From an uncultured Thermoleophilaceae bacterium (lineage in GTDB: Bacteria; Actinomycetota; Thermoleophilia; Solirubrobacterales; Thermoleophilaceae), in assembly GCA_963825345.1 (NCBI GenBank), contig CAWGSQ010000008.1, forward strand, positions 11,063-75,062: 64,000 nucleotides of DNA, in the 5' to 3' direction. Position numbers and translations under genes: made by a program. Positions 1 to 64,000 of the stretch are shown here, piece by piece (within the stretch, counting starts at the first letter, position 1; each line of letters starts with the position of its first letter). Under the pieces are notes generated by a model that was not told the DNA's origin, searched no databases, and saw nothing but the letters and a program-made list of their open reading frames with translations.

Positions 1-298
1 TCGTGGCGCGCGAGGGGCAGCAGAGCGGGAAGCTGTCGATCGCCTGGTCGAACTTGGTGCCCTCGCCGGCCAGCAGCGCGTTCACGTGCTGCATGGTCGA
101 GAGCGAGGCCGCGGTCTGGTCGTCGGTCATGATCAGGACCACGTTCTCGCGCGCGAATGCCGGGGCGGCAAGCGCCAGCGAGGCCAGCGTTGCGGCGAGG
201 ATGCCTAGAGCTCGCAGCGTCCCTCGCCGCGGTACGTGGGCACCTCGTCGGCAATCGCGCCGCCGCGTACCAGATACAGAGTGTTGAAACGCTCGCAC
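1..298 (-). CDS. sulfatase-family protein, N-terminal part (gene runs off the left edge)
   Basis: Reverse translation of 1-204 reads LGILAATLASLALAAPAFARENVVLIMTDDQTAASLSTMQHVNALLAGEGTKFDQAIDSFPLCCPSRAT. That is a signal peptide, a MTDDQ metal-ligand motif and the C-x-P-S-R formylglycine motif. It is absent from the ORF track because there is no stop in the window. The start is uncertain (in-frame GTG at 298 or CTG at 217) and overlaps the 3' end of the next gene. Confidence 0.65.
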   Translation of the reverse strand, partial: MRAFQHSVSGTRRRDCRRGAHVPRRGTLRALGILAATLASLALAAPAFARENVVLIMTDDQTAASLSTMQHVNALLAGEGTKFDQAIDSFPLCCPSRAT

Positions 299-1416
299 AG
301 CTCCCCGGCCTTCGCATGGCGCAGATAGACATTCGCGCCGATCTGCAGGCTAGCGGCGGCTGACCCCAGCACGGGAGTTTGCACCTCGCCTGCCCCTTCC
401 AGGGGGTCAACACGAAGCCCTCGCGGTAGGTGCGGTGCGGGCAGGCGATCGGGCCCCGCCGCGCCGGACGCGTGGTAGCCGCCGCCCAGGAGCGTGGCCG
501 TGGAGCCGCTTGGCTTGCGCACCACGGGCATGGCGAACATCGCAGCGGGCGTCAGGCTGAAGGACGAATAACGGTCGAATAGGGTCGGTGCGTAGAGGCC
601 GGAGCCCGCCGTGATCTCCGTGATCACGTCCTCCCGGCGGGTGGTGTGGATGCTCCCGGTGCCGCCGCCGTTCACGAGCGGGAGCTCTGCCACCTCGCGC
701 ACGGCCGCCACCACGGCGGCGCGGCGCTCCGCGATCTCGCCCGCCGAGCGGCGCTTGATCTGCCGGATCAGCGGTGCCTGCAAGCGCTTCCCGAGGGGGC
801 TGTCGCCGAGCCCCGCGATGTGGGCCTCGTAGCCCATCAGCCCCGCCAGCTCGAGTCCGGGCCGCCTCACGATCTCGCGCGCCAGCCCGCGCGCCTCTAC
901 GGGTGTGCGGATCGGCGAGCGCTTCACCCCGATCTTCAGGCGGCCGCCGAGCGGCCACCAGCTCACGTCGAGGTCGATGCAGACCCTCACCGGACGGGCG
1001 GCGCGCCCCACGGCGCTCTCGATCAGGTCCAGGTGCGCCACCGAGTCGACCATGAGGATCGGCGGGTGCTCGCTCTCCAGCCGGCCCAGCTCGGCGAGCG
1101 CCCCTCGGTGCGCCGTGGGATAGGCCAGCAGGAGGTCGTCGAAGCCGTGCTCGTGCAGCCACAGCGACTCGGGCAGAGTGAACGTCATCAGCCCTCTGAA
1201 GCCGGGCTCGTCGAGAATCGACGCGAGCAGCGCCCGGCAGCGCACCGACTTGCTCGCCACCCGGATCGGGGTGCCGGCCGCGCGGCCCAGCATCTCGCGG
1301 GCGTTCGACCACATCGCGTCGAGATCCACGAATGCGAAGGGGGCGTCCACGTCGGCGAAGACGCGCTCGAGCTCCTCGTAGCTGCGCTCGCGCGCCTGTG
1401 TACGGTCTCGCGCCAT
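205..1416 (-). CDS. PLP-dependent alanine-racemase-N / D-serine deaminase-like (DSD1-type) protein
   Basis: Track ORF 205..1662 trimmed to the internal ATG (CAT at 1414-1416), giving MARDRTQARERSYEEL... The sequence looks like the alanine racemase N-terminal fold plus a C-terminal barrel (IRVASKSVRC, GYEAHIAGL, GGGTGS). GC3 is high. A later GTG (VDAPFAF) is an alternative start. Confidence 0.7.
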   Translation of the reverse strand: MARDRTQARERSYEELERVFADVDAPFAFVDLDAMWSNAREMLGRAAGTPIRVASKSVRCRALLASILDEPGFRGLMTFTLPESLWLHEHGFDDLLLAYPTAHRGALAELGRLESEHPPILMVDSVAHLDLIESAVGRAARPVRVCIDLDVSWWPLGGRLKIGVKRSPIRTPVEARGLAREIVRRPGLELAGLMGYEAHIAGLGDSPLGKRLQAPLIRQIKRRSAGEIAERRAAVVAAVREVAELPLVNGGGTGSIHTTRREDVITEITAGSGLYAPTLFDRYSSFSLTPAAMFAMPVVRKPSGSTATLLGGGYHASGAAGPDRLPAPHLPRGLRVDPLEGAGEVQTPVLGSAAASLQIGANVYLRHAKAGELCERFNTLYLVRGGAIADEVPTYRGEGRCEL

Positions 1417-2272
1417 GCTGCGGCTCGACCGTATACATCCGACGCTTCTCGTGTTGGCCGGGATCGCGTCGGTGCAGTTCGGCGCGGCGTTCGCGAAGTC
1501 GCTGTTCGACGAGGTGGGCCCGGGCGGCACGGTCTTCCTCAGGGTGCTGTTCGCGGCAATCGTCCTGGCGCTGTTCTGGCGCCCCGCGGCCCGCGGGCTC
1601 TCACGCTCCGACTGGCGCCTGATCGCAGCATTCGGGCTGACGCTCGCGGCGATGAACCTCACCTTCTACGAATCGCTCGACCGCATCCCGCTCGGCGTGG
1701 CGGTGACGTTCGAGATCCTGGGGCCGCTCGGCGTGGCCGTCGCGGGTTCGCGGCGCGCGCTCGACCTCGCGTGGGTGGCGCTTGCGGCGGCTGGGGTCGT
1801 CCTGCTGTCGGACTTCGGGGGTGCCGACCTCGACGCGCTCGGGGTGGCGCTGGCCCTGTTGGCGGGCGGCTTCTGGGCCGCCTACATCCTGCTGAGCGTG
1901 CGCGTGGGGAGCCGCTTCCCGGGCGGGAAGGGGCTCGCACTCGCGATGGGCGTGGGCGCGGTGATGCTGGTGCCGGTGGGAGTGGCCGACGCCGGCGCCG
2001 ACCTGCTCGTGCCCTGGGTACTCGCGGCGGCGCTCGCCGTCGCGGTCCTCTCGTCCGCGATTCCCTACACGCTCGAGATGGAGGCGCTGCGCCGGCTACC
2101 GGCGGGGGTCTTCGGGGTGATGATGAGCATCGAGCCGGCTATGGCGGCCCTCGCCGGATTCATCGTGCTCGACGAGGGCCTTGCCACGCGTGAGCTGGTC
2201 GCGATCCTGCTCGTTGTGGCAGCCAGTGCCGGAGCGGCACGCAATGCGCACGTGCCGCCGAGGGACGCCTGA
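1415..2272 (+). CDS. EamA/DMT-family transporter (RhtA-like threonine/homoserine exporter type)
   Basis: 285 aa with about 10 hydrophobic helices. The N-terminus LLVLAGIASVQFGAAFAKSLF and the duplicated EamA halves are typical of RhtA-like DMT exporters. Confidence 0.8.
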   Translation: MLRLDRIHPTLLVLAGIASVQFGAAFAKSLFDEVGPGGTVFLRVLFAAIVLALFWRPAARGLSRSDWRLIAAFGLTLAAMNLTFYESLDRIPLGVAVTFEILGPLGVAVAGSRRALDLAWVALAAAGVVLLSDFGGADLDALGVALALLAGGFWAAYILLSVRVGSRFPGGKGLALAMGVGAVMLVPVGVADAGADLLVPWVLAAALAVAVLSSAIPYTLEMEALRRLPAGVFGVMMSIEPAMAALAGFIVLDEGLATRELVAILLVVAASAGAARNAHVPPRDA

Positions 2273-2277
2273 GGCGT

Positions 2278-2457
2278 CTACGCCAACGCCGGGGGCATGT
2301 CCTCCTGGGTAGTGGGCGGCTCGGTTGAGATCGCCGGCCGGACGGGGAGGAGGTCGAACATGCTGAGCGGTTGACCGCAGGCGTTGCACCAGGTAACGCG
2401 AGCGGCTCCGTCGACGTCGACCACGTCGTCGCAGGTGGGACATAGGTAGTGGGCCAT
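2278..2457 (-). CDS. small zinc-ribbon protein (hypothetical)
   Basis: 59 aa, MAHYLCPTCDDVVDVDGAARVTWCNACGQPL..., with CPxC...CxxC. It is the tail of a spurious 457-aa track ORF. ATG at 2455-2457 (an upstream ATG at 2478 is possible). Confidence 0.45.
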   Translation of the reverse strand: MAHYLCPTCDDVVDVDGAARVTWCNACGQPLSMFDLLPVRPAISTEPPTTQEDMPPALA

Positions 2458-2492
2458 GTCCAGAATTGCACTACGCATCGGCCAATCGTCCA

Positions 2493-2510
2493 ATGGGGTG
2501 GAGACCCCAT
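2493..2510 (-). terminator. short GC hairpin downstream of the DUF3089 gene
   Basis: ATGGGGT-GGAG-ACCCCAT, a perfect 7-bp stem with a 4-nt loop, in the 77-bp gap between two minus-strand genes. There is no clean U-tract. Confidence 0.25.
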
Positions 2511-2534
2511 AGACAAAAAGATGGGTTCTCGACC

Positions 2535-3605
2535 CTAGTCGTAATCGTGAATCTGCCGTTTGACCAGATTCGCGAGCTGTCCGAGCGCGATATTGGCGTC
2601 GGCGAGGTGGAGTCCCCAGGTGGCGTCGGGAGAGGGCGTGAACCGGTGCGCGCCGCGCAGCGGCCTCACCTGGAGCACGCTGGCACCGCCGGCCCTCGAG
2701 CACTTCCCGCTGTATGAGCCGGGGAAGGCGGCCCACGGAGTCTTGGGCCGTGGGAGGTCGCCGATCGCAAGGTTCGCAGCGGCTCCGATCACGCTCTCGG
2801 CGAACGGGGCGCTCGGGTAGATCGGGGTGAGCTTCGCTGAGCCGCCGCCAAGCGCGGCGGGGTTCGTGCAGAGGATCTCCAGGCCCGGCTCGGTGGTGCG
2901 GCCGAAGCGTGCGTCTGCGGGAACCGGCTCGTTGAAGGTCGAGAAGGCGACGACACAGCCGGTCTGCCCGGCGCGGCGGCAGGCGCGGATGCGCTGGAAA
3001 TCGCCGCCCCGGTCGCTGCCCGTCCGCACCGTGACGTTGCCCCCGAGCAGGACGGCGGACACGAGCCGCCGTCGCGCGGATGCCTTCGGATCGATCTCCT
3101 CGCGGATCAGCCGCCGCAGCACGAACGTGCCCTGGGAGTGGCCGATCAGGACCACGCCGCGGCCGTGGTTGAAGCGCCTCAGGTACGTGCGCCAGGCCTC
3201 CACCACGTCGTCGTAGCCCTGCTCGGGCATCTCGGGCGTGACCGTGGTGGGCTGGAGCAGCCCCTGAATCGTCACCTGGCGATAGACCGGTGCGAAGACG
3301 CGGCAGTCGCGCGAGTAGCGCGCAGTCTGGTAGAGCGCGATCGAGCGCAGCACGTCGTCCACCACCTGCGTCGCCTGGGGCTGCTTCTGGTCGCTCACCG
3401 TGGGATACACGTAGAAGCAGTCCGCCTTGCGGCGCTTCGCGCGCTGCACGCGCTCCACTCCGAGGCGCTTGCCCTTCGGAGAGAAGTTCGTGGTGGTGAG
3501 GCCCGGCTCGCACGGGTTCGCCTTCTGGCCGGGCTTGCACAGCCAGACGACCTTGGCGTCGGCGCTCGCCGGCAGGAGCATCAGGACCGCCGCGGCAGCG
3601 GCCAT
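2535..3605 (-). CDS. secreted DUF3089-type alpha/beta hydrolase (lipase-like)
   Basis: Track ORF 2535..3737 trimmed to the ATG at 3603-3605, giving the signal peptide MAAAAAVLMLLPASADA. GHSQG nucleophile elbow. The CFYVYPTV and RVFAPVYRQ motifs match DUF3089 as I remember it. The longer version would overlap the PHP gene. Confidence 0.75.
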   Translation of the reverse strand: MAAAAAVLMLLPASADAKVVWLCKPGQKANPCEPGLTTTNFSPKGKRLGVERVQRAKRRKADCFYVYPTVSDQKQPQATQVVDDVLRSIALYQTARYSRDCRVFAPVYRQVTIQGLLQPTTVTPEMPEQGYDDVVEAWRTYLRRFNHGRGVVLIGHSQGTFVLRRLIREEIDPKASARRRLVSAVLLGGNVTVRTGSDRGGDFQRIRACRRAGQTGCVVAFSTFNEPVPADARFGRTTEPGLEILCTNPAALGGGSAKLTPIYPSAPFAESVIGAAANLAIGDLPRPKTPWAAFPGSYSGKCSRAGGASVLQVRPLRGAHRFTPSPDATWGLHLADANIALGQLANLVKRQIHDYD

Positions 3606-3625
3606 GAGGACCGCCGCGGCACGGC

Positions 3626-3676
3626 GAGGAGCAACGATCTGCGGAGGGCAAAGAGGAGCGACGATCTGCGGAGGGC
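3626..3676. repeat. 27-bp tandem duplication (2 copies, 1 mismatch in a 24-nt core)
   Basis: GAGGAGCAACGATCTGCGGAGGGC (3626-3649) and GAGGAGCGACGATCTGCGGAGGGC (3653-3676), in the gap between the DUF3089 start and the PHP gene stop. Confidence 0.8.
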
Positions 3677-3678
3677 CA

Positions 3679-4707
3679 TCAACGGAAGTAAACAGGGTTG
3701 GAAATGATCCAAGTGCGATCGCGCCCCTTGGCCTCACGACGGGCCTCCACCCGGTACACCCCAGGCTCCTCGACCTCCGCGTCCAGCGACGTGCCCTCGG
3801 TGGAGGCGATCTCGGCGCCGTCGCGGAGCAGCCGCAGCCGGGCGGCGAGCGGCGTGCGGACCCTCAGCGTGCGCCGGCCTGCGGGCGCCTCGCCGCCCAT
3901 CGGGATGTCGTCGGCCTCGAAGCGGAACCCGCTCGCGGGTGCCACAGAGTCGACGGCGATGTAGCAGCGGCCGGCGCGCAGGGCGTCGAAGACGAGCTCG
4001 CGGTCGCGCTCGAGGTCGTGCGCCGGCGGCTCGGTGCAGAGGACGTGCGTGCGGATGTAGCGGAAGCTGCGGTGGTAGGCCATCACCCGCACGGGCACCA
4101 CCGGACCGATGCGCTTGCCGAACTGGTGCGCGTCGAGGCCGCCGATCGCCACCACGCGCCGCTCCCGGCAGAGCTCGTCCCAGCGGCGCATGTTGCGCTC
4201 AGGAGGATGGTCGAGCACGCGCCCGGGCGCCGCGAGGAAGCGGATGATCTGGGGGATGCCGGAGAGATGCTCCCCCGTGTCGTTCGCGAAGCTCCACAGC
4301 TCGATCCCGTGGAGTGCGTCGCAGTCGAGCCCGCCGAACGGCATGCCGGGTCTCTTGAAGCGCGCGAAGCCCTCGGAGAACGGGTGTGCAGCGAACCCGA
4401 AGCCGCCGGCGTCCCGCACGGCGCGCGCGATCCCACATGCGTCGAGGCCGCGGTGGCGGATGTGCTCGTCGATGCCGAAGGCCAGGTAGTGGTTCTTGCC
4501 GAGCGGTGAGACCTCCTCGCCGGCCAGCAGAAGCACGTCGCCGTACCAGCCCTCCTCGCCACGCCGCTTCGCCTCGAGCGTGTCGTGGTCGGTGAGCAGC
4601 ACCACGTCGGCCCTGGCGCGCGCCGCCGCCCGCGCGATCTCGGGCACCGTTCCGGTGCCATCCGAGTGCGTCGAGTGGAGGTGAACCACGCAGGCGAGAT
4701 CGTGCAT
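3679..4707 (-). CDS. PHP-domain metal-dependent phosphoesterase (CehA/McbA-like)
   Basis: The N-terminus VHLHSTHSDGTGTVPEIARAA...VVLLTDHD is the PHP His/Asp motif set. 342 aa, high GC3. Confidence 0.75.
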   Translation of the reverse strand: MHDLACVVHLHSTHSDGTGTVPEIARAAARARADVVLLTDHDTLEAKRRGEEGWYGDVLLLAGEEVSPLGKNHYLAFGIDEHIRHRGLDACGIARAVRDAGGFGFAAHPFSEGFARFKRPGMPFGGLDCDALHGIELWSFANDTGEHLSGIPQIIRFLAAPGRVLDHPPERNMRRWDELCRERRVVAIGGLDAHQFGKRIGPVVPVRVMAYHRSFRYIRTHVLCTEPPAHDLERDRELVFDALRAGRCYIAVDSVAPASGFRFEADDIPMGGEAPAGRRTLRVRTPLAARLRLLRDGAEIASTEGTSLDAEVEEPGVYRVEARREAKGRDRTWIISNPVYFR

Positions 4708-4746
4708 ATCCCGTAACTTCGCGGATCCGGCCGGGTTTGCGCAGAC

Positions 4747-6207
4747 ATGAGGGCAATCGGACTTGCGATCGTGGCGCTCGCGCTGTTCGCGCCCTCCGCC
4801 TCAGCCGCCGTCATCGAGATCGATGAGGTCTTCTGCGGGTGCGACGGCAGCTCCGGCGACGAGGACACCCGTGAGCTGATCGTGCGCGCGGCGCCGGGCG
4901 AGCTCAACGCGATCTCGGTGCACACCGAGCCGGACGGCGTCGTGATCGAGGACTCAGGCGCGCCGCTCACCGGGAGCTGCGAGCCGGTGAGTCCCGCACG
5001 CCGATTCTGCCGCGGCCGCTACGACGCAATCCACCTCCACCTCGAGGACGGCAGCGACTCGTTGAACCTTCGCGATCTGGGCGGGTCAGTGGACGCGGGA
5101 CCCGGTGACGACTCCATCGTCGTCGCCGGGGCCCCGTCCCAACTTCTCGGCGGCGCGGGCGCGGACCTCCTGGACGCCCGCCTCGCACCCGGGAGCAGCG
5201 TCTCGTACACCGATCACACCGCGGCCGTCAGCGTCCGCCTGAACGGGCTGGCGGACGACGGCTCGGCCGGCGAGGGGGACAACGTGCTCGGCTCGCTCGG
5301 GAGCATCCAGGGCGGGTCGGGGGACGACAGGCTCGAGTCGGGGTCGGACTCCGCCTCCCTTGCCGGCGGGGCCGGGAACGACACGCTGGTGGGCAGCCCC
5401 GAGGGCGAGTCACTCCTCGGGCAGGACGGTGACGACAACATCGCGGCCGGAGGCGGCAACGACAGTCTCGACGGCGGAGCCGGTGCGGATCTGCTCGCCG
5501 GTGGTGCGGGGCACGACGAGGCGAGCTACGCCGGTGCGCGGGACCCGCTCCGGCTCAGCATCGGCGACGGACCGGGCGATGGGGCTCCGGGGGAGAACGA
5601 CGACATCCTGGCCGACGTCGAGGACTTGATCGGCGGCCCCCGCGCGGACGTGATGATCGGAACGGCCGAAGCCAACCGGCTGGTGGGACTGGGCGGTGCG
5701 GACAGGATGTTCGGCGGCGAGGGGGCTGACAGGCTCGAGGGCTCGAACAGCGGGGACCGGCTGAACCCCGGTCCGGGGCCCGACAGCGTGGTCGCAGGAG
5801 CGCGTGACGTTGCGCTGCTCGACGACGGCGAGCGCGACAGGACCGACTGCCGCGCGAGCGCGCCCGTGATCCGAGCGGACTCGCTCGACACCTTCAAGAG
5901 GTGCGCGCCGCTCGTGAGAATGCAGCCGCTCGGCCCGCCACGGCCCGGCCTGCCGGTCCGGGTAGCGCTGCGCTGCCCGCGACTAACCGCCGTGCCGTGC
6001 CGTGGGCGCTTCTTCGTCCGCATGACTCCTGGCAACCGCAGGCTCTCGCGCACGGTCCGGTTCGGACCGATCCGTCCCGGGCGCAGAGTGGTTCGGACGG
6101 TGCGGCTGTCGCGAGCGCTCGACCGCAGCCGCCTGATCCGGCTGATCGGAGTGAGCGTCCGCCGCGGCGACGGGCGGAGCGAGACGAGCTTCTTCGGCGG
6201 GTTCTAG
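4747..6207 (+). CDS. secreted calcium-binding protein with hemolysin-type (RTX) GGxGxD repeats
   Basis: Sec signal [20 protein letters not shown]. At least 10 nonapeptide-like repeats ([45 protein letters not shown] and others). Arg-rich C-terminal module. Confidence 0.75.
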
Positions 6208-6251
6208 CCGCGTTGCGCCACGCGCAGGCGCGTGTGGGTAACGTTGCTTCA

Positions 6252-8963
6252 GTGAGCGATTCAGACACTTTCGGCGCCCGTTCGATCCTCGATGTCGGCG
6301 GCGAGTCGTACGAGATCTTCCGGCTCGACGCGCTTCAGGAGAAGTTCGACGTGGCCCGCCTGCCCTACTCGCTGAAGGTGCTGCTCGAGAACCTGCTGCG
6401 CAATGGCGAGGACGAGGGAGCGGAGGCCGTGGCGAAGTGGGCGGCGAAGGACGAGCCATCCCAGGAGATCGCCTACCGGCCGGCGCGCGTGCTGATGCAG
6501 GACTTCACCGGCGTGCCCGCGATCGTCGACCTGGCCGCGATGCGCGACGCCATGGAGGACCTCGGCGGGGACGCCACCAAGATCAACCCGCTCGTGCCGG
6601 TGGAGCTCGTGATCGACCACTCGATCCAGGTGGACGTGTTCGCCGAGCGGCTCGCGTTCCAGCGCAACGCCGAGTTCGAGTTCGAGCGCAACAAGGAGCG
6701 CTACGCATTCCTGCGCTGGGGCCAGAAGGCGTTCGACAACTTCTCGGTCGTGCCGCCCAACACCGGCATCTGCCACCAGGTGAACCTCGAGTACCTCGCG
6801 CGCGTGGTGGAGTCCCGCGACGGCCAGGCGTTCCCCGACACGCTGGTCGGGACGGACTCGCACACGACGATGGTCAACGGCCTCGGCGTCCTCGGCTGGG
6901 GCGTGGGCGGCATCGAGGCCGAGGCGGCGATGCTCGGCCAGCCGGTGTCGATGCTGGTTCCGCAGGTGGTGGGCTTCAGGCTCAGCGGCGAACTGCCAGA
7001 GGGCGCGACGGCCACCGACCTCGTCCTCACCGTCACCGAGATGCTGCGCGAGCGCGGCGTGGTGAGCAAGTTCGTCGAGTTCTACGGACCCGGGCTGCCG
7101 AACCTGCCGCTCGCCGACCGCGCGACGATCGGGAACATGTCGCCGGAGATGGGCGCCACCTGCGCGATCTTCCCGGTCGACGCGGAGACGCTCCGCTACC
7201 TCGAGTTCTCGGGCCGCCCGCCGGAGCGGATCGAGCTGGTCGAGGCGTACTGTCGCGAGCAGGGCCTGTTCCATGACGAGGACAGCGAGGAGGCCACCTA
7301 CTCCGACACGCTAGAGCTCGACCTCGGCGACGTGGTGCCCTCGCTCGCCGGCCCGAAGCGCCCGCAGGACCGCGTGGCGCTCTCGGACGCGGCGGCCGAC
7401 TTCCGGGCCGAGCTCGAGGAGTACACGGGCCACGAGACGCCCACGGGCTACGACGAGGCGGTGGACGAGTCGTTCCCCTCGAGCGACCCACCCACGAACA
7501 ACGGCGGCGGCGAGTCTCCCAAGGTGGGCCACAGCCATCCGGAGCCCGGCACCGCGGTGGCCGAGCGCGAGGAGGGATTCGGCCACGGGTCGGTGGTGAT
7601 CGCCGCCATCACGAGCTGCACCAACACATCGAACCCGTCGGTGATGATCGGCGCGGGCCTGCTGGCGAAGAAGGCCGTCGAGGCCGGGCTCGAGCGCATG
7701 CCGTGGGTCAAGACCTCGCTTGCGCCGGGCTCGAAGGTCGTCACCGAGTACCTCGACCGCGCCGGGCTGACGGAGCCGCTCGCGAAGCTCGGGTTCGACC
7801 TGGTGGGCTACGGCTGCACGACCTGCATCGGGAACTCCGGGCCGCTGCCCGAGGAGGTCTCGAAGGAGATCGAGGAGCGCGACCTGGTGGTGGCGAGCGT
7901 CCTGTCCGGCAACCGCAACTTCGAGGGCCGCATCCACCCCGAGGTGAAGATGAACTACCTCGCCTCGCCGCCGCTCTGCGTGGCCTACGCGCTGGCCGGC
8001 CGGATGGACCTAGACATCGTGAACGAGCCGCTACAGAACGACGTCTACCTGCGCGACATCTGGCCCACGCAGCAGGAGGTGAACGACACCATCGAGAGCG
8101 CGATCGAGTCGGACATGTTCCGGCGCTCGTACGGCGACGCGCTGTTCGAGGGCGACGACAACTGGAAGGGGCTCGAGATCCCGGAGGGCGACCGCTATGC
8201 CTGGGCTGAGGACTCGACCTACGTGAAGCAGCCGCCGTACTTCGAGGACATGCCGGCCGAGGCCCCGGACGGATTCGAGCCGATCGAGGGTGCGCGGGTG
8301 ATCGCACTGCTCGGCGACAGCGTGACCACCGACCACATCTCGCCCGCCGGCGCGATCAAGAAGGACTCACCGGCGGGCGAGTACCTGATCGACCACGGCG
8401 TCGAGGCACGCGAGTTCAACTCCTACGGCTCGCGGCGCGGGAACCACGAGGTGATGATGCGCGGCACCTTCGCGAACATCCGCCTGCGCAACCTGCTCGC
8501 GCCCGACACGGAGGGCGGCTTCACGAAGAAGGACGGCGAGACCAAGCCGATCTACGACGCCGCGGTGGAGTACCACGAGGACGGCACGCCGCTCTGCGTG
8601 ATCGCGGGCAAGGAGTACGGCTCCGGCTCGTCGCGCGACTGGGCGGCGAAGGGCCCGCGGCTGCTCGGCGTGCGCTTCGTGCTCGCCGAGTCCTATGAGC
8701 GCATCCACCGCTCGAACCTCGTCGGCATGGGCATCCTGCCGCTCCAGTTCCCGGACGGCGAGAGCGCTGAGTCGCTCGGCCTCACCGGGGAGGAGAGCTT
8801 CGACCTCGAGCCGCTCGAGGATGGCGCGAGCACGCTGAAGGTCACCACCTCGGAGGGCGTGGAGTTCGACGCCCGCGTGCGCATCGACACGCCGAACGAG
8901 TGGCTCTACTACCGCCACGACGGCATCCTGCACTTCGTGCTGCGCGACTTGTTGCAGCGCTGA
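6252..8963 (+). CDS. acnA: aconitate hydratase A
   Basis: Track ORF 5901..8963 trimmed to the in-frame GTG at 6252 ([25 protein letters not shown]), which clears the upstream gene stop at 6207. AcnA/IRP hallmarks are present: [46 protein letters not shown] and SGNRNFEGR. Confidence 0.95.
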
Positions 8964-9002
8964 CGCAAGTTCCAGTCCGCGCCTGCGTTTGAGCCTCTGA
9001 CG

Positions 9003-10478
9003 ATGAGGCTGAGAGCACTGGGACTGATGATGCTCGGCGCGGTACTGCTCGCGCCGGCGAGCGCCAGCGCCGCCGGGCCCGCGCCCGGCACGCTCGAGTA
9101 CCTCCAGCGCGACAACCAGAACATCGCGGACGCCTACGGGCGCCAGACCGGGCAGCAGCTCGGCAATCCCGCGTACACGCAGGCGCTCATCGCCGAGCAC
9201 AACGAGGTCTGGGTGCAGCAGCTCGCCCAGCAGGCCGCCACGCCCAACCGGCTCGCGATCACGCCGGGCAACGTCTTCCCGGGCTGGAACGGCGGCAACC
9301 CGCTGCGCCGGGGCTGGACCGGCCGGCGCGGGATGCGCGTGCCCGTGTCCTACACGAACCGCTACGGCGCGCTGATCAGGGGCAACGTGTTCGCGCCGCT
9401 CCCCGGGGCACGCGACCCGTACACCGGCCGGCGGCTGCGGCGGCCGTACCCGGGCGTCGTGATCACCACGGGCTCGATTCAGGGCTCGGAGCGGATGTAC
9501 TGGTGGCTCGCCCAGGACCTGGCCGAGCGCGGCTACGTGGTCCTCACCTATGACGTGCAGGGCCAGGGCACGAGCGAGACGCTCCCGCACGAGAACGAGC
9601 AGGTGAACGCGCTCCCGTTCTGCAACCCGCTTGCGCCTCCGGGAGCGGGGGAGGACTTCGGCTGTCCCGGCGTCCCCGCCCAGCAGGACTCGAACTTCGT
9701 GTACGGCACGAAGGACGCCCTGAGCTTCTTCCTGTCCACGCCGCGGCGCCGGTACCGGAACCCCTCCGGAGGCGACACGCCCGTGAACTCCTTCAACCCG
9801 CTCTGGCGGCTGTTCGACCGGAGCCGCGACCGGCGCACCGCCACTCCCGGCCGGACCAGGCGCGTGGCGATCATCGGCCACTCGCTGGGTGCCTCGGCGG
9901 TCTCCTACCTGCAGGGCGTGGACCGCCGCGTGGAGACGGTCGTGGCGCTCGACAAGCTGAACGCGGGCGCGGGAGGCTTCCCCGGGCCGCAGGGCGTTAA
10001 GCCCGTCGTGCCGGCGCTGGCGATCCAGTCGGAGTACGGCTTCAACGTGCAGCCGTACTGGATGCAGCGCGGCTCCTCGATCCAGCCGAAGCCGGGCCCG
10101 CCGAACGAGGGGCCGGATCCGCGCCGTGAGGCGAGCACGGGCTTCGACGCCTGGCGCGCCGCCGGGGTCGACTCGATGCTCGTGGTGCCGCGTGCCTCGA
10201 CCCACCTCGAGTACACCGACATCGCCTACGTGCTGCCCGCGAGCCGCTACGGCCAGGCGCTCACGAGCGTGTATGTGCAGCGCTGGCTCGGTCGCTATCT
10301 CAAGCACCGCCGCTCGCGGCTCCTGGCATCGCGCTTCCGCTACCTGGAGCCGGTGGACGTGGGTCGCTGGGATCCGATCGAGCTAGACCGCTCGGAGCGC
10401 CTCAGCTTCTACTTCTGCTCCGGGTACTCGCTCGGCGGTCAGGTGAGCACGGACATCGCCGGCGTCGGCGGCTGCTAG
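9003..10478 (+). CDS. secreted alpha/beta hydrolase
   Basis: Signal peptide MRLRALGLMMLGAVLLAPASASA. GHSLG nucleophile elbow. 491 aa. Confidence 0.7.
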   Translation: MRLRALGLMMLGAVLLAPASASAAGPAPGTLEYLQRDNQNIADAYGRQTGQQLGNPAYTQALIAEHNEVWVQQLAQQAATPNRLAITPGNVFPGWNGGNPLRRGWTGRRGMRVPVSYTNRYGALIRGNVFAPLPGARDPYTGRRLRRPYPGVVITTGSIQGSERMYWWLAQDLAERGYVVLTYDVQGQGTSETLPHENEQVNALPFCNPLAPPGAGEDFGCPGVPAQQDSNFVYGTKDALSFFLSTPRRRYRNPSGGDTPVNSFNPLWRLFDRSRDRRTATPGRTRRVAIIGHSLGASAVSYLQGVDRRVETVVALDKLNAGAGGFPGPQGVKPVVPALAIQSEYGFNVQPYWMQRGSSIQPKPGPPNEGPDPRREASTGFDAWRAAGVDSMLVVPRASTHLEYTDIAYVLPASRYGQALTSVYVQRWLGRYLKHRRSRLLASRFRYLEPVDVGRWDPIELDRSERLSFYFCSGYSLGGQVSTDIAGVGGC

Positions 10479-10975
10479 GCGCGCTCGAGCACCACGATCG
10501 GGATCTCGCGCGTGCCGGCCCGGACCTTGTACGTCGCGTAGCCGGCGTAGTAGTCGACCGCCTCGTCCCAGAGCCGGGCGCGCTCGTCGCCCTCGGCCTC
10601 TCGCGCGACGTAGTTTCCGGTGGTCCCGCGGGGGCCCAGGAACTTGACGCGCGGGTTGGCGCGGATGTTGTGCAGCCAGGCCGGGTGACGAGGCGCACCG
10701 CCCATCGAGGCGATCAGGACCACGTGGTCCCCGTCACGAATGAAGAGCAGCGGGATCCTCCTGACCTCGCCGCTCTTCGCGCCGACGGATTCGAGCATGC
10801 CCACCTGCTGGCCGACGCTGATGCTCAGGCGACCACGCGAGAGCGGGAGCAGCACCCGGTCCACCCGCATCGCCACGTTGATGTAGAACCAGGAGCCCGG
10901 CTTCGACTGGGCGAACCGCTCGCCGAGGCGCTCGATCCCGCTCACTTGACGGCGGCGCGCCGTTCCGGTGCTCAT
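10475..10975 (-). CDS. deazaflavin(F420)-dependent nitroreductase-family protein (DUF385)
   Basis: 166 aa. The motifs GRLSISVGQQVGMLESVGAKSGEVRRIPL, HPAWLHNIRANPRV and a tail ending IPIVVLERA fit the DUF385/Ddn-like family. Confidence 0.8.
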   Translation of the reverse strand: MSTGTARRRQVSGIERLGERFAQSKPGSWFYINVAMRVDRVLLPLSRGRLSISVGQQVGMLESVGAKSGEVRRIPLLFIRDGDHVVLIASMGGAPRHPAWLHNIRANPRVKFLGPRGTTGNYVAREAEGDERARLWDEAVDYYAGYATYKVRAGTREIPIVVLERA

Positions 10976-10977
10976 GT

Positions 10978-12189
10978 GTGCAAGCTATACCGGTGCTCGA
11001 CCTCGCCGCAGTGCGCTCGCAGTTCCCGGCCCTGGCCTCCGACGCCGCCTTCTTCGACGGCCCCGGCGGCTCGCAGGTGCCGCAGTCGGTGATCGATGCC
11101 GTTACCGGGTGCCTGCGCGATGCGAACGCCAACCTCGGCGGCGCGTTCGCCACGTCCCAGGCGGCGGACGAGCTGATGGAGCGGGCGCGCGCGGCGGCCG
11201 CCGACTTCACCGGCGGCGAGTACGAGGGCATCGCGTTCGGCGCCAACATGACGACGCTCAACTTCCAGCTCGCGCATGCCGTTGCGCGCACGATGTCACC
11301 GGGCGACGAGATCGTCGTGACCGCGCTCGACCACGACGCGAACGTGTCGCCGTGGCTCGTGGTCGCCGGGGATCACGACCTCGTGGTACGTACGGCGCCG
11401 CTGCGGGCCGAGGACGTGACGCTCGACATCGACGCCCTTGAGGAGCTGATCGGCGAGCGCACCCGTGTGGTCGCGTTTACCCTGGCCTCGAACGCGGTCG
11501 GTTCGATTCCGGATGCCGGGCGGATCGTGGCGGCCGCTCACGACGCCGGCGCACTGGCTTGGGCTGACGCGGTCCACATGGCGCCGCACCGGCGGCTGCG
11601 CGCACGCGAGCTTGGACTCGACGTGCTGCTCTGCTCGCCGTACAAGTTCTTCGGGCCGCACCTCGGAATCGCGTCGATCCGGCCCGACCTGGCGGCGTCC
11701 CTCCCGGCAGACCGCGTGCGGCCGGCGGCCGAGCACCCGCCCGGGCACCGCTTCGAGACCGGCACCCAGTCGCACGAGGCCATCGCGGGGGCGCTCGCCG
11801 CGATCGAGTACCTGCGCGAGCTTGGCGGCCGTGAAGCGGACGGCGACCTCGACGCCGCCTTCGCGCTGATCGAGGAGCACGAGACGAGCCTGACCGCGCG
11901 ATTCCTCAGCGGCCTGCCTGACGGGGTCGAGCTCTACGGGATAAGGACGCCGGAGGGCCGAACGCCGACGTTCTGCTTCAACATCGAGGGAAGCCGCCCC
12001 CGAGACGTCGCCGAGCTGCTGGCCGAGCGCGACCTCTACGTTTGGGACGGCGACTACTACGCGCTCGAGCCGATGCGAGCCCTGGGCCTCGCCGACAGCG
12101 GCGGCGCGGTGCGAGCCGGCTTCCTCCACTACACGACCGAGGACGAGGTCGACTGCCTGCTCGAAGCACTGACGGACCTGGCGCCGTAG
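10978..12189 (+). CDS. cysteine desulfurase-like class V aminotransferase
   Basis: 403 aa. LAAVRSQFPAL...FFDGPGGSQVPQSVIDAV...ALDHDANVSPW...SPYKFFGPH resembles the 'cysteine desulfurase-like protein' subfamily. GTG start lies 3 bp from the divergent DUF385 start. Confidence 0.8.
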   Translation: MQAIPVLDLAAVRSQFPALASDAAFFDGPGGSQVPQSVIDAVTGCLRDANANLGGAFATSQAADELMERARAAAADFTGGEYEGIAFGANMTTLNFQLAHAVARTMSPGDEIVVTALDHDANVSPWLVVAGDHDLVVRTAPLRAEDVTLDIDALEELIGERTRVVAFTLASNAVGSIPDAGRIVAAAHDAGALAWADAVHMAPHRRLRARELGLDVLLCSPYKFFGPHLGIASIRPDLAASLPADRVRPAAEHPPGHRFETGTQSHEAIAGALAAIEYLRELGGREADGDLDAAFALIEEHETSLTARFLSGLPDGVELYGIRTPEGRTPTFCFNIEGSRPRDVAELLAERDLYVWDGDYYALEPMRALGLADSGGAVRAGFLHYTTEDEVDCLLEALTDLAP

Positions 12190-12238
12190 CGCGACGGCCT
12201 CCCGGCAAAGCCCGCAAGGAGGGGGAAGAAACGCCGAG

Positions 12239-12260
12239 GCCCGGCCCGAGGCGGCCGGGC
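12239..12260 (+). terminator. GC-rich hairpin after the desulfurase-like gene
   Basis: GCCCGGCC-CGAGGC-GGCCGGGC, a perfect 8-bp stem with a 6-nt loop, 50 nt after the stop. No U-tract, which is common in high-GC actinobacteria. Confidence 0.35.
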
Positions 12261-12283
12261 GGCGTGCTTCACTGGTCGTTCCG

Positions 12284-13081
12284 ATGGAGAACGACCCCTT
12301 CGACGCCGCCGAGCAGTCCGCGGAGCCCGCTCCGCGCGGCGCGCCTCATCTGCGCCAGCGCGGCATGCGCACCGAGCCGTGCCGCTACGGCCAGTGTGAC
12401 GGCAGCGGCTGGATCGAGGTCGAGGAGACCAACGGCGCCCGCGAGTGCAGCTGCCGTCGCGAGCGCGTGGCCGCCGCGAGGGCGGCCCGGCTCGCCACGT
12501 CGATCCCGAGGCGCTACCTCGACGTGGACTTCGACCGCTGGCCGATCACCAACCTGGATCAGAAGATCGTTTCGTTCGTGAGGAAGTACTGCCGCCGCCT
12601 CGAGAAGAACATCGAGGACGGCACCGGCCTCTACTTCTACGGAGAGGTCGGGAGCGGAAAGACGAGCCTCGCCATGGTGGTCGCCAAGGAGGTGCTTCGC
12701 GAGCGCCGCTCGCTGGCGATCTTCTCGGGGCCGGACCTGCTCGCCAAGATCGTCTCGACCTACGAGGACCGCTCACCCGACACGTACCTCGGGCTGATGG
12801 AGCTGCTCGGAAGCGTCGACTTCCTGGTACTCGAGGACCTGGCGGTGGCGAAGCAGAGCGAGTGGCGCCTGGAACAGCTCTACGCCGTGATAAATAGGCG
12901 CTATCAGGACCGGCGGCCATTGTTGGTCACGGCCGACGTGGGTGCTCCGGAGCTGCTCGGCGAGCACATCGGGCCCCGCACCGGCTCACGCATTCTCGAG
13001 ATGTGCGAAGCGATCCCATTCCTCGACGGCGATCACCGTGTCAAGGCGACCACACCTGAGGACGTTCGGCTCGCGAGTTAG
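12284..13081 (+). CDS. DnaC/DnaI/IstB-like AAA+ ATPase with N-terminal 4-Cys zinc ribbon
   Basis: Walker A YFYGEVGSGKTSLA. Walker B DFLVLEDL. The downstream LYAVINRRYQDRRPLLVT is typical of helicase-loader/IstB ATPases. N-terminal CRYGQCDGSGW...ECSC. Confidence 0.7.
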   Translation: MENDPFDAAEQSAEPAPRGAPHLRQRGMRTEPCRYGQCDGSGWIEVEETNGARECSCRRERVAAARAARLATSIPRRYLDVDFDRWPITNLDQKIVSFVRKYCRRLEKNIEDGTGLYFYGEVGSGKTSLAMVVAKEVLRERRSLAIFSGPDLLAKIVSTYEDRSPDTYLGLMELLGSVDFLVLEDLAVAKQSEWRLEQLYAVINRRYQDRRPLLVTADVGAPELLGEHIGPRTGSRILEMCEAIPFLDGDHRVKATTPEDVRLAS

Positions 13082-13931
13082 CGCGGCGCTCGTGCTGGCG
13101 GGGCTTGTGCTGCCGGGGAGCGCGGCGGCGCAGGAGCGGACCGTCGAGACCGCCTCGTCGGGGGACGTGACCGCCGAGCTCTCGTACGTCAAGCGCCAGC
13201 GTGGGAAGGGTCAGTTCCGCTTCGAGGAGTTCCGCGACTTCCGGGTTCGCGTCCTTCGTGGCGGCCAGGTGCTCTACGACAAGCCGATCGGGAAGCCGTG
13301 CCAGCAGTTCTGCACGCCCACCGAGTCGGCCCTGACCCGCATGCACCTGGGCCTGCGTGACCTGAACGGCGACGGCGAGCCGGAGGCGATCGTGGACCTG
13401 TTCACCGGCGGGAGCAGCTGCTGCGTCTTCGTCTACGCGTTCGGCTTCGACCCCGCCGCCAACGTGTACCGGCGCGCTCGGCTCGACACCGGCGGCGGGT
13501 TCGTGGTGCGCGACTACGACCACGATGGCGTGCCCGAGCTCGTGGGCGACGACTTCCGCTTCCGCGGGCTCTTCACGTGTGGGGCCTGCGGCTCCCGGCC
13601 GATCCGGATCTGGCACTACGGCCTCAGGCGCTTCGAGGTTGTGACCCCCACGTTCCCGGCGAGCATCCGCACGCACGCGCGGCGCATGAAGCGCATCTAC
13701 GAGCGGGTGCGCCACAGAAAGGACGCGCCCGTGTTCGTGAAGGGCGCGCTCACTCCGTACGCGGCCGACCTCTGCCTGCTCGATCGCTGCGAGGCCGCCT
13801 TTCGCCTGGTGCGGCTCGCGATCCGGCGTGGCGAGCTGAACCGCCGTTCGGACTTCGACGTCTCGCCCCACGGCGCCGCGTACCTGAGCGCGCTCAAGCG
13901 CTTCCTGCGCCGCGCCGGCTACGTGAACTGA
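13038..13931 (+). CDS. secreted hypothetical protein with FG-GAP/VCBS-like DxDGDG motifs
   Basis: Track ORF 12942..13931. I prefer the in-frame GTG at 13038, which gives the signal-like N-terminus SRRPHLRTFGSRVSAALVLAGLVLPGSAAAQ. DLNGDGEPE and DYDHDGVPE motifs. The start is uncertain. Confidence 0.55.
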   Translation: MSRRPHLRTFGSRVSAALVLAGLVLPGSAAAQERTVETASSGDVTAELSYVKRQRGKGQFRFEEFRDFRVRVLRGGQVLYDKPIGKPCQQFCTPTESALTRMHLGLRDLNGDGEPEAIVDLFTGGSSCCVFVYAFGFDPAANVYRRARLDTGGGFVVRDYDHDGVPELVGDDFRFRGLFTCGACGSRPIRIWHYGLRRFEVVTPTFPASIRTHARRMKRIYERVRHRKDAPVFVKGALTPYAADLCLLDRCEAAFRLVRLAIRRGELNRRSDFDVSPHGAAYLSALKRFLRRAGYVN

Positions 13932-13934
13932 CGC

Positions 13935-14366
13935 CTAGGGAGCGGACTTGCGACGTCGCAGCGCGCGGCGCAGGGCCGCGCCTGTGGCGGCCATCCCGGC
14001 GCCGGCGGCGGCCACCGCGCCGGCCGCGAATCCGGTGAACGGCAGGGAAGCGTCGCCGCCACCCGTCGACCCACCTGCGCCCCCTCCGCCTGTCTCGGCT
14101 CCGGCGACGCCGCCACCACCCGCGCCACCTCCGCCGCCACCGCCGGAGGAGGTGTTCTCCCCACCGGCCAGGCCGCTATCGGGCGTGGTTCCCGGGGGCA
14201 GGTCGCCTCCCGAGGAAGTGCCGGGCGTGTCGGGTCCGCCAGGCGGCGAGCCGGGTACGAGCGGGCTGCTGACGCCCGCAACACCGAGCGGAAGGCCGGG
14301 AAGTGCAACGGCCGTGAGCTCGCGGAGCGTGCCGTAGTCCACAAGGGATGGCTTTTCGTACTGCAT
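13935..14366 (-). CDS. Gly/Pro-rich protein with C-terminal LPXTG sorting signal and lasso-leader-like N-terminus
   Basis: 143 aa. The C-terminus is LPFTG, then a hydrophobic stretch, then RRALRRRKSAP. The N-terminus is MQYEKPSLVDYGTLRELT. An in-frame TAG two codons upstream of the ATG excludes a longer N-terminus. Confidence 0.65.
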   Translation of the reverse strand: MQYEKPSLVDYGTLRELTAVALPGLPLGVAGVSSPLVPGSPPGGPDTPGTSSGGDLPPGTTPDSGLAGGENTSSGGGGGGGAGGGGVAGAETGGGGAGGSTGGGDASLPFTGFAAGAVAAAGAGMAATGAALRRALRRRKSAP

Positions 14367-14418
14367 CGGCTACACGATGAACGCGAGCCGAGATTCTCAA
14401 CTTGCGAGGTAGAAATGG

Positions 14419-14733
14419 CTACATGTCGCCGCCCAGGCGGTCCTCGACGCTTCGCACCTTGTCCTGAAGCGTCTGGCCGGGGCGGTCGCGGCGCTCGTCC
14501 AGCTTGAGCACGGTGTAGACGCGCTGCACGCCCTGCTGGAATGGCACGGCGTGCAGCTCGCCGACCACTGCGAGGATGTCCTCCGTCGTGCCCTCGAGCG
14601 ACGTGCCCATCGCGTGCATCTGGAAGCGCACGCGATCCTGCTTTTGCAGGCGGCGCTGGATCTCGGCGATGTACTCGCTCGCGCTGAGCTCCTGTCGGCC
14701 CAGCGCGAGCACTGTCAGGTCGGCGGTGGCCAT
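14419..14733 (-). CDS. MTH1187/YkoF-family thiamine-binding-like protein (DUF77)
   Basis: 104 aa. ...HAMGTSLEG...ILAVVGELHAV...VYTVLKLDERRD fits the small MTH1187 fold family. Confidence 0.8.
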   Translation of the reverse strand: MATADLTVLALGRQELSASEYIAEIQRRLQKQDRVRFQMHAMGTSLEGTTEDILAVVGELHAVPFQQGVQRVYTVLKLDERRDRPGQTLQDKVRSVEDRLGGDM

Positions 14734-14865
14734 CCGCCCTGGATTCGGGTTGGCTCGTGCCTACTCCGTCGGCGCCTGCGCCCTCCTGGCCCGCGTCGTC
14801 AGACGTCTCGGGGTTGTCGTCGTTCAGGGCGCCCGTCGACTCGTCGGGGGTCTCCTGTGACTCTT

Positions 14866-14904
14866 CGGTGGGGTTCTCTTCGGTCCCGGTGGGGTTCTCT
14901 TCGG
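14866..14904. repeat. 21-bp-period tandem repeat (2 x 18-nt identical core)
   Basis: CGGTGGGGTTCTCTTCGG occurs at 14866-14883 and again at 14887-14904, in the 206-bp gap between the MTH1187 start and the dehydrogenase stop. Confidence 0.8.
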
Positions 14905-14939
14905 TTTCCATGGGGCCCCTCTACCCGGGCCGAGGCGGC

Positions 14940-16457
14940 TCAGTCTCGAAGCGTGCGGCCCAGCGCCGCGGCGTGTCGCAGCAGCGGCGCCGCGCGGTAG
15001 CGCTCCTCGCGCCGCTCCTCCCAGAGCCCATCGAGCACGGCGAGCACATGATCGAGGCCGATCGCCTCGCTCCAGGCCACGGCGCCGCGCGGATGGGAGA
15101 GCCCGAGCGTGAGCCCGGTGTCCACATCGTCCGCTGAGCCCACGCCCTCGCTGATCGCGAAGGCCGCCTCGTTCACGAGCTGGCAGACGATCCGGCCCAA
15201 GACGAGCCCGGGAGCGTCCTCGACCCACTCGGCGAGAAAGCCCAGCTTCGAGAAGAACTCCTCGGCGGCGTCGGCGGCAAAGCGCTGAGTCACGGGCAGC
15301 CGGGTCAGCTCGACCAGGTGAGCCTCCTCCAGCGGCGGCAGCAGGTGAAAGCCGACGGCCCCCTGCTCGCCCCGGCCGACGAGGCTTGTGGCGGAGCACA
15401 GCACGAGCAGCGGAGCGCCGCCCGGAGGCGAGGGGTGCGGGCGCGGCCCGGCGTCCACCACCAGCTCGGTGGGGCCGCCCTCTCTGAGCTCGAAGCCGGC
15501 GGAGCGTGCCCGCTCGCGCAGGGCGTCCGCCAGGGGTCCCTCGCCGAGGATCGTGACGGTGGTGCCCTCACCGCCTCCGGGCTCGGGCGGCTCTGGATCG
15601 TCCGGCCGGTAGGGCGTGCCCTCGACGTACTCGTAGTAGCCGCGCCCGCTCTTTCGCCCTAGCCGGCCCGCGGCCACCATGCGCGACTGAATCGGGCTGG
15701 GGCGCCAGCGCGGCTCGCCGAAGGACAGCTCCGTGAACGACCTGGCGACCTCGAAGCCCACGTCGATCCCCACCAGGTCCATCAGCTCGAACGGGCCCAT
15801 CCGGAAGCCGCCGCCGAGCCGGCAGATGCGGTCGATCTGCTCGTGCGTGGCGGCGCGCTCCTGAAGTAGGCGCAGCCCCTCGGCCGAGAACGGGCGGCCG
15901 CAGCGGTTCACGAGGAAGCCCGGACCGTCGGCCGCGACGATCACGTCCTTTCCCATCGCCCTGCCGACCTCCTGGGCGAGCTCGAGCGCATGGTCCCCGG
16001 TCTGGTCGGCCCGGATCACCTCGAGCAGCCGCATCAGCGGCGGCGGGTTGAAGAAGTGCATCCCCACCACGTTCTCGGGCCGTGCGGCAGCACCCGCAAG
16101 CGATGTCACCGGAATCGACGAGGTGTTCGTGGCGAGCACCACATCGTCGCCGCAGATCAGTGACAGGGCGCCGAACACGTCGCGCTTCAGGTCAGGGCGC
16201 TCGGGCGCCGCCTCGATCACGAGGTCGCATGGAGCGAGCTCGTCGAGCGACGGCACCGGCTCGAGCAGGCTGGCCGCGTCCTCGTCCACGCGCCCCTTCT
16301 CGACCCACTTCGCCAGACCGCCTCGCGCGGCCTCTGCACCGCGCTCGAGCGCGTCCGGCTCAGGGTCATAGAGCAGCGTGCGCATCCCGGCAGCTGCGCC
16401 GAGCTGCGCGATGCCGGCGCCCATCGTGCCGGCGCCCACCACTCCCAGCACGGTCAC
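14940..16457 (-). CDS. 3-hydroxyacyl-CoA (3-hydroxybutyryl-CoA) dehydrogenase, long form
   Basis: GVVGAGTMGAGIAQ Rossmann motif, TNTSS, HFFNPPPLMRLLEV, GPGFLVNR, then the C-terminal dimerisation domain plus an extra C-terminal repeat. Confidence 0.9.
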   Translation of the reverse strand: MTVLGVVGAGTMGAGIAQLGAAAGMRTLLYDPEPDALERGAEAARGGLAKWVEKGRVDEDAASLLEPVPSLDELAPCDLVIEAAPERPDLKRDVFGALSLICGDDVVLATNTSSIPVTSLAGAAARPENVVGMHFFNPPPLMRLLEVIRADQTGDHALELAQEVGRAMGKDVIVAADGPGFLVNRCGRPFSAEGLRLLQERAATHEQIDRICRLGGGFRMGPFELMDLVGIDVGFEVARSFTELSFGEPRWRPSPIQSRMVAAGRLGRKSGRGYYEYVEGTPYRPDDPEPPEPGGGEGTTVTILGEGPLADALRERARSAGFELREGGPTELVVDAGPRPHPSPPGGAPLLVLCSATSLVGRGEQGAVGFHLLPPLEEAHLVELTRLPVTQRFAADAAEEFFSKLGFLAEWVEDAPGLVLGRIVCQLVNEAAFAISEGVGSADDVDTGLTLGLSHPRGAVAWSEAIGLDHVLAVLDGLWEERREERYRAAPLLRHAAALGRTLRD

Positions 16458-17221
16458 TGCCCGCGGAACTCCGGCTTGCGCTTCTCGAGGAAGGCGGTCA
16501 TGCCCTCCACGCGGTCCTCGGTGGCCATGGCGAGCTCGTACAGGCGCCGCTCGTGGTCGAGCCCCGCGGACATCGCCGTCTCCTCGGCGGCGAGCACGGC
16601 CTGCTTCGCGAGTCGGACCGCCAGCGGCGGCCGCTCCGCCACGGTCGCAGCGAGGTCGAGCGCCGCGTCGAGCCAGCCGTCGGCGGGCGCCACGCTCGTG
16701 ACGATGCCGAGCTCGTGCGCCTCGGCTGCCTCGATCCGCCGGCCGGTGAGCACCAGCTCCATCGCGCGCTGCTTGCCCATCACGCGAGCGAGCCGCTGCG
16801 TCCCTCCGCCGCCCGGGATGATCCCGAGCAGGATCTCCGGCTGGCCGAACTGCGCGCTCTCGGACGCCACGATCATGTCGCAGGCCAGCGCGAGCTCGCA
16901 GCCGCCGCCGAGCGCGTAGCCCGAGACGGCCGCCACGAGCGGCGTCCGGATCGCCGCGAGCCGCGGCCAGAAGCTTGCCGCGGGGGAGGTGAGCGCCTCC
17001 GCGAACGTCCGTTTCGCCATCGCCTTGATGTCGGCGCCGGCCGCGAACCAGTCGTCGCCTCCGGCGATCACGATGCAGCGCACGTCCGGGTCCGCGTCCC
17101 AGCCCTCGCAGAGCGCCGCCAGCTCCTCCATCAGCTCCGGGGACAGCGCGTTGCGCGCCTCCGGGCGGTCGAGGCGCGCGAGGCCGACGGCGCCGCGGGT
17201 CTCCGCGGAGACGGTGGCCAT
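16454..17221 (-). CDS. enoyl-CoA hydratase (crotonase family)
   Basis: 255 aa. RPEARNAL, AAGADIKAM and GYALGGGCELALACD are crotonase signatures. 4-nt overlap with the downstream gene. Confidence 0.9.
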   Translation of the reverse strand: MATVSAETRGAVGLARLDRPEARNALSPELMEELAALCEGWDADPDVRCIVIAGGDDWFAAGADIKAMAKRTFAEALTSPAASFWPRLAAIRTPLVAAVSGYALGGGCELALACDMIVASESAQFGQPEILLGIIPGGGGTQRLARVMGKQRAMELVLTGRRIEAAEAHELGIVTSVAPADGWLDAALDLAATVAERPPLAVRLAKQAVLAAEETAMSAGLDHERRLYELAMATEDRVEGMTAFLEKRKPEFRGQ

Positions 17222-17223
17222 CG

Positions 17224-18384
17224 CTACGGCACCAGCGCGTTGATGCCGGTCACGGACCTGGCGATGATCAGCTTCTGGATCTGGGACGTGCCCTCGTAGA
17301 GGGTCGTGACGCGAGCGTCGCGGAAATAGCGTTCCACGGGGTAGTCGTCCACGTAGCCGGAGCCGCCGTGCACCTGGATCGCCGTGCTCGCGCAGTTAAC
17401 GGCCGCCTCGGTCGCGTAGAGCTTCGCGATCGACGTCTCGGTGGTGTTCGGCTTGCCGCTGTCCTTCAGCCAGCCCGCGCGCCAGACGAGCCCGCGCGCC
17501 GCCTCGGTCTGCACCACCATGTCCGCGATCATCGCCTGCACGAGCTGGAACGAGGCGATCGGCCGGTCGAACTGCGTGCGCTCCTTGGCGTACGCCACCG
17601 ACGCGTCAACCGATCCCTGGCAGATCCCGACGCACCCGGCCGCCACGCTGTAGCGGCCCGAGTCGAGCGCCGACATGGCGATCTTGAAGCCGTCGCCGAT
17701 CTCTCCCATGAGAGCGCCGTCGGGCACCTCCACGCCGTCGAGCGAGAGCTCGGCGGTGTCGGAGCCCTTGAGCCCGAGCTTGCCGTGGATCTCCTGCGAG
17801 GAGAAGCCGGAGCTGTCCGTCGGCACGAGGAAGCAGGCGAGGCCCTTGTGCTTCTTCTCGGGATCGGTCTGGGCGAAGATCATCGCGAGCTTCGCGTAGT
17901 TGCCGAGCGAGATCCACATCTTGCCGCCGTTGATGCGCCAGCCGCCGTCGATCTTCTCGGCGCGCGTCTTCAGGTTCGCGGCGTCCGAGCCCGTGTCGGG
18001 CTCCGTGAGCCCGAAGCAGCCGAGCGCCTCGCCGGAGCAGAGCTTCGGCAGCCACTCCTGCTTCTGCTCTTCCGTGCCCCAGCGAACGATCGACGAGCAG
18101 ACGAGCGAGGTCACGACCGAGATCACGGTCCGCATCGCGGAGTCGTGGCGGCCGATCTCCTCGACTATCAGCCCGTAGGTGAGGTAGTCCGCGCCGCGGC
18201 CGCCGTACTCCTCGGGAACGATGGCGCCGAGGAAGCCCATGTCGGCCATCTGCTGCACCAGCTCGGTGTCGAAGTGCTCGTTGCGGTCGTTCTCGCGGGC
18301 GCGCGGGGCAACCTCGCGGTCGCTGAAATCGCGCGCGGTTTCGCGAATCAGCTTCTGCTCGTCAGTGAGTTCAAAGTCGATCAT
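17224..18384 (-). CDS. acyl-CoA dehydrogenase (short/medium-chain type)
   Basis: 386 aa. GCFGLTEPDTGSDA, the catalytic-base region YEGTSQIQKLIIAR, and FQLVQAMIADM. Confidence 0.9.
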   Translation of the reverse strand: MIDFELTDEQKLIRETARDFSDREVAPRARENDRNEHFDTELVQQMADMGFLGAIVPEEYGGRGADYLTYGLIVEEIGRHDSAMRTVISVVTSLVCSSIVRWGTEEQKQEWLPKLCSGEALGCFGLTEPDTGSDAANLKTRAEKIDGGWRINGGKMWISLGNYAKLAMIFAQTDPEKKHKGLACFLVPTDSSGFSSQEIHGKLGLKGSDTAELSLDGVEVPDGALMGEIGDGFKIAMSALDSGRYSVAAGCVGICQGSVDASVAYAKERTQFDRPIASFQLVQAMIADMVVQTEAARGLVWRAGWLKDSGKPNTTETSIAKLYATEAAVNCASTAIQVHGGSGYVDDYPVERYFRDARVTTLYEGTSQIQKLIIARSVTGINALVP

Positions 18385-18403
18385 GTGTTCCTAATTCTGC
18401 AAG

Positions 18404-19306
18404 ATGCCGGAGATCGTGGCGGACAAGCAGACGTGGGAGTTCCCCGAGGGACACGAGATCGCCCCGGGCAGGACGATCCTGAAACTACTCGGCGGGGGCA
18501 ACCGGTACGAGGTCTACCTCGTTTGGGACGACCGCCTCTTCAGCGTGATGGTGGCCAAGGTCCTGCGTCCGGACCTCGTGGAGGAGGAGTACGCGCTGCG
18601 CGGCCTGCGGCGGGAGATGGAGGCGCTCGAGGCGCTGGCCCATCCCGTGCTCCTGCGCGCCTTCGCGTCTCACATCGAGGGCCCGTACCCGCACGTGGTC
18701 GTGGAGCATCTCGAGGGGCCCACGCTGCGCAGGCTGATCAAGCAGAACGGCGCCCTGCCGGTCGAGCAGACGCTGCCGCTCGGGCTGCACGTGGCTTCCG
18801 TGATCCACTACATGGCCGAGGAGGGCTGGGTCCACCTGGACCTCAAGCCGGACAACCTCGTGATGGGGATCCCACCGAGGGTGATCGACCTGAGCCTCGC
18901 GCGCACGATCGAGCGCGCCCAGCGGCTCACGGACTACATCGGAACGAACGCGTACATGCCTCCCGAGCAGTGCAACCCGCGCGGCGACGTGGGCCCGCCG
19001 GCGGACGTCTGGGGGCTTGGGGCCACGCTCTACCACGCGGTGGCGGGCCGACTTCCCTTCAGGCGCCCGCGCACGCGGGAGGATGGCGCTCCGCTCGAGG
19101 ACCGCTTTCCCCAGCTCGAGGACGAGCCGCGCGCCTGGAGACGGCCGGTGCCGCAGGCCCTGTCGGACGCGATCCTGGCGTGCCTCGAGAAGGACCCCGC
19201 CCAGCGGCCGACCGCGGGTGAGCTGGCGATGATGCTTCAGCCGCTGGTGGCGGAGCTTCCCGCGAAGCTCGTGCTGGGTCGCCGCGGGCCCACCCGGCTG
19301 GGCTGA
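18404..19306 (+). CDS. stand-alone Ser/Thr protein kinase domain protein
   Basis: Gly loop LGGGNRYEVY, VAK lysine, HLDLKPDN catalytic loop, DLS in place of DFG, YMPPE, DVWGLG. There is no TM segment or sensor domain. Confidence 0.8.
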   Translation: MPEIVADKQTWEFPEGHEIAPGRTILKLLGGGNRYEVYLVWDDRLFSVMVAKVLRPDLVEEEYALRGLRREMEALEALAHPVLLRAFASHIEGPYPHVVVEHLEGPTLRRLIKQNGALPVEQTLPLGLHVASVIHYMAEEGWVHLDLKPDNLVMGIPPRVIDLSLARTIERAQRLTDYIGTNAYMPPEQCNPRGDVGPPADVWGLGATLYHAVAGRLPFRRPRTREDGAPLEDRFPQLEDEPRAWRRPVPQALSDAILACLEKDPAQRPTAGELAMMLQPLVAELPAKLVLGRRGPTRLG

Positions 19307-19325
19307 TGCATTCGCGCCAAGGCTC

Positions 19326-19922
19326 GTGAGCTTTGCCTGTCCGCGGTGTTCCAAAGGCATGCAACCACACCCTTCCCACGCATATCTTCGACTTTCCGAG
19401 GGCCCCGAGGACCTTCTCGGCGCCGAGCTGTCGCTGACGCGGCGGCTGCTCACGCTGTTCGTGGCGTTCGTGCTGTTCTCGGGCACGTCCCTGTTCGCCA
19501 CCGCTGCCCTCGACCTGGATCACGGGCTGATCGGCAAGGCCCTGGCGACCAACGCGAAGGCCAGCCATGACGGCGACGACGACAACTCCGGCCCGGGTGG
19601 TGGCGGCGACGATGACGACGATGACGCTGACAGCGACAGCGACTCGAGCACCCACCAGGGCACGGTGCGCGTGAAGGCCGACGATTCGCATTCGGACCAG
19701 AGCCACGACGGCACGACCGACTCGAGCCACGGCCAGCAGGCCACCGACTCGAACTCGGACGACAACGGAAACGGTGCCTCCGACTCGAGCAAGGCCCAGC
19801 AGTCCGACGACTCGAACTCGGACGACAACCATGACGGCAACACGGACTCGAGCCGTGGCGCGTCGGTGAGCATGCGCTCCCACGCCACGAGCGACGGCCG
19901 CGGCGACCACACCCGCGGGTAG
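19326..19922 (+). CDS. membrane-anchored acidic Asp/Ser/Asn-rich repeat protein (hypothetical)
   Basis: One hydrophobic helix (LLTLFVAFVLFSGTSLFATAAL), then a D/S/N-rich tail containing 63-bp tandem repeats. The start codon is uncertain. Confidence 0.5.
   Translation: MSFACPRCSKGMQPHPSHAYLRLSEGPEDLLGAELSLTRRLLTLFVAFVLFSGTSLFATAALDLDHGLIGKALATNAKASHDGDDDNSGPGGGGDDDDDDADSDSDSSTHQGTVRVKADDSHSDQSHDGTTDSSHGQQATDSNSDDNGNGASDSSKAQQSDDSNSDDNHDGNTDSSRGASVSMRSHATSDGRGDHTRG
19719..19859 (+). repeat. 63-bp coding tandem repeat (2 full units plus a partial one)
   Basis: Units start with GACTCGAGC at 19719, 19782 and 19845. They encode DSS(H/K)(G/A)QQ(A/S)(T/D)DSNSDDN-x5. Confidence 0.8.
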
Positions 19923-20011
19923 TCAGCTCGGCAGGACACGCAGATCGGCGAGCGGCCGCGCCCGGATGGCCCGGCCGTCGTCGTTCTAGGCGATCGCTAC
20001 CGCGTCCTCGC

Positions 20012-21217
<1,206 letters not shown>

Positions 21218-21258
21218 TGGGCGGGAGCGTACACTCGCCTCGCGTGGACGAGTTCTCC

Positions 21259-21597
21259 ATGTTCATCTTCTTCGGAGGGCTGGTGGTGATCGGGATCTTC
21301 CTGGCGATCGGGAAGTGGTATCCCGGATCAGGAGCCGAGCAGGTGGACTGGCGCCCCACGCGCTCGCCCGAGGTCGAGGCCGAGCTCGAGATCGACGACG
21401 TGGACCAGATGATCGAGGCTCAGAACGCGCGTCGCCGGGCGAGCGGCCGCGCCGAGATCAGCGAGGACGACGTCCGCGCCCAGGTGGCGGCGGACGAGCG
21501 CTGGCGCCAGGAGCTGCGCCGGCGCGCCCGCGCGGCGGGCGAGCCCCCCGCGCCGGGCCCGCCTCCGGAGGCGGGCCCGCCTCCCGCGGACGACTGA
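21259..21597 (+). CDS. small membrane protein (hypothetical)
   Basis: Track ORF 21217..21597 (TTG) trimmed to the ATG at 21259, giving [23 protein letters not shown] (TM helix). Charged helical middle and a Pro-rich tail. Confidence 0.5.
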
Positions 21598-21598
21598 C

Positions 21599-22078
21599 GT
21601 GGCCAGGGTTCTGATCGTCGGCTGCGGCTGCCGCGGCAGCTCGCTCGGTGCCGCTCTTCGCGCCTCCGGGCACGCGGTGCGAGGGACGACCCGGTCTCCG
21701 GGACGGCTTTCGGAGCTGGAGACGGCGGGCGTCGAGGGAGTGGTTGCGGATCCGGATCGGCTTGGCACCCTGGTCCCCGCGCTGGCTGGGGTGACGGTGG
21801 TGTGCTGGCTGATGGGCAGCGCCGCGGACTCGCCCGCGGTCCACGGCCCGCGGCTCCGTTCGCTGATGGAGCACCTGGTGGACACGCCGGTGCGCGGCCT
21901 GGTCTACGAGGCGGCCGGCCCCGCGGACGCGGCATTGCTCACCGAGGGTGCCTCGATCGTTCGCGAGGCGTCACACACCTGGCACATGCCGGTGGAGATC
22001 GTCAGCACAGACCCCGCGGCGCACGAGGACTGGCTCGAAGCGATGACTGCGGCGGTCGAGCGGCTCTTTGGGCCCTAG
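21599..22078 (+). CDS. short NAD(P)-binding Rossmann-fold protein
   Basis: GTG start. RVLIVGCGCRGSSLGAAL is a glycine-rich dinucleotide motif. 159 aa. Confidence 0.55.
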   Translation: MARVLIVGCGCRGSSLGAALRASGHAVRGTTRSPGRLSELETAGVEGVVADPDRLGTLVPALAGVTVVCWLMGSAADSPAVHGPRLRSLMEHLVDTPVRGLVYEAAGPADAALLTEGASIVREASHTWHMPVEIVSTDPAAHEDWLEAMTAAVERLFGP

Positions 22079-22833
22079 AGGTGGGCGCCCAGGGCGCCGG
22101 CCACGATGAGGACGATCGACGCGACCGTGAGGATCACGGCGATGGCGATCATCGCGTTCCAGGAGACGGCCGCGGCGAGCTGGCGCCGGGTGCGGACGGT
22201 CACGAGGACCTCCGCCGCCGCCGCGATCTGATCCGACGTGGGCGCGGCCGCGGGCTGAGCAGGCTCGAGCGGAGCGATCTCGGCCGGAGCGACCTCCGGC
22301 GGAGCATCCGCTGTCGGTGCCCCGTCTTCCAGGTCCGTGGGCGGAACGGCGGTCAACGGCGCGTCCCCCGCTGGCGGGGCGGGAATCGGGCGCGCCGGTG
22401 CGATTCCTGCGAGCAGCGCGTCCGTGGCCTGCACCAGGCGGCGCTCGTGCTCCACGCAGCGCGGGCAGTTGCGCAAGTGGACGTCGAGGCGGCGGCGGCC
22501 GGGCTCGCCGACCACGCCGTCGAGCCGGTCGGAGATCAGGCCCTCGGCCCGCTCGCACCAGCCGCTGCCCGACAGTGGTGTGAGCGTCTGCCGGAGCTCC
22601 TTCCGGGCGGCCGCCAGCAGCGGCCCGAGCTCCTGTTCCTCGATGTCGAGCAGTTCCGCCACCTCTGGCCGCGGACGGTCGGCGAGTGCCACCAACGCGA
22701 GCGCGCGGACTTCCAGCGGCTCCAGCGCCGGCAGCGCGGCCGCGACCTCGCGGACGGCCGCCGCGGGATCGACGGGACCGGCGGGTCGGGCGGGCACTGG
22801 TCGCAGCGGCGCGCGCTCCATGGGCTCGACCAC
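22075..22833 (-). CDS. membrane-anchored anti-sigma-like protein: sigma-70 region-4 HTH fused to a zf-HC2 (ZAS) domain
   Basis: The N-terminal LEPLEVRALALVALADRPRPEVAELLDIEEQELGPLLAAARKELRQ looks like sigma region 4. The HLRNCPRC H-x3-C-x2-C motif follows. Then a Pro/Ala linker and the C-terminal TM helix WNAMIAIAVILTVASIVLIVAGAL. Confidence 0.65.
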   Translation of the reverse strand: MVEPMERAPLRPVPARPAGPVDPAAAVREVAAALPALEPLEVRALALVALADRPRPEVAELLDIEEQELGPLLAAARKELRQTLTPLSGSGWCERAEGLISDRLDGVVGEPGRRRLDVHLRNCPRCVEHERRLVQATDALLAGIAPARPIPAPPAGDAPLTAVPPTDLEDGAPTADAPPEVAPAEIAPLEPAQPAAAPTSDQIAAAAEVLVTVRTRRQLAAAVSWNAMIAIAVILTVASIVLIVAGALGAHL

Positions 22834-22904
22834 AATAGCCCTCAGCCGGGCATCGAGCTTCGGTACGGTAAACCCGACCAGCTTTCAGGAGAATTGGAGG
22901 GACC

Positions 22905-23747
22905 GTGGCGGACTACGCCAAGGACGTGCTCGTGGACACGCAGTGGGTGGAGGACCACCTGAACGACGACTCCATCCGGGTCGTCGAGGTCGACGAGAAC
23001 CCGGCGCTCTACGCCGAGGCGCACATTCCGGGAGCCATCGGCTTCGATTGGAAGAAGGACCTTCAGGACCAGGTCAAGCGCGACTTCCTGGGCCCGGCCG
23101 AGTTCGGCGAGCTGTTCGGCAGCCGCGGAGTCTCGAACGACCACACGATCGTCCTCTACGGCGATCGCAACAACTGGTTCGCCGCCTACACCTACTGGTA
23201 CCTCAAGTACTACGGGCACGACAACGTGAAGCTGATGAACGGCCCCCGCGAGAAATGGATCTCGGAGGGGCGGCCCACGTCGAGAGACGTGCCGAGCTTC
23301 GAGTCGCAGCAGTTCTCGGCCCAGGAGGGCGACCCCGCGATCCGGGCCATGCGCGACGAGGTCCGCGACGCACTCGACAGCAGCACGCGCCTGGTGGACG
23401 TCCGCTCGCCGCAGGAGTACTCGGGCGAGCTGATCGCCATGGCCGGATACGAGCAGGAGGGCGCGCAGCGCGCCGGGCACATCCCGGGCGCAGCCTCGGT
23501 GCCGTGGGCGCAGGCCGTTCAGGAGGACGGCACGTTCAAGCCGGCCGACGAGCTCAGCGAGCTCTACGGCAACAAGGGCGTGACCGACGGCAACCCGATC
23601 ATCGCGTACTGCCGCATCGGCGAGCGCTCGGCGCACACCTGGTTCGTGCTGCACGAGCTGCTCGGCCACGACGACGTGAAGAACTACGACGGCTCGTGGA
23701 CCGAGTGGGGCAACATGGTCGCCGTGCCGATCGAGAAGGACGTCTAG
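22905..23747 (+). CDS. sseA: thiosulfate/3-mercaptopyruvate sulfurtransferase (tandem rhodanese)
   Basis: 280 aa. The HIPGAIGFDW motif, two rhodanese domains and the active-site loop YCRIGERSAH. Confidence 0.85.
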   Translation: MADYAKDVLVDTQWVEDHLNDDSIRVVEVDENPALYAEAHIPGAIGFDWKKDLQDQVKRDFLGPAEFGELFGSRGVSNDHTIVLYGDRNNWFAAYTYWYLKYYGHDNVKLMNGPREKWISEGRPTSRDVPSFESQQFSAQEGDPAIRAMRDEVRDALDSSTRLVDVRSPQEYSGELIAMAGYEQEGAQRAGHIPGAASVPWAQAVQEDGTFKPADELSELYGNKGVTDGNPIIAYCRIGERSAHTWFVLHELLGHDDVKNYDGSWTEWGNMVAVPIEKDV

Positions 23748-24247
23748 AGCAGAGGGCGGAGCGCCTTCAGGAGCGACTGCACGATCCGTGCGGTCGCTCC
23801 CCACACGAGGGTCCCGTCCACCGTGTAGGTGGGCGTCTTAATCGGCACGCCCTTTCGGATCAGCCGCTGCATCTCGTATCCCCTGACAAGGTCGGCGAGG
23901 GCGAACTCGAGCACCTGCTCGACCTCGGTGGCCTGCGGGCGCCACGTCTGGCCGGGCTCGATCAGGCCCACGAAGGGGAAGATCCGATAGCCGGTCACGA
24001 AGGTGCCGACCGGCGGCAACGCCCCCACCAGTTCCACGGCGGACGGGTCGAGGCCGATCTCCTCGTGCGCCTCGCGCAGGGCGGTCTCGCGCAGGTCCTC
24101 CTCGGGATGGTCCTGGCGCCCTCCGGGGAACGAGATCTCACCGGCGTGACGGCTCAGGTCGGCCCGCCGCTCGGTGAACACGGCGGTGAGCGGCTCGCGG
24201 TAGAGCGGTACCAACACGGCGGCGTCCTTGTGGCCCGGCGCGTCCAT
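23744..24247 (-). CDS. NUDIX hydrolase (CoA pyrophosphatase type)
   Basis: Track ORF trimmed to the ATG at 24245-24247 (MDAPGHKDAAVLVPL). Nudix box GGRQDHPEEDLRETALREAHEEIGL. An ATG at 24322 is an alternative start. Confidence 0.75.
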   Translation of the reverse strand: MDAPGHKDAAVLVPLYREPLTAVFTERRADLSRHAGEISFPGGRQDHPEEDLRETALREAHEEIGLDPSAVELVGALPPVGTFVTGYRIFPFVGLIEPGQTWRPQATEVEQVLEFALADLVRGYEMQRLIRKGVPIKTPTYTVDGTLVWGATARIVQSLLKALRPLL

Positions 24248-24305
24248 CGCCGCGGCCTCTTCGGGGGTGAGGAGGTACTCCCGCACCGCCCTATTATCGA
24301 AGCCC

Positions 24306-24845
24306 GTGGCCGAGGCGCTCATCATCGTCGACTTCCAGAACGACTTCACCCCCGGCGGAGCGCTGGCGGTGCGCGAGGGCGACCGCATCGCGGAGCGCGT
24401 GAACGAGCTGGCCGCCGACCCACGCTTCGAGCTCGTGGTGGCCACGCGCGACTGGCATCCACCGGACCACGGCTCCTTCGAGGAGCGCGGCGGGCCGTGG
24501 CCGGTGCACTGCGTGCAGGACACCGACGGCGCCCAGCTTCATCCGTCGCTCCAGCAGAAGAACGTGGACGTGGTGATCGACAAGGGCACCGACCCGGACA
24601 CCGAGGGCTACTCCGGCTTCGACGGCACCACGCTCGGGGAGCTGCTCGAGGAGCGGGGCATCGACAGGGTGACCGTGGTGGGCCTTGCCACCGACTACTG
24701 CGTGAAGAACACCGCGCTCGACGCACTGCGCCAGGGGCTGGGCGTGACGGTGGACAGCGACGCCGTGCGCGGCGTGGAGGTGAACGACGGCGACTCGGAG
24801 CGCGCCCTCGACGAGCTCCGCGCGGCTGGAGCGACGGTCGAGTGA
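24306..24845 (+). CDS. pncA: nicotinamidase/pyrazinamidase (isochorismatase family)
   Basis: Trimmed to the in-frame GTG at 24306 (VAEALIIVDFQNDF). DWHPPDHGSF metal site. GLATDYCV catalytic Cys. Confidence 0.8.
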   Translation: MAEALIIVDFQNDFTPGGALAVREGDRIAERVNELAADPRFELVVATRDWHPPDHGSFEERGGPWPVHCVQDTDGAQLHPSLQQKNVDVVIDKGTDPDTEGYSGFDGTTLGELLEERGIDRVTVVGLATDYCVKNTALDALRQGLGVTVDSDAVRGVEVNDGDSERALDELRAAGATVE

Positions 24846-25609
24846 ACCTGCTCGAGCGCGTATTCGAGTCGATGTTCCATTGGTATCGCCTTGTGGGCGG
24901 CGCCTCCGAGGGCGCGCGGTCATTCGAGCGCGACGGCGTGCTCGCGTCCGTGGTGCCCGCGGTGCCGGAGCGGTCTGTGGTGAACGCGGTTCTCTACCGA
25001 GAGGCCGACGGGCTCGAGACCGCCTACGACGAGCTGGCTGCCGCGTATGACGAGATCGGCGCGAAGTGGACCGTCTGGGTCCGGCCGGGCGATGACGCCG
25101 CGGCCGGGTTGCTCGAGGGGCGCGGGCACCAGCTCGACGGCCAGCCGTGGGCCATGGGCTGTCGGCTGGATGGAGTGGAGCGCCCGCCGGCCGGCGCGCT
25201 CGCAGACTGGACCGCCGAGGGCTCGCTCGCCGATGTGGGCGACATCAACGACCGCTCCTACACCTTCGGCACCGACTCGTTCTCGCGCGCGCTGAGGACG
25301 CTGCCGGACGGTGCCGCGCACGTGTACGTGACGCGCGATGGCGGCGCCCCCGTCGGCTGCCTCCTCGTCCTGGACCACGCGGGCAACAGCGAGATCCAGA
25401 TGGTGGCGGTGGTGCCCGAGGCTCGCGGCGGGGGCATCACGAGCAAGCTTCTGGGCCATGCGCTCGCCGACGCCTGCGAGCGTGGCAGCGAGACCGCCAC
25501 CCTGATCGCCACGCCGGCCGGCTACCCGGTCTACGAGCGCGCCGGGTTCGAGCCGCTCGAGCGCGTGTCGATGTGGGAGCGCAGCGGGGTAGCCGCGAGC
25601 GCCGCCTAG
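24842..25609 (+). CDS. GNAT-family N-acetyltransferase
   Basis: GTG at 24842 overlaps the pncA stop (GTGA). It is the C-terminal part of the spurious 1090-aa track ORF. The acetyl-CoA loop VVPEARGGGITSKLLGHAL is present. Confidence 0.7.
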   Translation: MNLLERVFESMFHWYRLVGGASEGARSFERDGVLASVVPAVPERSVVNAVLYREADGLETAYDELAAAYDEIGAKWTVWVRPGDDAAAGLLEGRGHQLDGQPWAMGCRLDGVERPPAGALADWTAEGSLADVGDINDRSYTFGTDSFSRALRTLPDGAAHVYVTRDGGAPVGCLLVLDHAGNSEIQMVAVVPEARGGGITSKLLGHALADACERGSETATLIATPAGYPVYERAGFEPLERVSMWERSGVAASAA

Positions 25610-26001
25610 ACCAGCTCGACGTCCTCCTCGAACATGACCTCGCCCTCGAGCACCCTGTGCACAGGGCACTTCGCGCCGATCTGCATGAGGCGCTCGCGCT
25701 GGTCCTCGGGCAGCTCCTTCGGGAAGTCGACGGTCATGCGGAAACGCGTGGGGGAACCGCGCTGAGCCGGCTCGTACTCCACGTGCACCGCGACGTCCCC
25801 GACGTCCCAGCCCTTGCGCTTGGCGTACATCTCCATGGTGATCGCGGTGCAGGAGGCGAGGCTCGCGGCGAGCAGCTCCTGCGGGCTCGGGCCTGAATCG
25901 TCGCCGCCCTGATCCTTCGGCTCGTCGGCCGTGACCGTGTGATGACGGATCTCAACCGAGTTGCTGAGCTTGCCCTCGTCGCGTCGTGCGGTTGCTCTCA
26001 T
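25606..26001 (-). CDS. OsmC-family peroxiredoxin-like protein
   Basis: 131 aa. GPSPQELLAASLASCTAITM and GAKCPVHRVL are the two conserved OsmC Cys motifs. Confidence 0.8.
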   Translation of the reverse strand: MRATARRDEGKLSNSVEIRHHTVTADEPKDQGGDDSGPSPQELLAASLASCTAITMEMYAKRKGWDVGDVAVHVEYEPAQRGSPTRFRMTVDFPKELPEDQRERLMQIGAKCPVHRVLEGEVMFEEDVELV

Positions 26002-26552
26002 CCTCTCCCCTCGAACAGCTCAGGCTCAGGCTCATCGGCGAACCGCGCCATCGCGTAGACGGCGTCGGACAACCGGTTCAGGTACGTCAGAACGATGTCG
26101 TCGGCCAGGTCTCCGCCGTGCTTCAGGGCCGCTACCCGGCGCTCGGCCCTGCGTACCGCGGCGCGGGCCACGTCGAGGCGCGCGGACAGCTCGGTTCCGC
26201 CCGGGATCACGAACTTCGGCGGCAGCTCGACCCGGTCCATGTAGCGGTCGATGTCCGACTCGAGCCGCTCGACCATGTCCGGCGTGACCTTCGAGACGCC
26301 GGCCTCGAGGCGTCCGGCGGCCTCCGGAGCGGTGGCGAGCTCGGCGCCAGCGACGAACAGCTCGTTCTGGAAGCGCAGGATGTCGTTGTAGAGCTCGCCG
26401 CCGCGGTCGGCCGCGGCGCGTGCGAGCCCGAGCGCCGAGGCGGCCTCGTCCACCGAGCCGTAGGCCTCGGGGCGGCCGGCGAACTTCTCGACCCGGCCTC
26501 CGTACCAGAGCCCCGTGGTGCCGTCGTCGCCCTTGCGCGTATAGATCTTCAC
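25998..26552 (-). CDS. ATP:cob(I)alamin adenosyltransferase, PduO type
   Basis: MKIYTRKGDDGTTGL... is the canonical PduO-type N-terminus. 184 aa. Confidence 0.85.
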   Translation of the reverse strand: MKIYTRKGDDGTTGLWYGGRVEKFAGRPEAYGSVDEAASALGLARAAADRGGELYNDILRFQNELFVAGAELATAPEAAGRLEAGVSKVTPDMVERLESDIDRYMDRVELPPKFVIPGGTELSARLDVARAAVRRAERRVAALKHGGDLADDIVLTYLNRLSDAVYAMARFADEPEPELFEGRG

Positions 26553-27802
26553 GCGAGGGGATTGAACACGAGGCCCGTAGGGACCTTCGGGAAGAAGTAC
26601 GTGGACTTGGGCGGCATCGACTCGCCGGCCTCGGCCACCTCGCGCACCTGCTCGACCGGCGTGGCCCGCATGAAGAATCCCGCGTCCGCCGCCCCGGACT
26701 CCACACGCTCGATGGCGTCGTCCAGGTTCTTCGAGTAGTCGAGGCCGCGCAGGTGTGAGATGTCGTCCTCGCTCATGCCGAGCGCGCCGCGCAGCACCAG
26801 CGCCTCGAGAACGGCCGTGTCGAGCCTGCGGTACGGCTCGGGCATGCCGACGAGCGCCTCGTCGGCGATCTTCTGGTCCTTCAGCGTGAGACGGAAGGGC
26901 CGTTTGAGGAAGCTGTCCATGTAACCGAACGCCACGCGGCCGTTGTCGGGGGGCGGTTCGAGCTCGCGCGCGTCCTCGAGCGTCTCGATCTCGAAGTCGC
27001 GCCGGGCAACGTCGCGGATCGCCTCCTGCTTCTCGCTGTCGTCCTTCAGGCCCGAGAGCATCCGGTGCGTTGGGAAGATCAAGAGGCCCGGGTCGTCGAG
27101 CGCCACGAGGAACATCAGCACGTAGCGGTGGTCCCCCTCGCCGCCCAGCTCGTCCGCATACACGCGCGCGGTCTCGTAGCGGTGGTGCCCGTCCGCGATC
27201 AGCAGCTCGGCGTCCGCGAGCGCGGCCTGGAACGCTGCGATCTGCTCAGGATCGGCCACGCGCCAGAGCGTGTTGCGAGTGCCCTCGCCGTCGGTCGCCT
27301 CGGCGAACGGCTCGCCGCCCATGGCCTGGGCCAGTGTCTCCGTGGCGGCGCCGCCCATGTCCGGGAAGAGGCTGAAGATGGGGGAGAGGTTCGCGCGCGT
27401 GGCGCGCGTGAGCCTGAGCCGGTCCTCCTTGGGACCCGGATGGGTGCGCTCGTGCGGCCGGATCCGGCCTGCGCCGTAGTCCTCCACACGCACGCGCGCG
27501 AAGAATCCGCTGCGCGAGCGGGCGCTGCCATCCGGCGCGGTGTAGTCCTGCCGCAGGGCCCAGATGGCAGGCTCGTCCTCCTGCACGAGAACCCCGCTCT
27601 GGCGCCACTCGCCCAGGGTCTGGGCAGCCGCTTCGTAGCTCGCGGGGAGATCCAGCTCGACCACGTTGTGCGGATTCCTCGCGGCGAGCTCCGCCCGCCC
27701 CTCGTCATCGATCACGTCGTACGGCGGCGCGATCAGGTCCTCGAGCGGGCCCGCGACATCGGGGTCGTAGCGAAGGGTCTTGAGCGGCTGGATATCTGCC
27801 AT
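26549..27802 (-). CDS. DUF1015 domain protein
   Basis: 417 aa. The N-terminus MADIQPLKTLRYDP...IAPPYDVI and ADGHHRYETA are motifs I associate with DUF1015. Confidence 0.8.
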   Translation of the reverse strand: MADIQPLKTLRYDPDVAGPLEDLIAPPYDVIDDEGRAELAARNPHNVVELDLPASYEAAAQTLGEWRQSGVLVQEDEPAIWALRQDYTAPDGSARSRSGFFARVRVEDYGAGRIRPHERTHPGPKEDRLRLTRATRANLSPIFSLFPDMGGAATETLAQAMGGEPFAEATDGEGTRNTLWRVADPEQIAAFQAALADAELLIADGHHRYETARVYADELGGEGDHRYVLMFLVALDDPGLLIFPTHRMLSGLKDDSEKQEAIRDVARRDFEIETLEDARELEPPPDNGRVAFGYMDSFLKRPFRLTLKDQKIADEALVGMPEPYRRLDTAVLEALVLRGALGMSEDDISHLRGLDYSKNLDDAIERVESGAADAGFFMRATPVEQVREVAEAGESMPPKSTYFFPKVPTGLVFNPLA

Positions 27803-27882
27803 CGGCGCGCCACCCTAGCGCGCTCTTGCATCCGATCCGCCAGGGGGCGATGATCGGCACAGCCCCGATCGAAGGAGTGGTA

Positions 27883-28530
27883 ATGGCCACCACTGAGACG
27901 AGCGCTGAGGCGACTACTCAGGGCTACCAGCTCGAGGGCAGTCTGCTGGAGGTCTGCAACTGCGAGACGCTCTGCCCCTGCTGGATCGGCGACGACCCGG
28001 ACAATGGATTCTGCGAGTCCGTGGTCGCGTACAACTTCACGAGCGGGAACATCCGCGGCGTGGACGTGGGAGGCCTCACGCTCGTGAGCGTTGTGCACAT
28101 CCCCGGCAACATCCTCGAAGGGAACTGGCGCCAGGTCGTGCTGGTGGACGACAGGGCCTCCGACGACCAGATGGAGGCGCTGCTCGACTGCTTCAGCGGC
28201 AAGCTCGGAGGGCCGATCGCGGATCTCGCGAGCCTCGTCGGCGAGCGCGTGGGGGTGGAGCGGGCGAGCATCGACCATTCGATCGTCGACGGCGCTGGCA
28301 CGTTGCGCGTGGGCGACAAGATCGACTGCTCCATGCACCCGTACCGTGGCCCCGACGGCAGCATCACGACCCTCAACAACTCGATCTTCTCGACAGTGCC
28401 GGGCTCGCCCGCGTACGTCGCGAGGGCCGACCACCAGAAGGTCAGCATGCCCGAGCACGGCTACGAGTGGGAGCTCGAGGGCAAGAACGCGATCCAGTCC
28501 GACTGGAAGATCGACTACCGAGGCGAATGA
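27883..28530 (+). CDS. DUF1326 domain protein
   Basis: ATG at 27883 is preceded by GAAGGAG (27871-27877). The Cys cluster LLEVCNCETLCPCW is typical of DUF1326. Confidence 0.75.
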   Translation: MATTETSAEATTQGYQLEGSLLEVCNCETLCPCWIGDDPDNGFCESVVAYNFTSGNIRGVDVGGLTLVSVVHIPGNILEGNWRQVVLVDDRASDDQMEALLDCFSGKLGGPIADLASLVGERVGVERASIDHSIVDGAGTLRVGDKIDCSMHPYRGPDGSITTLNNSIFSTVPGSPAYVARADHQKVSMPEHGYEWELEGKNAIQSDWKIDYRGE

Positions 28531-29279
28531 CGAGTCTGCCCCGGCCGATCCTGGTCGGGATCGCCGCCGCGTGGGCCGCTGCGATAGCGGCCCAGCTGGC
28601 GGGCGCCGCTGCACTCGTGCACCACGACTCGCTGCTTGCGGGCGGCGGCCCGCCCGCCGTTGTTGCGGCGCTTGCCTCGCTGCTGGCATGGCAGGTGATG
28701 ATCGCGGCGATGATGCTGCCGTCGAGCCTGCCGCTCGTGGGGCTGTACGCGCGCGCAACGGCGCGGGCGCCTCAGAGGCGCCGCGCCATGACCGCGTTCC
28801 TCGGCGGGTACGCGCTCGTCTGGAGCGGGTTCGGACTGGCGGCATTCGGCGCGGACGCCGGTGTTCACGCGGCTGTCAGCTCAAGCCCATGGCTGGAGCG
28901 TCACGACTGGTGGATCGGCGGCGCCGTGCTGGCGCTGGCGGGCGCGTTCCAGTTCACATCGCTCAAGGACGCCTGCCTCGACAAGTGCCGGCATCCCGCC
29001 CAGTTCATGACGCGCTACTACGAGCGCGGGCCCGCCGGCGGCCTTCGCCTGGGGATGCGCCACGGCGCGTTCTGCGTGGGGTGCTGCTGGGCCCTGATGC
29101 TCGTGATGTTCGCCGCCGGCGTGGCGAGCCTGATCTGGATGGCCCTGCTCACCGCCGTGATGATCCACGAGAAGACACGCCCAGCCGGCGCCCGCGCCGT
29201 CCCGGTCACGGGCGTGGCGCTGCTGGCGGCGGCGTCGGTGGTGCTGGCGTACTCGGCGGCCGCCGCGGCGGCCGCCTGA
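28527..29279 (+). CDS. DUF2182 metal-binding integral membrane protein
   Basis: ATG at 28527 overlaps the DUF1326 stop (ATGA). Multi-TM protein. CLDKCRHP and GAFCVGCCWALM motifs. Confidence 0.75.
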   Translation: MTSLPRPILVGIAAAWAAAIAAQLAGAAALVHHDSLLAGGGPPAVVAALASLLAWQVMIAAMMLPSSLPLVGLYARATARAPQRRRAMTAFLGGYALVWSGFGLAAFGADAGVHAAVSSSPWLERHDWWIGGAVLALAGAFQFTSLKDACLDKCRHPAQFMTRYYERGPAGGLRLGMRHGAFCVGCCWALMLVMFAAGVASLIWMALLTAVMIHEKTRPAGARAVPVTGVALLAAASVVLAYSAAAAAAA

Positions 29280-29383
29280 GGCACCTGCGGAGCCCACTTC
29301 ATCGCACTTGTGCATGAGATGTATGCAAAAGGCGGAGAGAGTGGGCGCGCGACGCCTGGGCTCGACCCTAGACTTCCCTCCGA

Positions 29384-29457
29384 CGGGGCGTGGCGCAGCC
29401 TGGCAGCGCGCCGCCTTTGGGTGGCGGAGGTCCCCGGTTCGAATCCGGGCGCCCCGA
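29384..29457 (+). tRNA. tRNA-Pro (anticodon TGG)
   Basis: Hand-folded 74-nt cloverleaf: acceptor CGGGGCG/CGCCCCG, D arm GCGC..GCGC, anticodon stem CCGCC/GGCGG with loop TTTGGGT, T arm CCCGG-TTCGAAT-CCGGG, discriminator A. No encoded CCA. Confidence 0.9.
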
Positions 29458-29462
29458 TCTAG

Positions 29463-29921
29463 ATGACCGAGACGGCAGGGCATCCCCGGCGCTCCGGACG
29501 GCTCAAGCCGATCCTGCTCGCTGCCGCGATGGCGTTCCTCGCGCTGAACGTCTGGACGGGCAGTCCGCTGCTCGCCGTGTGGCTCGGGTCGAAGGTGCAG
29601 GGGGAGGAGAGCCAGCCGTCGATGGGGGCGTACGCGGTCGTGATCCTGGCGCTGATCGCCTTCAGCTGGGGGCTGTATCAGCTGCTGAAGCGGGTCATGG
29701 GCGCCTACCAGGACGCCACCGGCACGCAGCCGACCGTGCGCTCGCACGCTCCCTGGCTGCGCAGCATGCGCGGCGAGCGACCCGACTATCCGGGCAACAC
29801 GTCGCGCATCTCGGGTGCGGAGAAGATCGTGGTGGTGACCGTGCTGATCGCGGCCACGGCCTTCGAGATCTGGTTCTTCTTCTTCAGCGGATCGTCGATC
29901 GGCGGCGGCGGCGGCCGCTGA
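29463..29921 (+). CDS. three-TM membrane protein (hypothetical)
   Basis: 152 aa, very high GC3, three hydrophobic helices. The ATG lies 6 nt after tRNA-Pro and the stop lies 43 nt before tRNA-Arg. Confidence 0.6.
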   Translation: MTETAGHPRRSGRLKPILLAAAMAFLALNVWTGSPLLAVWLGSKVQGEESQPSMGAYAVVILALIAFSWGLYQLLKRVMGAYQDATGTQPTVRSHAPWLRSMRGERPDYPGNTSRISGAEKIVVVTVLIAATAFEIWFFFFSGSSIGGGGGR

Positions 29922-29964
29922 GATCGTCACACGCCGCTCACACGCCTACGCTTTGACAGCACCC

Positions 29965-30038
29965 GCCCCGGTAGCTCAGCTGGAAAGAGCGGCGGCCTTC
30001 TAAGCCGCGGGTCGCAGGTTCGAGTCCTGCCCGGGGCG
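29965..30038 (+). tRNA. tRNA-Arg (anticodon TCT)
   Basis: Hand-folded 74-nt cloverleaf: acceptor GCCCCGG/CCGGGGC, D arm GCTC..GAGC, anticodon stem GCGGC/GCCGC with loop CTTCTAA, T arm GCAGG-TTCGAGT-CCTGC, discriminator G. Confidence 0.9.
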
Positions 30039-30063
30039 CCTTCAACAGGAGTAGGGTCAGAAG

Positions 30064-31041
30064 GTGACTCGCGCCGCGATACTCCTCGCCCTGCTCCTCG
30101 CCATGCCTTCTGCAGCAGCCGCCCAGGCGCCGCCCGACTGTGCGCCGGACAAGGTGGCGAACGTGACGCTGAGAATCCAGGAGCGGGGGGAGGAAGTCGC
30201 GCCGGTCGCCACGCACGAGATCGACGTGTCGGCGGACATCCTCGCCAGCGACCCGACTCAGATCGTTATCACCCCCCAGGACGGCGTCGAGGTACTGGGG
30301 CGCGGCGGTAAGGGCTCGATCGTGGGGTTGTTCGCGCCGAGTACTCCGAATCTCACCCTCACGATCTCCTGGCGGCAGTCGGTGGATGAGTCGAACCCCG
30401 AGGAGACCGCCAGATGCTCCGCGAGCCGTGTCATGACGCTGCCCGTGCTGGCCGCGAACCCGGCGCGTGGCGTCAAACAGCCCAATCCCGGGCCTGACAC
30501 CGGGGACTACACCTTCGCCGTGGCTCCGGCGCTGAAGCGTCCGAACCTGTCGCCGATCGAGATCGCGATAAGGAGCACTGGAAAAGCCCGCTTCCCGCGC
30601 GCGAAAGAGCGACTGCGGACGTGGGTCCTCCCGATGCGAGTGTCCGAGCAGCTCAAGTACCGGACCCACCTACCCAACTATGCATACGCCAGCTTCCCGC
30701 AGCTGTGCAAGTTCTGGTGGATGACCTGCGGACCGGTCAACAGTCATCTGAGCCTGCTTCAGGTCAAGAACGGGGGACGACCGGACCTCGACGGACGTAA
30801 CGCGATCCTGGGGCCGCTCGCCTTCAGCCAGCCCGCGCGCTGGGCGGCCCGTTATGGATTCACCGTTTCGACCTTCCCAGGCGCGGCCAAGAATCGGCCC
30901 TTCGGCTACGACGTCCAGGTGAGGCAGGCCGGGCGGCTCCTCGCTCGCGTTCGAAAGACTGGGCGCTGCAGGGAGGTGTCCCGCAACGGGGGCAGCTTCC
31001 ACAGCTGCAAGAAGGCGCGCGGCAGCGTCCTGCTGCGCTGA
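30064..31041 (+). CDS. secreted hypothetical protein
   Basis: GTG start. Signal peptide MTRAAILLALLLAMPSAAAAQA. 325 aa with no motif I recognise. Parts of the gene are visibly lower in GC than the surroundings. Confidence 0.55.
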   Translation: MTRAAILLALLLAMPSAAAAQAPPDCAPDKVANVTLRIQERGEEVAPVATHEIDVSADILASDPTQIVITPQDGVEVLGRGGKGSIVGLFAPSTPNLTLTISWRQSVDESNPEETARCSASRVMTLPVLAANPARGVKQPNPGPDTGDYTFAVAPALKRPNLSPIEIAIRSTGKARFPRAKERLRTWVLPMRVSEQLKYRTHLPNYAYASFPQLCKFWWMTCGPVNSHLSLLQVKNGGRPDLDGRNAILGPLAFSQPARWAARYGFTVSTFPGAAKNRPFGYDVQVRQAGRLLARVRKTGRCREVSRNGGSFHSCKKARGSVLLR

Positions 31042-31070
31042 ACGACGGGATTCGGGGTATCGGTTTAGGC

Positions 31071-32099
31071 ATGCGCGCCATGACCGTCATCCCCGGGAAG
31101 CGCGACAGTGCCGAGCTCACCGAGCGCCCGGACCCGGAAGCGAAGGACGGCGAGCTGCTCGTCGAGCCGCTCTACCTCGGAGTGTGCGGCACGGACCGCG
31201 AGATCCTGGAGGGCGCCCACGGGGAGCCGCCACCGGGTGAGGAGCGGCTCGTGCTCGGCCATGAGCTGCTTGCCCGAGTGCGCGACACGGGCGAACTGGT
31301 GGCCGGGATCGTCCGGCGCCCGGATCCGGTGCCGTGCGCGTGCTGTGCCCAGGGCGAGTGGGACATGTGCCGCAACGGGCAGTACACCGAGCGCGGCATC
31401 AAGGCGCTCGACGGCTACGGCGCCGAGCTGGTGGCCATCGAAGCGGACTTCGCGATCCCGATCCCCGCCGAGCTCGGGACGCTTGGTGTGCTCACCGAGC
31501 CCGCCAGCATCCTCGCCAAGGCCTGGGAGCAGATCGACCGGATCAGCACGCGCGCCTGCTCGGTGCACGAGCGTGCGCTCATCATCGGCGCCGGGCCGAT
31601 TGGCCTGCTCGCCGCGCTGATGGCCGCGCAGCGGGGGCACGAGGTCCACGTGCTCGACCGCGCCACCGAGGGCATCAAGCCGGAGGCGGTGCAGGCTCTC
31701 GGGGGGCGCTACCACACAGGTGACGTGACGGAGCTGGCCAAGGAGATCGAGCCGGACATCGTGGTGGAGTGCACCGGCGTCGCCGAGCTCGTGGCCGGGG
31801 CCATGCAGCACACGGCGCCAGGGGCCATCGTCTGCCTCACGGGGGTCGCGTCCTCCCGCACCCTCAGCCTGGACGTGGGCGCCCTCAACAACGAGCTCGT
31901 GCTCGAGAACGACGTGGTGTTCGGGTCGGTGAACGCGAACCGCCGGCACTTCGAGCAGGCGGTCAAATCGCTGACCGACGCGGACCAGGACTGGCTGCGG
32001 CGACTGATCACCCGCACCGTTCCGCTCGACCGCTGGCCCGACGCGCTCGAGAAGGGCGACGACGACATCAAGGTCGTGGTCGAGTTCCCCCAGCGCTAG
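31071..32099 (+). CDS. zinc-dependent MDR-family glucose 1-dehydrogenase-like oxidoreductase
   Basis: [12 protein letters not shown], the Cys-rich lobe [30 protein letters not shown] and [14 protein letters not shown] resemble archaeal-type glucose dehydrogenases. Confidence 0.7.
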
Positions 32100-32122
32100 C
32101 GGCGGGCGATACCCTCCTGGCG

Positions 32123-33073
32123 ATGCCGACCTCCCTCGTAACCGGTGGTGCCGGTTTCCTTGGTTCGCATTTGTGCGATTACCTGATTTCGCGTGGGCAG
32201 CGCGTGATCTGTGTGGACAATCTCGAGACGGGGTCGCTTGAGAACATCCGCCATTTGAAGACGGGGGCGGACTTTCGTTTCGAGATGCTGGATATCACGG
32301 AGCATTACGAGATCGAGGAGCCGGTCGATTTCGTCTACCACATGGCCTCGCCGGCCTCCCCGATCGACTACGCAAGGTTGCCTTTGCACACGCTCAAGGT
32401 CGGCGCGTACGGGACGCACAACACGCTTGGGCTCGCGAAGAAGCACAGGGCGCGTTTCCTGCTTGCGTCGACGTCTGAGGTTTATGGCGATCCGCAGGTG
32501 CATCCGCAGCCGGAGAGCTATTGGGGCAATGTCAATCCGATCGGGCCGCGTGGGGTGTATGACGAGGCGAAGCGCTACGCCGAGGCGCTCACGATGGCCT
32601 ACCTGCGCCAGCAGGGCGTGAACACGACGATCGTCAGGATTTTCAACACCTTCGGGCCGCGGATGCGCCCGAACGACGGCCGGGCGATCCCGGCGTTCAT
32701 GGGCCAGGCGCTCGCGGACCGGCCGGTGACCGTGTTCGGGGACGGCAGCCAGACGCGCAGCTTCTGTTACGTCGATGACCTCGTCCGTGGGCTGGTGCTT
32801 TTGGCGGAGTCGGATGTGCACGAGCCGGTCAATATCGGCAATCCGAGCGAGATGTCGCTGCTCGAGATGGCCAGGTTGATCATCGAGCTGTGCGATTCGC
32901 GCTCCGAGGTCGTCTTCGAGGCGCTGCCCGTGGATGACCCGCAGGTCCGCCAGCCCGACATCGCAAGAGCACGCGACCTGCTCGGCTGGCAACCCGAGAT
33001 CGACGTCCGCGACGGCATCGCCCGCACCATCGAGCACCACACCAACATCCTCGGCCAACCCGCCTCGCGATGA
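32123..33073 (+). CDS. UDP-glucuronate decarboxylase (UDP-xylose synthase), SDR family
   Basis: ATG at 32123 inside track ORF 31769..33073. [39 protein letters not shown] and [14 protein letters not shown]. Clearly lower GC than its neighbours. Confidence 0.9.
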
Positions 33074-33354
33074 GCTCGTCGGAGGCCAAGAACCTCGAAG
33101 CGATCTCGAAGGCCGTCGACCAGCACAACCGCTCCTGCGAGTGGCCCGCGGTGGCGATCGAGATGAATCCCTTCGAGGTGGAGCGCCTCGGCTGGGACTC
33201 GATACGCGGTCTTCCGATCCGCTCGAACCCCGAGCTGGGCACCGGAGCGTTCCGCGTAGTCTGCGCGCGGGAGGACGGTTTGCCGGCCGAGGAGGAGACC
33301 GTGGAGGCCGTCTCCGAACAGACCGTGCCCGCCGAGTTGACGCCAACGCGCTGA
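33070..33354 (+). CDS. small hypothetical protein translationally coupled to the UXS gene
   Basis: 94 aa. The ATG overlaps the UXS stop (ATGA). No recognisable motif. Confidence 0.45.
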
Positions 33355-33586
33355 ACCTGGACGTTCGTCCTAGTTTCTTTCGAGCCTGGACTGTTGTTTT
33401 TCCGCGCTTTGCCGATACATCCATAGTCCCGCGAACAGTGTTGGACAGCGGGAAGGGCTCCGTATCGACCTCAACCGAATTCGTCACCTGGCCCTAGCGG
33501 CGGCCGCCCTCGGCGGTCTGGTAGCAAGCGCGTCCCTTGCGGGCGCCGAATCGCCGCGCCCTGATACGACCCCACATCTGCTCGTT

Positions 33587-36500
33587 GTGCCGGATTCGGC
33601 CCGCGCGCAGCTGGCCCTCGGGCGGTCCGACGCGCGCGTGGTCGCGCGCTATGGCGAGTTCGCCGTGGTCGAGGCAATCGGGGATGACGACGAGCGCCTG
33701 CGCGGCGCCGGCGCCACCCGCCGAGACGACATGCGCGAAGTGCTCCTGGCGGGTGGCCAGCTCGATCCCGCGGCGCGGCCTTCGCTGGCGGGCAAGGAGG
33801 CGCCGGACCGCGGCGAGGCACTCGTGCTCGTCCAGTTCGTCGCCCCGATCAAGGACGAGTGGCTCGCGAAGCTGCGCGGCACCGGCGCGACTGTGCTCGG
33901 CTACGCCGCCCAGAACTCATACATCGTGCACGCCTCGGGAGACGCTCTCGACCGCGTGACCGAGCTGGTGGGCGCCTACCCGGCGGTGCGCGCCGCGACC
34001 GCCCTGCGCCCCTCCGACAAGGTCGAGCGCGGCGCCGCGAGCGGACGAGTCGCGGTTCAGACGGTGGCGGGCGCCCCGGGCGCGGACGCTCGCAGCCAGG
34101 CGGACGACGCCGGCGAGCAGATCGCCGCCGACCTCGCCGTCGCCGAGGTCCACACCCAGTTCCTGAACCTGAGCGCCGCTGAGGTGAGCGCGCTGGCGGC
34201 CGACCCGGCGGTTGTTGCCATCGAGCCTGCCGGAGTGCCCGAGCTTCATGACGAGCGGAGCGCCCAGATCGTTGCCGGCAATCTGATCGGCAACGCACCG
34301 AGCGGTCCGGGGTACGACGCGTGGCTGGTGACGAACGGATTCGGAGCCCCGTTCGGCTTTGCCATCGACGTGACGGATTCCGGCCTCGACAGAGGCAGTA
34401 CGACGGTCGTCCACCCGGACCTGCTCGGTCGCGTCAGCTACGCCCACGACTACACGGCCGATCCCGACGCCACGGACTGCGGCGGGCACGGCACGAACGT
34501 GGCGTCGATCGCCGCGGGCGTGAGCACCGCGTCGGGCCAGGACGCCGCCGCCTACAAGCACGGGCTCGGCGTGGCCCCCTTCGCCCAGGTGGGCGCCTCC
34601 AAGATCTTCCGCTGCACCGGCGCAGCCGCGGCGGTCAACTACGCAACGCTGACCGCGGCCGCCTACGCCGGCGGCGCGCGGATCTCCAACAACTCCTGGG
34701 GGATCTCGAACTTCGGCGGCTACCACGCCGCGTCGCAGGCATACGACGCCCTGGTGCGCGACGCCTCGGCGAGCGACCCGGGAAACCAGGAGATGGTCGA
34801 GGTCTTCTCCGCCGGAAACGACGGCGACGGGAAGGGCAACCCGCTCGACCCCAAGGGCGACGAGGGTTACGGCAGCATCACGGCGCCGGGCACGGCCAAG
34901 AACGTGATCACGGTCGGCGCCTCGGAGAGCGTGCGCGGCTCGGGCACGGACGGCTGCGGCGTCACGAACGGCGGGGCGGACAGCGCCAGCGACATCATCA
35001 ACTTCTCGGGCCGCGGGCCCACCCAGGACGGGCGCCTGAAGCCGGACCTGGTGGCCCCCGGCACGCACATCACGGGCGCCTCGCCCCAGCACGCCGGCTA
35101 CACCGGCACGGCGGTGTGCGACAAGACCTTCGGCGGCAGCAGCTTCTACTCGCTCGTCTCGGGCACCTCGCAGGCCGCCCCGCACGTGGCCGGCGCGGCC
35201 GCGCTGCTGCGCGACTGGTACCTGCGCCAGGTGAGCACAACGCCGCCGTCGCCCGCCCTCACCAAGGCGATCCTCGTGAACACCGCCGTGGACGTGGCCG
35301 GAGGCGACAGCGGCAAGAACAGCTCGATCCCCGCCGCGCCGAACACCGACGAGGGCTGGGGCCGCGTGAGCATCGGAGCCGCTCTCGACGGGACCCAGCG
35401 CGAGTACCTCGACCAGAGCGCCGCGACGACGCTCGACGCCAACGGTCAGAGCCTCCTGCGCTCCTATCAGGTGGACGACTCGGCGAAGCCCGTGCGCGTG
35501 ACGCTTGCGTGGACCGACCCGCCGCCCGCCACGATCACCGGTAACGCGTTCGTGAACGACCTCGACCTCGAGGTGAGCGTGGGCGGCCGCACCTACCGCG
35601 GCAACTGGCTCGCCGGTGGCCTCTCGGTGCCGGGCGGCCAGGCCGACTTCCGCAACAACCTCGAGAACGTGGTGCTCCCCGCGAGCACGAGCGGGCGCAT
35701 GTCGGTGAAGGTGGTGGCGAAGTCGCTCGGCGGCGACGGTGTTCCGGGCAACGGCAAGCCGCTCGACCAGGACTTCGCCCTGGTGGTCTCGAATGCGCAG
35801 GAGCAGCTCTCGTCGCCGGTGCTCGGGCAGGGCGCGGCGACGATCGACGACACGGTGGATGACCAGAACGGCGACGGCTACCTCGAGCCCACTGAGTCGT
35901 TCGCTCTCCGCCAGCGTGTGCGCAACACCGGCACCGATGTGGCCACGGGGGTGTCCGCCACGCTCGCCGGCAACGGCGCGCTGAGCCTCACCCAGGCGAG
36001 CTCGACCTATCCCGACATCACGGCCGACTCGGATCAGGAGAACGACATTGCCTTCGAGGGCGCACTCGGAGGCGCGGCGACATGCGGCGTGGACGCCACG
36101 GGCATGCTCGACGTGACGAGCGTCGAGGGCGGGACGCAGTCTGTGCCGGTCACGATTCCCACCGGGCGCGCGGGCCCCGCCACCACGCACTCGCGGACTC
36201 AGACGCTCGCCATCCCCGACGACGACGCCGGCGGTGTCGTGTCCACGCTGTTCGTGCCGATCAGCGGTCGCATCAAGGACCTCGACGTTCGGATCAACAG
36301 CATCGACCACAGCTTCGTTGGTGACCTCAAGGTCGAGCTCGTGAGCCCGGACAACGCCACGACCGTGCGCCTGATCGAGCACGTGGGCGGGCCGAACAAC
36401 GGCGGCGACGACCTCGTCGACACCGTCTTCGACGACGAGGCGGCCACGGCCATCGGCGCCGGCGCGAGCGCCGCTCCGTACACCGGCAGCTTCCGCCCGC

Positions 36501-37810
36501 AGGCCGACCAACTCGGGCGCTTCGACGGCAAGGAGCAGCAGGGCACGTGGAAGCTGAGGGTGAGCGACCGCTACGAGAACGACACCGGCTCGCTGCTCTC
36601 CTGGGGCCTCACGATCCGCACCGCCCAGTGCGACCCGGACGTGAACGCGCCCGACACCGCGATCCAGGTTGCACCCCCCTCGCGCGCCGGCTCCCGCACC
36701 GCCAGCTTCGAGTTCACCGCCACCAAGGCCGGGACGCAGTTCCAGTGCCGCCTCGACGGCGGGGACTTCAGCCCGTGCAGCTCCCCGCAGGAGTTCGGCA
36801 ACCTGCCCGAGGGCAGCCACACCTTCGAGGTCAGGGCGTTCGACTCGAAGGGCAACGTGGACGGCAGTCCCGCCGTGTACACGTGGACCGTCGACGTGAC
36901 CGCGCCGGCGCCTCGCATCGCCGCGGTCTCCGGGGCGGCGCCGCACGTGCAGGGGAATGCCGGCACGGGCTCCGGCGACGACGGCAGCATCACGGTCGAC
37001 CTCTACTCCGGCTCCGCCGCGAGCGGGGCACCCGTGCAGTCGGTGGTGGTCGCCCGCGACGGGTCCGGCTCCTTCAGCGCGGACTTCGCGCGCGTGGGCG
37101 CGGGCACCTACACGGTGAGCGCGCATCAGAAGGACGCGGCCGGCAACGTCGGCTCGAGCGCGCCCGTGACCTTCGCCGCGGCGGGCGACCCGCCGCCAGA
37201 CTTCGCGGTCGTCTCCACCGACGACTCGCTTGCCGACGCCTCCGGGGGCCGGCTCGCTGCTCTCTCGAGCTGCGAGGGCGCCTGCCGCCGGAGCAACGCG
37301 CTGGTCGTTTCGCCGAAGACGGCCGTCCGCCTCGGCCTGCCGCGCCGGAGCGTGCGCCTCGGCACCGGCAGCGGGCGCGTGAAGCTGACCCGCGCGGCAC
37401 GCAACGCGCTCCGCCGTAGCCGAGGCGCGAAGGCAACGCTTCAGGCGGTGGCCGGATCGGTTTCGCTGTCGAAGACGATCACACTGCACCCGAAGCTCGC
37501 GCCATCACGCATCGCGAGCCGCGGCCTCAGGCTCGCCGGCAGGTGCTCCTCGGCCTGCACCATGAACGCGCGGCTGCTCGTGAGCGCCGCCACCGCACGT
37601 CGGCTCGGCCTCGGCAGGCGCAGCGTCGCCATCGGGAGCGGCGCCGCCAACGCCGCGGCAGACCAGACGAAGACGGTCACCGTGCGGCTGTCGCGCTCGG
37701 CCCGGACGAAGCTGTCCCGCGCCCGCAGCGCCGACGTGACGCTCGAGATCACGGTGCACGGCGCGGGCACCGCGAGCCGCCGCGCCACACGCCGGCTCAC
37801 GCTCGGCTAG
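33587..37810 (+). CDS. large secreted subtilisin-like (S8) serine protease with proprotein-convertase P-domain and C-terminal repeat modules
   Basis: Catalytic motifs DVTDSGLD, HGTNVASIAAG and SGTSQAAPHVAGAAALL. P-domain DHSFVGDLKVELVSPDN...GTWKLRVSD. An I9-like propeptide sits at the N-terminus. The coordinates follow the first canonical start (GTG 33587). A signal-peptide-like stretch is encoded in frame upstream (33464-33586); see findings. Confidence 0.85.
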   Translation: MPDSARAQLALGRSDARVVARYGEFAVVEAIGDDDERLRGAGATRRDDMREVLLAGGQLDPAARPSLAGKEAPDRGEALVLVQFVAPIKDEWLAKLRGTGATVLGYAAQNSYIVHASGDALDRVTELVGAYPAVRAATALRPSDKVERGAASGRVAVQTVAGAPGADARSQADDAGEQIAADLAVAEVHTQFLNLSAAEVSALAADPAVVAIEPAGVPELHDERSAQIVAGNLIGNAPSGPGYDAWLVTNGFGAPFGFAIDVTDSGLDRGSTTVVHPDLLGRVSYAHDYTADPDATDCGGHGTNVASIAAGVSTASGQDAAAYKHGLGVAPFAQVGASKIFRCTGAAAAVNYATLTAAAYAGGARISNNSWGISNFGGYHAASQAYDALVRDASASDPGNQEMVEVFSAGNDGDGKGNPLDPKGDEGYGSITAPGTAKNVITVGASESVRGSGTDGCGVTNGGADSASDIINFSGRGPTQDGRLKPDLVAPGTHITGASPQHAGYTGTAVCDKTFGGSSFYSLVSGTSQAAPHVAGAAALLRDWYLRQVSTTPPSPALTKAILVNTAVDVAGGDSGKNSSIPAAPNTDEGWGRVSIGAALDGTQREYLDQSAATTLDANGQSLLRSYQVDDSAKPVRVTLAWTDPPPATITGNAFVNDLDLEVSVGGRTYRGNWLAGGLSVPGGQADFRNNLENVVLPASTSGRMSVKVVAKSLGGDGVPGNGKPLDQDFALVVSNAQEQLSSPVLGQGAATIDDTVDDQNGDGYLEPTESFALRQRVRNTGTDVATGVSATLAGNGALSLTQASSTYPDITADSDQENDIAFEGALGGAATCGVDATGMLDVTSVEGGTQSVPVTIPTGRAGPATTHSRTQTLAIPDDDAGGVVSTLFVPISGRIKDLDVRINSIDHSFVGDLKVELVSPDNATTVRLIEHVGGPNNGGDDLVDTVFDDEAATAIGAGASAAPYTGSFRPQADQLGRFDGKEQQGTWKLRVSDRYENDTGSLLSWGLTIRTAQCDPDVNAPDTAIQVAPPSRAGSRTASFEFTATKAGTQFQCRLDGGDFSPCSSPQEFGNLPEGSHTFEVRAFDSKGNVDGSPAVYTWTVDVTAPAPRIAAVSGAAPHVQGNAGTGSGDDGSITVDLYSGSAASGAPVQSVVVARDGSGSFSADFARVGAGTYTVSAHQKDAAGNVGSSAPVTFAAAGDPPPDFAVVSTDDSLADASGGRLAALSSCEGACRRSNALVVSPKTAVRLGLPRRSVRLGTGSGRVKLTRAARNALRRSRGAKATLQAVAGSVSLSKTITLHPKLAPSRIASRGLRLAGRCSSACTMNARLLVSAATARRLGLGRRSVAIGSGAANAAADQTKTVTVRLSRSARTKLSRARSADVTLEITVHGAGTASRRATRRLTLG

Positions 37811-37832
37811 GACCCGACCCCCTAAAGACCTA

Positions 37833-37844
37833 GGCCGATCGGCC
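37833..37844. promoter_or_regulatory. 12-bp perfect palindrome GGCCGATCGGCC between the protease stop and the GGDEF gene start
   Basis: Seen directly in the sequence. It could be a small terminator stem or an operator; I cannot decide which. Confidence 0.25.
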
Positions 37845-37856
37845 GAGTCAAGGGGC

Positions 37857-39284
37857 ATGTGGGACAAGGAGTGGCTCGAGTCCCTGGTCGCCAACGTGCC
37901 CGGCGCCATATACCGGTGCGCCTTCAAGAGCGACTGGGAAATGGAGTTCATGAGCGAGGGGATCGAGCAGATCACCGGCTATCCGGCGTCCCAGTTCATC
38001 GGCAACCAGGCACGCTCGTACGCGAGCGTCATCCATCCAGCCGACCGCAGCGCGGTCGAGGACGAGGTGGATGCATGCGTGGCGCGCCGTGAGCCGTTCA
38101 TCCTCGAGTACCGCGTGCTCGCGGCGGATGGCGAGGTGGTTTGGGTGCACGAGCAGGGACGGGCCGTCTGCGGCGCTGACGGCGAGGTCCTGTACCTGGA
38201 CGGATCGATTTTCGATATCGGCGAGCGCAAACGGCTCGAGGCGCAGCTCGAGCACCTCGCCTACCACGATGCTCTGACGGGGCTGCCCAACCGGCGCCGA
38301 CTGATGGAGAGCCTCCACGGCCTCGACGGGCCCCACCTGCTCGCCTTCTTCGACCTCGACGGCTTCAAGGCGTACAACGACGCGTTCGGGCATTCGGAGG
38401 GCGACCTGCTGCTGCGCCGTCTGAGCAGGAAGCTCCGCAGGGCTGTGGAACGGCGCGGCACCGCCTTTCGCCTCGGGGGCGACGAGTTCTGCATCCTCGC
38501 TCCGATGCCGGCGATGGGCGGCCGCTACCTCCTTGCGGCATCACTCGAGGCGCTCAGCGAGACCGGCGAGGGCTTCGCGATTCAGGCGTCCTCGGGAAGC
38601 GTCGCGCTCCCCGAGGAGGCGCACGACGCCACCGCCGCACTCATGCTCGCCGACCAGCGCATGTACGCCGACAAGGGCGTCGGGCGCGTATCCGCGAAGC
38701 AGCAGACGCGCGACATCGTCCTGCGCGTCCTGGCCGAAGGGCGGCCTGACCTGCACGAGCAGTCTGGGGCCGTCGCCTGTCTGGCGAGGTCGGTCGGTGA
38801 GCGGCTCGGCATCCGTGCGGACGACCTCGAGGACCTGGAGCGCGCCGCGGAGCTGCACGACATCGGGAAGATCGCAATCCCCGACGCGATTCTGAACAAG
38901 GCCGGCGCACTCGACGAGGAGGAATGGGGCTTCATGCGCCGGCACACGCTGATCGGCGAGAGCATGCTGAGCGCAGCACCGGTCCTACACGCGGCCGCGA
39001 GGATCGTTCGCTCGAGCCACGAGCGCTACGACGGGATCGGGTATCCGGACGGCATCGGCGGGTCCAAGATCCCGCTCGCCAGTCGCATCGTCTTCGTTTG
39101 CGACGCCTTCCACGCCATGACCACAGACCGACCCTACGGCTCCGCCCGCAGTGTCGAGTCGGCCCTCGAAGAGCTCTCCAAGTGCGCCGGCACTCAGTTC
39201 GATCCCGCCGTCGTCGCGGCATTCCGCGAGGAGATCGCGGCCGGCGCTGCCGAGCCAGCCGCTCGCCGCGTCGCCCTGCGCTAG
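37857..39284 (+). CDS. PAS - GGDEF - HD-GYP c-di-GMP signalling protein
   Basis: PAS region (GAIYRC...VIHPADR...EYRVLAADGEVVWVHE). GGDEF domain with an intact RLGGDEF. HD-GYP domain with HDIGK and HERYDGIGYPDG. Confidence 0.85.
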   Translation: MWDKEWLESLVANVPGAIYRCAFKSDWEMEFMSEGIEQITGYPASQFIGNQARSYASVIHPADRSAVEDEVDACVARREPFILEYRVLAADGEVVWVHEQGRAVCGADGEVLYLDGSIFDIGERKRLEAQLEHLAYHDALTGLPNRRRLMESLHGLDGPHLLAFFDLDGFKAYNDAFGHSEGDLLLRRLSRKLRRAVERRGTAFRLGGDEFCILAPMPAMGGRYLLAASLEALSETGEGFAIQASSGSVALPEEAHDATAALMLADQRMYADKGVGRVSAKQQTRDIVLRVLAEGRPDLHEQSGAVACLARSVGERLGIRADDLEDLERAAELHDIGKIAIPDAILNKAGALDEEEWGFMRRHTLIGESMLSAAPVLHAAARIVRSSHERYDGIGYPDGIGGSKIPLASRIVFVCDAFHAMTTDRPYGSARSVESALEELSKCAGTQFDPAVVAAFREEIAAGAAEPAARRVALR

Positions 39285-39432
39285 GGCCCGATCAGGTCGC
39301 CGAGCTCGAGCGCGAACGAGAAGTTCCCCGTGCAGGTGCCGCCGTCGAAGTCGAGCCCGCAGCCGATCTCGGCGTCGAACGCCCCCGAACCCACTGCTAG
39401 ATTCCGAATGTCGCCCGACAGGGCGAAGGCGT

Positions 39433-39506
39433 GGTGGGCGTAGCTCAGTAGGTAGAGCTCCTGGTTGTGGTCCAGGCGGTCGCGGGTTCGAGTCCCGTCG
39501 CTCACC
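39433..39506 (+). tRNA. tRNA-His (anticodon GTG) including encoded G-1
   Basis: Hand-folded cloverleaf: G-1 then acceptor GTGGGCG/CGCTCAC, C73 pairing with G-1, anticodon stem CCTGG/CCAGG with loop TTGTGGT, T arm GCGGG-TTCGAGT-CCCGT. Confidence 0.9.
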
Positions 39507-39569
39507 CCTCGGAAGGTCCTGCTAAGCCCAGGTTTTTCTTTTCCGGAGAGCGCGCCACTTCGGCGCCGT

Positions 39570-39591
39570 GGTACCAATTTGGTACCAATTT
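39570..39591. repeat. 11-bp tandem repeat GGTACCAATTT x2
   Basis: Exact tandem copies at 39570-39580 and 39581-39591, inside the tRNA-His-flanked remnant. Confidence 0.85.
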
Positions 39592-39830
39592 ATTCTGGTA
39601 GCTGCACTCGGGCCACGGCGGGTGCACGCGGCGCGCGCCGTCCCGGTGTCACACAAGGGGGCGCTCGGGGCTTAAGTAACCGTGGCCAAACGAACTCCGA
39701 ACTCGATCGAGGGCCAGTGCCACGAGCTCGTTGACGATCGGTTCCCCGAGGGGCTCCTCGCGGTTCTCCGGAAGAACTTCCGCTTTCGCGTGCAAGCGAG
39801 AGCGGTAATCGGCGCAGCCTCCCTCTAGGC

Positions 39831-39861
39831 CCAAGCGCTCGCGGGTTCGAGTCCCGTCGCT
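39831..39861 (+). repeat. direct repeat of the tRNA-His 3' portion (att-like pseudo-tRNA end)
   Basis: CCAAGCGCTCGCGGGTTCGAGTCCCGTCGCT versus CCAGGCGGTCGCGGGTTCGAGTCCCGTCGCT at 39472-39502. Confidence 0.8.
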
Positions 39862-39941
39862 TTACCCTCCCCGCTGCACGAGCGACCGAGGTCGCTCTGG
39901 AAATCGCCGTGACCGCGAGGCTCCGCGGGCCCGGGTCGCGC

Positions 39942-40245
39942 TCAGGGCGCCGCGGCGCGGCGGCGGGCGGTGGAGGCCGCGAGCCGCGCGAGGATGGCCG
40001 CGCCGAGGAGGCGCCTGAACAGGTTCACGCCGCGGACCAGCTCGTCGAGTGCCCACGCCCCGTGGGCGACCCGGGCGACGGTGCGGACGCGCTCGCGGGG
40101 GCGGCCGTCGAGGCCGCGCGCGAGGAGCGCAGCCGCGAAGGCGGTTCCGGCGAGCGCGTTGGGCGGCTGGGCGAGCGGATAGCGCCGGGGCCATCCCTCG
40201 TGGGCGAGGAGTCTTGCGAGCACCTCGGGCGACCCTAGCGACATG
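39942..40245 (-). CDS. hypothetical protein
   Basis: Track ORF 39942..40253 (GTG); the internal ATG at 40243-40245 gives MSLGSPEVLARLLAHEGWPRRYPLAQPPN... High GC3. No motif recognised. Confidence 0.5.
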
Positions 40246-40279
40246 AGTGTCACTCACCTCCGCGGGTAAGGGGCCGCGT

Positions 40280-40444
40280 ATGGAGACTCCAGAACGAGAC
40301 CAGGACGAGGCCGGCGAGGGGCAGGGCACCTCGCCGGATGAGCCGACCCACGAGGCCACGACGCCGCCCGGCAACCCGGACGCCGACGAGGAGGCGGTGC
40401 GCGAGGGGGAGGAGGGGCTCGAGCAGGCTGGCGGCGGCCACTAG
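40280..40444 (+). CDS. small acidic protein (hypothetical)
   Basis: METPERDQDEAGEGQGTSPDEP..., 54 aa, high GC3. Its stop shares a CTAG with the convergent DUF2254 gene. Weak call. Confidence 0.35.
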   Translation: METPERDQDEAGEGQGTSPDEPTHEATTPPGNPDADEEAVREGEEGLEQAGGGH

Positions 40445-41763
40445 CCGCCCGGCGAGGCGGCCGGCAAGCCGTCGAGCTCGGCCATCAGGCTGGCAATGCG
40501 CTGGCGGTCCCGTTCGTTGCCCGCCTCGGCGGCGCCCTGCTGCGCGATCGTCGCGCCGATCGCGTGCGCCGTCCGGGCCCGCTCGGGGGCGCCGCGCTCC
40601 CCGGCGATGCGGGCGCACGCGATCAGCGCGCCCAGCAGCTCGCCGACCACCCACGCGTCGCCTCCGGCGTGGCGGCTGATCTGCAACAGCGACTCGAGAT
40701 ACTCGTCATACGTGCGCAGTCGAAGGATGGCGGTGGTGTGACCGTCCTCGGAGCGTCGCACCGCTGCCGGCGTTGCGCGCTCGGTCAGCCGCACGAGGAT
40801 CGCTCGCATGTAGCTGATGCAGGTGACCGCGGTCATCGGGTCGTTGATGCCGGGGGACACGGCCTTGAGCGCCGTGTCGGCGAGCTGGCGTAGGCCGAAG
40901 TCCACGTCCTCGTCGAGGTCGCGCTCGCTCTCGGCCGATATGGAGCGTCGCACGGCGGAGACGGCGTCCTCGTCCGCGTCGCGCGGCCAGATCTCGGCGA
41001 TCACGGTCTCGACGCTGACGAAGTCGCCGGGCGCCACCAGGAGCGCGACGCGCTCCACGCCCGCCCGGGACTGCCTGAACAGCCTCTCGACGTCGATCCG
41101 CTGTACGTACCCTGGCCGCGCCGGCAGGACGCTGACCGGCTCGCTGGCGCGCCACTCCCCGAGCAGGGCGTTGCCATCCTCGGCGGCGGCCGCGCCGTAG
41201 GCCTCCGGGTACAGGGCGTCCGCTCTCGCCAGTGTGTCGCGGGCGATCGCCCCCGTCACGTGCGAGATCTGGGCCATCTGCGACACGTGGTTGAGGAAGA
41301 TGACGAGCAGGACCACGGCGAAGATGCCGAACAGCGATGCGAGGGTCACGCTCAGCCGCGGCACCGTGCCGGAGTCCGTGAACGACCCCACCGAGCGCAG
41401 CACCAGGATCGAGTACACGAAGGTGCCGACATAGGTCCCGATCGTGAGCTGGATCACGCGGTCCCCGAAGAAGGTGCGGAGGATGCGCGGGCTGAACTGG
41501 CTCGACGCGAGCTGGAGCACCACCATCGTGATGGAGAAGGTCAGACCGGCGACTGTGATCAGCGAGCCGGCGATCACGGACAGCACGGTGCGCGCCGCGG
41601 GGGCGTCGCCGGCGAAGACGAGGCGGACGCCGTTCAGGTCGACGTTGCGGTCGACCTCCACGAGGACGAATCCCAGCAGCGCGAATGTCGCCACCATCAC
41701 TCCGGGGACGAAGCCGAGGCTCCGCGAGAGCCTCAGCCACGACCGTCTCGCGCGGTCGGTCAT
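40441..41763 (-). CDS. DUF2254 membrane protein
   Basis: 440 aa. N-terminal TM bundle with VVLQLASSQFSPRILRTF and a soluble C-terminal domain, as in the DUF2254 family. Confidence 0.8.
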   Translation of the reverse strand: MTDRARRSWLRLSRSLGFVPGVMVATFALLGFVLVEVDRNVDLNGVRLVFAGDAPAARTVLSVIAGSLITVAGLTFSITMVVLQLASSQFSPRILRTFFGDRVIQLTIGTYVGTFVYSILVLRSVGSFTDSGTVPRLSVTLASLFGIFAVVLLVIFLNHVSQMAQISHVTGAIARDTLARADALYPEAYGAAAAEDGNALLGEWRASEPVSVLPARPGYVQRIDVERLFRQSRAGVERVALLVAPGDFVSVETVIAEIWPRDADEDAVSAVRRSISAESERDLDEDVDFGLRQLADTALKAVSPGINDPMTAVTCISYMRAILVRLTERATPAAVRRSEDGHTTAILRLRTYDEYLESLLQISRHAGGDAWVVGELLGALIACARIAGERGAPERARTAHAIGATIAQQGAAEAGNERDRQRIASLMAELDGLPAASPGG

Positions 41764-41811
41764 ACCCGAATCATGCCGCGCCCGGGGTCGCGGCCCCGCC
41801 GCGCGATCGCG

Positions 41812-42606
41812 TCAGCCCGCGCCCGGCGGGCCGCCGAGAAACGCGACGGAGACGAGCAAGTACGCGGCCACCGCGACGACGAGCAGCGCGAACCCGCGGC
41901 CGAGCTCGCGTTGCGGGATGCGGTTCGCCAGCCCGGCGCCGGCGATCGCGCCGGCCGCGCACGCGACCGTGAGCGCCCCGGTGACATCCGTGTCCACGGA
42001 GCGTCCGGCGAGCAGGTGCGCGCAGAGGCCGAGCAGCGAGGTGGCCGTGATGATGACCAGCGAGGTGCCGACGGCTGTGCGCATGGTGAACGCGAGGGCG
42101 ATGGCGAGCGTCGGGACGATGAGGAAGCCGCCGCCGACGCCGAAGAAGCCGGTCACGAAGCCGACGGCGGCGCCGGCCACGAGGTCGCGCGGCAGTCGCA
42201 GGGGCGGGCAGGTGCCGGTGCGCTCCCACACCCCGTCCGCGTCGGGCGCGTCGTCGTCGGCCTTGCGCCAGGTGACGCGCGCCGCGGCGAGCATGAGCAG
42301 CGCGAACCCCGCCAGCAGGACGGTGCCGCTGACCGCCTCCGCGGCGAGCGTGCCGGCGGCGATGCCGGGGATGGCGGCTGCCGTGAAGGAGCCGGCGTGC
42401 CGCCAGCAGACGCGACCGGCTCGGGCGTGGCTGAGGCCGCCGGCGACGGCGCCGGCGGCCACGACGAGCAGCGACGCGGTCGTGGCCTGGGGAACGGTCT
42501 GGTCGAGGACGTAGACGAGCACGGGCACGGCGAGCACGGACCCGCCCCCGCCGAACGTTCCCACGGCCAGCCCGATGGCGAGGCCGAACGGGATGGCCAG
42601 CAGCAC
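41812..42606 (-). CDS. TauE/SafE-family sulfite/anion exporter
   Basis: Trimmed to the GTG at 42604-42606 (VLLAIPFGLAIGLAVGTFGGGGS). The duplicated GGG-containing TM motif (GFFGVGGGFLIVP) is present. It starts 5 nt after the stop of the upstream gene. Confidence 0.8.
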   Translation of the reverse strand: MLLAIPFGLAIGLAVGTFGGGGSVLAVPVLVYVLDQTVPQATTASLLVVAAGAVAGGLSHARAGRVCWRHAGSFTAAAIPGIAAGTLAAEAVSGTVLLAGFALLMLAAARVTWRKADDDAPDADGVWERTGTCPPLRLPRDLVAGAAVGFVTGFFGVGGGFLIVPTLAIALAFTMRTAVGTSLVIITATSLLGLCAHLLAGRSVDTDVTGALTVACAAGAIAGAGLANRIPQRELGRGFALLVVAVAAYLLVSVAFLGGPPGAG

Positions 42607-42611
42607 GCGGG

Positions 42612-44012
42612 TCAGGCCTTCGAGGGCGAGGGCGGCTCGATCGGCCAGCCCTCGCGCTTCCAGAGCGGCACGCCTCCCTCGACCACGTGGATGACCTGCT
42701 CGCCCCCGTAGCGCTGCAGCAGGCTCGCGGCGACGGCCGAGCGCTGCCCGGACCCGCAGATGACCGCCACCGGCCTGGCCGGGTCGATGCCTTCGGGTAC
42801 CTCGAGGATGTCGTGGTAGGGCTCGTGGACCGAGCCGGGGATGTGGCCGGCGTCCCACTCGCTCTGCTCGCGCACGTCGAGGATCTGCAGGCCGTCCCCG
42901 CCGGCCTCCCAGCGCTCGTGCAGCTCGGGCACGGTCATCCGCTCGACGCGGTCGACGTCGAGCTTCTCCTCGCGCCAGGACGTCATCCCGCCCGCGAGGT
43001 AACCGGCCAAGTTGCGCAGGCCGACCGCCGCGGCGAGGTGGGCGGCGCCCAGGGCGTCCTCGTCGTCACGACCGACGAGCACTATGGGCTGATCGGGCTG
43101 TGCCAGCCACGCGAGCTTCGAGCCGAAGCCGGCGCCGCGGGCCGTGATGCACACCGCTCCGGGGATGTGCGCCTCGTCGAACTGCAGCTCGGTGCGCACG
43201 TCCACGACGAGCGCGCCGTCGTCCCGCGCCTGCTGCACCTGACGCGGGCTCAGCGGATGCGCCTCGACGGTCTCCTTGACCAGCGGTCCGCGGTTGAGCC
43301 CGACGATGTTCTCGAAGTTCGGCGGCTGCGGGCCGAGCGTCGAGGTCGTCTTCTCGACGAACTCGTCCTCGTCGGTGATCCGCAGGAGCGCTTGGTTGGC
43401 TCGCTCGAAGCCGATCGTCGAGGCGACCTTGAGATCCATGCCGGGGCCGCCGCACAGCGAGCCGCCGAGGTGGCCCGGCCACACCTCGACCGCGTCGGGC
43501 AGGCTCATGAGCTTCTCGTTCAGCGAGCGGAAGATGCCGCGCGCGCCGTCCTCCTTGTCCACCGCGAGGTCGGGGCGGGCGATGTCGCCGACGAACAGCG
43601 TGTCCCCGGTCAGGATGGCCCACGGCTCGTCCGAGCGCGCCGTGTCGACGAGCATGAAGGCGGTGTGCTCGGGACGGTGTCCGGGCGTGTGAAGGGCGCG
43701 GACCGTCAGCGAGCCGAGCTCGAGCTCCCAGCCGTCGTCGAACGGCTCGTGATCGTAGGCGGGTTCGGCGTCGCGGTGGATGTGGATGGTCGCGCCGGTG
43801 GCCGCCAGGAGTCGGCCATGCCCGGAGACGTGGTCGGCGTGATTGTGGGTCTCGAGGACGTGCTCGATGCCCACCCCGAGGTACCGGGCGAGCCGAAGGT
43901 ACTCGTCGATGTCCAGCTTCGGATCGACCACGGCCGCGATGCCCGCGCTCTCATCGCCGATGAGGTAGCTGGCGCAGCCGAGGTCGTCGTGGATGAGCTG
44001 GCGAAAGATCAC
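42612..44012 (-). CDS. MBL-fold persulfide-dioxygenase-like domain fused to two rhodanese domains
   Basis: Trimmed to the GTG at 44010-44012 (VIFRQLIHDDLGCASYLIGD). HNHADHVSGH metal motif. The second rhodanese domain has the active-site loop VICGSGQRS; the first lacks the Cys. Confidence 0.85.
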   Translation of the reverse strand: MIFRQLIHDDLGCASYLIGDESAGIAAVVDPKLDIDEYLRLARYLGVGIEHVLETHNHADHVSGHGRLLAATGATIHIHRDAEPAYDHEPFDDGWELELGSLTVRALHTPGHRPEHTAFMLVDTARSDEPWAILTGDTLFVGDIARPDLAVDKEDGARGIFRSLNEKLMSLPDAVEVWPGHLGGSLCGGPGMDLKVASTIGFERANQALLRITDEDEFVEKTTSTLGPQPPNFENIVGLNRGPLVKETVEAHPLSPRQVQQARDDGALVVDVRTELQFDEAHIPGAVCITARGAGFGSKLAWLAQPDQPIVLVGRDDEDALGAAHLAAAVGLRNLAGYLAGGMTSWREEKLDVDRVERMTVPELHERWEAGGDGLQILDVREQSEWDAGHIPGSVHEPYHDILEVPEGIDPARPVAVICGSGQRSAVAASLLQRYGGEQVIHVVEGGVPLWKREGWPIEPPSPSKA

Positions 44013-44419
44013 AGGGTGCTCCCGGTCGAGACGACCCCCAATCCTGCCGGTTGTCGGCGGTCCCCGGCAGGTGAGGTCCCGGACAACAGCCCGTCGAGCT
44101 CGGCGATCCGCTGGCGAAGCCCGCCGCAAACCGCCTCGCACAGCTCGAAGACCGACTCGTCGGCGATCGAGCACCGCACGCGGTTGCCGTCCTTCTCGCG
44201 CGCCACGATGCCGGCCTGCGCCAGCATGGCGATGTGCTTCGAGACGTTCTGCTGCGAGGCGTCCACCGCCTCGGTCAGCTCGTTGATGGTCAACGGCCCG
44301 TCGCGCAGCGCGTCGAGCAGACGAATGCGCATGGGCTCGCCGATCACCCGAAACCGTTGCGCGATGAGCTCGACGAGCGCATCCGGAAGCGGGTGGGGGA
44401 TGGAGGATGAGTCGGGCAT
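44009..44419 (-). CDS. ArsR/SmtB-family transcriptional regulator (BigR-like candidate)
   Basis: 136 aa. wHTH region RIRLLDALRDGPLTINELTEAVDASQQNVSKHIAMLAQAGIV. Cys residues at RVRCS and ELCEAVCGG. The stop overlaps the next gene's start (GTGA). Confidence 0.85.
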   Translation of the reverse strand: MPDSSSIPHPLPDALVELIAQRFRVIGEPMRIRLLDALRDGPLTINELTEAVDASQQNVSKHIAMLAQAGIVAREKDGNRVRCSIADESVFELCEAVCGGLRQRIAELDGLLSGTSPAGDRRQPAGLGVVSTGSTL

Positions 44420-44422
44420 CTG

Positions 44423-44448
44423 CACAACTATACCACCATATAGTTGTG
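44423..44448. promoter_or_regulatory. perfect 10-6-10 palindrome, candidate ArsR operator
   Basis: CACAACTATA-CCACCA-TATAGTTGTG begins 4 bp upstream of the arsR-like ATG (44419). It is AT-rich in a GC-rich genome. Confidence 0.6.
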
Positions 44449-44452
44449 ATGA

Positions 44453-44650
44453 TTGCGTGGGTCCGCCGGCTCGGCCTCGGTACTTCCGGAGCGACTCGGC
44501 GGACAGCCATTCCGGGTCGAGGTCGTCGATGACGAGGCGGCCCGCACCCGGCTCTGGGAGCTCGCCGACCGCGTCCTCCCGGCGTTCGCCGGTTACCGCG
44601 AGAACGCAGCTGGCTTCGGTCGTACCATCCCCATCCTCCAGCTCGTCCGC
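44453..44650 (+). pseudogene. C-terminal remnant of a DUF385/F420-dependent nitroreductase gene
   Basis: The frame reads FRVEVVDDEAARTRLWELADRVLPAFAGYRENAAGFGRTIPILQLV, which parallels the C-terminus of the intact paralog at 10475-10975 (AREAEGDERARLWDEAVDYYAGYATYKVRAGTREIPIVVLERA). About 100 N-terminal residues are missing and the normal stop is lost. Confidence 0.5.
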
Positions 44651-44652
44651 AC

Positions 44653-45621
44653 TCAGAGCGTCTCGGGCAGCCCGAACCAGCTGAACAGGGACCCGTCGAA
44701 GGTGACGATGTCGGCAACGGCTCCGTCGACGATGGTCAGGACGTCGAGCGCGAGTGGGGAGTAGCCGGCGTCGCCCGGCTGGCGGACGTAGTTCGCCACC
44801 GCGGGCTGGCGGTTGGCGCGCGTGACCACGCAGCGGAGCGAGCCGAACGCCTCCGAGCCGAAGCCGCCGTCGACCCAGGACTGCACGACCTCGTCGCGAC
44901 CCTCCCAGATGCCCGGCTGCGGCGGCATCGAGAAGCGGACGTCCTCGCTGAGCAGCCGCTTGAGGGCGATCGGCTCCGGCGACTCGCTGTACTCGACGTA
45001 GCGGTCCAGCAGCTCGCGCTCGGCGGCCGTCGCGTCGGTGCCCGAGCGCCACTCGTCGCGCCGCTCAGGCAGGTGCTCTTTCATCGCCGCCCGCGCGCGC
45101 TGGAGTGCGCTGTTCACGGCCGGGGCGCTCGTCTCGAGCACGCCCGCGGTCTCCTTGGCCGAGAGGCCGAGGACGTCGCGCAGGATCAGCACCGCGCGCT
45201 GCAACGGGACCAAGCGCTGGATCGCAACGAGGTAGGCGAGCTCGATCGTCTCCTTCGAGACGACGGCGGCCTCCGGGTCGTCCCCCTCGCCGCCCAGCTC
45301 CTCGAGCATCTCGTCGGGATAGGGCTGGAGCCACAGCACCTCACCGGTCGCCGACACGGTACGCGGGCGCTTGTCGAGCGCGTCGAGGCAGGCGTTGGTC
45401 GCGATCTTGTAGAGCCAGGCGCGCAGCGACGAGCGGCCCTCGAAGGTCTCCCGCCGGCGCCACGCGCGCAGGAAGGTCTCCTGGACGAGGTCCTCCGACT
45501 CCTCGAAGGAGCCGAGCATCCTGTAGCAGTGCACGTGCAGCTCGCGCCGGTAGCGCTCCGCGCTTGCGGTGAACGAGGCCTTGTCGAGCTGGGTGTTGGA
45601 GTCTTGCGTCGTGGGGTTCAT
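44653..45621 (-). CDS. ECF-type sigma-70 factor with C-terminal SnoaL-like extension
   Basis: Region 2 (RRELHVHCYRMLGSFEESEDLVQETFLRAW), region 4 (LVPLQRAVLILRDVLGLSAKETAGVL), and a roughly 130-aa NTF2/SnoaL-like tail. ATG at 45619-45621 is preferred over the track start at 45654. Confidence 0.85.
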   Translation of the reverse strand: MNPTTQDSNTQLDKASFTASAERYRRELHVHCYRMLGSFEESEDLVQETFLRAWRRRETFEGRSSLRAWLYKIATNACLDALDKRPRTVSATGEVLWLQPYPDEMLEELGGEGDDPEAAVVSKETIELAYLVAIQRLVPLQRAVLILRDVLGLSAKETAGVLETSAPAVNSALQRARAAMKEHLPERRDEWRSGTDATAAERELLDRYVEYSESPEPIALKRLLSEDVRFSMPPQPGIWEGRDEVVQSWVDGGFGSEAFGSLRCVVTRANRQPAVANYVRQPGDAGYSPLALDVLTIVDGAVADIVTFDGSLFSWFGLPETL

Positions 45622-45624
45622 GCT

Positions 45625-45656
45625 TGTGTGACGGCGGGCGCCGCGAAAAATCATCG
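45625..45656 (-). promoter_or_regulatory. conserved upstream box shared by both sigma paralogs (copy 1)
   Basis: The minus strand reads GATGATTTTTCGCGGCGCCCGCCGTCACACA, ending 3 nt before the ATG. There is a near-identical box at 47988-48018. Confidence 0.35.
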
Positions 45657-45664
45657 CTGAGGTG

Positions 45665-46228
45665 TCAGTCCGAGTCAGCGTGAATGCGCCGGTAGCGCTC
45701 GTAGATCACGCGCGAGCCGAAGGTCCTGGTCTCGATCAGGTCGAGCGGGACGTCTTCGGTGACCGGCGGCAGGAACGGCGTGCCGCCACCGACTACGACC
45801 GGATAGCGGAACATGCGCAGCTCGTCGACAAGGCCGAGCTCGAACGCGGTCGCGGCCAGGCCCGGGCCGCCGATCGAGACGTCCTTGTCGGTCGCGTCGA
45901 GCGCCGCCACGACCTCCTCGGCCACCGAGCCCTCGGCGAGCCGCGCATTTCCCTGAACACTGTCGAGCGTACGGCTGAAGACGATCTTCGGGAGCGCGCA
46001 CCAGACGTCGGCGAACGCGGACCTGGCCTCGCTGTCGCGCAGGGACGGATCGGTCTCCCACACGAGCATCGCCTCGTAGAGCCTGCGGCCGAGTAAATAC
46101 CCGCCGAGCTTGCTTACCAGCGCGAGGTGAAAGCGAAACAGCTCCTCGCCCGGGGCCCCCCACTCGAACCCGCCTTCGCGGTCGGCGATGAAGCCGTCCA
46201 CCGAGACGCTCATCGAGTAGATCAGCAT
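45665..46228 (-). CDS. dihydrofolate-reductase-like (RibD C-terminal domain) family protein
   Basis: Trimmed to the ATG at 46226-46228. MLIYSMSVSVDGFIAD...GGPGLAATAFELGLVDELRMFRYPVVVGGGTPF is typical of this family. Confidence 0.8.
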   Translation of the reverse strand: MLIYSMSVSVDGFIADREGGFEWGAPGEELFRFHLALVSKLGGYLLGRRLYEAMLVWETDPSLRDSEARSAFADVWCALPKIVFSRTLDSVQGNARLAEGSVAEEVVAALDATDKDVSIGGPGLAATAFELGLVDELRMFRYPVVVGGGTPFLPPVTEDVPLDLIETRTFGSRVIYERYRRIHADSD

Positions 46229-46467
46229 TACGAACGGTGGCGGAGCAGCGGCGCGTAGGAGGCGGAGTGGTCGTGCCCGCAGCCGCATCGCTGCTCTGAT
46301 TCCGAGAGGAAGGCGCGCGGCGAGCGACCCTCGAGGCGCGCGGCTTCGCGATTGAGGTGCGCCTGGATCTGTATCCCCATCGGCGGCTTAAGCATGGCAA
46401 CCGCACGCGCGTTCGACAGGCTCGCTCGGCACTTTCGAGCCGCGGCCGCCGGGTAGTCACCCGCCAT
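46228..46467 (-). CDS. small hypothetical protein (CxC..HxH tail)
   Basis: 79 aa (or 55 aa from the internal ATG). Its stop overlaps the next gene's ATG by 1 nt (TAATG). GC3 is moderate. Weak call. Confidence 0.35.
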   Translation of the reverse strand: MAGDYPAAAARKCRASLSNARAVAMLKPPMGIQIQAHLNREAARLEGRSPRAFLSESEQRCGCGHDHSASYAPLLRHRS

Positions 46468-46475
46468 ACCGCGCC

Positions 46476-46763
46476 TTAGCGGCCTGGGCCGAGCGCGTCC
46501 CGGCGGTTGCCCTTGCCGAGGCCCATGGCGTCGGCTGCCCCGATCAAGCCCGCCGCGGCGACGACGCCCACGATCGTCCCGATGAAGTTCAGCTCCCAGA
46601 TGTCCCCCTCACCGATGGCGCTGGCGACGACGCCGCCCACGAGCGCGCCGCCGATTCCGAGCAGGATCGTGAGCCCGACGCCGATGGGCTGGCGGCCGGG
46701 CAGCACGAGGCGCGCCAGGACGCCGATCACGATGCCGATGATGATGAGACCGAGAATCTGCAT
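46476..46763 (-). CDS. GlsB/YeaQ/YmgE-family stress-response membrane protein
   Basis: Trimmed to the ATG at 46761-46763. MQILGLIIIGIVIGVLARLVLPG..., 95 aa, Gly-rich TM helices. Confidence 0.8.
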   Translation of the reverse strand: MQILGLIIIGIVIGVLARLVLPGRQPIGVGLTILLGIGGALVGGVVASAIGEGDIWELNFIGTIVGVVAAAGLIGAADAMGLGKGNRRDALGPGR

Positions 46764-46821
46764 GTCCCTTGATTCTCCCCTGGGATCGCCGTCGAAACTC
46801 GAACGGGCCTGGTGGGCGGCG

Positions 46822-47895
46822 TCAGCCGAGCGGGTCGCGCCGGCTGCCGCCGCCGCCCTCGACTGCCCGCTCACCGGGCGGCACGTCGATCCAGACCGTC
46901 GCGGGCGCGCTCCGGCGGTCGTAGTCGTCGATGGTCCAGAGGGCCACGCAGTAGCGCCCGCCCTCACCGTCATCGATCTCGGTGGTCGCGCTGCCGGGCG
47001 CACCTGGCTCGACCCGCTGCGAGTTCAAGTAGTCGAGCTCCGTGGGGCAGACGTCGAGGCCCACGGCCATGCTCACGTAGCGGGTGCCCCCCGCCGGCGG
47101 GTTCCTCCAGGTCGCCGTGACCGATCGGGTGGCCGGGTCGAACCCCGCCGCCAGGTCGACGACCGGTTCGGGAGGCGTGTCCACGTCGCACAAATCGGGA
47201 GCGAGCGGGCGCATGCGCCCGCCGTAGCGGCGGATCGCGCCCCTGACGTCGTCCGCCTCGAGCAGCCTGCAGCGCGTCTGCCACTCGTTCGGGGGCTCGG
47301 GACAGCCATTGCCCGGAACGTTGGACATGATCGCGCAGGCGCGTCGGACGTGATTGAGGCCGAGCACGTGGCCCAGCTCATGCGCAGCAGTCTGCGCCAT
47401 CAAGGTCCTCTGGACCGGGTCGCGGAGCGCCGCAGGGCGGACCTCCTTCAGCCACATGCGCGGGCGCTGCGTCTTGCGGAAGCACCGGACCGGCGCGAGG
47501 CGGCCGTTCGGGAGCGGCAGCGGCAGCCCGCACGGTACGTTGCCGATGAGCAGCACGCCGCCGTGCGTCTTCTCCGTCACCCGCTGGACCGGGATCCAGC
47601 CGAGGACAGCGCGACCCAAGGCGCGTTCGCTGCGCTCGCTGTAGCCGATCAGCAGCTTGGCGCGACGCTTCGGAGCGGGCCTGAAGCGAATACGGACTCC
47701 GCTCGTGTTCCACGCCTGAACGGCGGCCTTGATGGCGAAGCCGAACTGCGGCGCCGAGGAGTGGTAGGTGATGGTCCTGGTGGGCCACTTCTTCCCGCCC
47801 AGCTTGTAGGCGTGGCTCGCCGGAGCGGCGGCCGCCGCGACGAGCGCGAAGGCAGCCGCTGCTCCGACGAGCACGCGTACCACAAGTGAGGGCAT
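46822..47895 (-). CDS. secreted matrixin-like (M10) zinc metalloprotease
   Basis: Trimmed to the ATG at 47893-47895 (signal MPSLVVRVLVGAAAAFALVAAAAAPASHA). Zinc motif HELGHVLGLNH. Confidence 0.8.
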   Translation of the reverse strand: MPSLVVRVLVGAAAAFALVAAAAAPASHAYKLGGKKWPTRTITYHSSAPQFGFAIKAAVQAWNTSGVRIRFRPAPKRRAKLLIGYSERSERALGRAVLGWIPVQRVTEKTHGGVLLIGNVPCGLPLPLPNGRLAPVRCFRKTQRPRMWLKEVRPAALRDPVQRTLMAQTAAHELGHVLGLNHVRRACAIMSNVPGNGCPEPPNEWQTRCRLLEADDVRGAIRRYGGRMRPLAPDLCDVDTPPEPVVDLAAGFDPATRSVTATWRNPPAGGTRYVSMAVGLDVCPTELDYLNSQRVEPGAPGSATTEIDDGEGGRYCVALWTIDDYDRRSAPATVWIDVPPGERAVEGGGGSRRDPLG

Positions 47896-47987
47896 CGGCC
47901 CCAACCTAGGTGACTTCCCGCGATTCTGCGCAATGAAGCACCCTCGATTGCGGCAAACGTTCCTCGATACGCTGCACGGCGCCGGTT

Positions 47988-48018
47988 GATGAGTTTTCGG
48001 GCCGCCCGCCGTCACACA
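47988..48018 (+). promoter_or_regulatory. conserved upstream box shared by both sigma paralogs (copy 2)
   Basis: GATGAGTTTTCGGGCCGCCCGCCGTCACACA, ending 4 nt before the ATG at 48023. Confidence 0.35.
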
Positions 48019-48022
48019 CACT

Positions 48023-49008
48023 ATGAGCTCCATCACCGAAGACCTCCGGCCGCTCGACGAGCAGGCCTTCGGCGCCCGCGTCGAGCCGCACCGCCGCGAG
48101 CTGCACGTCCACTGCTACCGCCTGTTCGGATCGTTCGAGGAGGCCGAGGACCTCGTCCAGGAGGCGTTCCTGCGCGCGTGGCGCCGGCGCGAGACGTACG
48201 AGGGCCGCGCGTCGGTTCGCGCGTGGCTGTACCGGATTGCGAGAACGCCTGCCTCGACGCGCTCGACAAACGCCCGCGGCGGCCGAGTGCGAGCGGCGAG
48301 GTCGCGTGGCTGCAGCCCTACCCCGACGAGCTTCTCGAGCAGCTGCCCGGCCGGCGCGAGGGTCCGGAGGACGTGGCGCTCGCCAAGGAGACCGTCGAGC
48401 TGGCGTTCATCGCCGCGATCCAGCACCTCGCGCCGCTGCCGCGGGCCGTGCTCGTGCTGCGCGACGTCCTCGGCTGCTCGGCGAAGGAGACCGCTCGGCT
48501 GCTCGAGACGACCGAGGCGTCGGTGAACTCCGCGCTGCAGCGCGCGCGGGCTGGGTTGCGGGAGAGCCTGCCCGAGGACCGCGAGGCGCGGCAACAGGCC
48601 GCCGAGCCGAGCGCCGCCGAGCGAAAGCTGCTCGCCCGCTACGTCGAGTGCAGCGAGCGCGCCGACGCCGAGGGCCTGGCCGCGCTCATGCACGAGGACG
48701 TCCGGTTCTCAATGCCGCCGACGCCCGGCGTCTGGACCGGCCGAAGCACGGTCGTGCAGAGCTGGATCGACGGCGGGTTCGGACCGGAGGCGTTCGGCAG
48801 CATGCGGTGCGTGGTCACTGGCGCCAACGGTCAGCCCGCGGTCGCGGCCTACGTGCGCAAGCCGGGCGACGCCGCGTACGAACCGCTGGCGATCGACGTC
48901 CTGCGGGTGCAGGACGGGGTCGTCACCGAGATCGTCACCTTCGACGGCGCGGTGTTCGAGCACTTCGACCTGCCGGGCACGCTCAGCGCGACGGAGGGTG
49001 CGAGATGA
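48023..49008 (+). pseudogene. ECF sigma factor paralog with SnoaL-like tail, disrupted by a 1-nt deletion near 48241
   Basis: The N-terminal part (track ORF 48023..48526) matches the paralog up to AWLYRIA. The rest (NACLDALDKRP... to the end) continues in the frame of track ORF 47986..49008. DNA comparison: paralog GCGACCAACGCCTGC versus GCGAGAACGCCTGC here. Confidence 0.75.
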
Positions 49009-49628
49009 ACGCCCCCGCATCGATCACCGTCACGCCGGTCCTCGTTGCCGACCTGCTCGCCGAGGGCGAGCCGATGCCGCTCTACGTGCACGTCATCGAC
49101 CATCCCGATGCGCGCGTGCTGGTCGACACCGGCATGACGGAGCTGCACCCCTTCGCGGCTGAGCTCGAGCCCCGCCTCCGGCCACTGAGCGAGCAGGACT
49201 TCGATCTCGCCGGCATCGACATCGTCGTCAATACACACCTGCATGCCGACCACTGCGGCGGCAACCATCTCTTCGCCGGCAGGCCGATCTACGTCCAGCG
49301 CCGGGAGCTCGACGACGCCCGCAGCGAGGACGGCTACACCCTTCGCGAGTGGGTCGATGCGCCCGGCGTGCGATACGTGCCGGTCGATGGCGAGCACGAG
49401 CTGCTTCCCGGGCTCCGACTCCTCCCGGCGCCGGGCCACACACGCGGCATGCAGGTGGTCGTCGTCGAGACCGGCGGGCGTCCGGTCGTCGTCGGCGGTG
49501 ACGTGGCGGTGTGGCACGGCGAGTTCGACGAGCCGCCCACCGAAGGCCGCCAGCGCGTGCTCGGGCTCGACCCCGAGCTGGTCTGGCTCGCGCACGAGCA
49601 CGAGCCATGGCGACCCCGCACCGTCTGA
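49005..49628 (+). CDS. MBL-fold metallo-hydrolase (N-acyl-homoserine-lactonase-like)
   Basis: ATG at 49005 overlaps the sigma stop (ATGA). HLHADHCGG motif. 207 aa. Confidence 0.8.
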   Translation: MNAPASITVTPVLVADLLAEGEPMPLYVHVIDHPDARVLVDTGMTELHPFAAELEPRLRPLSEQDFDLAGIDIVVNTHLHADHCGGNHLFAGRPIYVQRRELDDARSEDGYTLREWVDAPGVRYVPVDGEHELLPGLRLLPAPGHTRGMQVVVVETGGRPVVVGGDVAVWHGEFDEPPTEGRQRVLGLDPELVWLAHEHEPWRPRTV

Positions 49629-49671
49629 GGCATCATCCCGGCGCTCTCTGAGCGTCGAGTGGCACGCCCGC

Positions 49672-50097
49672 TTATGGCGCCAACCCGGCGGCCTCGCGTG
49701 CCCCGTCAGGGTCGGCAAAGGATTCGACGCGGACGACCCGCCCGTCGCGGACAGTCAAGAGCGATGATCGGGTTTCATCGACTTCAAGATCGTGCGTCCG
49801 GCCGACGATGTGCACGACGACCGCTACCTGATCGCCGGCGTAGTCGAAGCTCAGCGTCTCAACGTGGTACCTCTCCCACGCCGAGAGGAACTCGCCCCAG
49901 AAGCGCCGGACGCCGTCAAAGCCGCGGTAAGTGCTGACCGCAAGCAATGACTCAGGCACCGCGACCCATTCGATCTCCGGATCCAAGAATCGGCCGAGAG
50001 CGTCATCGGACATGCGCTGCGCGAACTCTTGTGTGGAGCCCTCGCTCGCAAGCTCCGCGTAGAGTCGGCGGACCAGTTCGACGTTCTCCTTTGACAC
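49672..50097 (-). CDS. SnoaL-like / NTF2-family protein
   Basis: 141 aa. The N-terminus ENVELVRRLYAEL and overall pattern are typical of SnoaL-like proteins. Confidence 0.75.
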   Translation of the reverse strand: MSKENVELVRRLYAELASEGSTQEFAQRMSDDALGRFLDPEIEWVAVPESLLAVSTYRGFDGVRRFWGEFLSAWERYHVETLSFDYAGDQVAVVVHIVGRTHDLEVDETRSSLLTVRDGRVVRVESFADPDGAREAAGLAP

Positions 50098-50117
50098 CGC
50101 GTCCCAGTGTCTCGCAG

Positions 50118-50312
50118 TCAGTCCTCTAGGAACTCGTACCCATGGGCTTCCGCAAGCGCCTTCGCTTCAGAGAGCGGAACCCACCGATCCCACTCCTCCG
50201 ACTTCGTCGGTGTCGTGGAGTTGTCGTCAAGGGTGTCGAGCCACACCGGGCCCACTGGGTCGTCACCCTCGCCTTCGTCTTCCCACTTCCAGACCACTCG
50301 CGTGCGTGCCAT
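50118..50312 (-). CDS. small acidic hypothetical protein
   Basis: The internal ATG (50310-50312) gives MARTRVVWKWEDEGEGDDPVGPVWLD..., 64 aa. The track ORF extends to 50369. Confidence 0.4.
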   Translation of the reverse strand: MARTRVVWKWEDEGEGDDPVGPVWLDTLDDNSTTPTKSEEWDRWVPLSEAKALAEAHGYEFLED

Positions 50313-50429
50313 ACCGCGATTCTGCCCTGGGCACGGCCCCGCTACTCCACAGTCCGGCCCGAGCCACACCCAAGCGCGGCGGCGTCGTCGACCGATTAGT
50401 TTCGCCGCGTCGTACAGTCTCAGGGTTAT

Positions 50430-51425
50430 ATGGCTACCCCTGAATCACTCGCAATCGAGGCCAGCAGCCTCGTAAAGAGCTTCGGTGACGTGCGCGCCGT
50501 GAATGGCGTGGATCTGGCCGTTCGCAGCGGCTCGGTGTACGGCGTGCTCGGCCCGAACGGGGCCGGGAAGACAACCACCATCCGGATATTGGCCACGCTG
50601 CTAAGGGCGGACGAGGGGTCCGCGTCCGTCATGGGCCACGACGTGGCGACCGAGGGCGACGCTGTGCGCCGCCTCGTCAGCCTCACGGGCCAGATGGCGT
50701 CGGTCGACGAGGACCTCACGGGGCGCGAGAACCTGATCCTGCTGGGCAGGCTGCTGGGTCTGCAGCGGGCGGGCGCGAAGGCCCGCGCGAGCGAGTTGCT
50801 CGAGGCGTTTGGGCTGGAGGAGGCGGCCGCCCGGCTCGTGAAGAATTACTCGGGCGGAATGCGGCGCAGGCTCGACATCGCGGCGAGCCTCGTGGTTACG
50901 CCCGAGCTGCTCTTCCTGGACGAGCCGACGACCGGCCTCGACCCCCGTTCCCGCAATCAGGTCTGGGACATAGTGCGTGCGCTGGCAGCCGGGGGTACGA
51001 CGATCCTCCTGTGCACGCAGTACCTGGATGAAGCCGACCAGCTCGCCGACGGGATCGCCGTCATCGACCATGGCAAAGTGATCGCCGAGGGAACGCCTAG
51101 CCAGCTCAAGTCATCCGTGGGCTCGGGCGCACTCCACGTACGGCTGCTCGACCCCGACCAGCGTCCCGAGGCGGAGCGACTGCTGGCGAGCGAGCTCGGC
51201 ACGGTCCACCTCGAGCCCGATCCGGCCTCGTTGTCCGTGCAATGCGCGGATCCCGACCGCGGGGCCGAGGCCATCGCGAGGCTCGCCCGCGCTGGCGTCC
51301 GGGTCGGATCGTTCTCGCTGGGCCAGCCGAGCCTCGACGAGGTGTTCCTCGCGCTGACAGGACGACCGGCTGAGGACCAGACGGCCGAAGTAGGACCACG
51401 CGCCACCGAGGAGCAGGTGGCATGA
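50430..51425 (+). CDS. ABC transporter ATP-binding protein (DrrA-like)
   Basis: Walker [10 protein letters not shown], signature YSGGMRRRL, Walker [13 protein letters not shown], plus a C-terminal DrrA-type domain. Confidence 0.9.
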
Positions 51426-52279
51426 CCGGGGCCCAGACGCAGACGGTGGCAGGTCAGGCCGATACCCCGGCCGAGGGGGCTGTGCTTCAGAAGGCCCTTG
51501 CGACCACACAGCGGCCCGGCGGTGCCAGCCCGGTGTCGGCCGCGCTCACGTTCGGATGGCGCGGAATGCTGAAGGTGAAGCACGTGCCGGAGCAGCTCCT
51601 CGACGTGACGATCACACCCGTGATGTTCCTGCTCCTGTTCACCTACCTGTTCGGCGGCGCGATCGCGGGGTCGACAGGCGAGTATCTCGACTACACGCTC
51701 CCCGGCATCCTCGTGATGTCCGTGCTGTTCACGACGGTGTATTCGGGGATCGCCCTCAACACTGACCTGACGAAGGGCGTCGTGGACCGCTTCCGGTCGC
51801 TCCCGATCTGGCAACCGGCCCCGCTCGTCGGAGCCTTGCTCGGCGACAGCGTCCGCTACCTGGTGGCGGGCACCGTGATCGTGGTTCTCGGAGTTGTGCT
51901 CGGCTTCCGGCCGGAGGCGGGCGTGCCCGGGGTGCTCGCGGCAATGGCGCTGGTAACGGTGTTCGCGTTCGGCCTCTCCTGGGTGTTCACGACCCTTGGC
52001 CTCTTGATGCGCTCGCCGAACGCCGTCATGAACGCAGGTTTCATGGCCATCTTTCCGCTCACCTTCCTGAGCAACGTCTTCGTGGAGCCCGAGACGCTGC
52101 CGAGCGCGCTTGAGGCGTTCGTGAACGTGAACCCGATCTCGATCCTCGCGGATGCATCTCGAGGACTGATGGCCGGCGACGCGTCCGGCGGCGACATCGG
52201 CATCGCAATGGGCACGGCCGCACTCCTGACCGCCGTGTTCGCACCGCTGACGACCCGGCTCTACCGCAGCAGGAGCTGA
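51422..52279 (+). CDS. ABC-2 type transporter permease (DrrB-like)
   Basis: 285 aa with six TM helices. 4-nt overlap with the ATPase gene. Confidence 0.85.
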
Positions 52280-52345
52280 CCCCGTCAATGCCGGCGATCG
52301 TCGACTGGTTCGCCAGACAGAACGCAAGCGAGGGCTCCGAGCGCA

Positions 52346-52795
52346 GTGACGCCTGGCTTCGGCGCCAGCGTCGCGGTCGCCGCTGCCTGCTCCGATAGCG
52401 TTGACCCGGTGTCCGAGGGAAGTGACTTCGCGGCGCGCGTCTATGCGGCGATCAACGCGCGTGACCGCGAGGCCATCGAGGCGCTGAGCGCTCCCGACAT
52501 CGTCGTCGGGACCACCGTCGAGACCTATCGCGGCCCCGAAGCTCTGCTCGGGTGGCTGGATGAGGGCGATGACGCCTTCGACGATTTCACCGTCGAGCTG
52601 CTCGAGGTGGAGGAGCTCGGCGGACACGTCGTGGTCTCGATGCGCCAGCGGGGGCGCGGGAAGGTGAGCGGCGCCGAGGTGGACCACCGCTTCGCCCACG
52701 TCTGGACCCTCCGTGACGGCCGGGCGATAAGGATGCAGTCCTTCGCGCACCGCGACGACGCCATTCGCTACGCCGGGCCAAGCGAGCGTGCCTGA
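52346..52795 (+). CDS. SnoaL-like / NTF2-family protein
   Basis: ARVYAAINARDREAIEAL...HVWTLRDGRAIRMQSF. The start is uncertain (GTG 52346 or GTG 52409). Confidence 0.65.
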   Translation: MTPGFGASVAVAAACSDSVDPVSEGSDFAARVYAAINARDREAIEALSAPDIVVGTTVETYRGPEALLGWLDEGDDAFDDFTVELLEVEELGGHVVVSMRQRGRGKVSGAEVDHRFAHVWTLRDGRAIRMQSFAHRDDAIRYAGPSERA

Positions 52796-52861
52796 GGCGA
52801 TGTCACCAACGTACCGATCTGAGCGAAACTGAGAACGTGATGCTTTCCAGGGGGAACTTCA

Positions 52862-53419
52862 TTGAGTGCCTTTGACTCCGGCGTCCTCCCGGATTGGGTC
52901 TCGGACGTCGTGGACTGGACCCGGCCGCTTGCAGATGACCAGGAGCGCATGGGGCTCGCCATCGAGCTCGCCGCGCACAATGTCGAGGCCGGTACGGGCG
53001 GTCCGTTCGGCGCGATCGTCGTGGACGCAGAGGATGGGCAGCTACTCGGCGTCGGCATGAATCGCGTGGTGCCGCTGAGCAACTCGCTGCTTCACGCCGA
53101 GGCGGTGGCGGTGATGGGAGCCGAACAGCGGGTCGGGAGCTTTTCGCTTGCCGACCGTCCGCGCGAGCTCCACGCCTCCTGCGCACCCTGTGCCATGTGC
53201 CTGGGTGCGATCCACTGGAGCGGGGTGGTGCGCCTCGTGTGCGGGGCCACCCGCGAGGACGCCGAATCGCTCGGATTCGACGAGGGACCCGTCTTCGACG
53301 AGTCGTACAGCTACCTCGAGCGGCACGGTGTCGAGGTGGTGCACGGGATACGGCGTGAAGAAGCGGCGGCGGTCATGCAGACCTATCTGGACCGCGGGGG
53401 GCCCATTTACAACCCGTGA
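52862..53419 (+). CDS. CDA-fold nucleoside/nucleobase deaminase, guanine-deaminase-like
   Basis: HAE...PCAMC zinc motif, GPFGAIVV, and the ESLGFDEGPVFDES tail resemble the small Bacillus-type guanine deaminase. The purine-catabolism context supports the call. TTG start is uncertain. Confidence 0.7.
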   Translation: MSAFDSGVLPDWVSDVVDWTRPLADDQERMGLAIELAAHNVEAGTGGPFGAIVVDAEDGQLLGVGMNRVVPLSNSLLHAEAVAVMGAEQRVGSFSLADRPRELHASCAPCAMCLGAIHWSGVVRLVCGATREDAESLGFDEGPVFDESYSYLERHGVEVVHGIRREEAAAVMQTYLDRGGPIYNP

Positions 53420-54252
53420 GCGCCATCCGACCGACCACACTCTCCGATGCCGTCGAGCTTCGCGCGGGACGACCCGAACTCCACCCGATCGCCGGCGGAA
53501 CGGACCTCATGGTCGAGGTGAACTTCGGTCGCACCGAGCTCGCCGGGGTACTTGACCTCACCGCCGTCGCAGAGCTCCAAGGCATCGACCGGGACGACCG
53601 CTGCATCCGGATCGGTGCCGCGCACCCAATGGCCGACATTGCCGACCGTCTTGCGGATCTGGCGGCCCTGGCGGGCGCCGTCGTCACCGTGGGCTCGCCG
53701 CAGATCCGGGCACGTGCCACGCTCGGCGGCAACCTCGCCACAGCCAGCCCAGCCGGGGACAGCCTCCCGGCGCTCCTGGTCCACGACGGCGAGGTCGAGG
53801 TTGCCGGGGCAAGCGGAGCCCGCAGGATGCCGGTTAGCGAGCTGCTCGTGTCCCCGGGCCGCACGTCACTCCGCGACGACGAGCTGATCGTGGCCGTCCG
53901 CCTTCCTCGCCGCGCGTGGCGCAGCCGCTTCGCGAAGGTTGGAACCCGGAATGCGATGGTCATCGCGACCTGCTCCGTGGCGGTCGCGGTCGACACCGAG
54001 ACGGGGGCTGGACGCATCGCCGCCGGGGCCGTCGCACCAACCGCTCGCCGGCTGCCCCAGGCCGAGGCGATCTTCGAGCAGTTCGCTGCTTCCTCTGCCG
54101 TGCCGACGGAGCGGGCGCTGGACGACCTGGAGGAGGCGGTGCGCGCCGACATCGCACCCATCGACGACCACCGATCGACCGCTCCCTATCGCGCCCACGC
54201 CACCGCCACCATCGTCCGCCGCCTTGCTCAGCGTCTGCTCAGCACGCCATGA
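53416..54252 (+). CDS. xanthine dehydrogenase family, FAD-binding (medium) subunit
   Basis: IAGGTDLMVEVN, ATLGGNLATASPAGD and the CO-dehydrogenase flavoprotein C-terminal pattern. GTGA overlap with the upstream gene. Confidence 0.85.
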   Translation: MSAIRPTTLSDAVELRAGRPELHPIAGGTDLMVEVNFGRTELAGVLDLTAVAELQGIDRDDRCIRIGAAHPMADIADRLADLAALAGAVVTVGSPQIRARATLGGNLATASPAGDSLPALLVHDGEVEVAGASGARRMPVSELLVSPGRTSLRDDELIVAVRLPRRAWRSRFAKVGTRNAMVIATCSVAVAVDTETGAGRIAAGAVAPTARRLPQAEAIFEQFAASSAVPTERALDDLEEAVRADIAPIDDHRSTAPYRAHATATIVRRLAQRLLSTP

Positions 54253-54725
54253 AGGTTTCGCTTACGCTCAACGGACGAACGATGGAGGCCGACGAGGTCG
54301 ATGCCAACGCCTCCCTGCTCGACCTGCTGCGCGACAACCTCGGACACGTCGGGACCAAGGACGCCTGCCGCCAGGGCGAATGCGGCTCCTGCACCGTGCT
54401 GCTCGAGGATGAGCTCGTGTGCTCCTGCTTGGTGCACGCCGCGCAGGCCGACGGTAGGTCGGTGGAGACCATCGAGGGGCTGGACACCTCGGACCGCCTC
54501 ACCGACCTCCAGCAGGCGCTCGTCGACCGCGGTGCCGTCCAGTGTGGCTTCTGCACCCCCGGGATCGTCGTGGCCACCCAGTATCTGCTCGACCACACGC
54601 CCCAACCCACCGAGGGCGACGTTCGCGCGGCCATCAGCGGAAACCTGTGCCGCTGCACCGGCTACCAGGCCATCGTCGACGCGGTGCTCGACGTGGCCGG
54701 GGAGCGAGGGGAGCCGGGAGCGTGA
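54249..54725 (+). CDS. xanthine dehydrogenase family, [2Fe-2S] (small) subunit
   Basis: CRQGECGSCTV and QCGFCTPG...GNLCRCTGY cluster motifs. ATGA overlap. Confidence 0.9.
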   Translation: MKVSLTLNGRTMEADEVDANASLLDLLRDNLGHVGTKDACRQGECGSCTVLLEDELVCSCLVHAAQADGRSVETIEGLDTSDRLTDLQQALVDRGAVQCGFCTPGIVVATQYLLDHTPQPTEGDVRAAISGNLCRCTGYQAIVDAVLDVAGERGEPGA

Positions 54726-57010
54726 CGACGACCGAGACGCGACAGGTCGACGACAAGGTTGGTGCCGCACGACCGCACCGTGAGGGGATCCCCAAGGTGG
54801 CGGGGGAGTTCGAATTCGCGTCGGACCTGCACAGGGACGGCGCGCTGTTCGGCGCGACCCTCCGGAGCCCTCACGCCTCGGCGCGGATTCGTTCCATCGA
54901 CGTGGCCCCGGCGCTGCGGATCCCGGGGGTCCGCTGTGCGCTGACACACGAGGACGTCCCGGGACGATCGACCTACGGGCTCGAGGTTCCCGACCAGCCC
55001 GTGCTTGCGGCGGACCGGGTGCGCTTCCATGGGGAGCCCGTCGCGATCGTCGCCGCCGAGACCGCGGCCCTTGCTCGCCGGGGGATCGCGGCCATCGAGG
55101 TCGACTACGAGCCGCTCGCTGCGATCACCGACCCGGAGGACGCGATCCGGCCCGACGCGCCGGCGCTGCACCCGGAGGGCAACGTGCTGCGGCGCATCGA
55201 GGTGCGCCACGGTCCCGACGCCTGGCTCGCGCGTGACGACCACGTCATCGTCGAGGGCACCTACGAGGTCGGAATGCAGGACCAGGCCTTCCTCGGCCCG
55301 GAAGCGGGACTGGCGGAACCCACACCGGACGGTGGGGTGCGGCTTGAGGTCGCCACGCAGTGGCTGCATGCCGACCGCTCGCAGACGGCCTTCAGCCTCG
55401 GACTCCCCGAGGACAAGGTGCACCTCTCGCTGGCGGGGGTCGGAGGCGCCTTCGGCGGGCGCGAGGACCTATCGGTGCAGGTCCACGCTGCCATGCTCGC
55501 TCTGCGCACCGGGCGCCCGGTCAAGATGACCTACGGGCGGGAGGAGTCGTTCCTCGGCCACGTGCACCGCCACCCAGCACGCCTCGAGTACGTTCACGCC
55601 GCGGACCGCGACGGCCGGCTGCGCTGGGTGCGCGCGCGAATCGTGCTCGACGGCGGGGCGTACGCGTCGAGCTCGCGGGCGGTCTGCCTGAACGCCGCCT
55701 CGACGGCGGTCGGTCCGTACCGGTGTCCCGCCGCACGGGTAGAGGCGGTCCTCGCCTACACGAACAACCCGCCCTGCGGCGCGATGCGAGGGTTCGGCGC
55801 GGTCCAGACCTGCTTCGCCTACGAGGCGCAGATGGACAAGCTCGCGGCAGCGCTCGACCTGAGCCCAATCGAGATGCGGCTGCGCAACGCCGCCGACGAG
55901 CAGGACGTGCTCCCGACCGGGCAGTCCTTTGGCGCTCCGGCACCCGCCGCTCGTCTGCTCACACTGTTGTCGCAGCACCCGCCGCCCGACCTGCCGATCG
56001 GGTCGACGTTCTCGGGGGAGGCCGCGGCCGCTAGCGAGCCTGCGGATCTCCGGCGTGGCGTTGGCTGGGCCGTCGGCTTCAAGAACGTCGGCTTCTCCGC
56101 AGGATTCAACGAGTACTCGACGGCGCGCGTCCGTCTCGACGCCGACACCGAAGACGGCGGCCTCGTCGTGACGATCCACAGCGCCGCGTGCGAGGTGGGT
56201 CAGGGCCTCGTCACCGTCCAAGAGCAGATCGCTCGCACGGAGCTGCCCGCGTCTGCCGTGCACCTTCACACCGCCGACACCGACGTTGGCAACGCCGGTT
56301 CCTCGTCGGCCTCGCGGCAGACCTGGCTGACGGGCGGCGCGGTTCGGGACGCCTGCCTTGCCACGCGCCGCGAGCTCGTCCGCCGCGCGGCCGAGCTGGC
56401 CACGTGCGCCGAGGATGAGGTCAGCCTCGAGCTGGACGGCGTCCGAACCCCGACGTCGGAGCTTCCGTTCAGCGAGGTGATCGGCGCCGATCCGATCGAG
56501 AGCACGGTCGCGTTCCGGCCACCACGGACCGAGCCACTCGACGAAGCTGGCCAGGGAAACGCTCACTTCGCGTTCGCGTTTGCGGCGCACCGGGCCACCG
56601 TGGACGTGGACGTCGGGCTGGGGATCGTCCGAGTCGTCGAGATCGCGACGACCCAGGACGTCGGTCGCGCCATCAACCCTCTGGCCGTCGAGGGTCAGAT
56701 CGTGGGCGGCATCGCGCAGGGAATCGGGCTCGCGCTGATGGAGGAGCTGGTCATGAAGGACGGTCTGCTGCTCAACGGCTCGTTCACCGACTACCTGCTT
56801 CCGACGGCCCTGGATGTGCCGCGCATCCGGATGGAGGTGCTCGAGCTCGGACATCCCGACGCGCCATACGGGCTCAACGGTGTGGGGGAGCCCCCCACAA
56901 TCGCGTCCACGGCGGCGATCGCCGCTGCCGTGCGGGACGCGACTGGCGCCGGCGTCACGCGGGTGCCGATTCGCCCGGAGCACCTGGTCGGCGACGCGCA
57001 GCGCGCTTGA
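54722..57010 (+). CDS. xanthine dehydrogenase family, molybdopterin-binding (large) subunit
   Basis: 762 aa from the GTG at 54722 (GTGA overlap). GGAFGGRED, GCGAMRGFG and GVGEPP motifs. Confidence 0.9.
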   Translation: MTTTETRQVDDKVGAARPHREGIPKVAGEFEFASDLHRDGALFGATLRSPHASARIRSIDVAPALRIPGVRCALTHEDVPGRSTYGLEVPDQPVLAADRVRFHGEPVAIVAAETAALARRGIAAIEVDYEPLAAITDPEDAIRPDAPALHPEGNVLRRIEVRHGPDAWLARDDHVIVEGTYEVGMQDQAFLGPEAGLAEPTPDGGVRLEVATQWLHADRSQTAFSLGLPEDKVHLSLAGVGGAFGGREDLSVQVHAAMLALRTGRPVKMTYGREESFLGHVHRHPARLEYVHAADRDGRLRWVRARIVLDGGAYASSSRAVCLNAASTAVGPYRCPAARVEAVLAYTNNPPCGAMRGFGAVQTCFAYEAQMDKLAAALDLSPIEMRLRNAADEQDVLPTGQSFGAPAPAARLLTLLSQHPPPDLPIGSTFSGEAAAASEPADLRRGVGWAVGFKNVGFSAGFNEYSTARVRLDADTEDGGLVVTIHSAACEVGQGLVTVQEQIARTELPASAVHLHTADTDVGNAGSSSASRQTWLTGGAVRDACLATRRELVRRAAELATCAEDEVSLELDGVRTPTSELPFSEVIGADPIESTVAFRPPRTEPLDEAGQGNAHFAFAFAAHRATVDVDVGLGIVRVVEIATTQDVGRAINPLAVEGQIVGGIAQGIGLALMEELVMKDGLLLNGSFTDYLLPTALDVPRIRMEVLELGHPDAPYGLNGVGEPPTIASTAAIAAAVRDATGAGVTRVPIRPEHLVGDAQRA

Positions 57011-57801
57011 CGGTCACCGGCTTCAACCAGCTCGATCGGGATGCCGCTGTCGAGCTGCTCGTGTCCTGCTGTCCGTCGACCGGGTGGGCGACGAGCGTTG
57101 CCGACGAGCGTCCATTCGACGACCTCGAGGACCTGCTGGGGGCAGCCGAGCGGCTCTGGGCGCTGCGACCAGACCCCGAGCGCCTCGAGGCGATCCAGGC
57201 GCACCCTCCGATCGGAGCCCTCGCCGCCGCCAGCGCGCGCGAACGTGACGAGCAGGCGGGAGCCGTGCAGGCCGACCTGTCGACGCGCGAAGCACTCGCC
57301 GCGCTCAACCAGGACTATGGGGAGCGCTTCGGGTTCGTCTTCCTCACGGACGCGAGCGGTCGCGAGGCCACGGACATGCTCGCCGAACTGCGCACGCGGT
57401 TGGCCAACACTGCTGAGCAGGAGCGGGCGAACGCCGAAGAGCAACAGTGGCGCATCATGCGCCGCCGGCTGCGGCGTGCGATCATCGGAGCCGCGCCCTT
57501 GCTCGTTTCCACTCACGTTCTCGACACCGCCGCAGGGGCGCCGGCCGCCGGCGTCAAGGTCACGATCAGCCAGTCGGACGACCTGCACGAGTGGACTGAG
57601 GTCGACACCCGCACCACCGATGCGTCGGGGCGCGTCGAGGGCGTCGAGGTTGCCGGCAGCGGCTGGGTCCGCCTGAGCTTCGCCATTACCGGCGAGTTCT
57701 TCGGCGACATCGTCGTCACCTTTGCCGCCGGCGACCGCCAGCGGGCACACGTCCCGCTGCTGCTGGCGCCCTACGGCTACTCGACCTATCTCGGCACGTG
57801 A
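57007..57801 (+). CDS. fused OHCU decarboxylase / 5-hydroxyisourate hydrolase
   Basis: The N-terminal half has AHPPIG...DYGERFGFVFL (UraD-like). The C-terminal half has STHVLDTAAGAPAAGVKV...HVPLLLAPYGYSTYLGT (transthyretin-like HIUase). TTG start overlaps the upstream stop (TTGA). Confidence 0.8.
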   Translation: MTVTGFNQLDRDAAVELLVSCCPSTGWATSVADERPFDDLEDLLGAAERLWALRPDPERLEAIQAHPPIGALAAASARERDEQAGAVQADLSTREALAALNQDYGERFGFVFLTDASGREATDMLAELRTRLANTAEQERANAEEQQWRIMRRRLRRAIIGAAPLLVSTHVLDTAAGAPAAGVKVTISQSDDLHEWTEVDTRTTDASGRVEGVEVAGSGWVRLSFAITGEFFGDIVVTFAAGDRQRAHVPLLLAPYGYSTYLGT

Positions 57802-58667
57802 CTCTCGGGCGCAACAGCTACGGCAAGGCGGAGATCCACCTCGTGCATCTCGATCGAACCCACGAGCAACACCGCGTGACGGACCTGACCGTCACGGTGG
57901 ATCTCCAGGGCGACTTCGAAGCCACGCATCTCGAGGGCGACAACACGGGCGTCGTGGCGACCGACAGCCAGAAGAACATCGTGTACGGGCTCGCGCGCTC
58001 CGAGCCGCCCGGGGCGCCGGAGAGCTTCGCGCTGCGCGTGGCTGGCTTTTTGGTCGACGAGTACGAGTCCGTCGATCGCGCACGGGTGGATGTCGAGGCC
58101 GCGACGTGGGCGCCGCTCCAGACGGACGCGTTCCGGCGCGACGGCGGCTCAGTACGAACGGCGACCGGCGTGGTCACCGCCGAGGGAGAGCGGCACGTCC
58201 TGGGTGGCCTCCGTGGCCTGGCGCTCCTCAAGTCGGCCAATTCGGCGTTCACCGGGTTCCTGCGTGACCGCTGGACGACGCTCCCGGAGACCGACGACCG
58301 CATCCTTGCCTCGTCCGTGGGGGCCGGCTGGCGGTTCTCGTCCCTGGAGGTCGACTTCGACGAGCAGCATCAGCGCGCGACAGATGCCATCTCCGAGGCC
58401 TTTGCACGCCACCACTCGGAGTCGTTGCAGCAGACCCTGTACGAGATGGGCGAGGCACTCCTGAACGCCTGCCCGGCGGTCGCCGAGGTCCGCCTCTCGA
58501 TGCCCAACCTCCATCACCTGCTCGTCGACCTGTCCGGGGTCGGCCTCGACAACCCGAATGTTGTCTTCCATGCCGACGACCGTCCCTACGGATTGATCGA
58601 GGGCGTACTTGCGCGGCCGGGCGCGCCACCCGCAGAGTCGGCCTGGCAGGGACCACTGCTCACGTGA
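57798..58667 (+). CDS. uox: urate oxidase (cofactor-independent uricase)
   Basis: YGKAEIHLVHL, VVATDSQKN, ALLKSANSAFTGF, ESLQQTLY and PNLHH are uricase T-fold motifs. GTGA overlap. Confidence 0.85.
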   Translation: MTLGRNSYGKAEIHLVHLDRTHEQHRVTDLTVTVDLQGDFEATHLEGDNTGVVATDSQKNIVYGLARSEPPGAPESFALRVAGFLVDEYESVDRARVDVEAATWAPLQTDAFRRDGGSVRTATGVVTAEGERHVLGGLRGLALLKSANSAFTGFLRDRWTTLPETDDRILASSVGAGWRFSSLEVDFDEQHQRATDAISEAFARHHSESLQQTLYEMGEALLNACPAVAEVRLSMPNLHHLLVDLSGVGLDNPNVVFHADDRPYGLIEGVLARPGAPPAESAWQGPLLT

Positions 58668-59896
58668 GTCGTCTGAACGAGCGGATTGCGCGTCTTGCGC
58701 GCATCAGCGCCACACCGCCGGATCAGGGCATCACGCGCGAGAGCTACACCGAGCTCTACGAAGAAGCTCTCAGGCTGGTCGAGGGATGGATGGCGGATGC
58801 GGGTCTCAGCACGCGTCGCGACGCGGCCGGGAATACATTTGGTCGTCTCGAGGGCAGCAGCTCTGGCGGGCCGTGTCTGCTTGTCGGCTCCCACCTCGAC
58901 ACCACGCTCAACGCCGGTCCGCTCGATGGGGTCTACGGCGTACTCGCCGCGATCGAGGCCGTCGATCGCCTGCGCGGTTCGGGCAGCCCGCCGGGCCGCT
59001 CGGTCGAGGTCATCGCGATGACCGCCGAGGAGCCGCGCTTCGCGACCGGATGCCTCGGCTCTCGGGCGCTTGTCGGCGACATGAGCGCCGACGTCGCCCG
59101 GCGCCTGACCGACCGAGACGGGATCACGCTCGCCGAGGCCATGCACGGGCTCTCGATGGATCCCGAGCGTCTTCCCGAGGCCTGCCTCCCAGAGGGGTAC
59201 GCCGACCTCTTCGTGGAGCTCCACATCGAGCAGGGCGCGGTGCTCGAGCAGCGGGGCTCCCGTCTGGGAATCGTCAACGCGATTGCCGCTCCGCACGACC
59301 TGCGCCTCACCGCCACGGGCACGGCGGCCCACGCCGGCACGACGCCGATGGGGCTCCGGCGCGACGCGTTCCTCGGGGCAGCTGAGATCGCGTTGGCCGT
59401 TGAGGCCGCCGCGCTGGCGAGCAGGACGGGAAGAACCGTGGGGACCGTTGGCGCGGTGAGCGTCCGTCCGGGCGCCAACAACATCGTGCCCGGCCACGTC
59501 GAGATCGAGGTGGACATCCGGGACACGGAACTGGATCCGCGCGAGGCCGTCGTCGCCGAGGTGCTCTCGACCGCCGAGTCGGTGTGCGCGCGACGCGGTC
59601 TCGAGCTCGATGTCACGACGATCGCCGAGGATACGCCGGTGAGCTGCTCCGAGACCGTGCAGAGAGCCGCGACCGAGGCCTGCGTGGAATCCGGCATCGA
59701 GGGACACGTCATGGCGAGCGGCGCCTATCACGATGCCATGGTGCTGGCGCGGAAGATGCCCGTGGGCATGCTGTTCGTGCCGAGCGTGGGGGGCGTCTCC
59801 CACCACCCCGACGAGTACACGGACCCGGCGGACCTCGACCTCGGTGTGGACGTGCTCGCCGGCACGCTGCGGCGGCTTGCGGAGCCGGCATCGTGA
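58664..59896 (+). CDS. allC: M20-family amidohydrolase, allantoate amidohydrolase-like
   Basis: GITRESYT...AGNTFGR...VGSHLDT...GPLDGVYGVLAAIEA...HIEQG...HAGTTPM. GTGA overlap. Whether this copy or the one at 60618 is AAH or UAH cannot be told from sequence alone. Confidence 0.7.
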   Translation: MSRLNERIARLARISATPPDQGITRESYTELYEEALRLVEGWMADAGLSTRRDAAGNTFGRLEGSSSGGPCLLVGSHLDTTLNAGPLDGVYGVLAAIEAVDRLRGSGSPPGRSVEVIAMTAEEPRFATGCLGSRALVGDMSADVARRLTDRDGITLAEAMHGLSMDPERLPEACLPEGYADLFVELHIEQGAVLEQRGSRLGIVNAIAAPHDLRLTATGTAAHAGTTPMGLRRDAFLGAAEIALAVEAAALASRTGRTVGTVGAVSVRPGANNIVPGHVEIEVDIRDTELDPREAVVAEVLSTAESVCARRGLELDVTTIAEDTPVSCSETVQRAATEACVESGIEGHVMASGAYHDAMVLARKMPVGMLFVPSVGGVSHHPDEYTDPADLDLGVDVLAGTLRRLAEPAS

Positions 59897-60621
59897 GCGA
59901 CCGCGGACACCGGGGCCACGGATACCTGCTCATGACGCCGGCGAACCGGTACGCCAGCCAGGTGGCTTGGCTGCCGGACGCGCTCGTCTACAAGCTCGTC
60001 AGCCCTCGGCTCGAGCCGGCGGCGTTCTCCCAGCAGCTGATCTGCCTCGACCAAGCGCCTCGAGCTCCGGCCGTCCTCCCATCGAGCTGCGAGCAGTTCA
60101 TCTACGTGCTGTCGGGCGAGCTACGAGCGAGCGTCGACGGTGCCCCGCGCGACCTGTCGGCTGGGAGCTTCGAGTACTGCCCCGTCGGCAGCGAGCTCGC
60201 GCTGGTGGACGCGACGGCCGCCCGAGTGATCCGGCTTCACCGCGAGTGGACTCCGCTCGCCGGCGGTGGTCGGCCAGGGCCCAGGAGCGGCTACAGGGAC
60301 GAATGCGAGCCGAGCGAGACGGGCGTACCCGGCCTGGTTCGCCTTGAGCTGTTGCCCACCGACGACCCGTCCTTCGACTTCACTATGAGCATCATGCGCT
60401 TCGCGCCCGACGCCGCCCTCAACCAGGTCGAGATTCACGACGAGGAGCACGGGTTGTACATGCTCGAGGGCGGGGGACAGTACCTCCTTGGGAGCGACTG
60501 GCACACCGTCACGGCCGAGGATTTCATCTACATGGCGCCCTACTGCCCGCAGACCTTTGTCGCCGGCGCAGACGGCGGCGAGTACCTGCTGTACAAGGAC
60601 ATCTACCGAGAGCTCCCTTGA
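59893..60621 (+). CDS. allE: bicupin (S)-ureidoglycine aminohydrolase-like protein
   Basis: 242 aa from the GTG at 59893 (GTGA overlap). Two cupin halves. The C-terminal HDEEHGLYMLEGGGQYLL...DFIYMAPYCPQ matches the UGlyAH/YlbA pattern. Confidence 0.7.
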   Translation: MSDRGHRGHGYLLMTPANRYASQVAWLPDALVYKLVSPRLEPAAFSQQLICLDQAPRAPAVLPSSCEQFIYVLSGELRASVDGAPRDLSAGSFEYCPVGSELALVDATAARVIRLHREWTPLAGGGRPGPRSGYRDECEPSETGVPGLVRLELLPTDDPSFDFTMSIMRFAPDAALNQVEIHDEEHGLYMLEGGGQYLLGSDWHTVTAEDFIYMAPYCPQTFVAGADGGEYLLYKDIYRELP

Positions 60622-61874
60622 GCGGGACGCGGGATCCACTGGAGCGTCGGGCGCAGCGCCTGGTGGATCGCGCCGGCGAGCTCGCCGCGATCACGTCGCG
60701 TCCGAGTGGATGCACCAGGCTCGCGTTCTCCGCGGAACTCGCCGCGGCGCTTGACCTGTTTCGAGGGTGGCTCGAGCCGGTGGGCCTGCGCTGCGAGATG
60801 GATGCTGCCGGGAACCTGTCCGCCGTCCTTCCCGGCACCGACCCTCAAAGCCCCAGGTTGTTACTCGGGTCACACCTGGACACCGTCCTCGACGGGGGGA
60901 GATGGGACGGCGCGCTGGGAGTGCTCGTCGCCGCGGACTGCGTGGAGCTGCTCGCCGAAGCCTCCAGACCGCCCGTCTGCGATGTCGAGATCCTCGTCTT
61001 CGCTGACGAGGAGGGAGTTCGTTTCGGAACCGGGTGCTTCGGCAGCCGCGCGCTTGCCGGTCGGGTGCCTGCGAGCGAGCTTCGGCGGGTCGATGCGGAC
61101 GGCGTGAGCCTCCAGGAAGCGCTCGACGGCCACACCCGCGCGCGCGACGCGCTCGAGTCCGCTACGCGGGACCCGCGAACTCTGGGGGCGTTTCTGGAGA
61201 TCCACATCGAGCAGGGGCGCGCCCTCGAGCAGCTTGGCCTGCCGATCGGCGTGGTGTCGGCGATCGCGGGGAACACGCGCGCGGAGCTGCGCTTCGACGG
61301 CGTGTCGGGGCACGCCGGCACGGTGCCGATGGGTGAGCGGCACGACGCCCTGGCCGCGGCGGCGGCGTGGACCGTCGAGGTCGAGCGGCGCGTATCCGAA
61401 GAGCCCGAGCTGGTCGGCACCGTGGGAGCGCTGTCGGCGCTGCCGGGACAGGTGAACGTGATCGCCGGGAGCGCCAGGGCGACCCTCGACGTGCGTGGCC
61501 CGGACGATGACCGGCGGCGCCGGGTCGTCGAGCAACTGCGCCGGGACTCTGAGCACCATGCCGACCTGCGAGGAGCTCGGGTGGCGTGGACAGAGACGCT
61601 CGACCAGCCCGCGACGCCGATGGATCCCCGACTGATCGATGATGCGCGGAGTGCGCTCGCGCGATCTGGTCAGGAACCGCCGGTGCTCGTGAGCGGGGCA
61701 GGGCACGACGCCGCCGTGATGGCCTCGCTGTGCCCAACGTTGCTGCTGTTCGTCAGGTGCCGGGAGGGCCTGAGCCACCATCCCGACGAGCATGTGGCGC
61801 CGGAGGACGTTCGCAGCGCGCTCGAGGCGACGGACATCGTGCTTGAGGAGTGGCTCGCGCGGTGGCCGTGGTGA
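60618..61874 (+). CDS. second M20-family amidohydrolase (ureidoglycolate amidohydrolase or allantoate amidohydrolase paralog)
   Basis: Same motif set as 58664-59896 (GSHLDT, GRWDGALGVLVA, HIEQG, HAGTVPM). TTGA overlap. Confidence 0.7.
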   Translation: MSGTRDPLERRAQRLVDRAGELAAITSRPSGCTRLAFSAELAAALDLFRGWLEPVGLRCEMDAAGNLSAVLPGTDPQSPRLLLGSHLDTVLDGGRWDGALGVLVAADCVELLAEASRPPVCDVEILVFADEEGVRFGTGCFGSRALAGRVPASELRRVDADGVSLQEALDGHTRARDALESATRDPRTLGAFLEIHIEQGRALEQLGLPIGVVSAIAGNTRAELRFDGVSGHAGTVPMGERHDALAAAAAWTVEVERRVSEEPELVGTVGALSALPGQVNVIAGSARATLDVRGPDDDRRRRVVEQLRRDSEHHADLRGARVAWTETLDQPATPMDPRLIDDARSALARSGQEPPVLVSGAGHDAAVMASLCPTLLLFVRCREGLSHHPDEHVAPEDVRSALEATDIVLEEWLARWPW

Positions 61875-63580
61875 CGGATCGGCAGCACCTCCTCGCCGTG
61901 GCTCGCGGCGACCAACCCGCCGACCTGGTGGTGAAGGGCGCGCGCGTGTTCAGCGTCTTCACGCGCGAGTGGCTCGACGGCGACATCGCCGTGGCGGACG
62001 GGCGGTTTGCCGGTATCGGAAGCTACGACGGCGAGGAGACCCTGGACGCGCGGGGGAGCATGCTGGTGCCGGGGTTCATCGATGCCCACGTCCACATCGA
62101 GTCCTCGATGCTGACGCTCGAACGCTTCGCGGAGGTCGTGCTCGCCACGGGCACAACGACCATCGTTGCCGACCCTCACGAGCTGGCCAACGTTGTCGGG
62201 AGCAAGGGTGTGCACTGGCTCCTCGACGCGGCCGAGCAGGTCCCGTTGAACGTGTTCGTCATGGCGCCCTCGTGCGTGCCGGCGAGCCGATTCGAGTCTC
62301 CGCGGGGGCCGCTGGACCTTGAGGAGATGGAGGGCATCCTGCGGCGAGAGGGAGCCCTGGGCGTGGCGGAGATGATGGACTTCCCGGCCGTCATCGCGGG
62401 CGACGCCTCTGCGCTCGGGAAGATCGGTGCCAGCGGCGCCAGTCACGTCGACGGCCACGCGCCGGGCGTCAGCGGACACGCGTTGAATGCCTACCTCGCC
62501 GCGGGCATCAGCTCGGACCACGAGGCGACCACCCTCGAGGAGGCCCTCGAGAAGCGCCGGAACGGCGCCTGGATTCTCATCCGCGAGGCGTCGAATGCCC
62601 GCAACCTCGAGGCACTTCTGCCGATGGTGCGGCGCTACGGCCCGGAGCGGTGCGCCTTCTGCACGGACGATCGCGAGGCAGACGTGCTCTTCGACGAAGG
62701 CAGCATCGACGGCATGTGCCGCACGGCTGTGCAGGCCGGCCTCGCCGTCGAGGAAGCCCTGGTGCTGGCGAGCCACAACGGGGCTCTCTGCCACGGGCTC
62801 GATGACGTGGGCGCCATCGCACCCGGCTACCGCGCCGATTTCGCCCTTCTCCCCGACGCCACGTTCCGGCCCTCGCGGGTCTACAAGGATGGCTGCGTTG
62901 TCGCGATCGACGGCGAGGCCCTTCCGATCGCCACCCCCACGCTGCCCGAGTGGATCGCGGACACGGTCCACATCGGTCCACTGACGGCGTCCGACTTCGC
63001 GATCCCCGCCAGCGGTGCCGTGCGGGTGATCGAGCTCGTGCCCGACCAGCTGCTCACCGGCTCGAGCACCGAACAGCCACGGATGAGCGAAGGCCAGGCA
63101 ATGGCCGATCCGGGCAGGGATCTCGCCAAGATCGCGGTGGTCGAGCGCCACCACGCGACCGGGCGGATCGGGAAGGGATTCGTCCGCGGGTTCGGGCTCC
63201 GCGAGGGCGCATTCGCGTCGACGGTCTCACACGACGCCCACAACATCATCGTCGTCGGAGTCTCCGACGGCGACATGGAGGTGTGCGTCCGCCGGCTGGC
63301 CGAGATCGGTGGCGGAATCGCGGTGGCTCGTGCCGGCACGATTCTCGGCGAGCTGCCGCTTCCGGTCGCCGGACTGATGTCGGATCAACCGGGCTCCGCC
63401 GTGGCAGCGGTGCTGCGGGACCTGCGTGCCGCCACCAGCTCGCTCGGCGTCACCGTCCGAGCTCCTTTCATGACGCTCAGCTTCCTCGGCCTGTCGGTGA
63501 TCCCGTCGCTCAAGATCACCGATCGCGGGCTGATCGACGTCGACCGGTTCGAGGTCGTCCCGCTCGAGGTTGACGGGTGA
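61850..63580 (+). CDS. ade: adenine deaminase
   Basis: PGFIDAHVHIESSM, ADPHE, DGHAPG and SSDHE motifs. About 570 aa. The more likely start is the GTG at 61871, which overlaps the upstream stop (GTGA). Confidence 0.85.
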   Translation: MARAVAVVTDRQHLLAVARGDQPADLVVKGARVFSVFTREWLDGDIAVADGRFAGIGSYDGEETLDARGSMLVPGFIDAHVHIESSMLTLERFAEVVLATGTTTIVADPHELANVVGSKGVHWLLDAAEQVPLNVFVMAPSCVPASRFESPRGPLDLEEMEGILRREGALGVAEMMDFPAVIAGDASALGKIGASGASHVDGHAPGVSGHALNAYLAAGISSDHEATTLEEALEKRRNGAWILIREASNARNLEALLPMVRRYGPERCAFCTDDREADVLFDEGSIDGMCRTAVQAGLAVEEALVLASHNGALCHGLDDVGAIAPGYRADFALLPDATFRPSRVYKDGCVVAIDGEALPIATPTLPEWIADTVHIGPLTASDFAIPASGAVRVIELVPDQLLTGSSTEQPRMSEGQAMADPGRDLAKIAVVERHHATGRIGKGFVRGFGLREGAFASTVSHDAHNIIVVGVSDGDMEVCVRRLAEIGGGIAVARAGTILGELPLPVAGLMSDQPGSAVAAVLRDLRAATSSLGVTVRAPFMTLSFLGLSVIPSLKITDRGLIDVDRFEVVPLEVDG

Positions 63581-63599
63581 CCGCGCGGCGAACAGCGGC

Positions 63600-63633
63600 G
63601 GCGGCGGGCAAGGCCGGAGCCTCACCCGCCGCC
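63600..63633. terminator. GC hairpin between convergent genes
   Basis: GGCGGCGGG-(16 nt)-CCCGCCGCC, a perfect 9-bp stem, located between the ade stop (63580) and the stop of the minus-strand gene (63641). Confidence 0.4.
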
Positions 63634-63640
63634 TGCATCG

Positions 63641-64000
63641 CTACGGAACGGCGGTGATGCGGTTGGTCGGCGCCGGCCCGATCGGCGCTCCCGCGAGCGT
63701 GGGCTCGAGGTAGCGGACCAGCGAGTCGACGTCGAAGTCGGGCAGCGAGGTCCGGTTCGTGCCCGCACGCAGCGACTGGAACCCGTCCCCGCCGTCGGCG
63801 AGGAAGTTGTTCGTCGTCACCCGGTACGTGGCCGCCGGGTCGAGCGGCACGCCGTTGATCTGCACGTTCGACACGGGGTTCGGCACGCCCGGGCCGCAAG
63901 GCGTGTCCGAGATCGCCGTGGCGGTGGCCCGGCTGAACGTGTACGTCAGCGTGCTCGAGGGCAGCAGCACCACCTGCGCCTCGAACACGGGGCCGCACCA
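63641..64000 (-). CDS. 5'-nucleotidase/metallophosphatase C-terminal domain protein (gene continues past the right edge)
   Basis: The C-terminal sequence ...YRVTTNNFLADGGDGFQSL... is the 5'-nucleotidase C-domain motif. The frame is open to position 64000. Confidence 0.7.
   Translation of the reverse strand, partial: WCGPVFEAQVVLLPSSTLTYTFSRATATAISDTPCGPGVPNPVSNVQINGVPLDPAATYRVTTNNFLADGGDGFQSLRAGTNRTSLPDFDVDSLVRYLEPTLAGAPIGPAPTNRITAVP

Follow-up and report, generated by a model that had tools for sequence, protein, structure and literature searches.

How a protein can bear a leader of the lasso peptide type at one end and a cell-wall sorting signal at the other, with no Sec signal peptide, is the question raised by a gene found in 64,000 nucleotides of DNA (the window) of an uncultured Thermoleophilaceae bacterium. 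RiPP leaders and recognition elements are usually viewed as devices for small peptides. An LPXTG-type signal in proteins devoid of a signal peptide makes the membrane crossing of this family a clear puzzle for cell-surface biology. As judged from its sequence, the gene is a member of a large family, in which a lasso-type leader is fused to a disordered acidic stalk and an LPXTG-type sorting signal. The literature search yielded no paper that brings LPXTG proteins or sortases together with an RRE or lasso leader, and nothing on sortases in Thermoleophilia.

Organization of the gene

The following features were annotated:

13935..14366, minus strand, whole coding sequence of the lasso-leader/LPFTG-anchor protein, subfamily 'A1' (143 amino acids plus stop; ORF listing and sequence)
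14310..14366, minus strand, lasso-type leader, residues 1-19, MQYEKPSLVDYGTLRELTA (Y3, P6, L8, G12 and T18, the latter being the -2 position; match to NF033521)
14229..14309, minus strand, post-leader module, residues 20-46, VALPGLPLGVAGVSSPLVPGSPPGGPD (alignments A1, A2 and A4; hydropathy)
14046..14228, minus strand, acidic disordered stalk rich in Gly, Pro, Ser and Thr, including a run of seven Gly, residues 47-107 (composition, charge and pLDDT)
14031..14045, minus strand, LPFTG, residues 108-112 (P109 and G112 invariant; L108, F110 and T111 at least 90% conserved)
13971..14030, minus strand, Ala/Gly-rich hydrophobic helix of 20 residues, 113-132, FAAGAVAAAGAGMAATGAAL (KD15 and AF2)
13938..13970, minus strand, basic tail RRALRRRKSAP, residues 133-143 (net charge +6; R133 invariant, R134 and R138 at least 90% conserved)
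14370..14372, minus strand, in-frame TAG two codons 5' of the ATG (direct sequence read)
14378..14405, minus strand, upstream element GCAAGTyGrGAA..TCG...GCGTT, also conserved in L001 and L002, two syntenic relatives (alignment A3)

On the minus strand, the sequence leading into the start codon reads TAG CCG ATG, and a start further upstream is impossible for the 143-aa protein because of the in-frame TAG at 14370-14372. No Shine-Dalgarno sequence precedes the ATG of this ORF, and a scan for promoter and terminator consensus sequences around the gene found nothing; the conserved element at 14378..14405 may represent a candidate promoter. The Rfam scan of the window revealed three tRNAs, located away from the gene, and nothing else. 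A look-up in public assemblies gave no exact match to the protein, and the Pfam scan assigned it to no family at E<=10.

The GC3 of the ORF, 0.76 versus about 0.9 in the neighbouring genes, is low for the genome, and long ORFs overlap 13935-14366 in other frames and on the opposite strand, as might be the case for a spurious ORF in GC-rich, low-complexity DNA. Against this reading, which is barely conceivable, the conserved parts of the gene are dominated by synonymous substitutions. The divergence of the coding sequence from L001 and L002 is rich in synonymous changes; the leader codons of the window and L001 differ by eight synonymous and three non-synonymous changes, and many synonymous changes occur elsewhere too. 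The same ends recur across the homologous clusters described below, and the ORF was also called as a gene in L001, L002 and others by gene callers from several sources. A spurious ORF was ruled out by the substitution pattern together with the size of the family, and the gene at 13935-14366 is confirmed as real and conserved, its product being a small protein of the surface type.

Family size and distribution

The earlier note described the protein as an orphan, which proved to be wrong: at least 237 clusters (50% identity) are homologous at E<=1e-10, and the shared architecture is kept in at least 200 homologous clusters. The first set of homologues comprised 60 proteins. Members are about 40% identical overall and are unnamed ('hypothetical protein') wherever found; those with a named source belong to Thermoleophilaceae MAGs. 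None of the homologues has a normal signal peptide.

N-terminal leader

Residues 3-18 match the pattern Y-x2-P-x-L-x3-G-x5-T. The lasso-leader spacing recognized in the earlier note was borne out when the first residues were compared with lasso-leader HMMs: the NCBIfam model NF033521 (lasso_leader_L3, 'lasso RiPP family leader peptide-containing protein') matches residues 3-19 with 23.3 bits at a curated cutoff of 19 bits. For comparison, a genuine lasso precursor of a related locus reaches 24.1 bits with this model, and 16 of 32 family members are matched at E<=0.01. Over 200 members, the conservation of leader positions is 99% for Y, 100% for P, 83% for D, 100% for G, 92% for L and 98% for T, so that Y, P, G and T are each retained in 98-100% of the homologues. 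When the window and 12 related loci were translated in all six frames, the regular expression for the leader matched nothing but family members and true lasso precursors. In the AF2 model, the leader is the most confident part of the protein, with pLDDT values of 88 and 78. Strong selection acts on the leader, Thr(-2) included. The site of cleavage by the B2 protease is predicted to lie after A19.

Post-leader module and stalk

Residues 20-46 comprise a weakly hydrophobic stretch containing Pro and Gly, followed by a conserved Ser-Ser-Pro; a motif of the S-x-P type is present in 144 of 200 members. A weakly hydrophobic segment, residues 18-32, has a KD15 (the mean Kyte-Doolittle score of the best 15-residue window) of 1.62, close to that of the C-terminal helix. 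In subfamily B, the motif D[LM]SFS is kept and aligns with the DLTFS C-terminus of co-resident lasso cores, while the SFS motif is absent from the window subfamily.

The first position of the predicted core is occupied by Val in the window and by Asp, Ser, Ala or Gln in the family. Asp and Glu are absent from positions 7-9 of the window core VALPGLPLG and occur there in no more than about 6% of 200 members; the missing ring-forming acid, already observed in the earlier note, is thus a feature of more than 90% of the family. A classical lasso core was rejected, since the ring-forming acids are absent.

The stalk differs in length and sequence between aligned homologues. The linkers of the family consist of 36% G, 11% P, 11% A and 9.5% S. 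The net charge of the N-domain is -7, with a family median of -8. The middle of the protein is predicted to be disordered, with AF2 pLDDT below 50-57 in the stalk.

C-terminal sorting signal

LPFTG itself was found in 136 of 143 further representatives, and the succession of LPXTG, hydrophobic segment and basic tail in all 143. The C-terminal helix, placed by AF2 at residues 112-140, is weakly hydrophobic (KD15 1.59); the median length of the hydrophobic segment in 60 members is 20 residues. The median tail charge in the family is +5. The earlier note regarded this region as a textbook sortase signal. The pattern of LPFTG, helix and basic tail is indeed present, but curated LPXTG anchor models (Pfam Gram_pos_anchor and the NCBIfam LPXTG anchor) gave no match to the tail, the leader model being the sole NCBIfam hit of the protein, so that the designation 'textbook' depends on the motif pattern.

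No other LPXTG tails were found in the 64-kb window. A tail of the ELPFTGF...RR type also ends other proteins of soil metagenomes, which carry an N-terminal signal or transmembrane segment. As for sortase, no TLxTC-type ORF was detected in the window or the related loci examined by regular expression, which is a weak test, and the Pfam scans revealed no sortase.

Signal peptide and topology

No N-terminal Sec signal peptide was recognized in the window protein, as judged by the upstream stop, the charge of the n-region and KD15: the n-region has a negative net charge, and no N-terminal segment exceeds the KD15 of 1.62 given above, which belongs to a stretch containing Pro and Gly. Control proteins with an LPFTGF tail from soil metagenome contigs start with MKSR or MRSR and reach a KD15 of 1.8-2.75. 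A hidden signal peptide was rejected, in agreement with the earlier note, on the basis of the upstream in-frame stop and the N-termini of the homologues. In subfamily A2, the equivalent of the h-region carries charged residues (QLEQALPAG). Since there is no Sec signal peptide and the sole strong topogenic element is the extreme C-terminal helix with its basic tail, the N-domain would be translocated after translation.

Gene neighbourhoods

The claim that the 64-kb window is devoid of a cyclase, B2 protease, PqqD or sortase held in tblastn searches, regular expression searches and Pfam scans. A tblastn search of the window for cyclase, PqqD, kinase, nucleotidyltransferase and B2 returned just a generic ABC ATPase at 50.4-51.1 kb, and Pfam scans of 20 further window ORFs revealed no PqqD, B2, cyclase, kinase or sortase. 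No lasso or kinase gene is located within 10 kb of the gene in the window, the syntenic L001 and L002, or subfamilies A2 and A3, and no lasso, sortase or glycan genes are present near the gene in the window and its close relatives. Dispersed paralogues are located in housekeeping loci.

The neighbourhoods of more distant members are different, some of these lying beside PqqD, cyclase and B2; no sortase was found in the loci examined. In L003, L010 and L052, the family member divergently adjoins genes in the order ABC_tran, ABC2, PqqD, HprK-like, B2, cyclase, true precursor and NTP_transf_5. The B2 protein of a lasso operon beside a member matches NF033537 with 70.5 bits (cutoff 33), and the true precursor there has the form MTYE.P..(V/L)D(Y/H)GTL..LTA-GQSDG.FTDR.FPVNTP...LTFS. 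L004 and L051 contain an operon of the family member, ABC_tran, ABC2 and an HprK-like gene, surrounded by genes for glycosyltransferase, sulfation and flippase, with no PqqD, B2 or cyclase within 10 kb. L006 encodes two kinase paralogues, one beside the cyclase and precursor and the other directly after the family member, and PqqD, ABC2 and NTP_transf_5 are located 4 kb away. Six independent contexts show linkage to kinase and exporter. For distant members, there is genetic coupling to lasso operons, an HPr-kinase-like enzyme, a DrrAB-like ABC-2 exporter and surface-glycan genes. A separate clade of member-adjacent kinases was considered and dropped: all kinase groups are 34-42% identical to one another, with no clear split.

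Proposed role of the family

Of the two possibilities considered in the earlier note, we prefer a new family of leader-guided surface proteins to convergence of the motif, because distant members adjoin complete lasso operons, the true precursors of which share the leader. We give an even chance to the reading that the product is a surface protein of a RiPP-like kind, which is guided by its leader, undergoes tailoring in the cytoplasm and is anchored after export. A more far-reaching scheme, to which we assign somewhat less than an even chance, is that a full-length wall protein anchored by sortase, instead of a small peptide, is matured and exported by a RiPP system comprising a PqqD-type RRE, an HPr-kinase-like enzyme, B2 and an ABC-2 exporter, with the leader replacing the Sec signal peptide and dispersed paralogues being served in trans. 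These data suggest that soil Thermoleophilaceae process a cell-wall protein with peptide-antibiotic machinery.

In the even-chance reading, the leader would dock on a PqqD-type recognition protein (RRE), for the window genome encoded outside the window, and the unfolded protein would be kept in the cytoplasm for tailoring. The likeliest tailoring would be phosphorylation of the conserved Ser just past the leader by the HPr-kinase-like enzyme, and the nucleotidyltransferase-like enzyme or glycosyltransferases may extend this step. HPr-kinase homologues phosphorylate linear lasso precursors ahead of the action of B2 and C, and PsmN puts a hexose on phospho-Ser (PMC9266682, PMC8498205). The characterised lasso kinases require a C-terminal Ser (PMC8498205), unlike the situation in the window protein, which ends with ...KSAP and has its conserved Ser in an internal position (S33/S34). 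The leader would probably be cut off by the B2 protease after T18-A19, and a macrolactam ring would not be formed. The acidic N-domain could then cross the membrane post-translationally, via the linked ABC-2 exporter or by N-tail insertion, after which sortase would cleave LPFT|G and link the stalk to the wall as part of a surface layer associated with glycan. The gene of the window would be a dispersed paralogue served in trans; action of the machinery in trans is assumed because the nearest 10 kb in the window, L001, L002 and subfamilies A2 and A3 are free of lasso and kinase genes.

An ordinary surface protein with a relic leader would also combine these elements, if a lasso precursor gene had been fused to a stalk and anchor, with the leader serving as the n-region and residues 18-32 as the weak h-region of an atypical export signal, and with no RiPP enzyme acting. 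In favour of this, the post-leader stretch TAVALPGLPLGVAGV equals the C-terminal helix in hydrophobicity (KD15 1.62 vs 1.59) and precedes small residues, no linkage to lasso genes is seen in the window-type subfamilies, and subfamily B resembles an entire precursor with a degraded core. We nevertheless consider this origin unlikely: n-regions of signal peptides lack single-residue conservation, in contrast to the leader with its almost invariant Y, P, G and Thr(-2); the putative n-region carries a negative net charge, and Pro and Gly or, in A2, charged residues interrupt the h-region; the LPFTGF-tail controls have MKSR or MRSR and a higher KD15; and the linkage to kinase and exporter is a repeated one. 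Slightly more doubtful is a function as a decoy, scaffold or regulator, in which a membrane-tethered leader mimic binds PqqD or B2 and either localises lasso biosynthesis at the exporter or titrates the machinery, tuning lasso output or immunity. Divergent transcription from the ABC-PqqD-kinase-B2-cyclase operon in three loci, a leader like that of the co-resident precursor yet with no ring-forming acid after it, and a C-terminus resembling a membrane anchor are in its favour. By the positive-inside rule, however, the basic tail would be cytoplasmic and the leader outside, away from the cytoplasmic enzymes; in L004 and L051, where exporter and kinase are present, there is no cyclase, B2 or precursor that could be regulated, the dispersed paralogues reside in housekeeping loci, and a plain tether would not need a strictly conserved LPFTG.

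It is also conceivable, though quite improbable, that the protein carries a small RiPP which is excised from it: an N-terminal piece of 35-40 residues, comprising the leader and a short core ending in ...SFS or ...VSS, would be cut out and matured as a peptide, with the stalk and anchor as a follower. The alignment of D[LM]SFS with the C-terminal DLTFS of true cores agrees with this, and the cut would create the C-terminal Ser required by known lasso kinases. However, positions 7-9 of the excised core would offer no acid for ring formation, no conserved candidate for a second protease was found, and the window subfamily is without the SFS motif. The stalk, LPFTG, helix and basic tail are kept in more than 200 clusters, which argues that the C-terminal part is itself the product.

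The leader-guided surface protein remains the preferred reading. A large, conserved family of the wall-anchor type retains an intact lasso leader with the protease-determinant Thr, and its members occur next to lasso operons, kinases, exporters and glycan genes; taken as a whole, this implies that the recognition logic of RiPPs is applied to cell-envelope proteins as well. If the RiPP-system scheme is true, leader-guided export would add a new way of building the Gram-positive surface, and the family would be a new class of substrates of the lasso machinery. With about 7 kb in addition to the member gene, the compact cluster of the L052 type suits heterologous expression.

Comparison with known systems

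Precursors of lasso peptides of the paeninodin and pseudomycoidin type have the same leader, YxxPx(L/V)x3Gx5T, with Thr at -2, and pass NF033521; relatives of the window protein share with them the neighbours PqqD (B1), B2, Asn-synthase-like cyclase, HPr-kinase homologue, NTP_transf_5 and ABC exporter, and subfamily B has a DLSFS element like the core C-terminus. The differences are that lasso precursors are about 40 aa long versus 143 aa here, that core position 1 is Gly versus Val, that the ring Asp/Glu at positions 7-9 has no equivalent in the family protein, which therefore forms no lasso ring, and that precursors have no counterpart to the long disordered stalk and LPXTG-type anchor. Lasso precursor genes sit beside B1, B2 and C, whereas the window copy is unlinked, the cluster-associated members being those of L003, L010, L052 and L006. 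In phosphorylated lasso peptides of the paeninodin type the target is a C-terminal Ser; here the Ser is internal, and the kinase is adjacent in relatives only.

With sortase substrates of the LPXTG type, the protein shares LPFTG, the 20-residue hydrophobic segment and the Arg/Lys cluster, following a low-complexity stalk. Such substrates have a Sec signal peptide, in contrast to all family members; the tail of the window protein misses the Pfam and NCBIfam anchor models, the helix is unusually rich in Ala and Gly, and no sortase was found in the linked DNA examined.

Long-leader RiPP precursor families such as those of the prochlorosin type and of the Nif11/NHLP type, with dispersed paralogues served in trans, comprise numerous paralogous genes for leader-bearing products, of which part are clustered and part scattered in the genome; the leader is conserved and the remainder variable. 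Their products are small secreted peptides, the leader of which is removed by the exporter; to our knowledge, none has a cell-wall sorting signal. The family is similar to them in its dispersed leader-bearing paralogues and differs in the presence of the sorting signal. The PEP-CTERM/exosortase system is alike in that low-complexity proteins with a C-terminal sorting signal are encoded near polysaccharide loci, but it uses a PEP motif and signal peptides, as opposed to LPXTG and no signal peptide here. Pairs of PqqD-like and HprK-like genes near EPS loci are also typical of the 'HPr-rel-A' and SynChlorMet cassettes of TIGRFAMs (ScmC being a SynChlorMet cassette protein in NCBIfam), and such pairs occur nearby here too. 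Matches to TIGR04352, TIGR04355, TIGR04353 and TIGR04249 were weak, all far below the cutoffs, and the PqqD proteins of the member loci score best as lasso PqqD.

Target gene and the family to which it belongs

The target gene encodes a protein with a lasso-type leader, a Gly/Pro-rich stalk and an LPFTG tail.

13935-14366, minus strand: target CDS, 143 codons (ORF listing and sequence)

Translation of this ORF yields a product identical to the 143-residue sequence quoted in the earlier note, and the minus strand reads TAG-CCG-ATG at its start, in agreement with the in-frame TAG given in that note; upstream extension of the target is therefore impossible. GC3 is 0.76 compared to ~0.9 in adjacent genes, and other reading frames hold long ORFs that overlap the target, as GC-rich, low-complexity DNA would lead one to expect. 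In the conserved parts, codon differences between the window and the syntenic loci L001 and L002 are mostly synonymous; in the leader, 8 synonymous and 3 non-synonymous changes separate the window from L001. This divergence, together with 60 homologues and the family found by profile search, shows that the target is a real gene. A spurious ORF was also considered and is refuted by the predominance of synonymous substitutions and the size of the homologous family.

An element GCAAGTyGrGAA..TCG...GCGTT (14378-14405, minus strand), conserved in L001 and L002, lies within the 52-nt gap between the gene Thiamine_BP and the target; no Shine-Dalgarno sequence was found ahead of the target ATG. The target may accordingly be transcribed from a promoter of its own, with a 5' UTR that is short or lacking.

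The target had been described as an orphan, which does not hold: a single-sequence search returned 60 homologues of 101-186 aa, and a profile built from them and searched against 1.84 billion cluster representatives matched 1247 proteins at E<=1e-3, of which 237 reach E<=1e-10. The target belongs to a large unannotated family, whose named members are all annotated as 'hypothetical protein' and come from Thermoleophilaceae MAGs; the sources of all members are uncultured bacteria. Mean column identity across the 60-member alignment is only 30%. An LPXTG-type ending is present in all 143 best new representatives (136 LPFTG, 4 LPFSG, 2 LAFTG and 1 LPVTG), and the leader was found by regex in 136 of them, the remainder being N-terminally truncated calls or near variants.

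Leader, stalk and C-terminal tail

Target residues 3-18 match Y-x2-P-x-L-x3-G-x5-T. The earlier assignment of a lasso-type leader is borne out by NCBIfam NF033521 (lasso_leader_L3), which matches residues 3-19 with 23.3 bits (cutoff 19); for comparison, a genuine lasso precursor (41 aa, related locus) reaches 24.1. The same model is matched by 16 of 32 aligned relatives, which match no other model. The spacing is conserved among 200 members as Y(99%)xxP(100%)x[VI]xD(83%)[YH]G(100%)xL(92%)xx[LIM]T(98%)A(66%). Thr(-2), described in PMC10368454 as the critical determinant for removal of the leader, is retained in the target and the family. Run on the window and 12 loci translated in all six frames, the leader regex returned only family members and true lasso precursors.

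As previously noted, the post-leader residues VALPGLPLG contain no Asp/Glu at core positions 7-9; these acids occur there in no more than ~6% of 200 members, and the first core residue in the family is Asp, Ser, Ala or Gln instead of Gly. The segment after the leader is not a lasso core. It is represented by a short weakly hydrophobic stretch followed by a conserved Ser motif, namely, VSSP in the window, D[LM]SFS[ST]P in subfamily B and ASSVP or LSxP in others.

The Gly/Pro-rich mid-section of the target contains a Gly7 run; in the family, the linker is variable in sequence, with a composition of G 36%, P 11%, A 11% and S 9.5%. Residues 108-143 comprise LPFTG, a 20-residue Ala/Gly-rich hydrophobic stretch and RRALRRRKSAP, although the Pfam and NCBIfam LPXTG models fail to match this tail, which had been taken for a textbook sorting signal. 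In an AlphaFold2 model (60-sequence alignment), residues 1-20 have the highest confidence, the middle is disordered (pLDDT below 50-57) and a single helix spans residues 112-140. The N-domain is acidic (net charge -7 in the window, family median -8) and the tail basic (+6 and +5, respectively), so that the positive-inside rule predicts an N-out, C-in topology, like that of a sortase substrate after translocation. The reported lack of a Sec signal peptide extends to the family: no member has a recognizable Sec-type N-terminus, and in 56 of 60 members only 3-16 residues separate the leader Tyr from the start.

Other soil-metagenome proteins share this ELPFTGF[AP]...RR tail and do carry an MKSR/MRSR n-region and a hydrophobic segment, with a KD15 (mean Kyte-Doolittle score over the best 15-residue window) of 1.8-2.75 against 1.62 for the post-leader stretch of the target. 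Two other unnamed families with this ending were observed (L016 662-1709, L025, L032, L034, L040, L018-L050): one combines MKSR/MRSR and a TM segment with a conserved 'AQY' and an acidic linker; in the second, long (TTTP)n-like Thr/Pro repeats and ELPFTGFPAW come after a GKDC.DHGNA.GNEDHC motif.

Genomic context

In the window and close relatives (67-72% identity), genes of acyl-CoA dehydrogenase, enoyl-CoA hydratase, 3-hydroxyacyl-CoA dehydrogenase and Thiamine_BP precede the member. The claim that the 64-kb window contains no lasso genes stands, tblastn searches for cyclase, PqqD, kinase, B2 and nucleotidyltransferase having been negative; Pfam scans of 20 further window ORFs revealed no lasso, sortase or glycan genes. 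No sortase was found within the window or any related locus examined.

The other A-type subfamilies are also dispersed. Members of subfamily A2 (L009, L055-57) lie in the division cluster between a YggS-like gene or hydrolase and sepF, while A3 members precede an AAA_16/GerE regulator and once adjoin EPS genes. At the A2 sites (L009 9539-10102; L055 2576-3037; L056; L057), the leader is followed by QLEQALPAGIGVAGASSVP, and the slot order is fixed: Cu-oxidase_4 (YfiH-like), YggS-like, hydrolase, member, SepF, ProC, YggT, LspA, RluD. In the subfamily at L058 5559-7449 and L059 7439-10954, the leader is followed by DAGMLMPFG or DVGMFLPFG and the next gene always encodes a large AAA_16 (+GerE) LuxR-type regulator; L059 has EPS genes (GT2, flippase, pyruvyl transferase) immediately upstream.

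In L003, L010 (a Thermoleophilaceae MAG) and L052, the member divergently adjoins one lasso operon, a conserved Thermoleophilaceae cluster.

L003, 3538-9884: lasso cluster
L010, 4650-11285: lasso cluster
L052, 6-5716: lasso cluster

The operon encodes ABC_tran, ABC2_membrane (DrrAB-like), PqqD (best match, lasso PqqD), an HPr-kinase-like protein, B2 (NF033537, 70.5 bits, cutoff 33), an Asn-synthase-like cyclase, a true precursor and NTP_transf_5. The precursor has the leader M(T/K)Y(E/Q).P.(V/I)(V/L)D(Y/H)GTL..LTA and the core GQ(S/Q)DG(N/S)FTDR.FPVNTP...LTFS(D), in which Gly1 and Asp9 fit a 9-residue ring. The kinase and nucleotidyltransferase set of the cluster resembles that of paeninodin and pseudomycoidin and occurs here in a deep actinobacterial lineage; the cluster products would be phospho- or glyco-lasso peptides.

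In L004/L005 and L051, the member forms an operon with ABC_tran, ABC2 and an HPr-kinase-like gene amid glycosyltransferase, sulfation and flippase genes, and no PqqD, B2 or cyclase was found within 10 kb. In L006/L007, one kinase paralogue directly follows the member, a second accompanies a cyclase and a 38-aa precursor, and PqqD, ABC2, ABC_tran, NTP_transf_5, Wzy_C, a chain-length determinant, three GT4 and an EPS-type amidotransferase are encoded within 7 kb. The L006 precursor (3124-3240), MYEKPKVRDYGDLTELTAVVTGGQAEEVGIKSNQTKVG, adjoins the kinase and cyclase; cleavage after Thr-Ala would make Val the first core residue, which is unusual, and Glu8/Glu9 would be candidates for ring formation. 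The L054 member is flanked by GT2/GT4 genes, an ABC ATPase and Wzy_C.

Of ~12 independent contexts, 6 have kinase and ABC-2 exporter within 10 kb, 4 have PqqD and cyclase together with a true precursor, and 8 have glycan genes. Linkage to lasso genes cannot be due to chance, since lasso clusters are a tiny fraction of a genome.

Proposed origin and maturation

In its N-terminus, the target is most similar to lasso/RiPP precursors but lacks a ring-forming core; in its C-terminus, it resembles sortase substrates but lacks a signal peptide. As defining features of both classes fail, it should not be filed in either, although it matches the NCBIfam domain model 'lasso RiPP family leader peptide-containing protein'. 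A literature search found no paper in which an LPXTG anchor is linked to a lasso leader or RRE. If true, maturation of a wall-anchored protein by RiPP machinery would be categorically new.

As a hint of the origin, the D[LM]SFS motif of subfamily B and the DLTFS that ends co-resident lasso cores coincide in a MAFFT alignment. The B-type N-terminus looks like a whole precursor, its core shortened and acid-less, extended by stalk and anchor; the window subfamily, with VSSP, has diverged further and has left the lasso cluster.

We propose that the leader would be docked by a PqqD-type RRE and cleaved by B2; the conserved Y-P-V-G face and Thr(-2) argue for retention of both activities. The recurrent kinase near members argues for Ser phosphorylation, which an HPr-kinase-like enzyme would perform in the cytoplasm. 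In lasso clusters, HPr-kinase homologues act on the linear precursor ahead of B2 and C; they phosphorylate it and require a C-terminal Ser, while hexose is attached to the phosphate by the nucleotidyltransferase-like PsmN (PMC9266682, PMC8498205). The Ser of members is internal, whereas that of kinase-associated lasso precursors is C-terminal, a real difficulty for this step. An N-terminal Sec signal peptide would compete with leader-guided cytoplasmic tailoring; a C-terminal topogenic element, emerging only after translation, fits tailoring first and export later. Export would proceed through the linked ABC-2 transporter or by N-tail insertion of the acidic unfolded domain, and sortase would then anchor the stalk. 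The glycan genes near members, with Wzy_C- and PMT_2-type enzymes among the neighbours, suggest that the stalk is glycosylated or part of a glycan layer. For the window gene, all partners would have to act in trans. We give this overall reading about an even chance, and any single mechanistic step less.

The leader could also be a relic, now serving as one element of an atypical export signal, since the window post-leader stretch equals the C-terminal helix in hydrophobicity (KD15 1.62 and 1.59). This is unlikely: individual residues of the leader are conserved, the leader is negatively charged, and the putative h-region of subfamily A2 contains charged residues. A membrane-tethered leader mimic, scaffolding or titrating the lasso machinery, conflicts with the predicted topology, the operons without cyclase and the strict conservation of LPFTG, and appears quite unlikely. 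Excision of a small RiPP, with the rest of the protein as carrier, would fit the SFS motif, but the absence of a ring-forming acid and of a second protease, as well as conservation of stalk and anchor, make it very improbable.

Other features of the window

A convergent neighbour (12942-13931, plus strand; 329 aa) ends 4 nt from the target stop codon; its product has a signal-peptide-like N-terminus, DxDGDG-type repeats and no Pfam family, and L002 lacks the gene at the corresponding place. The region 19326-19922 (plus strand) immediately follows the gene of a Ser/Thr protein kinase (18404-19306) and encodes a 198-aa protein that has a single hydrophobic segment, a low-complexity tail extremely rich in Asp/Ser/Asn/Gly and no Pfam family. 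Regions 33587-39284 and 50430-52279 encode a 1407-aa subtilase (P-domain, Ig-like domain), a PAS-GGDEF-HD protein and a DrrAB-like ABC-2 pair, the ATPase of which is only 32% identical to the lasso-cluster exporter ATPase. Rfam/ARAGORN matches in the window are represented by three tRNAs only.

29384-29457: tRNA-Pro(TGG)
29965-30040: tRNA-Arg(TCT)
39434-39508: tRNA-His(GTG)
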